Shown: positions 1 to 46,647, numbered from the stretch's first letter. The stretch: 46,647 nt of DNA from an uncultured bacterium (GCA_965369655.1 CBDUQR010000022.1:1-46647), one strand, 5' to 3'. The notes: generated from the sequence alone by a model not told the origin. Translations and numbers: made by a program.

Positions 1-54
1 GTCATGTATGGAGAGAATATAGATATGTCGTCGACTATGTCAAGTTAGTACTAG
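1..54 (-). mobile_element. Probable terminus of an IS element (IS701-like, CTAG target) at the window edge
   Basis: The NTase-like frame loses coherence just upstream of CTAG (51-54), with an in-frame stop at 20-22. The minus strand reads CTAG-TACTAACTTGACA, then TTGACA(43-38)-16 nt-TATATT(21-16) and an ATG at 5-3 pointing out of the window. The family call is from recalled IS701-type ends only. Confidence 0.4.
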
Positions 55-655
55 GCCAGACGCGGACTTGGATATCTTCCTTGTCACGAGACAAGAAATA
101 AACCCGGTCACCGTTGTAGACAGTGCGGTTAAGTACTTTACCGCGCAGGGCTTCAGATGCGACCCGTTCTGGTACGTCGAGAGTTACTTCGATGAGGCGC
201 TTGAAGCAGGCATCGATTGCACGCTTTGGTATCACGTGTTTCAGCTCGGACGGATTATCTATGCCGAGAGCGACCTCCTCGACCGCGTATACGCGGCACT
301 CCGGGGCACTTCTCTTTCCGAAAGCTGTCAACGGACAATAGCTGTGCGTCGAGACCGCGACGCCGAACATCTGCAAGCGCTCATACGAAACACCGATCGC
401 ATACTCACGGAGGCTATTCTCCTTGCATACTCCAAGGCAACGGGATTGTCAACTTGGGACGCACTGCCGGACCGGAGAAGCCTAACGAGCGCCGCCCTAA
501 CTGCTGGAGTCATCGACAAAAACATAAGGCTGGTCGCAGAAAAACTTGCTGCGCTGATACGCCGGGGCGATCTAGGACTAGATGAAGTAGCTTTCGAAGA
601 ACTGTCCCAACTGCGCGCTCGCGTAGCACGCTTTGTAGACGATCAGACAAAATGA
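51..655 (+). pseudogene. 5'-truncated nucleotidyltransferase (Pol-beta/MNT-like) protein with helical C-terminus
   Basis: The frame reads ..RPDADLDIFLV.. (DxD motif as in GSxARGxxxxxSDxD) and ..GRIIYAESDLL.. The preceding GS motif and a real start are missing. ORF track 68..655. Confidence 0.45.
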
Positions 656-710
656 CAGATCCGGAGTGGCGTGGGCCAAGGACTGTACGACCGTGTACAT
701 AGGCTGGGTG

Positions 711-733
711 GCCCGCCCTTCGGGTGGGTTTCT
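711..733 (+). terminator. Possible intrinsic terminator
   Basis: GCCCGCCC-TTC-GGGTGGGT stem (two G-U pairs) followed by a short TTCT tail, downstream of the stop at 655. Confidence 0.35.
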
Positions 734-954
734 AAGAACGCGTCGAATCCCTGGCGCTTTCGACATTCTTCTTTGGACGTGTGTCTATGCGATTTCCCAA
801 ACAACAGACAACACCAGACAGAACCGCCTGCGACCTTCGGGTTATGAGCTCGACGAGCACGATTATTCTTTCCAGTAAATCGTAAGTCTCTGTCTCACAA
901 TATGAATAGCTGAAGCCTCGCGGGGCTAATTCCAGTCAAATCCGAATTTTTTTC

Positions 955-983
955 TTGACACCTGCACAAATGTGCAGTATATT
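955..983 (+). promoter_or_regulatory. Sigma-70 promoter with operator palindrome (LexA-box-like) in the spacer
   Basis: TTGACA (955-960), 17-bp spacer, TATATT (978-983). Spacer 962-977 is the dyad CTGCACA-AA-TGTGCAG with core TGCAC-N4-GTGCA. Confidence 0.8.
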
Positions 984-1115
984 GGGATTGTGATGGAGAA
1001 TGAGTCAGGATGGAGATTTATCGTGGAGTTCAACAATGAAAAGACCACCGGTGGGAGCAAGTCCGGTGGATGTGTTTCAATTCTCGAACAGTCTCACAGG
1101 GAGGTGAGAGACTCT

Positions 1116-1226
1116 TTGACGCTGCTGCAATTGAGAAATCAGCGGTGTCCTGATTGTGGCGGGTCGTTTGTGCAGCAGTCCGGTTGCAGGATATGTCTGT
1201 CGTGCGGCTACAGTCCTTGTGGTTGA
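1116..1226 (+). CDS. 36-aa zinc-ribbon micro-protein resembling the C-terminal tail of class II ribonucleotide reductases
   Basis: TTG start preceded by GGAGGTG. Product MTLLQLRNQRCPDCGGSFVQQSGCRICLSCGYSPCG (CxxCG...GCxxCxxCGYSxCG). The start could lie further upstream (990/993, same frame). Confidence 0.65.
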   Translation: MTLLQLRNQRCPDCGGSFVQQSGCRICLSCGYSPCG

Positions 1227-1255
1227 TGAGTCAAACACTTCCGTGTGAGGTTGCA

Positions 1256-3868
1256 ATGAAAACACTGGTTCTCGAGGAGTACGGACTGCCGAAGGCGCTT
1301 ATCGACAGGTGGAACGAGATGCAGGGCGAGGAACTCCTGCCGCTGCAGGAGAGAGCGATCAAAGAACACGGGCTTCTCGGTGATGAGTCGCTGATTATCA
1401 GTGCGCCGACATCATCAGGGAAAACATTCTGCGGCGAACTGGCCGCCGCTCGCGCACTCTCTGAGCGAAAGAAGACGGTATTCCTGGTTCCGCTGAAGGC
1501 TCTCGCCGAGGAGCGCTACCGCGAGTTCGCGGACAAGTATGATTCGCTCGGCATACGCACCGTTGTCTCGACCAGGGATCACAGAAATTACGATGGCAGC
1601 ATTGAAAAGGGCGAATTCGATCTCGGAGTGATCATCTACGAGAAGTTCAATCAGATGCTGACCCGGAATCTCGACCTGCTCGATTCTGTCGATCTGATTG
1701 TGATCGATGAACTCCAGATGCTTGCTGACAGGAGCCGGGGAGCCGTGCTCGAGATGATTATCCTCAAGGTGCTGCGGAGTTCATATCGCTGTCGTATCGT
1801 CGGGCTTTCGGCGGTGATGAGCAACGCCGATGAACTCGCGGAGTGGATGGATGCGCGCTTGTTCGTCGAATCTCATCGCCCTGTTGAGTTGCGTCAGGGC
1901 GTGCTTCTCGATGACACTTTCTCCTACCGGTGTTTCAATTCGGGCGAAAGGGGCACGGAAGAGATGGCGCCATCGTGCGAGATGCAGGCTGTCGAGAGCC
2001 TGCTGCAGAATGTCTCGAAGCTCGCAACCGAAGGTGAGCAGGTTCTCGTGTTTCTCAAGAGCAAGAATACGTGCGTTCAACTGGCGAGTCTTCTCGCGGA
2101 GAGACTTGCGCTGACATCCTGTGATGGTGCGATCGAGGCGCTCGGCCTGAAGGAAACAACTTCTCTCAGTGAAGAACTGGTCGGCGTTCTATCGAACGGG
2201 ATCGCGTTCCACCATGCTGATCTCTCGTATGATGAGAGGCGCATAGTCGAAGAGCACTATCTCTCCGGTGACATAAGAGTCATTATTGCCACCACCACGC
2301 TTTCGCTTGGGCTGAATCTCCCCGCCCAGACCGTGTTCCTCGAGACACAGAAGTTCCGCCAGGGGCTGTATACGGGCAGGCCTGTGATGGAGCCGCTGAC
2401 CTGGAGCGAGTACGAGAACATGTGCGGCAGAGCCGGCAGACTCAGGTATACATCCGGGTTCGGCAGGGCGATAGTTGTCGCAGGCAGCGAACTCGAATCC
2501 GAGATGCTCTGGAAACGATATACCAACGGCAGCCCGGAAAAGCTCGTCGGTTGCCTGTTCTCGAAATCGATTGAGGATCTTGCGCTCGATCTCGTTGCAT
2601 CCGGTTCTGCGACGACTCAGGAGAGTCTTACGGGAGTGCTTGAATCGGGATTCAGCGACACGCCTGACGACTTGTCGGCACGCATCGAGAGTGCGATCGA
2701 ATGGCTTGCCGATAATGATCTGATCTTCGTATCTGAGAACAAATTGTGCCTGACATACTTCGGCCTGAAACTGGCGCGTCTCGGTATGTCCGCCGTCACC
2801 GCAGCCAGAATGAGAGAGGTGTTTCTCGATGATGCAGGGCATTCCGCTCTGGTATGGATGTATGTACTGGCGGACACGTGTGAAGGTCGTCGGATATACG
2901 TGAGTGCGCGCATGCGGGAGGAGGCGGAATACCATTTGTTCGCGCGGTTCAAGTCCCTGCTCGCTGGTGAAGAAAATCTTCCTGCGCAGCTTTCGGACCT
3001 GATCGAAAATCCGGGACATCTCGACAGGCAGTGTCTGACGCGTGTTCGGATTGTCCTGGCACTGCAGGACTATATCGATGGTCGCAGCATGGAGGAGATT
3101 GAAGCGAACTACAGGATTCATTGCGGCACACTGGAGAGCGTCGGCGAAACTATCGGCTGGCTGGCGGAGTGCGCTTTTTGCCTGATGGGCGCGCTTGGGA
3201 TCAGCAAGCGGAGGAGAGTACTGCTCAAGAGGTTGTCTTTTGAAGTAAGATATGGATTGCCGGTCAGCACGCGGAAACTCTTTACATGTCTGAGAGGGGT
3301 CCTGTCGAGGCATGAGGTTCTGCAATTGTGGGAATGGGGCGTTTGCACCAGGGAAGCGTTCCTGAATGCCGACCGCGAGGAACTCGATAAAGTTATTGGA
3401 GAAAGGAGAGTGAAGATTGCCATGAGACATATCGCCAACAGGACGCAGGAGAAACTCAATGTCACAGGAGGAAACGAGCGATCTGAGCCCGCCTCCAGGC
3501 TGCAATTGACGGGCGCTATGGTCAGAGACAGGTACAAAGTTTTCTTCTCAGGCACACCGCTGCTGCTGACTGCGAAGAGCTTCAAGTACCTCTTCAAACT
3601 GGCTGTGCGCAAGAAGATGGACAGCGAGGGATGGATTGACAAGGAGGAACTCGAACCCGGTTTCAACCAGGCTCGTTATCTCTACAATCTCAAAAAGGAG
3701 ATGGGTGGTTCCTCCCGCGACAGGGCCGAATTGATCGAGAATGACCGCAAGGGCGGTTATCGGTTGAGGTTGAACTCGGATGAAATCGATTTCGACCTGC
3801 GAAGCCTGCTGCATTCGGATGATTTCGAGATTGCGGATCTGTCTCGCGAACTGGCCGTTGCTCAGTAG
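1256..3868 (+). CDS. Ski2-like/Hel308-type SF2 DNA helicase with C-terminal OmpR/PhoB-like winged-helix domain
   Basis: Q motif ELLPLQ, Walker A SAPTSSGKT, motif Ia VPLKALAEE, motif II IDELQ, motif III LSA, GIAFHHA, ATTTLSLGLNLPA, motif VI MCGRAGR. C-terminal ..LLLTAKSFKYLFKL..IENDRKGGYRL. ATG 1256 with GAGG RBS; 870 aa. Confidence 0.9.
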   Translation: MKTLVLEEYGLPKALIDRWNEMQGEELLPLQERAIKEHGLLGDESLIISAPTSSGKTFCGELAAARALSERKKTVFLVPLKALAEERYREFADKYDSLGIRTVVSTRDHRNYDGSIEKGEFDLGVIIYEKFNQMLTRNLDLLDSVDLIVIDELQMLADRSRGAVLEMIILKVLRSSYRCRIVGLSAVMSNADELAEWMDARLFVESHRPVELRQGVLLDDTFSYRCFNSGERGTEEMAPSCEMQAVESLLQNVSKLATEGEQVLVFLKSKNTCVQLASLLAERLALTSCDGAIEALGLKETTSLSEELVGVLSNGIAFHHADLSYDERRIVEEHYLSGDIRVIIATTTLSLGLNLPAQTVFLETQKFRQGLYTGRPVMEPLTWSEYENMCGRAGRLRYTSGFGRAIVVAGSELESEMLWKRYTNGSPEKLVGCLFSKSIEDLALDLVASGSATTQESLTGVLESGFSDTPDDLSARIESAIEWLADNDLIFVSENKLCLTYFGLKLARLGMSAVTAARMREVFLDDAGHSALVWMYVLADTCEGRRIYVSARMREEAEYHLFARFKSLLAGEENLPAQLSDLIENPGHLDRQCLTRVRIVLALQDYIDGRSMEEIEANYRIHCGTLESVGETIGWLAECAFCLMGALGISKRRRVLLKRLSFEVRYGLPVSTRKLFTCLRGVLSRHEVLQLWEWGVCTREAFLNADREELDKVIGERRVKIAMRHIANRTQEKLNVTGGNERSEPASRLQLTGAMVRDRYKVFFSGTPLLLTAKSFKYLFKLAVRKKMDSEGWIDKEELEPGFNQARYLYNLKKEMGGSSRDRAELIENDRKGGYRLRLNSDEIDFDLRSLLHSDDFEIADLSRELAVAQ

Positions 3869-3881
3869 TTTCAGATTGAAA

Positions 3882-4017
3882 CGGGAAGCTGACTATGTCA
3901 CTCTCGCGGAGGCGGGAGCCTATTTAACGATAACGCATTCAATGGATTCCCGCCTTCGCGGGAATGACGTTGCTTCCTTTCGCAAACATGATTACCTGCT
4001 TTTCGCGTCTTTTGGGG
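3882..4017. repeat. Degenerate inverted copy of the MITE at 16027-16225 with ATTCCC-N8-GGGAAT hairpin
   Basis: Reverse complement aligns closely to 16035-16193 (shared GGGAGCCTATTTAAC, ACGCATTCAAT, TTTCGCAAACATGATTACCTGCTTTTCG). Core GATTCCCGCCTTCGCGGGAATGAC at 3945-3968. Confidence 0.85.
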
Positions 4018-4041
4018 CAGACGAGGACGTCTGCCGCCCAC
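4014..4041 (-). repeat. REP-like palindrome (GTGG-GCGGCAGAC family)
   Basis: Reverse complement GTGGGCGGCAGACGTCCTCGTCTGCCCC is 26/28 identical to 40778-40805. Confidence 0.8.
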
Positions 4042-4223
4042 AGAAGGGGTGAGGTGTGAGATCACCAAGTCGCTGGCGCTCCACATGACGACGGACATGC
4101 ATGCGCCCTAAACTTGGTAATTTCACCACTTAGCCTCCGATGTGGTCTATTGCGAGCGCACAATTGGCCGATAATAAAGCAATGTAGAAGGTGACGGTCG
4201 GAGCACATCAACCAAGAGGAGCA

Positions 4224-6710
4224 ATGGCGACAAAGAGATCGGCTGCACTCGAGAACACAGCGTATCCTGTTCTCCCGCTCCTGACTACGGTTGTTTTCCC
4301 AGGAACCGTAGCGACCCTTCATGTCAACAGAAAGCAGAGCATCAATCTGATTCGGCAGAACAGTGATCTCGATAGCGAGATAGTTCTGGTTCTTGCCAGA
4401 GAAGTGAATTCAGACGAGACTCGGTGCAGGGATCTGCACGAGATCGGGGTTATAGCGCAAATCGTCAAGATTCAGGAATCTCACAAGGACAGCTTCATTC
4501 TGACAGTCGCTGCAGAAAACAGGGTTCTCCTGAAGAAATTCGTGACGGAAGAGCCATACCACATAGCCTATGTGGAAGAGGCTGTTGAGGACTTCGGCAA
4601 TCCGAATGAACAGCGCGCCATGACGAAGCGAATTGCCGACCTGACGGAGCGATTGACGAAAACCGATGATGGGTATTCACCAGAACATTGCAGCCTGTTC
4701 GATCTGTCTCGCGATGAGCCGGGATTCTATTGTGATACTGTCGCTAACCAATTGCACATTCCTCTCGAACGGAAACAGCGGGTGCTGGCCGCGCTCAGCA
4801 TCACCGAACGCGCCGGGATTCTCCTCGGCATTGTCACGGAGGAGCTCCATAAGACAAGTATAGAGAGAGAACTGAAATCCAAAGTTGAGCTTTCACTCGA
4901 CCGGCATGAGCGAGAGAAGTATCTGCGGCAACAGCTCACCGAGATTCGTCGCGAGTTGGGGGACGCTGATCCTGAGGAGAAGCTTATCAAGGAATACGAA
5001 AACAGGATTGGGACAATCCCGAATCTGCCCGATCATGTTCGGGAACGGGCTCTGATCGAGACCGGACGCCTGAGTATGCTCTCTTCGGCATCGGCAGAGT
5101 ATGGTTCCACCAGAAACTATCTCGATCTCATTCTGAGCTTGCCGTGGAACAGGCTCGGCGCGGAGGAGAACGACGTTTCGAATATCGAAAAAACGATCTC
5201 AAAGGGATACTATGGTCACGATACGGTCAAGACCGAAGTGCTCGATTTTCTCGCAATTCGTAAGCTGACAGCCGACATTCGCACGCCGGTATTATGTCTG
5301 ACCGGTCCCCTCGGAACCGGGAAGACTTCTCTTGCGGAGCTTATAGCAAAAGCTCTCAACAGGGAATTCGTGAATATCAATGTTGCCGGTATGACATCGG
5401 TGGAGGAAATCAGAGGTAGAAACAGGACGTTTATCGGAGCTGCTCCGGGTAAAATCATTCGAGCTTTCTCCAAGCTAAAGACCTGCAATCCGGTTGTTGT
5501 TATTGATGATCTCGACAAGCTCTCCGAGAACAAGCTCGGGTATGGTCTTCCACTGCTGTTCGTGGAGATAATCGATCCAAGGCAGAACAAATGTTTCTTC
5601 GATGAATATCTCGGTCTCCCGTTCGACCTGTCGGAGGCGATTTTCATCGTGACTGTGGAATCACTCGACTCGATCCCGGACACGCTGGCTGAACGGATGG
5701 AGGTGATCGAGTCAGCGGGATATATTGAGGCGGAGAAGACCGCGATCGCTCGGAATTTCATCTTGCCGAAACTCATAAAACGGCACAAACTGTCGGCTTC
5801 CGACCTGAAAATCTCCCTTAATGCGATCAAAAAGATCGTACGTAATTATACTCTCGAATCAGGCATTCAGGGGCTTAAACGAGAGTTTGAAGTCCTCTGC
5901 CGAAAGTGTGTCAGGCAGAAAGCGTCATCGGGCAGAGTCTCATGGAAGATTACCGAGCGAAACCTGGAACGTTACCTCGGAGCCCCGATATTCATACCCG
6001 AAGTTGCCGAGGTTCAGCCTGAAGTCGGCGTCGCGACCGGGTTGGCCTGGACCGGATCAGGTGGAGACCTGATGCTTGTCGAGGGACTCAGGATGCCCGG
6101 CGCGGGAAATGTCTTCACGACAGGATCACTTGGCGATGTGATGCGCGAATCTATTCAGGCGGCGCATTCGTATATTCGCTCAAAGGCGGATCTTCTCGGA
6201 ATCGATCACTCCGATTTTGCCAACTACGATGTGCACATACATTTCCCATCGGGCAGCATACCGAAAGACGGCCCGTCGGCAGGCTTGGCTGTCTCAATCG
6301 TCATAGCGTCTGTGATGTCCGACTGCCCAATCAGAAATGACATAGCTATGACCGGTGAGGTGTCTCTGCGTGGCAAGGTGCTGCCCGTATCCGGAATCAG
6401 GGAGAAGATCGCCGCGGCTCACAGGGCGGGCATATATGGAATCGTCCTGCCTTCAGGAAACGAGAAAGATATCAAGACGCTTCCAAGCCAGCTCTGCGAT
6501 GAGATCGAGTTCATTCTCGTCGATACTGTCGAAGATGTTTTCGAACATACGCTTCTCGACTTCGATCCCAAAATCCTGTCATTGCAGCAACTGGTTCAGA
6601 ACGAGATCGTCAAGGTGACGAAGAACCTCCAGAAGCAGACGCAGTTGGGCAGGGGGCGCGCCGTCGTGAAGAAGAAGCGTACCACAGCAAAGCGCACCAG
6701 AAAACGGTAG
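4224..6710 (+). CDS. lon: ATP-dependent Lon protease (divergent copy)
   Basis: LON N-domain (PVLPL..VVFPG), Walker A GPLGTGKTS, Walker B variant VVIDDLDK, protease motif PKDGPSAG with catalytic Lys in EKIAAA, GLAWT motif. ATG 4224 with GAGGAG RBS. Confidence 0.92.
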   Translation: MATKRSAALENTAYPVLPLLTTVVFPGTVATLHVNRKQSINLIRQNSDLDSEIVLVLAREVNSDETRCRDLHEIGVIAQIVKIQESHKDSFILTVAAENRVLLKKFVTEEPYHIAYVEEAVEDFGNPNEQRAMTKRIADLTERLTKTDDGYSPEHCSLFDLSRDEPGFYCDTVANQLHIPLERKQRVLAALSITERAGILLGIVTEELHKTSIERELKSKVELSLDRHEREKYLRQQLTEIRRELGDADPEEKLIKEYENRIGTIPNLPDHVRERALIETGRLSMLSSASAEYGSTRNYLDLILSLPWNRLGAEENDVSNIEKTISKGYYGHDTVKTEVLDFLAIRKLTADIRTPVLCLTGPLGTGKTSLAELIAKALNREFVNINVAGMTSVEEIRGRNRTFIGAAPGKIIRAFSKLKTCNPVVVIDDLDKLSENKLGYGLPLLFVEIIDPRQNKCFFDEYLGLPFDLSEAIFIVTVESLDSIPDTLAERMEVIESAGYIEAEKTAIARNFILPKLIKRHKLSASDLKISLNAIKKIVRNYTLESGIQGLKREFEVLCRKCVRQKASSGRVSWKITERNLERYLGAPIFIPEVAEVQPEVGVATGLAWTGSGGDLMLVEGLRMPGAGNVFTTGSLGDVMRESIQAAHSYIRSKADLLGIDHSDFANYDVHIHFPSGSIPKDGPSAGLAVSIVIASVMSDCPIRNDIAMTGEVSLRGKVLPVSGIREKIAAAHRAGIYGIVLPSGNEKDIKTLPSQLCDEIEFILVDTVEDVFEHTLLDFDPKILSLQQLVQNEIVKVTKNLQKQTQLGRGRAVVKKKRTTAKRTRKR

Positions 6711-6962
6711 TTCGTCACCAGTTCAAGTCTCATTTGTCCCGAATCGATAGTAGTATCCTACGAGCTTTTCCACCATTCCAGCCAAATTCCAACCAAATAG
6801 TGTCTTGACAAGAAGCGGGCAACAGGCTTAATTGCTTTTGAGGCTTACCCTACAAACCATAGAGGATGTCTCGCCAGTTTGAAGCACATGTGGGAGCCTT
6901 GCGCTCTTGCCGGGCAGTGCTAAATTGATTTTGAATGAAAACCTTTAGCAGTTGGAGGAAAG

Positions 6963-9377
6963 ATGCATAGGAAGCATTTTACCTTGGGTGTATGTCTGGC
7001 TGTGGTGCTGCTTCTCACAGGATCGGCGTTCGCGCAGGATACTGGCGTTCTGGACACCGTCCGCTACGTACCGGAGAGTTCGACGTGGACGATCAATTCC
7101 GCAGGAGATTCGCTCTTCTCTTTCGAGTTCTTCGGCTGGACGGACCAGAGTATTACAGCTTTTTCGCTTGGTTTCAAAATCCCAACGAGCACCGGTGGCG
7201 GCACTGGCCATGATGACTCGCTGATAGTGGTTGACACATTTAATTACACTATGTCGACGGCCTTTCCGGTAGATTGGGCATTTAGCGCGGTGGATTCAGC
7301 GAGTTACCCAGGGGCGCGGCACAGCGAGTACAATGGCTGCCTGCTCGGACGGATCTCTCCGTTCTTCCCTCCGAATACGTCATCGAAGATTGGCGATTTC
7401 TTTATCAAGATTCCTGATCCCACCTTGCTGCCGTGTGAGTTTGACATAACTGTCGACTCGGTCTTTTTCCCGCCTGCTGGGGTTTTCAAGTTCTCTCCCT
7501 CTCCCGGCTCCGGCTTCGCGCCGCAATATGTAGGCGCGACAATTCACGTGGTCAACAACATCTGTACTCCTGAACCTACGATTGGCCTCGATCCGACAAG
7601 CTTCACTTTTGAAGCCGTGGCCGGAGAGGCAGATCCGGACGTGCAGGTGCTAAGCGTGCAAAATGTCGGAGAGGGGACGCTCAACTGGACTGCCGCGAAT
7701 ACTCAGCCGTGGCTAACACTTAGCCCCAACTCCGGTGTTGATGACGAACCGTGTTCTTTGTATGTGAGTGTCGCCGGGCTTGCTGCAGGCTTGTACGAGG
7801 ATACGATCACCGTTTCCGATCCTGCCGCCACGAATTCGCCGCAACTTGCAGTGGTCAATTTCGAGGTGATTATTCCGCCACCGATCATAGAACTCGTCCC
7901 GGACGATTTCCAGTTCCTGGCGCAGCAGGACTCGGCAAATCCGGCTCCGCAAAGCATGCAGATAAGCGATATTGGCGCCGGAACACTGGAGTGGACAGCA
8001 TCGAATTCCGAGTCGTGGCTTACGCTTTCGGCGTATGGCGGTGGACCCGGCGATGTGATAGATCTGAATGTGGACATCACTGGCATGTCGTTCGGAGTCT
8101 ACTACGATCAGATCATCGTCTCGGATCCGAATGCGTCGAATTCTCCGCAAATCGCCACAGTCGAACTGACGATTGTATCCGTTTTCCCGATCATTGAACT
8201 CGATCCAGACAGTTTCTTCGTTGTCGCGTCGGCCACTCAGGAACCGTACAATCGCCAGATGTCAATAACCAATGTGGGCGGAGACTGGCTGAGGTACACG
8301 ATAACATCCGCGCAGGGCACGATGTCGTTCATTCCTGATGTGGATTCCGTGATTTCGGGCGAGACAGCTACGATTGAGATTATTTTCAATACTGCTTCTC
8401 TCGGGTTTGGGCTGAACTACGACAACATTGAGGTGTCATCACCGACAGCCCCGAATTCGCCGCAGATCATCCCGGTTACCATTTGGAAAATGGAGTCACC
8501 TCCTATCCTCGTGGTGAATCCCGATCAGATGACGTTTGACGTATACGAATGTTACAATCATCCAAATCCACCTACCAAACTGATCTCGGTACAAAACGCA
8601 GGGGCGGAATTCCTGAACTGGACCGCATACTGGGATGCCTCGTGGCTGATTCTGACGCCGAGTTCCGCTGAGAATAGCGGGACCATTTTCACGACCGTCG
8701 ATGTGACAGGCCTCGCGACCGGCACGTATGTCGATACTGTAGTGATTGTCGCCGAACTCTCCATCAATCCACCGGAATCAGTAGAAGTCATCCTGAACGT
8801 AGCCGAGCAGACTGATCCGCCGATCATCCTGGTGACGCAGACTCACTACGAATTCATCTTCAAGCATTCACAGGTCGGCACGAGTGAGCAACCACTGACG
8901 ATCCTGAACACCGCCAGCGGTTGTATGGACTGGTATCTAACTGAGAGCACGACCTGGCTCGACATTGAGCCCGATGCTGGTGAAGTCCCGGATTTGGCGT
9001 GGGTCGGTGTTAATGGTTTCGGCTTGCCGCTCGGCAAGACATCGACAAGCTTCTTCGTCAATTCCGATGAGGCCACCAACAGCCCGATCGAGGTCACGGT
9101 CGATCTCTATATCTGGACCTTCGGCGATGCTAATTGCGACGGAATTGTCGACATTGATGACGTTGTCTATGATCTGAAATACATTTTCCAAGGGGGGCCG
9201 GAACCGTGTCCCGGTGTCTGGGTGGGCGATGTAGACTGCTCGCATACTGTCGACATCGATGATGTCACGTACCTTCTGGCCTATATTTTCCAGGGTGGCC
9301 CACCGCCCTGTGATTGGGATCCTGAGCCGCCTCTCACATCTGCTGTTCACACGTTCCAGGACGAGGTTGTGAAATAA
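6963..9377 (+). CDS. Secreted protein: N-terminal beta-rich (possibly cohesin-like) domain, five ~100-aa BACON/Ig-like repeats, C-terminal dockerin
   Basis: Signal peptide ending AFA. Repeats with NxGxxxLxWT..WLxLxP..NSPQ. Twin Ca-binding loops GDANCDGIVDIDD and GDVDCSHTVDIDD. GGAGG RBS. Confidence 0.85.
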   Translation: MHRKHFTLGVCLAVVLLLTGSAFAQDTGVLDTVRYVPESSTWTINSAGDSLFSFEFFGWTDQSITAFSLGFKIPTSTGGGTGHDDSLIVVDTFNYTMSTAFPVDWAFSAVDSASYPGARHSEYNGCLLGRISPFFPPNTSSKIGDFFIKIPDPTLLPCEFDITVDSVFFPPAGVFKFSPSPGSGFAPQYVGATIHVVNNICTPEPTIGLDPTSFTFEAVAGEADPDVQVLSVQNVGEGTLNWTAANTQPWLTLSPNSGVDDEPCSLYVSVAGLAAGLYEDTITVSDPAATNSPQLAVVNFEVIIPPPIIELVPDDFQFLAQQDSANPAPQSMQISDIGAGTLEWTASNSESWLTLSAYGGGPGDVIDLNVDITGMSFGVYYDQIIVSDPNASNSPQIATVELTIVSVFPIIELDPDSFFVVASATQEPYNRQMSITNVGGDWLRYTITSAQGTMSFIPDVDSVISGETATIEIIFNTASLGFGLNYDNIEVSSPTAPNSPQIIPVTIWKMESPPILVVNPDQMTFDVYECYNHPNPPTKLISVQNAGAEFLNWTAYWDASWLILTPSSAENSGTIFTTVDVTGLATGTYVDTVVIVAELSINPPESVEVILNVAEQTDPPIILVTQTHYEFIFKHSQVGTSEQPLTILNTASGCMDWYLTESTTWLDIEPDAGEVPDLAWVGVNGFGLPLGKTSTSFFVNSDEATNSPIEVTVDLYIWTFGDANCDGIVDIDDVVYDLKYIFQGGPEPCPGVWVGDVDCSHTVDIDDVTYLLAYIFQGGPPPCDWDPEPPLTSAVHTFQDEVVK

Positions 9378-9401
9378 CAGGACACGCATTTGCGAATCAA
9401 T

Positions 9402-9440
9402 GCGCCCGGGCGATATTCATGCCCGGGCGCTTCTGTATTT
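9402..9440 (+). terminator. Intrinsic terminator
   Basis: Perfect 10-bp stem GCGCCCGGGC/GCCCGGGCGC followed by TTCTGTATTT, 25 nt after the stop codon. Confidence 0.7.
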
Positions 9441-9776
9441 GATGTATCGGCATCATCCGGACTTTGGGAAGATAGAGGAACTCAGGACAATTCGCCTGTC
9501 CTTTTGCATGTTCAAGTTTTTTGTTGCATCTGGCGCCATTCGTCATATCATATTTTGTTTGAAACAAGCTTGCAGGGCGAAAGCATGTGGCCTTGCGCTG
9601 CTGAGAAATCAGCAGGTTCTACTCGCCGTTTTGGTACGAATCGCTTTTCGTCCTCGGCATGAGGACTGACAATTCAGGTTGTTGTATTATGTACTCACGA
9701 GTGGTAATTCTGATTCTGTTGGTATTGATCCTGGTAAGGCGCGGCAGGTGCAACAATCATCGCGGGGGATGGATCG

Positions 9777-12710
9777 ATGAATAGTCTTCCTGTCTGGCTC
9801 GGGTCGATACTCTCTGCGCTTATGATAATCGCTATCTTCGCATTCTCCGACCGCTTCAGCCGATACGGGCTTGCGGGGTGGAAAACGGCGCTCTTCGGCA
9901 TGGTGCTCGTGTTTCTCGCATTCATTTCCCGCGCGGTGATGTCTTTACCTAATTTTGCTGAACTGTTTGTCCCCGGAACGCCGGAATTCGTCGCACAGAT
10001 ATCCGATATCGTGGTTGTCATCGGCGCAGTAGTAGTAGCGATGGCGGTGTTCGTGGCCGTGAGGCGACTTGCGATCACGCAGGACTCTGAGCAGAAACGC
10101 GAATCGCAGTTGCAGTTCCTCGACAACCTGAAGAACATCATATTCGAGCCGTATTCACTCGTCGAGGTCCTCAATTTCTCGCTGAATGAGATTTCGCAGA
10201 CGCTCGATGATTGCTCCAGCGCGATTTTCATTTTCAATGCTTCACGCAGAGAGCTCTATCTTACATCATCGGTGAAACTTGATCAGACGCTGGAATCTAC
10301 TCTGGAGAGAATCACGCTCGGCAATGATATTTTCTCTCGCACACAGAAGACATCGCGTTCTCATGCCGTTGGACGGCTCTCGCAATCGGACAAAGCTACC
10401 CAGAGTCTCTTTGGCGGCGGGCAGGTTGACTCGGTTCTCGCTGCTCCTCTGATGTCCAGAAACGGCTGCGTCGGGGTTGTCGCGATTTTTTCCGATCTGC
10501 CGTATCAGTTCACTCGTCGCGAGTCTGAAATGGTCAACTCGGCGGCCAATCTCCTGGGGCCGGTGGTCGCGTCGTTCCGGATGGAGCGGGAAATCAGGAA
10601 ACTGAACGAACGTATCGCTGTGAGCGCAGAGGAGCGCAGCAGCCTGTTCAGCGTCATATCTTCGCTGAACGGCAAAATGTCGGCGTCGGACAACCTTGGC
10701 ATTCTTCTGGAGTACGCCGAAAGCGTTCTCCAGAGCGATGGTCTTGTGTTAGCCGAGAGCGCCGGCGATTCAGTGTGGAAGATCACTAAGGCAACGGATG
10801 ATTCGCCATTTGACGGTGATATTCCGCGCGATTTCAGCAGACATCTCGACAACGCTGTGAAGAACCGCAAGCCTCTGATGATCAAAACCGGCGCCAGGGA
10901 TCGGCGTGAGTCATCGAGGTTCCTCATATTCCCGATCGAGACCCCTGCGGATCTGCGCGCTGTTCTCGTCGCGTCTGTTTCGACCGGTCACGACACATTC
11001 TCGCAGGACCAGATCGCTGCCATGCAGCTCCAGCTAAAGCTGGTTGGCATGCTGTTATCCCGAACGAGCGTCATGATTGACGAGGATTCTTCCGTAATGG
11101 CGGGGGCGGCATCAGCATTCAGACTGCTGATGGCTGCCTCGACCGCGTCACAGCTTGGCGAAGCTGCGGGATCTGCGGTGGCGGCTCTGATGCAGGAGTA
11201 TGATGCCGGGATGATGCTCGCATACGAGGACGGAAAAAACTACCTCCGTTTCGTTTCGTCATTCGGTTATCAGGGCATGAGGACATCCGGTCACCGGCTG
11301 GATTCGTCCAAAGGTCCGTGGGGGAAGTTGAAAGCCGACGTTACCGACATGCTTCTTACTGAGAGACGTCAGATCGAAGATGTCTTTTTGACCCTGGCTG
11401 GAGATGATCTCGCCTGGTTCATGGAGAGAAGCGATGAGAAAAGGCTTCCCGAGTATTGCCGCGTTGTGCAGCTTTTCTGCGGCGAGGAGAGAATCGGATG
11501 CCTTTATCTGGAGGGATCAGATGAACTTCCATCGGAGCAATCCGGATCGTCACACGAGCAGGTGCTGTTTGATCTGATCGGTTTCCGAATGCGTGAGATG
11601 CTGATCGCAGGCGCCGGTGGAGATGTTTTCGGTGCGCTTCAGGCGAGAGAAGCCGGGGACAGCCTCAACCAGGTGAACAATATTCTTACCGGCATAATCG
11701 GCAAGGCTCAGTTGCTCAGCTTCGGCCTCAACAGCGAAGAGTTCCAGGATAAGGGCGGCGTTCTCCGCAACCTCGATCTTGTCGCTGACGAGGCTTTCCA
11801 GGCGGGCGAATTGATAAAGCAAATCCAGTTATCCATGCGTGAGGAAACATCTCACGAAGAAAAGCAAACGCGCCCCGATCTGGCGAATGTACTGCAGAAA
11901 GTGGCAATCACTCGATACGGTGGTGATCCGAATCTTCACTATCTTAGAGAGGATCCGAGCGTTGTGTTTGAGGCTGTGCTCGAACCGGGCCACGATGTTA
12001 ATGGAGTCGATCGTGAACTCGAAGAACTTGTTGCTGAAGCGATTCAGTTTGTGTGGGATGAATTCGATATCGATGACAAGGCATATGTCGAAATCCGCGA
12101 TAAGAAATCTCACTGCTATATACTAATCAGTGATCGCGCGGTGCAGGATGATTGGGTTGACCCGGAACGGATGACGTTCAGGAAGGTCGGATTGCATCCG
12201 CAGCTTTCGCAACTCGGCTCGGTAGCTGATCCGCTTGAACTTCCGGTGGCATTCTGTGAGCAGAGGCTTGAGGATGGCTCCCGGGTTCTCTGTCTCAGAT
12301 TCGACCGTGATTCCCAGGTTCGAAAAACTGCTTCGGAATCGTTCGATATCCTGGCGATCGACGACCAGGAAATAATCAGGGAACTTCTGACCGGTATGCT
12401 GGAACAGCTCGGGTATAACGTGACGGTTTGCTCCAGCGGTACTGCCGGTATCGAGGCGTTTGAGCGCGACGAATATGATCTGGTCATAACCGATATCGGT
12501 CTCCCTGACATCGATGGCTGGCAGGTGGCAGAGACGATCAAGCGTCGGGATCCTAACATCCCGATCATAATGATTACGGGGTGGGGGCTTGGTCGTGAAA
12601 CCGAAAGAGCAAACCGACTCGGCATCGAACACATACTCCCAAAACCGTTTCGACTTGAAAACCTAAGCGAGCTGATTGAGGATATCAGGTCGCGCAGGGC
12701 GTCTGCCTGA
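9777..12710 (+). CDS. Membrane-anchored multi-GAF hybrid sensor with degenerate histidine-kinase core and C-terminal receiver domain
   Basis: Three N-terminal hydrophobic segments; GAF motif (LAAPLMSRNGCVGVV); H-box-like GDSLNQVNNILTGIIG lacking His; intact REC (AIDDQ, ITDIGLP, ITG, PKPF). Confidence 0.85.
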   Translation: MNSLPVWLGSILSALMIIAIFAFSDRFSRYGLAGWKTALFGMVLVFLAFISRAVMSLPNFAELFVPGTPEFVAQISDIVVVIGAVVVAMAVFVAVRRLAITQDSEQKRESQLQFLDNLKNIIFEPYSLVEVLNFSLNEISQTLDDCSSAIFIFNASRRELYLTSSVKLDQTLESTLERITLGNDIFSRTQKTSRSHAVGRLSQSDKATQSLFGGGQVDSVLAAPLMSRNGCVGVVAIFSDLPYQFTRRESEMVNSAANLLGPVVASFRMEREIRKLNERIAVSAEERSSLFSVISSLNGKMSASDNLGILLEYAESVLQSDGLVLAESAGDSVWKITKATDDSPFDGDIPRDFSRHLDNAVKNRKPLMIKTGARDRRESSRFLIFPIETPADLRAVLVASVSTGHDTFSQDQIAAMQLQLKLVGMLLSRTSVMIDEDSSVMAGAASAFRLLMAASTASQLGEAAGSAVAALMQEYDAGMMLAYEDGKNYLRFVSSFGYQGMRTSGHRLDSSKGPWGKLKADVTDMLLTERRQIEDVFLTLAGDDLAWFMERSDEKRLPEYCRVVQLFCGEERIGCLYLEGSDELPSEQSGSSHEQVLFDLIGFRMREMLIAGAGGDVFGALQAREAGDSLNQVNNILTGIIGKAQLLSFGLNSEEFQDKGGVLRNLDLVADEAFQAGELIKQIQLSMREETSHEEKQTRPDLANVLQKVAITRYGGDPNLHYLREDPSVVFEAVLEPGHDVNGVDRELEELVAEAIQFVWDEFDIDDKAYVEIRDKKSHCYILISDRAVQDDWVDPERMTFRKVGLHPQLSQLGSVADPLELPVAFCEQRLEDGSRVLCLRFDRDSQVRKTASESFDILAIDDQEIIRELLTGMLEQLGYNVTVCSSGTAGIEAFERDEYDLVITDIGLPDIDGWQVAETIKRRDPNIPIIMITGWGLGRETERANRLGIEHILPKPFRLENLSELIEDIRSRRASA

Positions 12711-12843
12711 CGTTTCACCCGGAAACGGCGAGTCATTCCAAAACCATACCGTGTGTCTCTGTAATTCGTTGCCACATAATATGGTAGCAACGATATATGC
12801 GTTTAAGTCTCCACATCCGCCGCCGATACTAAATGCAAGAGCT

Positions 12844-14205
12844 ATGGAGAAGAAAACCGCCACAATCGACATCAGCGCGTTCCTCGACAAGGCAGGAGAC
12901 GCTTTCGCTCTGCCACAAGTTCTGGTCGAAATCCTCCGGATAGTCGACAGCGAGCAGGCATCAGCAGACGATCTCGCAGAAATAATAATGCACGATCCGA
13001 GCCTCACGGCTCGTTTGCTGAAGATGGCTAACTCAAGCTACTACTGGCGTGGTGAGGAGGTAAGGACTGTAAACCAGGCTGTCATAAAGCTCGGATCGTC
13101 AATGGTGAAATGTCTGGCGCTGTCCGCATCTGTCTTCCAGCCTGATGACGGCTTGGAAGAGGACGGCTTCGATATACGTGATCTGTACAGCCATTTTCTT
13201 GGGACCGCAATCGCTGCGAGGTTCATAGCTGAAGAAGTCGGATTCAAGGAGCCGGAGGAAGCTTTCGTAGCCGGTCTCCTGCACGACCTCGGTCATATCC
13301 TGCTGCTGAAGGTTATGCCTGATCGGCACGTAGCGCTGTTGAGAGATTATCTATACGATGAAAATCTGCCGGAGCATGAGCGTGAACTGTATGGAACTGA
13401 CCATGCCGAACTCGGGAAGGGAATCGCCGAGTCGTGGAATCTGCCAACCGGCTTCGCCAGCGCGCTGGAGAAGCACCACAGAAGATTGAACCAGGAACAG
13501 ATCGACAGCCTTGAAGGATTAGACCTGATCGTGGCCGTGGCAGACCATGTCAGTGGCGCAGTGCATAGCCATAGCAATCGAAATGTCGAGCGTCGTCTCG
13601 AAATATCAGCGATGCTTACCAAAGCACTCAAGGTGAGCGACGGGTTTATAAGCCGGGTGAGCGCGAAACTGCTCAGCGAGATTGCAAACGCCGCCGAGTT
13701 TCTCAGCATCGACATAGGTGATCCAATGGCGATCATTCAGCGTGCCAACTCGCAGCTCTTCGAGAGTTACGCTACAATCGAGAGTCTCTTCAAGGAGAGG
13801 CAGGATCTCTCGAGGCGGATCATCGAGGAGGAACATAGAATCGGTGCCATGCGGTCCAGGGACATCGCGATTGCGACTCTCTCACATTACATCAATAATG
13901 CAGCCACTATCATATCAGGGCGTACCCAACTGCTCGAGATGATGGTGAAATCCGACAAATTGCAGGACCCTGAAGGCAAGCTCGGTGAAACGCTCACGGT
14001 GATCGATACTTCATTGATGAAGATCATGGCGGTCCTGACAGAACTAAAGGCTCTCGGCAACCTTGAAAATGTCGAGTTCTACAACGATTCTGATGCGATC
14101 AACATCGATAAGAACATCCATCGCCGAATGGGAAAGATGGGAGTCACGTTTAACGCTATTGATAACAAACCTGTTTTGACCGAGAGAGATATCGTAAGCG
14201 AATAG
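12844..14205 (+). CDS. HDOD domain protein with C-terminal HisKA/DHp-like helical hairpin
   Basis: DPSLTARLLKMANS, AGLLHDLG, DHAELG, WNLP (HDOD). C-terminal TLSHYINNAATIISG H-box with no HATPase domain after it. The start choice is uncertain. Confidence 0.85.
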   Translation: MEKKTATIDISAFLDKAGDAFALPQVLVEILRIVDSEQASADDLAEIIMHDPSLTARLLKMANSSYYWRGEEVRTVNQAVIKLGSSMVKCLALSASVFQPDDGLEEDGFDIRDLYSHFLGTAIAARFIAEEVGFKEPEEAFVAGLLHDLGHILLLKVMPDRHVALLRDYLYDENLPEHERELYGTDHAELGKGIAESWNLPTGFASALEKHHRRLNQEQIDSLEGLDLIVAVADHVSGAVHSHSNRNVERRLEISAMLTKALKVSDGFISRVSAKLLSEIANAAEFLSIDIGDPMAIIQRANSQLFESYATIESLFKERQDLSRRIIEEEHRIGAMRSRDIAIATLSHYINNAATIISGRTQLLEMMVKSDKLQDPEGKLGETLTVIDTSLMKIMAVLTELKALGNLENVEFYNDSDAINIDKNIHRRMGKMGVTFNAIDNKPVLTERDIVSE

Positions 14206-14439
14206 CCTGATCTCTCAGATTTCACTCTCACATCAATTCACTTCCTGACTTACTGACACCGTGTTTGCAACAATGCTGTGTATTTCCGGACTTGGAAACG
14301 TTTCTTGACTTCGAGCGTGATTAGACACAACTTGGAGCAGGTCAGCCAACGGTGTCTCTGAGTGCTGACTCATATGAGTAGGGAGGTGTCCTCGACACCT
14401 GCCGCCGGAGCTTTTATTGATCGGGAATGAGTTAAGTTT

Positions 14440-14448
14440 TGCTATAAT
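14440..14448 (+). promoter_or_regulatory. Extended -10 promoter of pepA
   Basis: TGCTATAAT (TGn-TATAAT) about 20 nt upstream of the ATG, with a GGAGG RBS at 14458-14462. Confidence 0.55.
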
Positions 14449-14468
14449 CATTACTTGGGAGGTTTCGC

Positions 14469-15968
14469 ATGAAGCTGACGACCAATTACCGAGCAACAGA
14501 GTCTCCCGAATCGGAGCTTCTGGTAACTCACGCATGGGAGGAAAAACTCACAAAAAATGCCCACCTCAAAGATCTGGATGTCTTGCTCGATGGGCACATC
14601 TCGAACCTGTTCAGTCTGGATCAATTCGAGGGGAAGAAAAACAGCACTGTCAGGATACTGCCTAAGAACGCGATTCCGTCGGCGAAAATTCTCATCGTCG
14701 GGCTTGGTAAGAAATCTGATTTCAAGCCGGATGTGATCCGTGAATATGGCGGGACGATCGGTAAGTCTCTCGCTGATCTTAAGGCGAAATCGGCGACTGT
14801 TATGCTGCCTGAATTACAAGCATCCGTGATGCCGTCGGTGCAGATCGGACAGTTTGTCACCGAAGGCATACTCCTCGGATCGTATGTGATGACGGAGTAC
14901 AAATCTGAGCCGAAGGAGATCGTGCTGCCGCAAGAGTTGTGTCTCAGCCCGTTCAGGAAAGCCGCAGTAGCGCCAACGGACAAGGGCAGAGTCGTGGGTG
15001 AGGTGACAGCATGGGCGCAGAACAAAGTAAGAGAACTCGTATCTCACCCTGCTGCTAATCTGACTCCTGCAAGGCTGGCGGAGTATGCCGAGCAGTTCGC
15101 ATCGGATTACGGCTTCAAGTGCAAGGTGCTCGGATTATCAGACATTAAGAAGTTGAAGCTCGGATGCCTCCTGGCAGTGAACGCCGGTTCGGATCTGCCG
15201 CCCAAATTCATTATTCTCGAACACAAGGGGCCAAAGGCCGGGCCTCGCAAAGTTTGTATCGTAGGCAAGGGCATCACTTTTGATTCCGGCGGGTATTCGT
15301 TGAAAGCAGCTCAGAACATGGTAGACATGAAGGGTGACATGGCCGGTTCGGCCTGCGTTCTCGCTTCAATATCTGCGGCTGCGAGGTTGAAACTGCCAGT
15401 TCATGTGATAGGCATAATTCCAACTACCGAGAACCTCGTTTCAGGCAAGGGATACAAGCCGGGAGACATTCTGACTTCGTACAACGGCAAGACGATCGAG
15501 GTTACCAATACCGATGCCGAGGGCAGACTGATACTGGCTGATGGCCTCGGGTATGCCGTAGACAAGTTCGAACCTGACGCGCTACTCGACATCGCAACTC
15601 TGACCGGCGCAGCCCAGATTGCGCTCGGATACTCCGGCGCCGGTATGTTCGCAAACGATGATCGTCTCGCAGCGAGGATCGAGGCTGCCGCAGTTGCCAG
15701 CAATGAGCGCGTCTGGAGAATGCCGCTCTGGGATGATTATCAGAAATACATCGAGGCCGACCTTGCCGACATCAAGAATTCGGCTGGCAAGATCGGTTCA
15801 TTCTGCACGTCAGCCGCATTTCTCTCGAATTTCGTCGGCAAGACGAAATGGGCGCACATCGATATTGCCGGAATGGATGTGGACGTAAAGGGTGGAAGCT
15901 ATATCAAGAAAGGTTCATCAGGAGTCGGAGCACGTCTGCTGATAGAGTTCCTCAGGCAGTGGAAATGA
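14469..15968 (+). CDS. pepA: Leucyl aminopeptidase (M17)
   Basis: VGKGITFDSGG, MKGDMAG, NTDAEGRL, ATLTGA, WAHIDIAG motifs. Confidence 0.97.
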   Translation: MKLTTNYRATESPESELLVTHAWEEKLTKNAHLKDLDVLLDGHISNLFSLDQFEGKKNSTVRILPKNAIPSAKILIVGLGKKSDFKPDVIREYGGTIGKSLADLKAKSATVMLPELQASVMPSVQIGQFVTEGILLGSYVMTEYKSEPKEIVLPQELCLSPFRKAAVAPTDKGRVVGEVTAWAQNKVRELVSHPAANLTPARLAEYAEQFASDYGFKCKVLGLSDIKKLKLGCLLAVNAGSDLPPKFIILEHKGPKAGPRKVCIVGKGITFDSGGYSLKAAQNMVDMKGDMAGSACVLASISAAARLKLPVHVIGIIPTTENLVSGKGYKPGDILTSYNGKTIEVTNTDAEGRLILADGLGYAVDKFEPDALLDIATLTGAAQIALGYSGAGMFANDDRLAARIEAAAVASNERVWRMPLWDDYQKYIEADLADIKNSAGKIGSFCTSAAFLSNFVGKTKWAHIDIAGMDVDVKGGSYIKKGSSGVGARLLIEFLRQWK

Positions 15969-16026
15969 GTCGCAACTGCCGCAATTAAGCATAAATCAAA
16001 GCGCCGTCGAGATTGGCAGCGCTTGA

Positions 16027-16225
16027 GAGGTTGTCCCAAAAGATCCGAAAAGCAGGTAATCATGTTTGCGAAAGAAAATAGCGTCATTCCCGCGCAGGCG
16101 GGAATCTATTGAATGCGTTGATGTTAAATAGGCTCCCGTGGTATCCTGAGCAAAGCGAAGGGCCTTCGCGGGAGAGACAGAGTCAGCTTACCGCTTGAGT
16201 TAATCAGGACTTTTGGGACAACCTC
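16027..16225. mobile_element. MITE (199 bp) with 16-bp terminal inverted repeats and 4-bp target duplication
   Basis: TIRs GAGGTTGTCCCAAAAG (16027-16042) and CTTTTGGGACAACCTC (16210-16225), flanked by TTGA at 16023-16026 and 16226-16229. No transposase. Internal inverted REP-like hairpins. Confidence 0.85.
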
Positions 16226-16244
16226 TTGACTATTGCTTGTTCAA

Positions 16245-17219
16245 CTACTTACTCCACGCTGGAAATGCATCGGAGCCGGGTCCCGAGATCAGTTTTGCGC
16301 CTGTGCCGTCGAAGTTGACAGTGTAAATCGCGCCATTAAGCGTACCGAAAGCGAGCTTTTTTGAATTTGGCGACCATGCCGGTGGCGATCCCGCCAGTGT
16401 CTCTCCGAGACTCGGTTTATGTATCAGCTTTTTACCGGTTAGATCGGGCTTGATGGTATAGAGTCCCGGATTCGACAAATCCGACGACACGTACGATATC
16501 CAGTTGCCGTCAGGAGACCATGAGGGCGCGCTGCCGCCAGAGAGCTTCCGCGCGCGTTCTATGAGCTGCGCTGCGGATTCGGTTATCTCCGAGGAGCTTG
16601 TTACGACGATTCCAATCGGAGACACGCTCTTGCCATCAAACGACGCGAGCATAAACGCCACCCGCTTGCCATCGGGCGAAAGGCTGGGCGACATCGCAAA
16701 CAAAGTGTTTTCGCCTCTCGGGAGCTTCAGGCTCGATATGACTCTTGTAGCTTTGTCGTAGAACCCGATTCTGTATTCCGGCCAGACTGCGTTGGCAGTC
16801 ACCGCGTTTACGTCATAGGTGAACACGATCTTTGAACCATCGACGGACCAGTCGGGCGATTGCGCTCCGAGAGTCTCGGTGAACCCTTCCCAGAAGTTGT
16901 TGGTCGAGTCGAGAAAAGCAAAAAAGAGATCATAGACATTGTGTTGTCCGCCGCCGCCATCAGGATACTTGAGCGAAAGGTTGCCGGTGCGCGCAAAAGC
17001 AAGCATCTTTCCGTCCGGGCTCCAGGATATTTTACCCTTGGCGTTCTGAATTCCTCCCACTAACGGGTGTTGATTGCTGCCATCGGTGCTCATCAGCCAG
17101 ATATCGCCGTTCCGAATGAACGCGATTTTGCCGTCGCCGGCAACCTGGCCGAGCGCGCTGGATGCGATCACCATAAGGCTAATAAACAGAATACAGGTCT
17201 TCACGTGCGAGATGGACAT
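16245..17219 (-). CDS. Secreted TolB-like (PD40) beta-propeller protein
   Basis: Signal peptide; repeated WSPDG/WSVDG/LSPDG/WSPNS motifs; GAGG RBS before ATG 17219. Confidence 0.85.
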   Translation of the reverse strand: MSISHVKTCILFISLMVIASSALGQVAGDGKIAFIRNGDIWLMSTDGSNQHPLVGGIQNAKGKISWSPDGKMLAFARTGNLSLKYPDGGGGQHNVYDLFFAFLDSTNNFWEGFTETLGAQSPDWSVDGSKIVFTYDVNAVTANAVWPEYRIGFYDKATRVISSLKLPRGENTLFAMSPSLSPDGKRVAFMLASFDGKSVSPIGIVVTSSSEITESAAQLIERARKLSGGSAPSWSPDGNWISYVSSDLSNPGLYTIKPDLTGKKLIHKPSLGETLAGSPPAWSPNSKKLAFGTLNGAIYTVNFDGTGAKLISGPGSDAFPAWSK

Positions 17220-17348
17220 GTTATTTCCTCTTGTGAATTCGGTTTGCTGTCCAGATTCTTCCTGTTCTACACAAACGCGCTCTCGCGGTTGCACAAATCA
17301 TCAAGCAGGACTATACAAAATGCCGGGCCAGGTGTCAAATCGTTTGGA

Positions 17349-18224
17349 TCAGAATGTGAAATATCGTCTGATCGTGAGTGTCGCTCTCGGTCCCGAGAAA
17401 TCGAACTGTACCGGATCGCCTGTCTCTGAATCGACCAGGTAGAGCTCAGACGTGGCTGACAGTCTTTTGTCAAACTTGTCGAATTTGAGCCAGAGATACC
17501 TGGCGTCGAACGCAAGCGTGAAACCGTACGGGACAGGATATTCAAAACCTGCTGAAAGATGGAATCCAGGGCCGGAGCCTTTCAGAGCGCCCTCGAGTTG
17601 AAATTTCTCTTTTGTCTCCTTGTCGGTTAGACTGAATCCCTCCCACAAGTTCCAATATCCAGCGTAGTATCCGAGACCACCACCTGCTCTGATAGACATT
17701 CCTTTGGATTTTATAAACGGCTCAGGAGCGTTCAGCAGGAAATACTGGTAGTCAAGATAGACGCCCCGGACATTGATCTGGCTGCGCAATTCGAGATCGT
17801 GATTATACTCCGACAATCCAACTCCGAGATCATTGTAGGTTATGAAATCGCCCCGGTTGTTTGATCCGACTGTCAACCAATAGTCGAAGCCAAACGTCAG
17901 CATTCCCCGCTTGACTACAAGGCCAAATCCACCATTGAAGCTCGTAATTCGATAGATTCCCGACAGTGCGGTTGTCCCTGACGAACTCGAGTATTTGACG
18001 TGGCGATTTGTCTCGATGGCGAATCGATTGTAACCATCAGGATTGACCTTACCGTATGAAATGCCAAAAAACGGTATGATCTGCAGCTTCGGTTTTTTCG
18101 ATTCCGCATTGGCTAACCACTCGTCGACCATTTCCTGTTCGGTCTCCGCTCTCAGTGTGAAGGGCAACAGCAGCATCGTGACGAGCAGGATTCCGAATAT
18201 CACTAGACGTTCTTTGCCGGTCAT
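17349..18224 (-). CDS. Probable outer-membrane beta-barrel protein
   Basis: Signal peptide, alternating Gly/aromatic strands, C-terminal YFTF beta-signal, GGAGGTG RBS. Confidence 0.7.
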   Translation of the reverse strand: MTGKERLVIFGILLVTMLLLPFTLRAETEQEMVDEWLANAESKKPKLQIIPFFGISYGKVNPDGYNRFAIETNRHVKYSSSSGTTALSGIYRITSFNGGFGLVVKRGMLTFGFDYWLTVGSNNRGDFITYNDLGVGLSEYNHDLELRSQINVRGVYLDYQYFLLNAPEPFIKSKGMSIRAGGGLGYYAGYWNLWEGFSLTDKETKEKFQLEGALKGSGPGFHLSAGFEYPVPYGFTLAFDARYLWLKFDKFDKRLSATSELYLVDSETGDPVQFDFSGPRATLTIRRYFTF

Positions 18225-18322
18225 CTCACCTCCCAATTGAATAATAGAATCGCTATTCAAGTTATCGGACGATCTGCTTTGAGGTTAAGCGTTCGCGGCT
18301 GGCGGCAGGTATGTTTCTGATC

Positions 18323-18361
18323 GAAACAAAAACAAGAGCCGCCTGAGTGGCGACTCTTGTT
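18323..18361 (-). terminator. Intrinsic terminator after nifJ
   Basis: Minus strand AACAAGAGTCGCC-ACTCA-GGCGGCTCTTGTT followed by TTTGTTT. Confidence 0.75.
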
Positions 18362-18386
18362 GATTCGTTGATTGATGAAATCGAGT

Positions 18387-21300
18387 TTAGTCTGCAGGGG
18401 TCTCGACGTAGTCCATCTCGGCCATATGCTTGTACATCTTGAATCTCATGTTGACGTCCTCCTGAGCCATCTTCAGGAGATATGCGGCGCGTTCAGGATC
18501 GATTTTACGAAGAGACGTGAACCTGGTTTCGGCGTAAGCGTATTCTTCGTACGGAATCGTCGGCACCTTGCTGTCGAGCAGGAACGGACGTTTGCCCTGC
18601 TTGATCAAGTCGGGATTAAATCTGAACAGGATCCAGTGCCCCGACTTGACAGCACGTTTCTGTGCATCAGTGCCTTTCGTCATGTCGATCCCATGCGCGA
18701 TGCAGTGTGAGTACGCGATGATGATCGACGGACCATCGTACGCCTCGGCTTCGACAATTGCCTTCACAGCCTGCGTCGGATGCGACCCTATGGCGATTCG
18801 CGCGACGTAGACATTGCCATACGACGCCATCAGCATTCCGAGGTCTTTCTTCGGCAGCGGTTTGCCTGCGGCTGCAAACTGAGCTATTGCGCCGAGAGGA
18901 GTCGCCTTCGACATCTGGCCGCCGGTGTTGGAATAGACCTCCGTATCGAGCACGAGGATGTTGACATTCTTACCGGACGCCATCACATGATCGAGACCGC
19001 CGTAGCCTATGTCGTATGCCCAGCCATCGCCGCCGAACGCCCAGACCGATTTCTTGACCAGGTAGTCGGCAATCGGCAGCAGTCGCTGCGACTTCGCATC
19101 TGACCTGGTCTTGAGCGCATCCTTGAGCTTTTCTACCTCGAGTCGCAGAGCTTCAATTCCGAGTTGTGTCGACTGGTCGGCGTTGATAATCTCGTTGGCC
19201 TTGTCTGGGAACAGTTCTCTGAGCAGCTCGGAGGCGAACTCAGAGAGCTTGTCGACGGTCAATCTCATTCCGAATGCGAACTCGGCATTGTCCTCGAAGA
19301 GCGAGTTGGACCAGGTCGGCCCGCGTCCGTCATCACGCACACAGTACGGAGTTGTCGGAAGATTGCCGCCGTAGATCGACGAACATCCCGTGGCATTTCC
19401 AACCATCAGCCTGTCGCCGAAGAGCTGGGTCAGAAGCTTGACATATGGCGTCTCACCGCATCCTGCGCATGCGCCGGAGTACTCGAAAAGCGGCCTGATG
19501 AATTGGCTGCCCTTGATCGTTGCCGGATTGAACAGCGAGAGATCGGTCTCGGGAATTTTCAGGAAGAAGTTGTAGTTCTCTCGTTCCGGTTCGCGCAACG
19601 GAGCTTGCGATTCCATCCGCAGTGCCTTCTCCTCGGTGCGATTACCCTGCTCATCTTTCACATGTGCCGGACAGAAATGAACGCACAAATTGCATCCGGT
19701 GCAGTCTTCAGGGGCGACCTGTATCGTGTACTTAAGACCATCGAATCCCTTTCCGCGAGCATCAGCAGACTTGAATGTCGATGGGGCGCCATCAATATGC
19801 TCAGGCTTGTAAGCCTTCATCCTGATCGCAGCATGGGGGCAGATCAGCACACACTGGCCACACTGCGTGCAGGTCTCTTTATCCCAGACAGGGATATCGA
19901 CTGCGATATTTCTTTTCTCATACTGCGTGGTTGCCAGCGGGAACGTGCCATCGTCGGGCATCCACGAAACAGGAATCTCATCGCCTCTGTTCTGGATCAT
20001 TTTCTTGACGACCGTCCTGACATACTCAGGAGCATCATCCGGGACGACAGGAGGCATGTGTACCGTGCTGGTCGGTTTTTCGGGAATCTCGACCTGCTCG
20101 ATATGTTCGAGCGCGGCGTCGACTGCGTCGAAGTTCATCTTGACCACATTCTCGCCCTTACGGCCGTAAGTCTTCCTGATGGCGTCCTTGATCGCATCCA
20201 CAGCCTTGTCCTTCGGGAGAATGCCCGAGATGACAAAAAACGCGGTCTGCATAATCATATTTATCCGAGCGCCCAATCCAAGCTTCTTTGCCAGGCCGAT
20301 TCCGTCGATGACATAGAACTTGACCTTCTTGTTTATGATTGACTCCTGCACTTCTACCGGCAGAGTGTCCCAGACCTTATCTTTGTTGTGTGGGCTCGCC
20401 AGAAGGAACGTACCGCCCTCGACGATATTGTAGAGCATGTCGAACTTCTCAAGGAATGTGATGTTGTGACACGCTACGAAATTCGCTCGGTCGATCAGAT
20501 ACGGGCTGCGGATAGGATACTTTCCGAATCTGACATGCGAGATCGTCACCGCTCCGGCTTTCTTGGAGTCGTATACGAAGTAACCCTGTGCATAATTGTC
20601 CGTGTTATCGCCGATGATCTTGATCGAGTTCTTGTTCGCGCCGACTGTGCCGTCCGCGCCGAGGCCGTAAAACATGCCCTGAAACACGTCATCACCGGTG
20701 ACCGAGAACGACGGGTCGAATTCGAGGCTCATGTGCGTGACGTCGTCGTTGATGGCAACACTGAAGTGATTCTTCGGCGCGTCTTTCTTCATGTTATCGA
20801 GGACAGACTTGGCATGTGCGGAGTTGAACTCTTTGGATCCGAGACCGTATCTGCCGCCATAGATTTCCGGCATCTTGTCGAACGGCGCCTTACCTGCAGA
20901 CATTGCCTCACTCAGAGCTGTGTAAATATCCGTGTAAAGAGGCTCGCCGACAGCGCCCGGCTCTTTTGTCCTGTCGAGCACGGTGATTCGCTTGACTGTC
21001 GCGGGAAGAGCCGATGCAAAGGCTTCGACAGAAAACGGCCTGTAGAGCCTGACCTTGATCATACCGACAGATTCGCCTTTTCCAACGAGATAGTCGACCA
21101 GTTCGTGGACAGTTTCCGCGCCTGATCCCATGATAACGACGACATGCTCTGCATCCGGTGCGCCGAAGTAATCGAAGAGCTTGTACTGTCTGCCGACGAT
21201 CTTGCCGAACTTGTCCATATACTTCTGGACAATGTCGGGAGTTGCGGAGTAATACCTGTTTATGGTCTCGCGCGCTTGGAAGAAAACGTCGGGATTTTGC

Positions 21301-22025
21301 GACGATCCCTTGAGCGTCGGCCTGTCCGGAGAGAGCGCCCTCGCGCGGTGGGCTGTGATGAGGTTATCAGGAATCATCTCACGCATGTCGTCGAACGTAA
21401 TTTCCTCGACTTTCTGCAATTCGGATGAAGTCCTGAACCCATCGAAGAAATGCACGAACGGCACCCGGCTATCGAGAGCGGCGGCCTGTGCAATCAGCGC
21501 CATGTCAGAGACTTCCTGCACCGAGCCGGAAGCGATAAGTCCAAATCCGGTGCTCCTGACAGCCATAACGTCGGAATGATCGCCGAAGATCGAGAGCGCA
21601 TGCGAAGCGACTGCTCGTGCTGAGACATGGAATACTGTCGGCGTCAATTCACCAGCTATCTTGAACATGTTCGGAATCATCAGCAGCAGTCCCTGCGACG
21701 CTGTGAACGTGCTCGTGAGCGCGCCCGTCGTCAGCGCGCCGTGGACTGCGCCCGATGCTCCGCCTTCCGACTGCAATTCTGAGATCACAGGGATCGTGCC
21801 CCAGATGTTCTTTTCCCCTGCAGCCGATTTGGCGTCCGCGATCTCGCCCATCGATGACGACGGTGTGATCGGATAGATCGCGCAGACTTCATTGGTAGCG
21901 TGGGCGACATAGGACGCAGCCATATTGCCGTCGATGCTGATCATTCTGCGCTTCTTTTCTTTATCCGGCGAGGACTTTTTTTCCTCAGCCTTGGTTCGCT
22001 TCAAAGAAGCAGTTTCCTGTGCCAT
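18387..22025 (-). CDS. nifJ: Pyruvate:ferredoxin/flavodoxin oxidoreductase (single-chain)
   Basis: YPITPS, GRYGLGSK, GADGTVGANK, two 4Fe-4S motifs (CTQCGQC..CP, CTGCNLC..CP), GACAGCGE, GGDGWAYDIG. Confidence 0.98.
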   Translation of the reverse strand: MAQETASLKRTKAEEKKSSPDKEKKRRMISIDGNMAASYVAHATNEVCAIYPITPSSSMGEIADAKSAAGEKNIWGTIPVISELQSEGGASGAVHGALTTGALTSTFTASQGLLLMIPNMFKIAGELTPTVFHVSARAVASHALSIFGDHSDVMAVRSTGFGLIASGSVQEVSDMALIAQAAALDSRVPFVHFFDGFRTSSELQKVEEITFDDMREMIPDNLITAHRARALSPDRPTLKGSSQNPDVFFQARETINRYYSATPDIVQKYMDKFGKIVGRQYKLFDYFGAPDAEHVVVIMGSGAETVHELVDYLVGKGESVGMIKVRLYRPFSVEAFASALPATVKRITVLDRTKEPGAVGEPLYTDIYTALSEAMSAGKAPFDKMPEIYGGRYGLGSKEFNSAHAKSVLDNMKKDAPKNHFSVAINDDVTHMSLEFDPSFSVTGDDVFQGMFYGLGADGTVGANKNSIKIIGDNTDNYAQGYFVYDSKKAGAVTISHVRFGKYPIRSPYLIDRANFVACHNITFLEKFDMLYNIVEGGTFLLASPHNKDKVWDTLPVEVQESIINKKVKFYVIDGIGLAKKLGLGARINMIMQTAFFVISGILPKDKAVDAIKDAIRKTYGRKGENVVKMNFDAVDAALEHIEQVEIPEKPTSTVHMPPVVPDDAPEYVRTVVKKMIQNRGDEIPVSWMPDDGTFPLATTQYEKRNIAVDIPVWDKETCTQCGQCVLICPHAAIRMKAYKPEHIDGAPSTFKSADARGKGFDGLKYTIQVAPEDCTGCNLCVHFCPAHVKDEQGNRTEEKALRMESQAPLREPERENYNFFLKIPETDLSLFNPATIKGSQFIRPLFEYSGACAGCGETPYVKLLTQLFGDRLMVGNATGCSSIYGGNLPTTPYCVRDDGRGPTWSNSLFEDNAEFAFGMRLTVDKLSEFASELLRELFPDKANEIINADQSTQLGIEALRLEVEKLKDALKTRSDAKSQRLLPIADYLVKKSVWAFGGDGWAYDIGYGGLDHVMASGKNVNILVLDTEVYSNTGGQMSKATPLGAIAQFAAAGKPLPKKDLGMLMASYGNVYVARIAIGSHPTQAVKAIVEAEAYDGPSIIIAYSHCIAHGIDMTKGTDAQKRAVKSGHWILFRFNPDLIKQGKRPFLLDSKVPTIPYEEYAYAETRFTSLRKIDPERAAYLLKMAQEDVNMRFKMYKHMAEMDYVETPAD

Positions 22026-22142
22026 GATGTATCTCCTTACTCGAATAAATGCACACGATTGCTTGAAATGTATTCTATTCTAATTTCGGAATCAAGCCTG
22101 TTCTCACGACTCCCTCCGGAAATCGAGAGAGCTAAAGCATTA

Positions 22143-22697
22143 CTATATTTTCGGCAGCGTTATGTCGGTCTGTGCCTGGTATTTTCCTTTCTTATCCTTG
22201 TACGACATTTCGCATTGTTCGTCCGCCTGAAGGAATATCAACTGAGCAATTCCTTCGTTCGCATATATCTTCGCCGGAAGCGGAGTCGTGTTCGACACCT
22301 CGAGCGTTGCGAACCCCTCCCATTCCGGCTCAAACGGGGTCACGTTTACGATGATGCCGCAGCGAGCATACGTCGACTTGCCGAGGCATATGGTGAGTAT
22401 ATCTCGAGGTATCCTGAAATACTCCACAGTCCTTGCCAGCGCAAAGGAATTCGGCGGTATCAGGATCGAGTCCGCCTTGACGTCTGCAAACAGTGTGTCC
22501 GAGAAATTTTTCGGATCGATAATGTCCGAATTGATGTTCGTGAATATCTTGAATTCATCCGCTATCCGCATGTCGTAGCCATAAGATGACACGCCAAATG
22601 ATATTATATTCTCTCTTACTCGCGCTTCGGAAAACGGTTCTATCATCCGATGTTCCTCGGCCATTTTTGTGATCCAGCGGTCCGACTTAATTGGCAT
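22143..22697 (-). CDS. dcd: dCTP deaminase
   Basis: [37 protein letters not shown]. Confidence 0.97.
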
Positions 22698-22765
22698 TAT
22701 TACTCCTCAACTGCAGTTACCCATTCCAACTAAACTTGTTACGTGGCCTGCCGAACTCTGGCTGG

Positions 22766-23185
22766 TTATGAAGGCAGTTCTTTTTCCCAGGCGACGAGAT
22801 CCGCAATAGTATGCCCTTCGAAGACTTCGAGTATTCTCTCCTGGGTGATCTTCAGGAGCATTCTGACCGAGCAGTTGTTGGACTTCTTACAAGTTTCCTC
22901 ATCCTCAAGGCATTTCGCGATGAAGTACGGCCCCTGAATTGATTCGAGGACTTCAATGACTGTCAGCTTGTCAGCCGCCTTGTTGAGAGAAAAACCGCCC
23001 TTGACGCCTCTGTGCGACTTGATCAAACCTGACTTCGACAGATTCTGAAATATCTTGGCGAGGAACTTCTCCGGAACCTGCTGCTGCTCAGATATTTCTG
23101 ACAAGGGCGTGACCTTACCGTACGGCTGGCCTGCAAGGTAGATGATGCCGTGCAGCCCGTAACTTTCTGCCTTGGTGAACTGCAT
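22766..23185 (-). CDS. Rrf2-family transcriptional regulator with three Cys (probable Fe-S sensor)
   Basis: FLAKIFQNL..GLIKSHRGVKGGF wHTH; C-x6-C-x5-C motif. Confidence 0.93.
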   Translation of the reverse strand: MQFTKAESYGLHGIIYLAGQPYGKVTPLSEISEQQQVPEKFLAKIFQNLSKSGLIKSHRGVKGGFSLNKAADKLTVIEVLESIQGPYFIAKCLEDEETCKKSNNCSVRMLLKITQERILEVFEGHTIADLVAWEKELPS

Positions 23186-23313
23186 AAACGACCTCGACTC
23201 TGAAGCTGCTTACGCTTGTTGCGTCACAGTGCTCACAAGCGCTCGCATGGACCTGTCTTTATGCACTTACCGCTTGCGCGGCAGGCACATCCTTCCGACA
23301 TTTATCAGCAGGG

Positions 23314-23341
23314 AAGATAGACAGGCATGTGCCTATGTCAA
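23314..23341 (-). promoter_or_regulatory. Promoter of the Rrf2 gene with overlapping dyad (candidate auto-operator)
   Basis: Minus strand TTGACA-16 nt-TATCTT. Dyad ATAGACA-N6-TGCCTAT (23317-23336, one mismatch) covers the spacer. Confidence 0.55.
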
Positions 23342-23489
23342 GTGAAAAGTCGTTACTGATTTCACAAACTGGTCTCGACTATGCTGGATTCATGCGGATT
23401 ATCGTAACGCCGGTCTCGGAAGATGGCATGAATCAATAATATCAGAAATATCTTTCGTCTATAGCATGAATGACCAATATTAGCAAGGC

Positions 23490-26231
23490 ATGAGCCGAAA
23501 AAAACGCTGCATAAGACAACTGAAGAGGACGCTTGGTCCCGGCAATGTTCTCACCAACTGGTCCGCACTGCACGCATACAGTTCGGATGCGTCGCCGTAT
23601 GCCATCACGCCGACCGCTGTCGCGCTGATAAAGAATTCAGAACACGCTGAACTGGCTGCGCAGATATGCAGGTCCTGCGGCGTGCCGATTCACCCTCGCG
23701 GCGGCGGATCGGGACTTGCGGGTGGCGCGCTTGGCGCTGGAATCATCTTCGATTTCACCGGCATGAACCGCATCAGCAGGATAGACGTAGCTGGCATGAC
23801 GGCAGACGTCGAGGCGGGTCTGTTGCTCGACGAGTTGAACGAGAGGCTCGCGCCGATGGGACTCATGTTTGCGCCTGACCCATCATCCGGGGATACGTGC
23901 AGGATCGGAGGCATGCTTGCCAACAACGCTTCCGGGCCACGATCGGTCAAGTATGGTTTGACTTCCGACAATGTCGAGATGCTTGACATCCTGCTGCCGG
24001 ATGGAAACCAGTTTCGGATCGAGGACGTCAAGGTTGGCAGCGAAGCCTGCAAGCAGCTTTTTTCGAGCTATAGACCGTTCGAGGTCATCTATCGCATCAT
24101 CACCGCCAACGCCGATTTGATCGAGTCCAGATTCCCGAGGCTCTGCAAGAACTCATCCGGTTACAATCTGCTGGCTGTTGCAGACAAGTTGAAGGAGGGG
24201 ATATTCTCGCTCTCGAGGCTCTTTATCGGTTCCGAAGGAACGCTCGGGATGTTTCTCGGCGCGAGGCTCAAATTGACGAAGAAGCCGACAGCAAAAGTGA
24301 CGCTTCAGATTTTCTTCGACTCGATCGACGAAGCGGGCGAGGCTGTCATCGAGTTGCTGACGACCTGTCCGGCGGCTCTGGAAATCATTGATGGTTCCAC
24401 GATGGACTTGATCGGGAGAAGCAGGTTCGATATCCCTGGGTCCGCCGAGGCGATGCTGATTGTGGCATACGATGAACCTTCGTTCGATGAGAAGATAGAG
24501 ACTGCTCGCGGCATGACGTCGTCATTCAAGCTATCGAGTGACATTTTCGTCGAGGCTGATCAGCAGAGACAGTGCGAGCTCTGGAAAGCCCGCAAGTCGA
24601 TTGTCCCGACGCTCTACAAGCGCGAAGGCCGCGCGAAGCCGTTCGGATTCATCGAGGATATCGAAGTCCCGGTAGAACGGGTTGCTCAGATTGTGCGATT
24701 CGTTGATCGGCTCTTCAAAGACGAAGGGCTGACTGCCGGCATCTACGGTCACATCGGCGATGGCAACATGCATCTCAGGCCTGTCATCGACATGTCGACA
24801 TCCGCAGGTCTGAAGCTCGTGCGCAGGCTCTACGATCAAGTCTACGGGGAAGTAATTTCGCTCGGCGGATCGACGACCGCTGAACATGGCGATGGCAGGC
24901 TCAGGGCGCCGATGGTCAGGAGAATGTACGGCGCTGAACTCTACCACCTGTTCGAGAAAATACGCCAGGAACTCAACCCTGAGCAGTCAATCAACCCCAA
25001 TATAGTGCTCAGCGATATCCCTTTCACTGATGGCTTCGACTTCGAGAAATTAACAAGGCAGTGCGCATCGTGCGGCAAATGCAACAGCTACTGCCCTGCG
25101 TTTGATGTTCACGGAACGGAGGAGATGGCCGCTCGCGGATGGGTGAGAATCATGCTGACGTCGGAGTACACCAACAGACGGACTCGGCATTTGATGGACG
25201 AATGTCTGAACTGCAAGAACTGCCTCATGATCTGCCCTGCCGGCGTCGATGTCTCGCGCTATGTCACGGAGCGACGTTCCGAGCACAAGGGTCTATTGGC
25301 TAAGAATATCTTCAAACTACAGTCTCGACAGGATGATTTCGACAAGTGGGTGAAAAGAATCGGCAAAGTCAATGCTCTGATCGACACCCCTCTTCTCAGA
25401 CCTGCTGTTCACTACCTGAGCGCACCCTTCGTTCAGATTGACAAACGCCGAATTCTGCCCCGGTTCTCGCATGAGACTCTCCCTGAGCGGTATCCCGATC
25501 TTGTCGGACGGGACGAAGCCGACGTCGCGTATTACTATGGATGCGCGGACAAGTTGCTCGATCTCGGCTCCGGCCCGGCAGCCATACGGGTTCTGAAAAA
25601 AGCAGGATTCTCGATATCTCTGCCAGAGCAGTACTGCTGCGGCATGCCCCAGCAGACATACGGATTCTTCGAGTATGAGCTTGAATACGCGAGGAAAAAC
25701 ATCGATAGCCTAATCAGATTCGATTACATCGTCACTACGTGTGCGACATGCCTTAGCGAGTTGTTGCATTATCGTGACCTGTTCGACGATGATCCTGAAT
25801 ACAGATCGCGCGCCGAAACGCTTGCAGAACGGTGCTATGATATTGCGGAGTTCTTGTCCAGGCACGCAGACCTGAAGTTTATCGAGAATAAGCAGCGCCT
25901 GCGGGTGGCATTTCATCAGCCATGCCACCTTCGCGAAAGCGGCGATGGACGGGTAGAGTTAACGCACAAGTTGATCGATTCGTTGCCGGGGATCAGTTTC
26001 GTTCCGATGCCAGACGCGGACCGATGCTGTGGCGCGGCTGGAACCTACAACGTGTTTCACTATAAGAACAGCATGAAGATTTTCGAGCGAAAGAAGTCCG
26101 GTTTTGTTCGGTCGGGCGCGGATATTGTAACGTCGAGCTGTCCCACCTGCGTGCTGCAGTTTGCCGACGGCCTCAAGGCCCCGGATCGTGTGAAGCATAT
26201 TGTGGAATTGATCGATGAACTTACCTGTTAG
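23490..26231 (+). CDS. FAD-linked oxidase/Fe-S fusion (GlcD-GlcF or D-lactate dehydrogenase-like)
   Basis: PRGGGSGLAG, PDPSS, GSEGTLG, GHIGDGNMH, EHGDG; CxxCxxCxxxCP twice; two CCG domains. Confidence 0.92.
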   Translation: MSRKKRCIRQLKRTLGPGNVLTNWSALHAYSSDASPYAITPTAVALIKNSEHAELAAQICRSCGVPIHPRGGGSGLAGGALGAGIIFDFTGMNRISRIDVAGMTADVEAGLLLDELNERLAPMGLMFAPDPSSGDTCRIGGMLANNASGPRSVKYGLTSDNVEMLDILLPDGNQFRIEDVKVGSEACKQLFSSYRPFEVIYRIITANADLIESRFPRLCKNSSGYNLLAVADKLKEGIFSLSRLFIGSEGTLGMFLGARLKLTKKPTAKVTLQIFFDSIDEAGEAVIELLTTCPAALEIIDGSTMDLIGRSRFDIPGSAEAMLIVAYDEPSFDEKIETARGMTSSFKLSSDIFVEADQQRQCELWKARKSIVPTLYKREGRAKPFGFIEDIEVPVERVAQIVRFVDRLFKDEGLTAGIYGHIGDGNMHLRPVIDMSTSAGLKLVRRLYDQVYGEVISLGGSTTAEHGDGRLRAPMVRRMYGAELYHLFEKIRQELNPEQSINPNIVLSDIPFTDGFDFEKLTRQCASCGKCNSYCPAFDVHGTEEMAARGWVRIMLTSEYTNRRTRHLMDECLNCKNCLMICPAGVDVSRYVTERRSEHKGLLAKNIFKLQSRQDDFDKWVKRIGKVNALIDTPLLRPAVHYLSAPFVQIDKRRILPRFSHETLPERYPDLVGRDEADVAYYYGCADKLLDLGSGPAAIRVLKKAGFSISLPEQYCCGMPQQTYGFFEYELEYARKNIDSLIRFDYIVTTCATCLSELLHYRDLFDDDPEYRSRAETLAERCYDIAEFLSRHADLKFIENKQRLRVAFHQPCHLRESGDGRVELTHKLIDSLPGISFVPMPDADRCCGAAGTYNVFHYKNSMKIFERKKSGFVRSGADIVTSSCPTCVLQFADGLKAPDRVKHIVELIDELTC

Positions 26232-26269
26232 TGTCGTGTCCCGGATATATGTTCATATATTCTTTTGTA

Positions 26270-26318
26270 GTAGCACAGGCATCCTGCCCGTGAATCATGG
26301 GCAAGATGCCCATGCCAC
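26270..26318. repeat. REP doublet (REPIN-like)
   Basis: GTAGCACAGGCATCCTGCCCGTG (26270-26292) plus an inverted unit whose reverse complement is GTGGCATGGGCATCTTGCCCATG (26296-26318). GTAG/GTGG tetranucleotide plus short palindrome. Confidence 0.75.
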
Positions 26319-26399
26319 GATTTAATATGCCGCTTTTTATTGTGAATGGATTCCTGGGACACGACATTAGATTCACGAAGACTAAATCAGGAGCTTCGG

Positions 26400-26948
26400 A
26401 TGAGCGATGACAAGCAGGAAAACAGAGGACTGGTGATTGTCTATACCGGAAACGGGAAAGGCAAGACGACCGCGGCTCTCGGCATGTGCATACGTGCCGC
26501 GGGACACCGCAAGAAAGTCAAGATCGTCCAGTTCATCAAGGGAAGCTGGCACTACGGTGAGCTCGATGGGATCAAGCTGCTCTCCGATTATGTCGAACTG
26601 GAGCAGCTCGGCAAAGGTTTCGTCGGCATCATTGATGACAAAGAAGACATATCGACACACATTCGGGCGGCGACAGAGGCGCTCGAACGCTCGCGTGATG
26701 ACATGCTTTCCGGCAGGTACGACATACTGATTCTCGACGAACTCAACGTCGCGCTGAACCTGAAACTCGTCAAGCTCGAGGATGTCCTCGATCTGATCGA
26801 CGCCAGACCGGAGCAGCTTCATCTGGTGATTACCGGACGCGACGCGCACGAGCGGGTGATCGAAAAGGCTGATCTCGTTACTGAGATGCGCGAAATCAAG
26901 CATCCGTTTCAGCAGGGTATCCTCGCGCAGCAGGGAGTTGACTTCTGA
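26400..26948 (+). CDS. cobO: Cob(I)yrinic acid a,c-diamide adenosyltransferase (CobA/CobO/BtuR)
   Basis: YTGNGKGKTTAA, QFIKG, ILDEL, ITGR, ADLVTEM..KHPF. AGGAG RBS. Confidence 0.95.
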   Translation: MSDDKQENRGLVIVYTGNGKGKTTAALGMCIRAAGHRKKVKIVQFIKGSWHYGELDGIKLLSDYVELEQLGKGFVGIIDDKEDISTHIRAATEALERSRDDMLSGRYDILILDELNVALNLKLVKLEDVLDLIDARPEQLHLVITGRDAHERVIEKADLVTEMREIKHPFQQGILAQQGVDF

Positions 26949-26999
26949 ACACGTTCGTCGTTTATTGAAACCCACGCAAATTGAATAGGGAGACTGACA

Positions 27000-27941
27000 A
27001 TGAAAACGGATTACGACATCATCATCGTGGGCGGCGGTCCCGGTGGATTAACATCCGGACTATATGGGGCGAGGGCTGAACTGAAGACACTGCTCCTCGA
27101 AAAATACCTTCCCGGCGGACAGATTGCCAACACCGAAGATGTCGAAGACTATCCGGGATTTGAACATATCTCCGGCGCTGAGCTTGCGAGCAGGATGACT
27201 GAGCATGCCAAAAAGTTCGGTCTGGAGATCGCATCCGAAGAGGTCGAGGAAGTCTACTGCAAAGGCGATATCCGCGTGGTCAAGACATACGAGAGGGAGC
27301 TTACCGCGAAGGCGGTGATTCTGGCGACGGGCGGATCTCCAAACAAGCTGAAAGTGCCCGGCGAGGAGAACTTTTCCGGAAAAGGCGTCTCGTACTGCGC
27401 TATCTGCGACGGCGCTTTTTTCAGGGATCAGGTTATCGCAGTAGTCGGGGGCGGGGATGCCGCTGTCGAAGAAGCTATGTTCCTGACGAAGTTTGGCTCG
27501 AAGGTGATAATTATTCATCGGCGGGATGAGTTGCGTGCGCAGAAAATCATTCGAACTCGCGCGTTCGCTAACGACAAACTCGAATTCATCTGGGACTCGG
27601 TCGTCGAGGAAATAAACGGCGACACGAAGGTTCGATCTCTGAGCCTGAAGAATGTCAAGACCGGTGAGAAATCTACTCTCGATGTCGGCGCGCTGTTTGT
27701 ATTCATAGGATTCGTTCCGAATTCCAACATCGTTCGTGAGGCAGTCCGAAAGGACCAGGGCGGATATTTCGTGACTGACGACAGGATGCAGACGTCTGTT
27801 GCCGGTATCTTTGCGATCGGCGATGTTCGCGCGCAGCTTGTCAGGCAGATCACGAACGCCGTTGGCGATGGCACAACCGCCGCTGTCGCCGCTGAGAAAC
27901 ATATCGAGAAGCTTCACGACAAGGAACTCGCGGGCAGATAG
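27000..27941 (+). CDS. trxB: Thioredoxin reductase
   Basis: GGGPGG, GVSYCAICDG, VGGGDAAVEEA, HRRD, FAIGDVR. Confidence 0.97.
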   Translation: MKTDYDIIIVGGGPGGLTSGLYGARAELKTLLLEKYLPGGQIANTEDVEDYPGFEHISGAELASRMTEHAKKFGLEIASEEVEEVYCKGDIRVVKTYERELTAKAVILATGGSPNKLKVPGEENFSGKGVSYCAICDGAFFRDQVIAVVGGGDAAVEEAMFLTKFGSKVIIIHRRDELRAQKIIRTRAFANDKLEFIWDSVVEEINGDTKVRSLSLKNVKTGEKSTLDVGALFVFIGFVPNSNIVREAVRKDQGGYFVTDDRMQTSVAGIFAIGDVRAQLVRQITNAVGDGTTAAVAAEKHIEKLHDKELAGR

Positions 27942-27943
27942 TC

Positions 27944-28810
27944 TTGTCTCCAATTGCAGGAAATCGCAAACCAAGCTGGTTCAAGGTCAAGGCGCCACTT
28001 GGCGAGACTTACGCCGAGGTCAAAAAGATGCTCGGTGAGCTGTCTCTCCACACGGTCTGCCAGGAGGCCAACTGTCCAAACAGGATCGAGTGCTGGTCCA
28101 GGAGGACCGCTACGTTTATGATCTTAGGCGATGTCTGCACTCGCCAATGCAGGTTCTGCAATGTGGCGACGGGCAAGCCCGGGGCTGTCGATTTTGGAGA
28201 GCCGGAGCGTGTGGCCGACGCTGTGCAGAAAATGGGAATTCAGTACGCAGTGATCACATCAGTCACGCGCGATGATCTGCCTGATGGCGGTGCGTCCCTA
28301 TTTGCCGACACTGTGCGAGCGCTCAGGGATCGGATCGACAACATTGGCATTGAGGTCCTGATACCTGATTTCGGTGGCTCGGGGGAAAGCCTGCTGGAAG
28401 TGATCGCTTCGAAACCTGATGTCATCAATCACAATATCGAAACAGTGCGGAGGCTGACTCCGGCGGTCAGAAGCGGAGCAGACTACGACAAGTCACTGCA
28501 GTTGCTCAGACGCGTATCGGAGAGCGATACCGGGATCAAATCAAAGTCGGGGATAATGCTCGGGCTCGGCGAGGAAATCGGCGAGATAGAGCAGGCATTT
28601 GCGGACCTCGCCGGTGTTTCGTGCCAACTCCTGACGATCGGTCAATACCTTGCACCATCTGACAGGCACCATCCGATAGTGATGTTCTATTCTCCTGAAG
28701 AGTTCTCGCAGCTCCGTGAGATCGCTCTCAGTTACGGTTTTGAATCAGTGGTGGCGGGGCCTCTGGTGAGATCGTCGTACCGTGCGAGAGAACAGTTCGT
28801 CTCCGGTTGA
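27944..28810 (+). CDS. lipA: Lipoyl synthase
   Basis: CX4CX5C (CQEANCPNRIEC), radical-SAM CX3CX2C (CTRQCRFC), C-terminal RSSY. Confidence 0.97.
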   Translation: MSPIAGNRKPSWFKVKAPLGETYAEVKKMLGELSLHTVCQEANCPNRIECWSRRTATFMILGDVCTRQCRFCNVATGKPGAVDFGEPERVADAVQKMGIQYAVITSVTRDDLPDGGASLFADTVRALRDRIDNIGIEVLIPDFGGSGESLLEVIASKPDVINHNIETVRRLTPAVRSGADYDKSLQLLRRVSESDTGIKSKSGIMLGLGEEIGEIEQAFADLAGVSCQLLTIGQYLAPSDRHHPIVMFYSPEEFSQLREIALSYGFESVVAGPLVRSSYRAREQFVSG

Positions 28811-28829
28811 GTCTGACGCCGGCTGATGC

Positions 28830-29495
28830 TCACTCTTTCAGTTCGCGCAGAAGCTTCTTGTAGAAATCGATTTCGCTTTTCAAGAATCTGATTTGATGAC
28901 GCAGTGCGACCTCTCTCATCTTTGAGAGTCCTCGGTCGCTCGCCTCTGTCTCACGCCAGTCCTGTTGAATGCATTCGAGATCATGCGACAAACTTGTGAT
29001 CCGCCTGGAGACTGTATCTGACAGCTCTTTCGCGTCCGATTCCATCTTGTCCGCAAGCAGAAACAGCAGGTCGAATCGGAAGCGGGTTCGCTGACGGAGA
29101 ATGTTCTTATCCTCCAAGAAACCAGCGAGAATCTCTCGCCACAGCTCTTTCGCGCCCGATTCCATCTTGTCCGCAAGCAGAAACAGCAGGTCGAATCGGA
29201 AGCGGGTTTGCTGACGGAGAATGTTCTCATCCTCTAAGAAACCAGCGAGAATCTCTCTCCCGGATTCGTTGATGCTGTAGATTTTCTGATCAGGCCGATT
29301 CCTGATTTTCCTGGTTTTCAGCCCTATCGCGCCGTTCCTATACAGCCTGCGAAGAGCGGTGTAGATATTTGGTACTGAGAAACTGGCGACCGATTGCAGG
29401 TTGTCCTGCGTCAGTTTCTCGATCAGACTGTAACCGTGCTGCGGCCCATCAGCAAGATAAGCCAGTATGATATAATCTGTTGGGGTCGGTATCAT
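28830..29495 (-). CDS. PadR-family transcriptional regulator with internal 40-aa duplication
   Basis: ILAYL..PQHGYSL, IYTALRRL, KIYSINESG wHTH pattern. Confidence 0.88.
   Translation of the reverse strand: MIPTPTDYIILAYLADGPQHGYSLIEKLTQDNLQSVASFSVPNIYTALRRLYRNGAIGLKTRKIRNRPDQKIYSINESGREILAGFLEDENILRQQTRFRFDLLFLLADKMESGAKELWREILAGFLEDKNILRQRTRFRFDLLFLLADKMESDAKELSDTVSRRITSLSHDLECIQQDWRETEASDRGLSKMREVALRHQIRFLKSEIDFYKKLLRELKE
29021..29257. repeat. 120-bp-period tandem duplication inside the PadR gene
   Basis: 29021-29137 versus 29141-29257: 4 mismatches in 117 nt. Confidence 0.95.
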
Positions 29496-29507
29496 TGTCT
29501 CTGGCCA

Positions 29508-29536
29508 ATTGTAAGCAATAGCAGTGCCCGTGTCAA
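29508..29536 (-). promoter_or_regulatory. Sigma-70 promoter of the PadR gene
   Basis: Minus strand TTGACA (29536-29531)-17 nt-TACAAT (29513-29508). Confidence 0.7.
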
Positions 29537-29722
29537 TGTCAATAAGTTGATCAGAACGGCCGTTTAGAGAGCTGTTTGAGAACCCTTAGAATCTCGCTGC
29601 CAACAGCGGCAGATACGCATGAATACTGGCCGAATCGCGATTAATGCCGAGGGGATTCGGCTAAGCTGCTTCCCGTTGTGACCGATAACGGACGTAAACG
29701 GGGAGGGCAATTCCAGGTGGTG

Positions 29723-31279
29723 ATGAGGGCTCACATTCTTGTGGTTGATGACGAGGAGTATATCTGCGCCATAGTGCATAACATCCTTTCCGACCACGAG
29801 GGCCATCACGTAACGTCATGCAGCGACCCTGCAGAGGCGATCAGGATGATCCAGTCGGAGAGGATCGATCTTGTCCTGACCGACATGATCATGGGCGATT
29901 ACAGCGGGATTGATATACTGCGCGCATGCGAGGAGCATCAGCCCGATTCGGTGGTCATATTCATGACCGGCCATCCGACGATCGAGAACGCCATCTCTGT
30001 CCTCAAGCGAGGCGTCTACGACTACCTTGTCAAACCGTTCAAGCTGGAGAATCTGAGAGCAACTGTGGAACGAGGTCTCGAAAAGCTGTCTCTTCAGCGC
30101 GAGAACGTACGTCTGAAGAACGCAGTTTCGCTTTATCAGATATCAGCAGCTATGGGCAGTACGATCCATCTCGATTCTCTCCTCAAGCTTGTTCTCGAAT
30201 CGGTCATCGGTGGGTTCGATGCCGGGCTTGCAACGATCGCGCTCGTCGACTCCGAGACGAATGAGCTTCAGGTTCAGGCGTTTCACGGCGACTGGGAGAC
30301 GATATCAGGCGTGCCGTTCCTGACGGGCAAGGACGAAATCCCTGAAACCGTAGTCGAGACCGGCGATGCGAAGATAGTGAAAAATATCGTTATTGAGAAT
30401 GCTGATTCTGAACAGAGCGGAGGCTCTGCCAAAGCCGTCGGCATATGTGTCCCGCTTTTCGCAAAGGGAAGTGTTATCGGAGTCCTGAGTTTCGTCAGGT
30501 TCGGTCTCATACGTCCCTTTACGACCGGCGATCTGCATTCCATATCGATCATAGCAGCCAAAGCGGCCTCGGCAATTGAGAGTTCCATGCTCTACGATGA
30601 ACTTGAGGATGCCTACCTCTCCACGATTCGCGCACTCGCCAATTCGATTGAAGCCCGCGATAATTATACGCGAGGCCATGCCGAGCGAGTTACACACGTT
30701 GCTGAAATGATTGCGCGGGGAATCGGGTGGGGCGAAGAGGAAATCAGATGGCTGAGAATAGGCGGAACCCTGCACGATATCGGTAAGATCGGCGTCCCGG
30801 ATTGCATCCTGAACAAGCCGGGTCCTCTCTCAGACGAGGAGTTCGAAGTGATGAAGAAACACCCGGAGACAGGCTCGAAGCTGCTCGAAGGAATTCCGTT
30901 TCTCAAGCCGATTCGTCCCTATGTACTGTGCCATCACGAGAAGTGGGACGGTTCCGGATATCCTGCCGGCCTGAAGGGAGAGGATATCCCAATCGAAGGT
31001 CGTCTGCTCGCGGTAGCCGATACTGTTGATGCTATACTCACGAATCGTCCTTACAGAGCTGCAAGCGCCCTGGAGAAAGTTATTGATGAACTGACAAAAT
31101 TCAGGGGCAGACAGTTCGACCCGATTCTCGTCGATTCATTTCTTGAACTTATCAACTCCGGCGGCATCGATCTCGATGCGTTGTACGGATTCGAGGAAGC
31201 CGAGACGGACAGGGCACAGCTCACGTCCTGTCCGGTGCATGTCGCCGGGCATTCCGTCGGTGCCGACAGCTCAGAATGA
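29723..31279 (+). CDS. REC-GAF-HD-GYP cyclic-dinucleotide phosphodiesterase/response regulator
   Basis: VVDDEE, LTDMIM, LVKPF (REC); GAF; LHDIGK and HHEKWDGSGYP; RPYR. Confidence 0.93.
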   Translation: MRAHILVVDDEEYICAIVHNILSDHEGHHVTSCSDPAEAIRMIQSERIDLVLTDMIMGDYSGIDILRACEEHQPDSVVIFMTGHPTIENAISVLKRGVYDYLVKPFKLENLRATVERGLEKLSLQRENVRLKNAVSLYQISAAMGSTIHLDSLLKLVLESVIGGFDAGLATIALVDSETNELQVQAFHGDWETISGVPFLTGKDEIPETVVETGDAKIVKNIVIENADSEQSGGSAKAVGICVPLFAKGSVIGVLSFVRFGLIRPFTTGDLHSISIIAAKAASAIESSMLYDELEDAYLSTIRALANSIEARDNYTRGHAERVTHVAEMIARGIGWGEEEIRWLRIGGTLHDIGKIGVPDCILNKPGPLSDEEFEVMKKHPETGSKLLEGIPFLKPIRPYVLCHHEKWDGSGYPAGLKGEDIPIEGRLLAVADTVDAILTNRPYRAASALEKVIDELTKFRGRQFDPILVDSFLELINSGGIDLDALYGFEEAETDRAQLTSCPVHVAGHSVGADSSE

Positions 31280-32371
31280 GATTATCTTCAGCGGCAGTGG
31301 CATAAACGTCAACACGAAGATCAGTATCGCAAGCCATCCCAGTCTTCTCCGCGTCGGTCCCAACCCGATATCATCGTTCAGCGTCGGTGGATGTTTGACT
31401 TTCACGATAAACACCACCATTGCGGCCCAGAAGAGCCATCCGGTCCAGACAAGACCAAGAGCCAGCAGAACGCCGAGCGATGTGTTTGCGATGATCCGGT
31501 GCAGCCTCTTGCCTACAAGAGCGTAGACGATGTGACCGCCGTCGAGTTGTCCCATCGGCAGCAGATTCATCATGGTGACGAACAAACCTACCCATCCTGC
31601 ATAAATCAGTGGCGAGAGTACGAGTTGATACCCCTCGGGTTGCGTTGGCATCACAGTTTTCGTGAGCAGCAACAGCAGCAACGAATCGCCGAACTCGAAG
31701 AACGTGTCTCCGGGCTGCGGCTCGATGGCGGGTTGGAACTGCGCCGAGGCCAGCCCGATTATCAGTATGATCAGCGCAGGCAGGAATCCCGCCAAAGGTC
31801 CGGCTACTCCGACGTCGAAGAGCTCGATCCTGTTTTTGAACGGCGACCGCGACTTGATGAAAGCGCCCAGCGTTCCGAAAAGCGTCGGCGCAGGTATGAA
31901 ATATGGCAGGCTTACGTCAGCATGGTGCCATCGACCGGCGAAATAGTGCCCGAACTCATGAAACACAAGGATGCTCATCAGCGCAAACATGAACCAGACG
32001 CCGGGTACCAGAAGCGACCAATCGCGAAATACGGCGTCTCCGCTTCTCAGGTAGCTGAAACTGAAAACCATCGAGAATACGGTCAGTACGGCCAGGATGA
32101 TATTGATCCACGGCACGCGTGATTTTTCAGGGCGGATATCTTTGGCGACAATGACGTATGAGTCGTCCTGTTCGTACAGCCTCAGAAAAAAACCGAGATC
32201 AAAGAAGCGTGCCTTGAGAGCCTGTCGCCAGACATCGGGGGATATCTTCGGTTGTATCTCGAAGATGATATCCGAGCCACGATGGTAGACGGCGACCACC
32301 TCCGCGAACTGAGCGATCTCCGGATAAAGCTTTTCTCCGATGCGTTGTAACTCGTGCCGGTCAACGGGCAT
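31271..32371 (-). CDS. Site-2 protease (M50 membrane metalloprotease)
   Basis: HEFGH, AGPLAG, NLLPMGQLDGG; multiple TM segments. Confidence 0.93.
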   Translation of the reverse strand: MPVDRHELQRIGEKLYPEIAQFAEVVAVYHRGSDIIFEIQPKISPDVWRQALKARFFDLGFFLRLYEQDDSYVIVAKDIRPEKSRVPWINIILAVLTVFSMVFSFSYLRSGDAVFRDWSLLVPGVWFMFALMSILVFHEFGHYFAGRWHHADVSLPYFIPAPTLFGTLGAFIKSRSPFKNRIELFDVGVAGPLAGFLPALIILIIGLASAQFQPAIEPQPGDTFFEFGDSLLLLLLTKTVMPTQPEGYQLVLSPLIYAGWVGLFVTMMNLLPMGQLDGGHIVYALVGKRLHRIIANTSLGVLLALGLVWTGWLFWAAMVVFIVKVKHPPTLNDDIGLGPTRRRLGWLAILIFVLTFMPLPLKIISF

Positions 32372-32447
32372 GGCGTCTCCAAAGGTGATTCGTGCACTCT
32401 GTCAGCTACTACAGGGAATATCGGGATATAGTTCGGAGAAAACAGAC

Positions 32448-32484
32448 AAAAAAGGAAAGCAAGGGTAAAAACCCTTGCTTTCCT
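32448..32484 (-). terminator. Strong intrinsic terminator after the 1608-aa gene
   Basis: Perfect 14-bp stem AGGAAAGCAAGGGT/ACCCTTGCTTTCCT, 4-nt loop, U-tract on the minus strand. Confidence 0.88.
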
Positions 32485-32511
32485 GATCTATTCGATATGC
32501 GAAATATCGAA

Positions 32512-35500
32512 TTAACGAACGAGCGCCGATTTCGGCAGATCACCGCCATTGAACATGTATTCATACATGTACAAAGCGTCATCCACGTCAACATCGCCGC
32601 TGAGATCCACGTCACCAAGGTATACGAACGGGCAAGGCGGACCGCCTACGCCAGCCGCATAACTGCTCAGTAAGCAGAGATCCAGGAGATCGATAACGCC
32701 GTCGTCGTTGAGATCACCACGACCGTAACCAGCCCACTTGTTGGCAAATGCCATCATGTCGCCGATTTCGCCAGCCGTAGCGCCAGCCGGGAAGTAGAAG
32801 ACAACCATCGCGCCCTGCACTACTTCGTTACCAGCAAAGTCCTGGTGTCCGGCAATCATGATCGTCCCTCTGTCGTCCGGAGGCATACCCGGAGCGGCAT
32901 TAGGATGATAGCCTACTGTGCCAGCAGGAATAGCGTCAATCGTACCGAATATAGTCACTGGCAGTTCTGCCGGTGCATATATCTCATCCGGGTTGTTTAC
33001 GCCATAGCCGCAGTACATGCCAGTGGTTGCTAAGCCGTTAACGAAACTTCCGGCCATCGGCAAAGCGCCGAATCCAGAAAGCTCATCGGTCACTCCGTTG
33101 TACTGCCACATTGCGCTGACACCGATGTCACCGAGTACGTACTCGTATCCAGCCGCATCGCCAGGCATGTCGAAGTCAGCAAACGCACCCCAGTAGAGAC
33201 CTTCCACAGGAGTAGCGTTTCTGTTGGTCATGTCATAAGCGATGAGGTAGAAGTTATTGAAGATACTCGAACCGTAGTTCGCAGGTGACGGTACGAACGC
33301 ACCGTACACTCTGTAAGACATGCGCATACCTATGGTAAGCGCGTTGTCGAGCTGTTCGGTTGTGTAATCGAATATCGAGTCAATAACTGCAGCCTCGAAG
33401 AAGTCGGCAAAGATCGGTGTACCATCGCAGAGTTCGTCCACCTGGATGCCGTAGTCAAACGTGCAGCTTGCATCCGGGAAGATGTGATTAAAGGCTTTAC
33501 CACCCTCTTCGAGCCATGCTGCACGGTTCGAGTCGACCATCATGAGGAATGAACCCTGATACATCGGATCGTCTGCGCCATCAACAATAATAGCATCGAC
33601 TGGGGCATCGCCGTCTTCGAAGAAGCCACCATTGTTGACATAAGCAGCATCGTCACCGCCCGCGCCGAACTCAATGAAGCCGTCGCAGAAGGCAAAACCC
33701 TTAACAGCCGCGAGGTGAATCATTGCGTTAACAGGGAGCCCATTGCAAGGCGGCAGCGCGGAGGGGCATTCATTGAAGTCCGGATCGTCGGAAGCGACAA
33801 CGAGGTAGAACCAGTTCTCACCACGACCCATGACCGGCACGTCGAATGCGAATGTGGCGTCATAACAGTCGCCACCATTCAGAATGCCAGTCGCACCAGA
33901 AACGAGAGTAACCCAGGACGGCGGACCGGCCAGAGTTATCTCTACATCCTGCTTGCCCATTGCGCGATCGCTGAGCTCGGACTTCATCGGGGTGTGACCC
34001 ATGCGAGCGGCCTTCCAGCCGGACATCGCGTTGAAGCCGTCGACAGCGTAATCGACCATCAGATCAGCATTCTTCTCAGCCCGAGCCATGTGGTACGGGT
34101 TGACAGTGCTGGTGAAGGCCTTCAATGGGTAGGACGCATCGGCTTCGAGAGTCAGACAGTACTCGAGGCCAACGCAGCCGACGTTGCAGAATACATCGTC
34201 AGCAGTACGTTGTGTGCCATCCGGATCGGTGAATTCGATCGGAGGATCGATAACCATATCACCAGGAATGAACAATCTCGGACGGTCTGCACCGATGGAG
34301 TACATCGCTACAGCACCGCCACCGGTGCCGCAGTCTGACCAGAGCTGAGTAAACGCGACGTACGGAACGCCGTCATACTTAGCGATGGCCGGGCCGAAGC
34401 CGTAACCGGTGATGTTATACGAGAACAGCAGGTCTCCATTTTCGGCATCACTGCAGTTAAACGTACCGTACGGGGGTACCTGAGTGCCCCAGAATACGTA
34501 CGGATCACAGGTCGCGCCGGCGGGCATGATCATGGCACCCTTGGTGAAATCATCCCAGACCGTGTTGTTGTCATACGAACGGCACCAGATACCGCTGAAG
34601 CGGGCATCCACGCTAGCTTTGTTACCGTAGTACCAACGCTCGAGAGGCTCGATCAGCGTATTGTTGGCGTACTGGCCAAGTCCACAGAGCCAGTAGTTGC
34701 TGACCGCCGGATCACCAGTCGCAGCATCGATTTTCATATTATAGCCATCGAAGCTGGGGTGATCCTTGATGCCGAGAACGGTAAACAACATGTTGGTGGA
34801 AGCGCTGTAGCTTACACCACATGTGCTGCCCTCGTCATAGCCGAGCAGTCCTGTGAAGCCGCCGTACGGCCAGATGTTGTTCAACGCCTGGTCGTACTTG
34901 TAGACACCGCCTACTCCAACCAACGGACCAGGATCGCCACCGTCGAGACCTGCCGAGCACGTGATATACAGGTCCGTGCCGTCAGACGACATCGAAACCC
35001 ATATTCCGTTGCCATACGGCGTGGCCGCAAACACGTTGGTTGCGCCAGTCGCAACATCCAGGTTGTAGATGGTACCACCGTCGCCGCCGAAGAAGACCTG
35101 GTTGTCCATGACTACCGACGCACAGAAGCGCATCGTGCCAGCCGTACCCTCGAGAGGATTAGCGGTCATTGGCGCACGAGCCCAGATAACAGCGCCAGTG
35201 TACGCGTCGGCTTTTACGAAGCCTTCGAATGTACCGGTGCTGAAGTAGACAGCGCCATCGGCGATTGTCATACTGGTACGGATGTTACCACCCATGATTG
35301 TCGGATACAGAGGATCAGCAGTCTTGGTGTCCCAGATTAATGAACCGTTAGTGATGTTAAGGGCAACTGCGTGCGAAGTAAACGTCACATACACGATTTC
35401 ATCCGCGATAGTCGGAGTCGCGAAGTAACAGAAATCATAGGGTGACCAGTACTGCCAGATTCTCTGGAAGCCGCACAGATCGCCGATTTCGACCGGGTTG

Positions 35501-37338
35501 TAACCGGTACGAGCGTAATCGTGCGCCAGAGTTGGCCATTCGCCTTCGTCAACACACTCGACACCAACGCCCGGGCAGCAGATATCGACTTCCATCAGGA
35601 AAGCGACATCGACGCCCCAGTCGTCGACCATCAGACCCCAGAAACCGTTCCAGTTCTCGGAACAACGTCCTGTGGCTGTCGAACCGTCATCGGAAAGTAC
35701 AGCGAGAACATCGCCGGGATCATTGTAGATCGGTGTGTAGCCAAGATGGTACTCGACATTGAGGACGAGGTTATCACCCGAGATATCTACCTCTTCCATA
35801 CCCGGGAACCAGGTTGTGACAACCGGTACCGGATAGACAGCGATAGTATCAGTCGGGTATGTGCCATTTGAGTTGAAGAGAATGAAGTCGGCGCCGGGAG
35901 CGCCAACTGAACCATCCGCATAGAAGGCAATGCGCAGCTTCTCGAGACGGCAGTCAGCCGAAACGTGCGTGAAGCGCGTATTGAAGTAGTCGTCGCCATA
36001 GGCATCCGGAATCGTCCAGTAATAGGTTAGAGGGCCATAATACCAGAGGGTGTAACAGTCATCCGGAGGACCAACATCGTAGCAGACCTCAGCGCCGAAC
36101 AGGAAGTCGACGTCGAGTCCCCAGTCGTCGATCATGAGTCCCCAGAAACCGTTCCAGTTCTCAGAACTACGGTATTCCGGATCGCCTGAGCCGTCATCGG
36201 ACAAACATGCCATGACATTGCCTGCACCCTGGTTCACCGTCGTGTAACCGACGTGGAAGTCGTGTCCAGGCGGGAAGCTGAGGCCATACGACGTCATGTT
36301 GATGGTATGCATACCCGGGAACATGACCATGCTGGCATACGGGACGTTAATAATGGCGAGCACAGCGCCCGGGAATCCGGAGCCGTCACTATCCCACACA
36401 TATACGTCAACGCCTTCGCCTGTCACATCGACAGAACCAGCCGCATAGAACGCGAGCTCGATTTGAGTCAGGTCGGATTCATACGCGCCAGTGGTGAGCC
36501 TCTCGTTGAAGAAGTCATCACCATAGGCGTCCGGAATAGTCCAGAAGTACCATGCCGCGTACGTGCCGTATGTCAACCACTCACATGGAGGCGGCTCGCC
36601 GCTTTCGCAGCACAAGTCGGCCTCTATAGCGAAGTTGACATCGATACCCCAGTCGTTGTACATAGTTCCCCACATACCCATGTAGTACTCTGAGGAACGC
36701 TCGGTACCGGTAGTACCTTCATCCGACAGGATTGCGAAGACGTCATTGACCTGGTCGACAGTAGTGTAACCGATATGGAAATCGTCACAGAACACGAGGT
36801 TGAAGCTGGTAAAATCAACTTCAACATAGTTCGGATGAAACACTACATTTGCCGCCGGGACATTGATGCGCGCGAGCTCAGTGCCCGGGAAGCCAAAGGC
36901 ATCATCCCACACAATGATGTCAACGCCGCTGGCAGTATTGACAACGCTGCCAGCGTCGTAGAAGAGAACCGCTGCCGTCGTCAGTGTACAACAGTCCACG
37001 GGAGTGAACCTCATATTGAAGAAGTCATCACCGTAGGCATCTGGAACTGTCCAGAACCAGAACGGAGTGCCATCCCAATAAGAGTATGTGTCACACCACG
37101 CAGGACCGCGATACGCTGTGCCGGTAACACTTGCTGGCTGAGCAGCAGACATCGGCTTGCTGTATTGAGGGGGCATATCGGGGAACGCCACCATAAACTC
37201 AGCGCCTGCCTTTGCCGCATCAGGAAGCGTGTTGGGCAATCTCTTGATGTGGTTAGGATCTTTGAAAGCGAACGCTGCATTGCTTAGAGCCAGGATTAAG
37301 CTGAAAACAAACACAGCGATAAGGACTTTTTTAAACAT
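32512..37338 (-). CDS. Large secreted protein: three tandem ~170-aa repeats, PQQ-like beta-propeller, C-terminal dockerin
   Basis: Signal peptide ending AFA; WTxPDAYGDD(F/Y)FNxR three times; WPTLAHDYARTG, ALNITNGSLIW, DAYTGAVIW, DAENGDLL propeller blades; GDLNDDGVIDLLD and GDVDLSGDVDVDD; AAGGAGG RBS. Confidence 0.88.
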   Translation of the reverse strand: MFKKVLIAVFVFSLILALSNAAFAFKDPNHIKRLPNTLPDAAKAGAEFMVAFPDMPPQYSKPMSAAQPASVTGTAYRGPAWCDTYSYWDGTPFWFWTVPDAYGDDFFNMRFTPVDCCTLTTAAVLFYDAGSVVNTASGVDIIVWDDAFGFPGTELARINVPAANVVFHPNYVEVDFTSFNLVFCDDFHIGYTTVDQVNDVFAILSDEGTTGTERSSEYYMGMWGTMYNDWGIDVNFAIEADLCCESGEPPPCEWLTYGTYAAWYFWTIPDAYGDDFFNERLTTGAYESDLTQIELAFYAAGSVDVTGEGVDVYVWDSDGSGFPGAVLAIINVPYASMVMFPGMHTINMTSYGLSFPPGHDFHVGYTTVNQGAGNVMACLSDDGSGDPEYRSSENWNGFWGLMIDDWGLDVDFLFGAEVCYDVGPPDDCYTLWYYGPLTYYWTIPDAYGDDYFNTRFTHVSADCRLEKLRIAFYADGSVGAPGADFILFNSNGTYPTDTIAVYPVPVVTTWFPGMEEVDISGDNLVLNVEYHLGYTPIYNDPGDVLAVLSDDGSTATGRCSENWNGFWGLMVDDWGVDVAFLMEVDICCPGVGVECVDEGEWPTLAHDYARTGYNPVEIGDLCGFQRIWQYWSPYDFCYFATPTIADEIVYVTFTSHAVALNITNGSLIWDTKTADPLYPTIMGGNIRTSMTIADGAVYFSTGTFEGFVKADAYTGAVIWARAPMTANPLEGTAGTMRFCASVVMDNQVFFGGDGGTIYNLDVATGATNVFAATPYGNGIWVSMSSDGTDLYITCSAGLDGGDPGPLVGVGGVYKYDQALNNIWPYGGFTGLLGYDEGSTCGVSYSASTNMLFTVLGIKDHPSFDGYNMKIDAATGDPAVSNYWLCGLGQYANNTLIEPLERWYYGNKASVDARFSGIWCRSYDNNTVWDDFTKGAMIMPAGATCDPYVFWGTQVPPYGTFNCSDAENGDLLFSYNITGYGFGPAIAKYDGVPYVAFTQLWSDCGTGGGAVAMYSIGADRPRLFIPGDMVIDPPIEFTDPDGTQRTADDVFCNVGCVGLEYCLTLEADASYPLKAFTSTVNPYHMARAEKNADLMVDYAVDGFNAMSGWKAARMGHTPMKSELSDRAMGKQDVEITLAGPPSWVTLVSGATGILNGGDCYDATFAFDVPVMGRGENWFYLVVASDDPDFNECPSALPPCNGLPVNAMIHLAAVKGFAFCDGFIEFGAGGDDAAYVNNGGFFEDGDAPVDAIIVDGADDPMYQGSFLMMVDSNRAAWLEEGGKAFNHIFPDASCTFDYGIQVDELCDGTPIFADFFEAAVIDSIFDYTTEQLDNALTIGMRMSYRVYGAFVPSPANYGSSIFNNFYLIAYDMTNRNATPVEGLYWGAFADFDMPGDAAGYEYVLGDIGVSAMWQYNGVTDELSGFGALPMAGSFVNGLATTGMYCGYGVNNPDEIYAPAELPVTIFGTIDAIPAGTVGYHPNAAPGMPPDDRGTIMIAGHQDFAGNEVVQGAMVVFYFPAGATAGEIGDMMAFANKWAGYGRGDLNDDGVIDLLDLCLLSSYAAGVGGPPCPFVYLGDVDLSGDVDVDDALYMYEYMFNGGDLPKSALVR

Positions 37339-37414
37339 CTATTTCCTCCTTATTGCTAGGAAATACGTCATTCATGAAGTCAACCCCAGGCAGATTTATC
37401 ACCTGGATCATCAT
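37331..37414 (-). CDS. Candidate 27-aa leader peptide (uORF) overlapping the start of the 1608-aa gene
   Basis: AAAGGAG RBS, then MMIQVINLPGVDFMNDVFPSNKEEIDV*. Its stop lies just downstream of the main ATG, in another frame. Confidence 0.3.
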   Translation of the reverse strand: MMIQVINLPGVDFMNDVFPSNKEEIDV

Positions 37415-37946
37415 CTTCTCCTTTAGTTAAATGTTCTCCTCCAGGACAGACCGAAACCGGCTGACAGGGAGGGAAGAATATGATCGTTTGAACACAGAAT
37501 CTTGTCTAGGGGCTCTGTTGCTGTTCAAACAAAATCGACTTCTTCACAATTCCTACTTTTGGAGTCAGGGTTCAGTCTCAATTCAAATGTCGGCATAATC
37601 AAAGGTGTCTTGAGACTTCTCCCATATGTTGTATTCGTATGTAAAAGATTATCTTCTGTAAAACTCATCTGCCTAAGAAACCTCCCGGGTATCTTAGTAT
37701 CACCTCCTACAGCATTCACACGATAAAACTTAATATCATATAAGCTGTTTGCATTTTAACGGTTGCCAGTTAGTACAACAAAAGAGATGAGGTGATAGAA
37801 AGAAGCAAGCGTCGAAGTAATAATCTTCGTTGCTATGATTCGTCTGTTTTAGAACCGTAGCTGTTTTACGCTAATGTAAGAGGCCGTTCATCCACGCGGG
37901 GCCTAAACCGCGAGTACAAACTGCTTTTCTTATTCAAACCGTGCTC

Positions 37947-37974
37947 AATGTAACGGATTACTGAGAATTGTCAA
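37947..37974 (-). promoter_or_regulatory. Candidate sigma-70 promoter ~600 nt upstream of the 1608-aa gene
   Basis: Minus strand TTGACA (37974-37969)-16 nt-TACATT (37952-37947). Confidence 0.5.
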
Positions 37975-38473
37975 GAACATTCTTCCCTGAAATTAACAAA
38001 AAATCACCTGTGCACCAGACCATCTGATCCAGCCTGCGCCGGTCTATGAAGCTGAAATGTCGGCTCCGTGGAACGGGGTATGTTGAAAAAGCCCCTTAAA
38101 GTGCCCGCAGGGGCTGTGCCCCTGTGAATTCTGTGTCATATCTGCTTGCTTTTGCAGTAAGCTGAGAACACAGCAGCACAGCTACTGCACACACAATGAA
38201 TTACTGGCAGTATTATTATCATCACTATTATTATATGACATACTATACATGGGATGGTGCCGAAAGACATTGCTATAGGCAATTTTGGTTGACATTGCGT
38301 CATTGCGCACGTTGAATTCACTAAAACGTCGGTGACTCACACCGTCAGCAGTCACGGGAGTCGAACTGTGAGCGTGCGGACATGTAGGAATTCGACGGAT
38401 GTGATTGAGCGATGGGTGTATTAGTGAAGTACTTATATGGAGATACGTTTAGAATAATATAGTAGATAATATT

Positions 38474-39148
38474 ATGGGTAAGAATAATAGAGTTGTCAGC
38501 TTCGCTTTCGGGTTGGCACTCGCTCTCCTGATTATCTTTGCGGCCTATTCGCTGTATCGACAGTTTGGACGGCAGGCGTCTGAGCAGCGTGAGCCGAGTG
38601 AAGTTCTGATAATGACCGAGATGATCGATGGTGACACCGGCGAGTTATCCGATGGCGGGACCGTGAGATTTCTCGGCATTGATACGCCGGAGAGAGGTGA
38701 GGAGTTTTATTTCGAGGCGCTCAGTATGAGTTCAGAACTCTGCCGGGGGCAGGCTGTGCGCCTTGAGCAAGATCATAGGAAGAGTGACAAGTATGACAGG
38801 CAACTGGCTTATGTCTTCGTCGAGGATTCTATCATGGTCAATGAAGTCCTGGTTTATGCCGGGCTGGCATGTGTCTACATTTTCCCTGCTGACCAGAAGA
38901 ATATGGAATACCGCAGGCGGCTTATTCTTGCTCAGATGAATGCGCGCGAGGCGGGACGCGGTATTTGGTCTTTGCCGCCACCGGAGCCGATCGAGGAGTC
39001 TTATCTCGGCAACGCGAATTCATTCAGATTCCATCGCCCCGGCTGCAGCACGCTCAGACGATCCGACAGGTCCCGCCTGCTCGAATATCAGTCGCGCGAC
39101 GATTTCCTCGACCTCGGTTTCTCTCCCTGCAGAATTTGCAAACCATAG
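38474..39148 (+). CDS. Membrane-anchored thermonuclease (SNase) with C-terminal Ada-like metal-binding domain
   Basis: IDGDT, VRFLGIDTPE, DKYDRQLAYV, RGIW; FHRPGC..PCRICKP; N-terminal TM helix. Confidence 0.92.
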   Translation: MGKNNRVVSFAFGLALALLIIFAAYSLYRQFGRQASEQREPSEVLIMTEMIDGDTGELSDGGTVRFLGIDTPERGEEFYFEALSMSSELCRGQAVRLEQDHRKSDKYDRQLAYVFVEDSIMVNEVLVYAGLACVYIFPADQKNMEYRRRLILAQMNAREAGRGIWSLPPPEPIEESYLGNANSFRFHRPGCSTLRRSDRSRLLEYQSRDDFLDLGFSPCRICKP

Positions 39149-39266
39149 TAGTGCTCTGACTGGTTTTGCCTGGACAATCCTGGCCAATTCTCTACACTAT
39201 TCCCACCATCTTCCGATATGAAGAATAGCAGGCAAACGGGTTGACAACCATCTGCACGGGAGAAAT

Positions 39267-40640
39267 ATGTCTACTGTTCTGGTAATTGACGATAAAAAAT
39301 CAATGCGCGATATGCTGTCGCAGACGCTTACTGCCGAGGGGTTCGACGTCGATTCGGTATCGAGTGGCACACGCGGGGTCGATCTCGCATCGAAAAAGAG
39401 CTTCGACGTCGTAGTAACCGATCTGATGATGCCGGACATGGATGGAATCAAGGTGCTTTCCGAGATCAGGGATCGTGATCCCGACACGGCTGTGATCATG
39501 ATGACCGCATACGCTACGGTGGAGAACGCTGTCGAAGCCATGAAACTCGGCGCATTCGATTTTGTGACGAAGCCGTTCGATACGAATCATCTCACATTCC
39601 TGATTCGGCGGGCGCTCGAACAGCGGCAGCTCGAGGCGGAGAACGAAATCCTGAAGGAAGAGTTGGAAATCACTCACGGCTACGACGAGATAATCGGGGA
39701 CAGCGTGCGGATGCATGAGGTGATGCGGCTGATCGCAAAGGTCGCGTCGTCCGATACATCGGTGCTGCTCCTCGGCGAATCCGGTACCGGCAAGGAGCTT
39801 TTCGCAAGAGCGATCCACAAGACCTCACCGAGAGCGGATAAGCCGTTTATTGCCATCAACTGCGCTGCGATACCGCACGAGCTTCTGGAGAACGAGCTGT
39901 TCGGTTCGGAGAAAGGCGCGTTCACATCCTCGACAGCGAAGAAGATGGGCAAGTTCGAGGTCGCCAACCACGGCACGGTTTTCCTCGATGAAATAGGCGA
40001 TATGGATCCTGCTCTGCAGGCCAAGCTCCTGCGCGTGCTCCAGGACAGGCAGTTCGAGCGACTCGGTGGCACACAGACCATCAAGGTCGATGTCCGTGTG
40101 ATTGCGGCATCGAACGCCGACCTGAAAGAAGCGATCGCTGAGAAAAGATTCCGTGAGGATCTGTTCTATCGGCTTTCGGTATTTCCGGTGACTATTCCGC
40201 CGCTTCGTGATCGCAGGGACGATATCCCGGCTCTTGCGCAGCATTTCCTCGATAAATACTGCCGGGAGATGGGCAAGCAGAAAATGCGTGTGTCGAAAGA
40301 AGCGCTGAATCTCATGGATAAATACAACTGGCCCGGCAATGTCCGCGAGCTCGAAAACACGATCGAACGTGCGATTATTCTGTGCGAGGGGAAAGTAATT
40401 GGCACCGACCATATTGCAATCAGGCTGCCTACAGTCGAGGAAATCCGGCTCAGGGAAGGCGCGGGCTTAAAAGAAGTTGGGCAGCATGCCCAGATGGTGG
40501 CGGAGCGAGCGATGATAATTCGCGTGCTCAAGGACACGAAGGGAAACAAGAGAAAAGCGGCCGAGATTCTGCAGATAGATTATACAACTTTGTTCGAGAA
40601 GATAAAGAAATACACGATTGATACGATAAAAGAAGTGTAG
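39267..40640 (+). CDS. Sigma-54-dependent response regulator (NtrC/AtoC family)
   Basis: REC domain, GESGTGKE, FLDEIG, FREDLFYRL, WPGNVREL, Fis-type HTH. The GAFTGA loop reads GAFTSS. Confidence 0.95.
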   Translation: MSTVLVIDDKKSMRDMLSQTLTAEGFDVDSVSSGTRGVDLASKKSFDVVVTDLMMPDMDGIKVLSEIRDRDPDTAVIMMTAYATVENAVEAMKLGAFDFVTKPFDTNHLTFLIRRALEQRQLEAENEILKEELEITHGYDEIIGDSVRMHEVMRLIAKVASSDTSVLLLGESGTGKELFARAIHKTSPRADKPFIAINCAAIPHELLENELFGSEKGAFTSSTAKKMGKFEVANHGTVFLDEIGDMDPALQAKLLRVLQDRQFERLGGTQTIKVDVRVIAASNADLKEAIAEKRFREDLFYRLSVFPVTIPPLRDRRDDIPALAQHFLDKYCREMGKQKMRVSKEALNLMDKYNWPGNVRELENTIERAIILCEGKVIGTDHIAIRLPTVEEIRLREGAGLKEVGQHAQMVAERAMIIRVLKDTKGNKRKAAEILQIDYTTLFEKIKKYTIDTIKEV

Positions 40641-40777
40641 AGAAAAAGTAGAGAGTGCTACTTTGCTCTAAGAATTCCTACTTTCTATGATAAAGCCGGC
40701 CGATCGTGAGACCCGCCGGCTTTGCTATGCCAGCCACTGAAGTAGCTCACGTCCGCTAAATGCCCTGAGTCTGTATT

Positions 40778-40852
40778 GTGGGCGGCAGACCTCCTAGTCT
40801 GCCCCATCTGGGGCGGCAGAAAGAGCGGCAGACGTGGACGTCTGCCGGCCAC
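40778..40852. repeat. REP doublet (REPIN-like), same family as 4014-4041
   Basis: GTGGGCGGCAGACCTCCTAGTCTGCCCC ... GCGGCAGACGTGGACGTCTGCCGGCCAC in inverted orientation, with a partial third unit between them. Confidence 0.8.
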
Positions 40853-40871
40853 GAGACTGAAGTTTGCTGTT

Positions 40872-43800
40872 TCAGCTCTTTTCCAGCGCTTTCTGGATTG
40901 CCTTCAATTCTGTCGGAGTAATGGACCAAAGTTCCGCAGCCAATTCATCGATCTCCGTTTCTAACTGTAATTGTGTATTGGGCTTGTCAGCCACTTCTTC
41001 GACGTGACATTCCTTGGAGAGGGTCGCAAGTCTACTGTGAACAGCATCTCCATGATTAAATTGTGGAATAGACACGTTTGTAAGTACATGTGGAGATCCA
41101 AAGCTCCCTGTGCTCTTCGAAGCGTAGTTCTCTATCGTGCACCGACAGGGAGAAGAATTCATCAGCGCGGCGAAGTAGTGAGCTTCCATCTCACTTGAGA
41201 GAGGTGCAAATGTTGCGGTTTCCGCGGACAATATGAGGTTTCCTGTACTACCGCCAGAAACTGCGGCGCCGATTTCTGCCGAGACTCGTGTCCAATAGAC
41301 CTTCCACTCCACCATTGTGTACGGACCAACGTTGTACATGGAGTAGAATGGGTCCGATGGTTTGAAATACTGCTTGTATCCTGAGCGTCCGCGAAGCGTG
41401 CCCCGCTCTGGACTATTCCTGTCGCCTTCGAACTTCTTCAAGTATGCGTACGTCTTGGGGTATTTCAGCTTCATAGTGGCTTCGGGGATACCTTTGCGCA
41501 AGTCCGGGTCCTGAGCGAGGATGATATGACATGAAGGCTCGGCATGCCACCGATGCACATCCCTTCCGCGCAGCAAAGGATAAACCAGGTCCGGTTCTAT
41601 GACGGCTTCGACTCGCGGCACTTTGATTTTGCCAACATCATACAGGTTCACGATCACAAGATTTCCGTCCGGCCGTTCTTCGATTATGCGAATCCAGAAG
41701 CAGCCGTTGAGGCCGCCGGTGTTGACACCCTCAAACGCTGTGTAGTGACTTTTACCAAGCACTTTCTGTATGGCAGGAATAGTGTTCTGAGGCGCTGTTA
41801 ACCAGGGGGAAGTCTCTTTATCAGCGACGACTGGCATAGCTTTCAACTTGGTTTGAGTCGTTGCTTTCCGAACACTCTCGAGCGATTCATCCTGATTGAC
41901 ACGGCTGACGCCGGACCATGATGTGTACTTGACAGGATAACTGAAGGGTCGCTTTGTCTTCTGACATACGAATACAGCCGTGCGATTCGTTGCGCCCTCG
42001 AATACCTGCATGGCGCTCATGTCATGGACAGCAAGAGGTTTCAGGCGCCAGATTTTCTCATCCTGTTCGTAGTAGAATCGCCTGAAGCCATCGCCCGCGC
42101 CCTGAGTCTTGAAAACGCTTTGGGTGATAACGAACCCGAGACGTCCTGCGTTTTCCAAATAGTTGTCTACGGCTGAATAGACGAACAGCATGGAGAGGTC
42201 TTTCTTGCCGCCGCCCAAGCGCCCCGCGGAACCCGAAAGCGTGAAGAGGCCGTACTCCTGCCAAAGTGGTTTCATACCGTCACGGTAATTCTCTGGCAGA
42301 CTTTCCCAATTGACCCACGGCGGATTGCCAGCGACGTAGTCAACGGTTTCGATGAAAAGCGGCGCGAAAGCGTTCTTGATTATGCGCGCCCATATTCCGT
42401 TTTGATTATTCCCATCAAGTGCCTGCAACTGGCGGTAGAGAGCTTTGTGAAGTTGCTCCTCATCGACGGGGATGCCTTCCGCCTGGCACCGTTTGACAAA
42501 ATCATCAGCGTCGTATTCATCGCGGATGCAGTACTCAAGCGTGTCGGCGTACTTGCCAATGATCTCGCGCTTGCCGGCTACCTCAGTCGGGATAAGAAAC
42601 TCGCCTGCGCTGGTCTTGAGCTTGTTGACCTTTCCAAGGTCTCCTGCGAACAGGTCTCCATATTCCGACGGCGTCATGATTGAGTCGCATAGATAAATGG
42701 GCAGTTCGATTTCTCCACCGTGACGCAACAGATCGCGGATGGCGAGCAGGTAGTTGGTCCGGGCGGCCATTACTGCCAGGGGATTGAGGTCGAAGCCAAT
42801 GATGTTGCTTAGTATTTTCCTAAGCAGTTCATCCTCGCTGAATCCGCATTCGTGGCGGCGCTCGTCGAACCAGATTTTGACCCGATTGATCGCCATGACC
42901 AGAAACGTCCCGGAGCCACACGCCGGGTCGAGGAGCCGTTTGTCAGGGTCTCCGTCGTACCCGAGTTCATCGAGTACAAGGTCTGCCAGCCAGTCGGGTG
43001 TGTAATACTCGCCCAGATCGTGGCGGACGGATTTCGGGAAAAGATGCTGATAGAGTTTCTTGAGCAGGTCGCGCGATTCAGCTGGCTCGACGCTCAGTGT
43101 CGATGGGTCGTATTGATCAAGCGTGCGGACCATGTTGCGCACAGCGCTATCGAGAGAATCGTCCCAGGCGTCGAGGTACCACGAAAACAGGTCACCTTCG
43201 AGGAAATTCCGGATGCCCAATTGGGACCATATACCACCCTGCTCAAGGGTTTCAAGCTCTGAACGCAGCTTGGCCGACGTGGGTGCGGAGATCAGTTTCT
43301 TAAGTGTTGACATTCCCAGAGGGGAGAATGAAGACACAATTTCAGCAGCGAGCAGTTTGATGAGAATGCCATAGTACGTATGGACTGAGAAGAGCAATTC
43401 AGCAGGCTCCGCCTTCGGGATGCAATAGTGCTCGCCCAGTTTTCTAATTTTGGCATTGTTGCCATGGACGTCATAGCCGCAAACCTCGCCAAAGAGAATC
43501 TGCCACTGTTTGAAAAAGACTTGAGCCTTCTTGCTCTTTGTGGTCGAAATGACTTTGTGAATGCGGGCGATTCCTTCCAAAGCAATGTGCCCCTGACCGC
43601 CGAAGTGATCGCAGAGGTTATCCGGAGTGAAAGAGTAACCCTTTGCGCCCAGCGAGACAAGGGCGCGGAGAAGACGCTCGACAGTATGAGGAGTTACCGG
43701 CTGCGGGTTCTCGACCTCGATTGTCTTCCCGCGATAGCGGACAAAGACAAATGTATCGCCATCACAACCGACCGCGAAAATCCGTTCGAGTCCGACCTTC

Positions 43801-44135
43801 TCTTCGGACTGAAAGTCTGTGAGACGTTTCTTCAACTGTTTGACAACGGCTTTCACGCCTGCGGATTTCGGGTTCTCCGTGATCTTGCCCGATCCCTTTG
43901 GGTCCTTGTATTCAATGATAACTCCGCCATACTTGGAGTCAATCCTGCCCCCAGCCAGGCCGTATTCGTGACGGCCTTTCACCTTGATTTTCGCCTTCGT
44001 CAGGAAATCGTCGATGAGTTTGTTGCACTCATGACGAACATCCTCCTCGGACTTTGACCTGTTGGCGATCTCCAGCATCTTGCAAGACATCGTCTCTGCG
44101 TAGTTACGAATGAGCGTTTCAAGATTCACTTGCAT
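40872..44135 (-). CDS. Type IIG-like restriction-modification fusion (nuclease, amino-methyltransferase, TRD)
   Basis: N-terminal RID..IIEYK (PD-(D/E)xK-like), GEYYTP, LLDPACGSGTF (motif I), GNPPW (motif IV), C-terminal TRD-like region. Confidence 0.88.
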   Translation of the reverse strand: MQVNLETLIRNYAETMSCKMLEIANRSKSEEDVRHECNKLIDDFLTKAKIKVKGRHEYGLAGGRIDSKYGGVIIEYKDPKGSGKITENPKSAGVKAVVKQLKKRLTDFQSEEKVGLERIFAVGCDGDTFVFVRYRGKTIEVENPQPVTPHTVERLLRALVSLGAKGYSFTPDNLCDHFGGQGHIALEGIARIHKVISTTKSKKAQVFFKQWQILFGEVCGYDVHGNNAKIRKLGEHYCIPKAEPAELLFSVHTYYGILIKLLAAEIVSSFSPLGMSTLKKLISAPTSAKLRSELETLEQGGIWSQLGIRNFLEGDLFSWYLDAWDDSLDSAVRNMVRTLDQYDPSTLSVEPAESRDLLKKLYQHLFPKSVRHDLGEYYTPDWLADLVLDELGYDGDPDKRLLDPACGSGTFLVMAINRVKIWFDERRHECGFSEDELLRKILSNIIGFDLNPLAVMAARTNYLLAIRDLLRHGGEIELPIYLCDSIMTPSEYGDLFAGDLGKVNKLKTSAGEFLIPTEVAGKREIIGKYADTLEYCIRDEYDADDFVKRCQAEGIPVDEEQLHKALYRQLQALDGNNQNGIWARIIKNAFAPLFIETVDYVAGNPPWVNWESLPENYRDGMKPLWQEYGLFTLSGSAGRLGGGKKDLSMLFVYSAVDNYLENAGRLGFVITQSVFKTQGAGDGFRRFYYEQDEKIWRLKPLAVHDMSAMQVFEGATNRTAVFVCQKTKRPFSYPVKYTSWSGVSRVNQDESLESVRKATTQTKLKAMPVVADKETSPWLTAPQNTIPAIQKVLGKSHYTAFEGVNTGGLNGCFWIRIIEERPDGNLVIVNLYDVGKIKVPRVEAVIEPDLVYPLLRGRDVHRWHAEPSCHIILAQDPDLRKGIPEATMKLKYPKTYAYLKKFEGDRNSPERGTLRGRSGYKQYFKPSDPFYSMYNVGPYTMVEWKVYWTRVSAEIGAAVSGGSTGNLILSAETATFAPLSSEMEAHYFAALMNSSPCRCTIENYASKSTGSFGSPHVLTNVSIPQFNHGDAVHSRLATLSKECHVEEVADKPNTQLQLETEIDELAAELWSITPTELKAIQKALEKS

Positions 44136-44254
44136 GATAGCTCTGTTCCCCTCTGCACGTCGTCAGGACGTTATGGAGATTTTTGATTAAGTTATAGGTT
44201 GGAATTCTGCATGGCAAGTTTAATGATTTGGTGGTATGGGACCCGAAGCGAGTC

Positions 44255-44315
44255 GTAGCCGAGCAGGTCGAAAGACTTGCCTGTCCTGAGCCTGCGAAGG
44301 GCGGTTTCGACCTGC
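44255..44315. repeat. REP-like palindrome with nested CCTGAGC-type mini-element
   Basis: GTAG start; arms GCAGGTCGAAA (44263-44273) and TTTCGACCTGC (44305-44315); the loop contains GCCTGTCCTGAGCCTGCGAAGG. Confidence 0.65.
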
Positions 44316-44355
44316 GGAACTGAAATTGCATGCTGTCAAACCAGCCCACACTCTC

Positions 44356-44384
44356 TTGACAACAAGTTGCCTTTCAATTACTCT
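44356..44384 (+). promoter_or_regulatory. Sigma-70 promoter of the transglutaminase-like gene
   Basis: TTGACA-17 nt-TACTCT, about 35 nt upstream of the ATG with a GAGGGAG RBS. Confidence 0.6.
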
Positions 44385-44418
44385 TATCGTGAAATGACAG
44401 AAATACGAGGGAGTGATT

Positions 44419-45978
44419 ATGAGAGTATTTATTTCGATGATGGTGTTGTTTGTGGGTCTACTGTGCGGCTGTGGCACGCAATCGCCGTATTCACCAGAGG
44501 TGACAGAGGCTCTGGAAGCTGCCGGTGATAACCGAGTCGAACTCGAACAAGTCCTGGAACACTATGCTGTCGAGGGGGATTCGCTCAAGCAGCAGGCAGC
44601 GTCCTGGCTGATCGCCAATATGGGCGAGCACTGCTATGCAACTTATACTCTCGATGACAGCACAGGCGCTGAAGTCGACTTCAATATCCTTGATTACCCC
44701 GATTACGAAACCATGAAGGCGGCTTGTAACGCTCTGGAGGAAAGTCATGGCGAACTCGAGTTTGAACGCGGGGAGAAGATACTCGATCTGGATACTATCA
44801 CCGCCGATTTTCTGATCGACCAGATCGATTATGCTTTCTTATCCTGGCGCGACAAACCGTGGGCAAAGGCTCTCTCGTTCGACCAGTTTCGCCGCTATGT
44901 TCTCCCATATCGTGGCAGCAACGAGCCGCTGGAACCGTGGCGGGAAACATTCCGGGAGATGTACAAGGATATTGCAGGCAAGATGACCGATTCGACCGAC
45001 GCGATAGAGGCCGCATCGCTGATTAATAGTGACATAAGATCGTGGTTCTCGTTTGATCCCCGCTACTATTATCATCCCACCGATCAGGGACTTAGTGAGA
45101 TGCTCGAAAATCGCATGGGACGGTGTGAGGACATGACGAACTTAGCCATCTATGCCATGCGGGCTAACGGTCTGGCGGTTACGAGCGACTACACGCCCTA
45201 TTGGGCGAATACCGGGAATAATCATGCCTGGAACGCGATTGTCACTCCCGATGGCGAGGTGATACCTTTTATGGGTGCGGAGAGCAATCCGGGAGACTAC
45301 AAACTCGCCAACAAGATGGCAAAGACCTACCGCAAGGCTTTCGATAAGCAAAAAGATAACCTTGCTTTTCAGGATAATCAGCAGGAAAAGACGCCTCGCT
45401 GGCTGGCAGGGAAGAGCTATATCGACGTCACTGCTGACTACATCGATGTGTGCGACGTCAGCGTGAAATTCACGAAGGATATCCCGGACTCGGTGGACAT
45501 GGCATATCTTTGCGTGTTCAATTCAGGCGAATGGAAAGCGATCCACTGGGGCAGAATCGAAGGCGACTCTGTGATTTTCACCGACATGGGCAGAGATATC
45601 GCCTATCTTCCGGCGCTTTACATGAACGAAGAAGTAGCGCCCTGGGGTGCGCCATTCCTGCTTGACTCCAATTGCAATGTTGGGAAGTTTCGCCCAGAAG
45701 ACGACAGTGTTATCACGACCAGTCTTGTCTCGACAACGCATCGCAAACAGAAGGCCTCGACTGATGGTATCGCCGAGACGTTTCTGACTGTCGGGCAGGA
45801 ATACGAGTTGTTTTACTTCGATGATGGCTGGGAGTCGCTTGGCATGTCAGTCGCAGGTGATGAGCCTCTGGTATTCACTGATGTTCCTGCCGGATGTCTC
45901 TACTGGCTGGTCGCGACAGACTCCGACAACGAGGAACGCATCTTTACGATTGAGGATGGCAAGCAGATCTGGTGGTAG
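44419..45978 (+). CDS. Lipoprotein with transglutaminase-like domain
   Basis: Lipobox LLCG-C; YVLPYR..EPLEPWR; catalytic-like GRCEDM and NHAWN. Confidence 0.8.
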   Translation: MRVFISMMVLFVGLLCGCGTQSPYSPEVTEALEAAGDNRVELEQVLEHYAVEGDSLKQQAASWLIANMGEHCYATYTLDDSTGAEVDFNILDYPDYETMKAACNALEESHGELEFERGEKILDLDTITADFLIDQIDYAFLSWRDKPWAKALSFDQFRRYVLPYRGSNEPLEPWRETFREMYKDIAGKMTDSTDAIEAASLINSDIRSWFSFDPRYYYHPTDQGLSEMLENRMGRCEDMTNLAIYAMRANGLAVTSDYTPYWANTGNNHAWNAIVTPDGEVIPFMGAESNPGDYKLANKMAKTYRKAFDKQKDNLAFQDNQQEKTPRWLAGKSYIDVTADYIDVCDVSVKFTKDIPDSVDMAYLCVFNSGEWKAIHWGRIEGDSVIFTDMGRDIAYLPALYMNEEVAPWGAPFLLDSNCNVGKFRPEDDSVITTSLVSTTHRKQKASTDGIAETFLTVGQEYELFYFDDGWESLGMSVAGDEPLVFTDVPAGCLYWLVATDSDNEERIFTIEDGKQIWW

Positions 45979-46033
45979 AGGAGTAGGGAACGAATCGCCG
46001 ACTCGTGCCTTACTCGACTAAGGAGGAATTGAT

Positions 46034-46596
46034 ATGAGCCTGCTTGATGATATCTTAACATGGTCTACAACAGGTCTCTCTTTGTGGCAACGCGATGCTT
46101 TGCGTCGTGTCTTTCAATATGAGAACCTTGAGCCTCAAGACTACGATGATCTATATGCAATGATGAAGTCTAAACATGGATTGTCTGATCTCAAAGAACG
46201 AAAGCCGGTTCCTCTTTCCGAGGAACATCTTTCTGTCCAAGTGGACAAATCCACACCTGTCATTCTTTGCGCATTACGGGATCTTAAGAACGTTAACCGC
46301 ATCGTCCAAGGGCATGAACTTAAGTTTGTGCATAAAGGGATTACTGTGATCTACGGAGGTAATGCCTCCGGAAAATCCGGATATTTCCGTGTATTGAAAA
46401 GAGCATGCCGTGCCCGTGATGTTTCTGAAACCATTCTTTCAGATGCTTTCGACCCCAATAGCGCAAACAATATTCCTGAAGCGACTTTTGATGTCACAAT
46501 AGATGGGAAACCTGATTCGCTCAACTGGAAACGAGATGCAACCCCTCCAAATGAACTCTCCACCATTGCTGTGTTCGATAGTCGTTGTGCTCGAGT
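46034..46596 (+). pseudogene. N-terminal part of an ABC/SMC-type (AAA_13-like) ATPase, interrupted by an IS
   Basis: AAGGAGG RBS; WQRDALRR; Walker A IYGGNASGKS; IAVFDS. No signature motif or Walker B before the frame enters the IS end and stops at 46615. Confidence 0.75.
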
Positions 46597-46647
46597 TGAT
46601 CTTCCCCCGCTATAACGGACATGTTAAGAAGATAGTGTTTGCAGTCG
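46597..46647. mobile_element. Terminus of an IS3-family element
   Basis: TGATCTTCCCCCGCTATAACGGACA closely resembles the IS3 end as recalled (TGATCTTACCCAGCAATAGTGGACA). It starts with TG where the ATPase gene breaks. Confidence 0.75.

Follow-up and report, generated by a model that had tools for sequence, protein, structure and literature searches.

Does a bacterium keep a Hel308-type helicase under the control of its SOS repressor? The question is raised by a locus at positions 955–3868 of the DNA stretch analysed here (46,647 nucleotides in all, referred to as the window), in which a promoter containing a dyad is followed by a Cys-rich small ORF (sORF) and a large helicase gene. The window derives from the genome of a Zixibacteria bacterium, 2.99 Mb in size. 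The cellular role of Hel308/HELQ is still debated. The Discussion of PMC12278908 presents Hel308/HELQ as a repair helicase of archaea and metazoans which bacteria lack. Our literature search, in which older SOS papers were poorly covered, found no paper on a bacterial Hel308.

Organization of the locus

The features of the locus and of its downstream neighbour are as follows.

955–983, + strand: sigma-70-type promoter, with the -35 element TTGACA at 955–960, a 17-nt spacer and the -10 element TATATT at 978–983
962–977, no strand assigned: putative LexA operator (SOS box), CTGCAC-AAAT-GTGCAG, within the promoter spacer
1100–1107, + strand: Shine-Dalgarno-like sequence GGAGGTGA preceding the sORF's TTG codon, by direct reading of the sequence
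1116–1226, + strand: sORF for a six-Cys zinc-ribbon microprotein of 36 aa, with a TTG start and a TGA stop
1256–3868, + strand: Hel308-type SF2 helicase of 870 aa with a C-terminal winged helix, ATG start
1340–2443, + strand: two RecA-like motor domains (Pfam DEAD, aa 29–193, and Helicase_C, aa 253–396)
2858–3256, + strand: Hel308 domain 4 (ratchet; Pfam Helicase_dom4_arc, PF21280), aa 535–667, 32.5 bits against a cut-off of 27
3500–3865, + strand: OmpR/PhoB-type winged helix-turn-helix (wHTH), about aa 749–870, from a predicted model and a fold search
4191–6710, + strand: LonA-type protease paralog, identified by Pfam, a conserved downstream neighbour

The sequence-only reading of this DNA, which preceded the present analysis, had described a near-consensus promoter with a 16-bp dyad as its spacer, and a Cys-rich 36-aa ORF separated by 29 nt from an 870-aa helicase. 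All of these elements were found in place, the distance from the sORF stop to the helicase start being 29 nt. Two features were added to that description, namely the sORF as a copy of the tail of the reductase NrdJ and the Lon paralog downstream of the helicase. The TTGACA-17-TATATT arrangement scored 11 of 12 and was the sole sigma-70-like match within positions 600–4300; since shuffled sequences yielded a mean of 2.1 matches in the same scan, the promoter match by itself is little proof. The dyad consists of perfectly complementary 6 + 6 arms around a non-palindromic 4-nt centre, and its exact sequence occurs once in the window and once in the whole 2.99-Mb genome. A search with Rfam at gathering thresholds gave no match anywhere in the window, and the 130-nt leader therefore corresponds to no known riboswitch.

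The helicase is of the Hel308 type

The family of the helicase was assigned from the ranking of its scores against profiles and solved structures. The Hel308 profile NF002654 matched aa 7–733 with 356 bits (cut-off 887), and a second one, NF040935, was matched at positions 2–703 of its 704 with 291 bits (cut-off 1200). These scores are far below the NCBI equivalog cut-offs, so we call the enzyme Hel308-type and not an equivalog. The best solved relatives were Hjm/Hel308 enzymes, headed by 2zj2 (227 bits over aa 23–715) and followed by 9b15, 2p6r and 2va8, while solved HamB reached 63.5 bits. The helicase had been called Hel308-like from the sequence alone, and the full-length profile and structure matches, far above HamB, bear this out. 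The Walker A motif TSSGKT, DELQ and GRAGR were invariant across 67 sequences. Motif IVa reads FHHADL and aligned to FHHAGL of Hjm 2zj2; the consulted portion of PMC10484726 gives F/YHHAGL for this motif in Hel308/HELQ.

The gene was present in 38 of 41 relatives and in 35 of the 35 high-quality genomes, so that a full-length Hel308-type enzyme appears as a core gene in a bacterial class, apparently tied to LexA, the damage switch that is understood best. A family search in 14 control genomes gave matches in 12 through generic helicase similarity, and this search is therefore no proof of the absence of Hel308 from bacteria. In the genome of the window RecG was present, and the RecQ search stayed below its cut-off (61.9 versus 219.8 bits).

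The similarity to archaeal Hel308/Hjm extends over the RecA domains, the winged-helix region, the ratchet domain 4 and the HhH-type domain 5, and a role at damaged forks is presumed to be shared with these enzymes and with metazoan HELQ. In contrast to them, the present enzyme is bacterial, carries about 120 extra aa as a C-terminal OmpR/PhoB-type winged helix, and is encoded behind a putative LexA-box promoter together with a zinc microprotein, which we take as co-transcribed.

The C-terminal winged helix

An AlphaFold2 model of aa 720–870 had a mean pLDDT of 83.7, with model residues 30–150 confident. In the fold search, all top PDB matches listed were OmpR/PhoB-family DNA-binding domains, with E-values between 7e-3 and 0.14, all of them above 1e-3, and target-normalised TM-scores up to 0.64. 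The extra C-terminal winged helix of the sequence-only reading was thus recovered, and the predicted fold of aa 749–870 was confirmed as an OmpR/PhoB-type winged helix, with modest fold-search E-values. The Pfam domain Trans_reg_C (PF00486) was detected in 0 of 27 members at E-values up to 1, and the whole protein gave no match to it either.

The domain shares the N-terminal beta sheet, the three helices and the beta-hairpin wing with the effector domains of ArlR, PhoB, GlnR, AfsR and EmbR. It differs from them in being fused to a helicase and not to a receiver, in an extra C-terminal helix pair and in giving no Pfam match. Helicase-wHTH architecture was also found in other bacterial phyla, with look-alikes in Myxococcota, Hydrogenedentota and Atribacterota; Trans_reg_C was detected in 72–97% of the members of these look-alike clusters, and box and sORF were both missing at the four such loci that were examined.

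The dyad is very probably a LexA box

The promoter and the dyad were nearly invariant upstream of the sORF-helicase pair at the loci L001–L009 and L018. The helicases share only 41–59% identity among genomes with an almost letter-identical promoter and dyad, and the conservation of this element is therefore above chance. The sequence-only reading had called for a survey of the dyad in homologs, and within the group the dyad was kept in most of them. The layout TTGAC(A)-N2-box-TAT, with at most two mismatches in the box, was found at 23 of 27 helicase loci of relatives, and among 80 public loci, 73 of them usable, 69 had a promoter-embedded box (exact in 53), although these counts overstate the independent support since the compared genomes are mutually related. 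Variants of the form CTGAAC-N4-GTTCAG occurred at L017 and L020. Two of the four relatives' loci without the box belong to G020 (99% complete) and G029 (97% complete), and LexA was found in neither genome.

The box was not confined to the helicase. Seven ORFs adjoining box sites, from seven genomes, were 59–66% identical to the LexA of the genome under study. Among 20 further lexA upstream regions, nine had a box with at most two mismatches and six a promoter-embedded variant with three; another one, in G028, had a three-mismatch site with no clear TTGAC, and the remaining four had no recognisable box. An operator in the promoter of lexA itself is the hallmark of LexA autoregulation. The same layout was observed upstream of ImuA-like RecA-fold genes (L035, L036, L040, L047 and L054) and of IMS-family (Y-family, dinB-like) polymerase genes (L041 and L045). 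The LexA-type operator proposed from the sequence alone is supported by these shared sites at lexA, imuA-like and dinB-like genes, and further by G020 and G029, in which neither LexA nor a box at the helicase was detected. By this comparison, this Zixibacteria lineage very probably uses the dyad as its LexA box, to which LexA would bind, and an SOS box of an uncultured phylum would be defined.

The genome itself encodes a RecA (466 bits) and a LexA (PF01726, 79.8 bits), and inspection of this LexA by eye showed the Ala-Gly site along with Ser and Lys motifs. Its lexA gene heads a lexA / 109-aa / dinB operon that has two tandem boxes of degenerate sequence, a pattern seen likewise in G001, G003 and G004; that lexA carries degenerate boxes only counts against the operator reading, as do the four lexA upstream regions of other genomes in which no box was recognised. 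The recA gene is without a box. A genome-wide scan, in which mismatches were counted against a short IUPAC motif, found 88 sites with one or two mismatches versus 70 for the reversed-pattern control, which is background level. The single exact box, the near matches at background and the recA gene without a box suggest that the regulon is very small in this genome. The single best LexA box of the genome lies in the helicase promoter, and this is a clear regulatory argument for a role of the helicase in the DNA-damage response.

As in the SOS boxes of E. coli and Gram-positive bacteria, the putative operator is a 16-bp palindrome that overlaps the promoter and is located at lexA and translesion-synthesis genes. 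The CTG-N10-CAG geometry resembles that of the E. coli box, and the variants of L017 and L020 recall the Gram-positive GAAC-N4-GTTC box, but the half-site here is CTGCAC. A similar box was reportedly described in Fibrobacter by Mazon et al. in 2004; our search, with its poor coverage of older SOS papers, found no literature on a Zixibacteria SOS box or on that Fibrobacter motif. The system also differs from known SOS regulons in that the regulon of this genome looks tiny and in that its top target is a Hel308-type helicase, which occurs in no SOS description that we found; the consulted portion of PMC8565304 names RecQ, RecG and UvrD and not Hel308.

The six-Cys microprotein is related to the NrdJ tail

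The Cys residues of the sORF are spaced CxxC-x9-CxxCxxC-x4-C, and all six were invariant in 18 homologs. None of the 36 pairs compared reached a pN/pS ratio of 1, and the six closely related pairs drawn from L005, L006, L007 and L009 gave 0.09–0.35, which indicates that the sORF is under purifying selection. Where the sORF starts is uncertain. No stop interrupts its frame from position 930 onward, and translation from the ATG at 993, in frame and about 10 nt past the -10 hexamer, would make a product of 77 aa; the homologs in L002, L003, L005 and L008, as judged by eye, have 55–70 aa from an ATG. The true length may therefore exceed 36 aa, so that the six-Cys ORF of the sequence-only reading stands and its exact length of 36 aa is less certain.

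The sORF matched the NrdJ profile NF006417 over the last 43 positions, at the profile's C-terminus (E 2.8e-8), and it resembles the six-Cys tail of the genome's own NrdJ, with identical Cys spacing. Judged by this similarity, the sORF copies, as a free-standing gene, the six-Cys zinc tail found on the cell's own class II ribonucleotide reductase. Both have their six Cys at the extreme C-terminus. The sORF differs from the tail in that it is a separate product of 36–77 aa, has a helicase as its neighbour, is putatively LexA-controlled and has a much higher rate of evolution than the NrdJ tails, which are nearly invariant. In some lineages it carries a second, N-terminal CxC...CxxC knuckle. The model of the sORF had a pLDDT of 76.7, and a fold search with the 36-aa model gave weak zinc-ribbon matches, with E-values of at least 0.38. 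According to the consulted portion of PMC5704485, the NrdJ six-Cys array binds zinc, transfers electrons and can act between subunits, and the native reductant is unknown.

The conservation of the sORF in homologs, another check suggested from the sequence alone, was partial. The sORF adjoined the helicase in 25 of 38 genomes and did not adjoin it in 11 of 38, and the helicase therefore does not strictly need it. At L011 the two genes are separated by 575 nt with no convincing ORF inside. In the 41 genomes searched, every sORF had the helicase gene as its neighbour, except in G015, where it adjoins a stand-alone wHTH gene; none lay next to nrdJ. In G015 a one-mismatch box is followed by the sORF and then by the stand-alone wHTH gene, and a helicase core was not found in that genome. 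An sORF-like match in G024 was rejected as an NrdJ tail at a contig end, so that the pairing with a stand-alone wHTH is represented by G015 alone. A complex prediction with the full-length helicase and the sORF product gave a score of 0.00 and is uninformative on contact in either direction. The winged helix and a microprotein copied from a reductase tail would be two add-ons of this helicase.

A proposed LexA-repressed operon and its alternatives

We propose, with a probability of about 0.75, that the locus is a LexA-repressed (SOS) operon of the Zixibacteria bacterium, encoding a zinc microprotein and a Hel308-family helicase; LexA binding, damage induction and unwinding are what we infer from the comparisons above. 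As long as the DNA is undamaged, RNA polymerase would be blocked by a LexA dimer occupying the 16-bp palindrome that separates the -35 element from the -10 element. Damage would lead LexA, stimulated by RecA, to cleave itself and leave the promoter free, and the six-Cys microprotein, presumably with bound zinc, would be made together with a helicase of expected 3'-to-5' polarity on DNA that carries the OmpR/PhoB-type winged helix. The helicase most likely acts at replication forks that have stalled or broken, or else on intermediates of recombination, as Hel308/Hjm does in archaea, and it may fill the role of RecQ, since no RecQ was above threshold in the genome. The winged helix would add a contact with duplex DNA or with a partner. 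The microprotein is most likely an accessory of this C-terminal module and would then contact the helicase. In a speculative and rather unlikely extension, SOS would switch on the free NrdJ-tail copy and the bacterial Hel308 together, the former acting on NrdJ in trans (dNTP supply) or gating the winged helix as a zinc/redox switch. If true, a single LexA-controlled transcript would tie nucleotide supply or redox state to fork rescue.

It is distinctly unlikely that the dyad is bound by a regulator other than LexA, for example by the winged helix of the helicase, which would then autoregulate a damage regulon. The helicase does have a DNA-binding-type fold, and its gene and the box co-occur in nearly all genomes, so that co-occurrence alone cannot separate LexA from the winged helix. 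Other observations speak against the winged helix as the binder: the box is located in the promoter of lexA itself in many genomes, its targets lexA, imuA-like and dinB-like genes are the classic SOS core, and G020 and G029 retain the helicase (its C-terminus was seen in L027), but neither LexA nor the box was detected in these genomes. In addition, the sites read by OmpR/PhoB domains are usually direct repeats, and those read by LexA dimers are palindromes with the geometry observed here. For the microprotein, a function apart from the helicase is conceivable, in which the NrdJ-tail copy modulates ribonucleotide reductase in trans during SOS and is merely co-transcribed with the helicase gene. 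The strong similarity to the genome's own NrdJ tail with the same Cys spacing, the helicases without an adjoining sORF in 11 of 38 genomes and the published zinc binding, electron transfer and action between subunits of such arrays (consulted portion of PMC5704485) speak for it. We nevertheless regard it as unlikely, since the sORFs evolve faster than the NrdJ tails with no suggestion of a shared docking site, and since they lie by the helicase or the G015 wHTH gene, never by nrdJ.

The helicase could also have a different substrate or purpose. Many Ski2-like helicases are RNA enzymes, and Brr2, ASCC3, Ski2 and Mtr4 were among the solved relatives; a Ski2 or ASH-Ski2 RNA helicase of RNA surveillance, with a dyad unrelated to DNA damage, is nevertheless very improbable, because the best and sole full-length matches are the DNA helicases Hel308/Hjm, the operator is common to lexA and translesion polymerase genes, and motif IVa of Hel308/HELQ, as given in the consulted portion of PMC10484726, is present. 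The PADLOC profiles HamB and PDC-M23B matched the motor domains with up to 125.6 bits and so suggested a module for defence against phages, either Hachiman or a related type with a Ski2-like helicase. These matches were limited to the core, and solved HamB scored 63.5 bits versus 227 for Hjm. All 35 high-quality relatives have the gene, and its neighbours are conserved, whereas defence islands are patchy, and we consider this reading hardly credible. A further argument against it, the missing HamA (DUF1837, PF08878), is a weak point, as the search gave no HamA in this genome but its control matched in no genome either. The sequence-only reading had noted the lack of a HamA-like partner, which holds among the neighbouring genes and is only weakly backed genome-wide. 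The LexA-repressed operon would share with Hachiman HamB a Ski2-like motor that responds to DNA damage; it differs in that no HamA was detected, the similarity is core-limited, and the gene is a core, chromosomal one with conserved synteny.

Neighbouring genes

The neighbours of the helicase region are a 195-aa ORF and the Lon gene, and PADLOC gave no match on neighbouring ORFs except generic Lon and AAA hits. No promoter-like site was found in 3869–4190, between the helicase and lon. The genome has three Lon paralogs, and the downstream LonA-type gene is among them. A Lon paralog was located directly downstream of the helicase on the same strand at 52 of 88 loci, and 50 of these 52 also have the sORF.

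Organization of the operon

The features below were read in the window, all genes on the plus strand.

955-983, plus strand: sigma-70-type promoter, TTGACA (955-960), 17-nt spacer, TATATT (978-983), 11/12 match
962-977, inside the promoter spacer: dyad CTGCAC-AAAT-GTGCAG
1116 (TTG) to 1226, plus strand: Cys-rich small ORF (sORF), 36 aa, start preceded by GGAGGTGA
1256-3868, plus strand: helicase gene, 870 aa, 29 nt beyond the sORF stop
4191-6710, plus strand: LonA-type protease gene, directly downstream of the helicase

The promoter was the sole match of its type within 600-4300, and the exact dyad occurs once in the window and once in the whole genome (G000; 2.99 Mb, 99.5% complete). This anatomy confirmed the sequence-only reading, which had described a promoter with a dyad in its spacer, a Cys-rich 36-aa ORF and, 29 nt later, an 870-aa helicase, except that the length of 36 aa is uncertain, because the frame is open from 930, initiation at an in-frame ATG (993, some 10 nt past the -10 hexamer) would lengthen the product to 77 aa, and ATG-started versions of 55-70 aa were seen by eye in relatives. 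The Rfam search of the window gave no match.

The dyad as a putative LexA box

The dyad is kept in homologs. Promoter and dyad were nearly letter-identical in ten loci whose helicases share just 41-59% identity with that of G000. A box with up to two mismatches lies immediately after TTGAC in 23 of the 27 relatives' loci having upstream sequence, and a box of that kind stands at the helicase in 69 (53 exact) of the 73 public loci, out of 80, that were usable for this check; the four loci without it carry the labels Syntrophaceae, Deltaproteobacteria or unclassified.

The exact 14-bp core of the box was also found elsewhere in related genomes. Among 20 such sites examined, seven sit in promoters whose genes share 59-66% identity with the G000 LexA, five precede small RecA-fold (ImuA-like) genes, and two precede IMS-family Y polymerases, one with a 109-aa ORF between. 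In the relative G002, an ImuA-like gene with its own box is transcribed divergently to the helicase operon, and the same was judged by position in G003 and G004. Twenty further lexA promoters had a box with up to two mismatches (9), a 3-mismatch variant embedded in the promoter (6), a 3-mismatch site lacking a clear TTGAC (1, G028) or no recognisable box (4).

Two candidates could bind the dyad, LexA and the winged helix of the helicase itself. G020 (99% complete) and G029 (97% complete), both of family f11, gave no match for LexA, and these hold two of the four relatives' loci that have the helicase without the box. The shared absence in these two genomes favours LexA over the winged helix as the putative binder. 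This comparison, with the same box at lexA, ImuA-like and Y polymerase genes, indicates that the dyad is very probably the LexA box of this Zixibacteria lineage, and supports its earlier description as a LexA-type operator. The lineage of G020 and G029 may have lost the SOS switch. Their helicase loci are also without the sORF.

In G000, lexA heads an operon with a 109-aa ORF and a dinB-like Y polymerase gene (contig C19, about 4491-6839, minus strand), preceded by two degenerate tandem boxes, and the same tandem pattern was observed in G001, G003 and G004. The cleavage and catalytic motifs of LexA are present by eye, RecA is present in the genome, and no box was found at recA. Sites with one or two mismatches to the box were at background in G000 (88 vs 70 for the reversed pattern). 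The regulon in G000 appears to consist of just the lexA operon and the sORF-helicase operon. The 109-aa ORF is conserved and has no family; its pair with dinB occurs again in G012 (L041).

The operator sequence seems to drift across the class. CTGAAC-N4-GTTCAG, which resembles the Gram-positive box, stands in place of the CTGCAC-type box in some lineages (L017, L020, L168; G037, G017), TTGAAC replaces CTGCAC at lexA of G037, and the lexA promoters of family f9 have ATGAAC-N4-GAGCAG. The Fibrobacter box has half-sites of the CTGCAC type seen here.

Family and distribution of the helicase

The helicase carries the Pfam domains DEAD, Helicase_C and archaeal helicase domain 4, and covers positions 2-703 of the 704 of the Hel308 profile. 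The NCBIfam Hel308 equivalogs match it end to end at 356 and 291 bits, although these scores are far under their cut-offs. The closest solved structures are Hjm (archaeal Hel308)/Hel308 (227-205 bits, aa 23-715), followed by ASCC3 and Brr2, then the PolQ helicase, then Ski2 and Mtr4; HamB of the Hachiman defence system was lowest among the 52 matches listed, at 63.5 bits. Walker A, DELQ and GRAGR do not vary among 67 helicase sequences, and motif IVa is FHHADL. By these sequence comparisons the enzyme is Hel308-type, as had been proposed. The HamA profile search detected none in G000, in a search whose control matched in no genome. RecQ was not found above cut-off in G000 (best 61.9 vs 219.8 bits); the genome does have RecG and an Mfd-like frame of 1155 aa.

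The named homologs come from Zixibacteria MAGs and measure 860-930 aa, at 100% coverage. The helicase is present in 38 of 41 related genomes, including all 35 of high quality, and belongs to the core gene set rather than to an island. The title 'uncultured Ignavibacteria' stands on many public contigs (L082, L085-L089 and others) that bear the Zixibacteria-type operon and box, and looks like a coarse pipeline label.

Hel308 is described as absent in bacteria in the Discussion of PMC12278908, and a 2026 review (PMC13623763) says just that Ski2-like helicases are found in every domain. Our literature search returned no paper on Hel308 in bacteria or under LexA control. Hel308 helicases and the SOS regulon are of known kinds; here they come with two unstudied appendages, in a bacterial setting without description in the literature covered.

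The winged helix and the putative zinc microprotein

A model of helicase residues 720-870 was built with 27 homologs. Its mean pLDDT was 83.7, with model residues 30-150 confident, and the top PDB fold matches listed were all OmpR/PhoB-family DNA-binding domains (ArlR, VanR, BaeR, GlnR, PhoB, PhoP, AfsR, EmbR), at modest E-values of 7e-3 to 0.14, none attaining 1e-3. Model and fold search confirm the extra C-terminal winged helix (wHTH) of the sequence-only reading and point to an OmpR/PhoB-type fold, but Pfam Trans_reg_C matched 0 of 27 wHTH sequences. Among look-alike helicases, clusters with the labels Hydrogenedentota and Atribacterota have Trans_reg_C in 72-97% of members, so the fusion is wider than Zixibacteria; a further look-alike cluster is labelled Myxococcota.

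With the wHTH profile, 708 cluster representatives matched at E of 1e-3 or lower, and the best 150 comprised 25 of at least 800 aa, 26 of 261-799 aa and 99 of at most 260 aa. Stand-alone versions are common, and the domain also travels apart from the helicase. One stand-alone copy of 154 aa (L056, G009:C4, 1546-2010, minus strand) is flanked on one side by a large ATPase-like ORF and on the other by a 294-aa ORF that by eye looks phage-derived, and no LexA box was found near it.

The 18 sORF homologs have six invariant Cys in common (CxxC-x9-CxxCxxC-x4-C). The pN/pS was below 1 in 36/36 pairs, and 0.09-0.35 in six close, unsaturated pairs (L005, L006, L007, L009), so the sORF is more than a leader and codes for a protein on which selection acts. 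The model of the 36-aa form (pLDDT 76.7) gave only weak fold matches, to zinc ribbons. Conservation beside the helicase was partial: in a profile search of 41 genomes, the sORF adjoined it in 25 of 38 helicase-bearing genomes and was not found there in 11, with one further case at a contig end. In G015 (95% complete), no helicase core was found, and at one locus (L055, G015:C73, 1676-2595, minus strand) a one-mismatch box is followed by a Zn-ribbon ORF of 76 aa and then by the gene of a stand-alone wHTH protein (223 aa); this lone instance is a hint that microprotein and winged helix belong together. In family f5 (L011, 909-1485, and related loci), 300-760 nt with short internal repeats and no convincing ORF separate the sORF from the helicase.

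Nearly every genome gave a second match to the sORF profile, at the C-terminal end of a 730-990-aa frame. In G000 this frame is the class II ribonucleotide reductase NrdJ, whose last 25 residues have the Cys spacing of the sORF and many identical residues. The NrdJ tails are almost invariant among genomes, whereas the sORFs diverge. According to PMC5704485, the six-Cys array of NrdJ is zinc-binding and relays electrons, between subunits as well.

Most likely, LexA would occlude the sORF-helicase promoter and DNA damage would free it, upon which the cell would make a Hel308-type 3'-to-5' helicase. The added winged helix would steer this enzyme to damaged forks or recombination intermediates, and the putative zinc microprotein perhaps shares in the steering. 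The gene layout, the family likeness of the helicase, its conservation, the regulon context and the selection on coding sequence are shown directly, whereas LexA binding, induction, enzyme activity and contacts between partners are inferred. The earlier interpretation as a damage-inducible repair or fork-rescue module is supported.

Neighbouring genes

A same-strand Lon lies downstream in 52 of 88 loci, which overlap between two sets and derive from related genomes and hence are not independent. Both sORF and Lon were present in 50, neither in 29, the sORF alone in 7 and Lon alone in 2, and the Lon arrangement tracks sORF presence. This Lon is one of three paralogs in G000. The 322-nt helicase-lon gap (3869-4190) has no promoter-like site but two GC-rich hairpins without T-runs, so lon may or may not be read through from the putative SOS promoter. 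The upstream 195-aa ORF had no family match and no relatives in the compared loci. The region 6963-9377 encodes a protein of 804 aa that looks secreted, with BACON-type Ig repeats and, by eye, a C-terminal pair of dockerin-like Asp-rich repeats.
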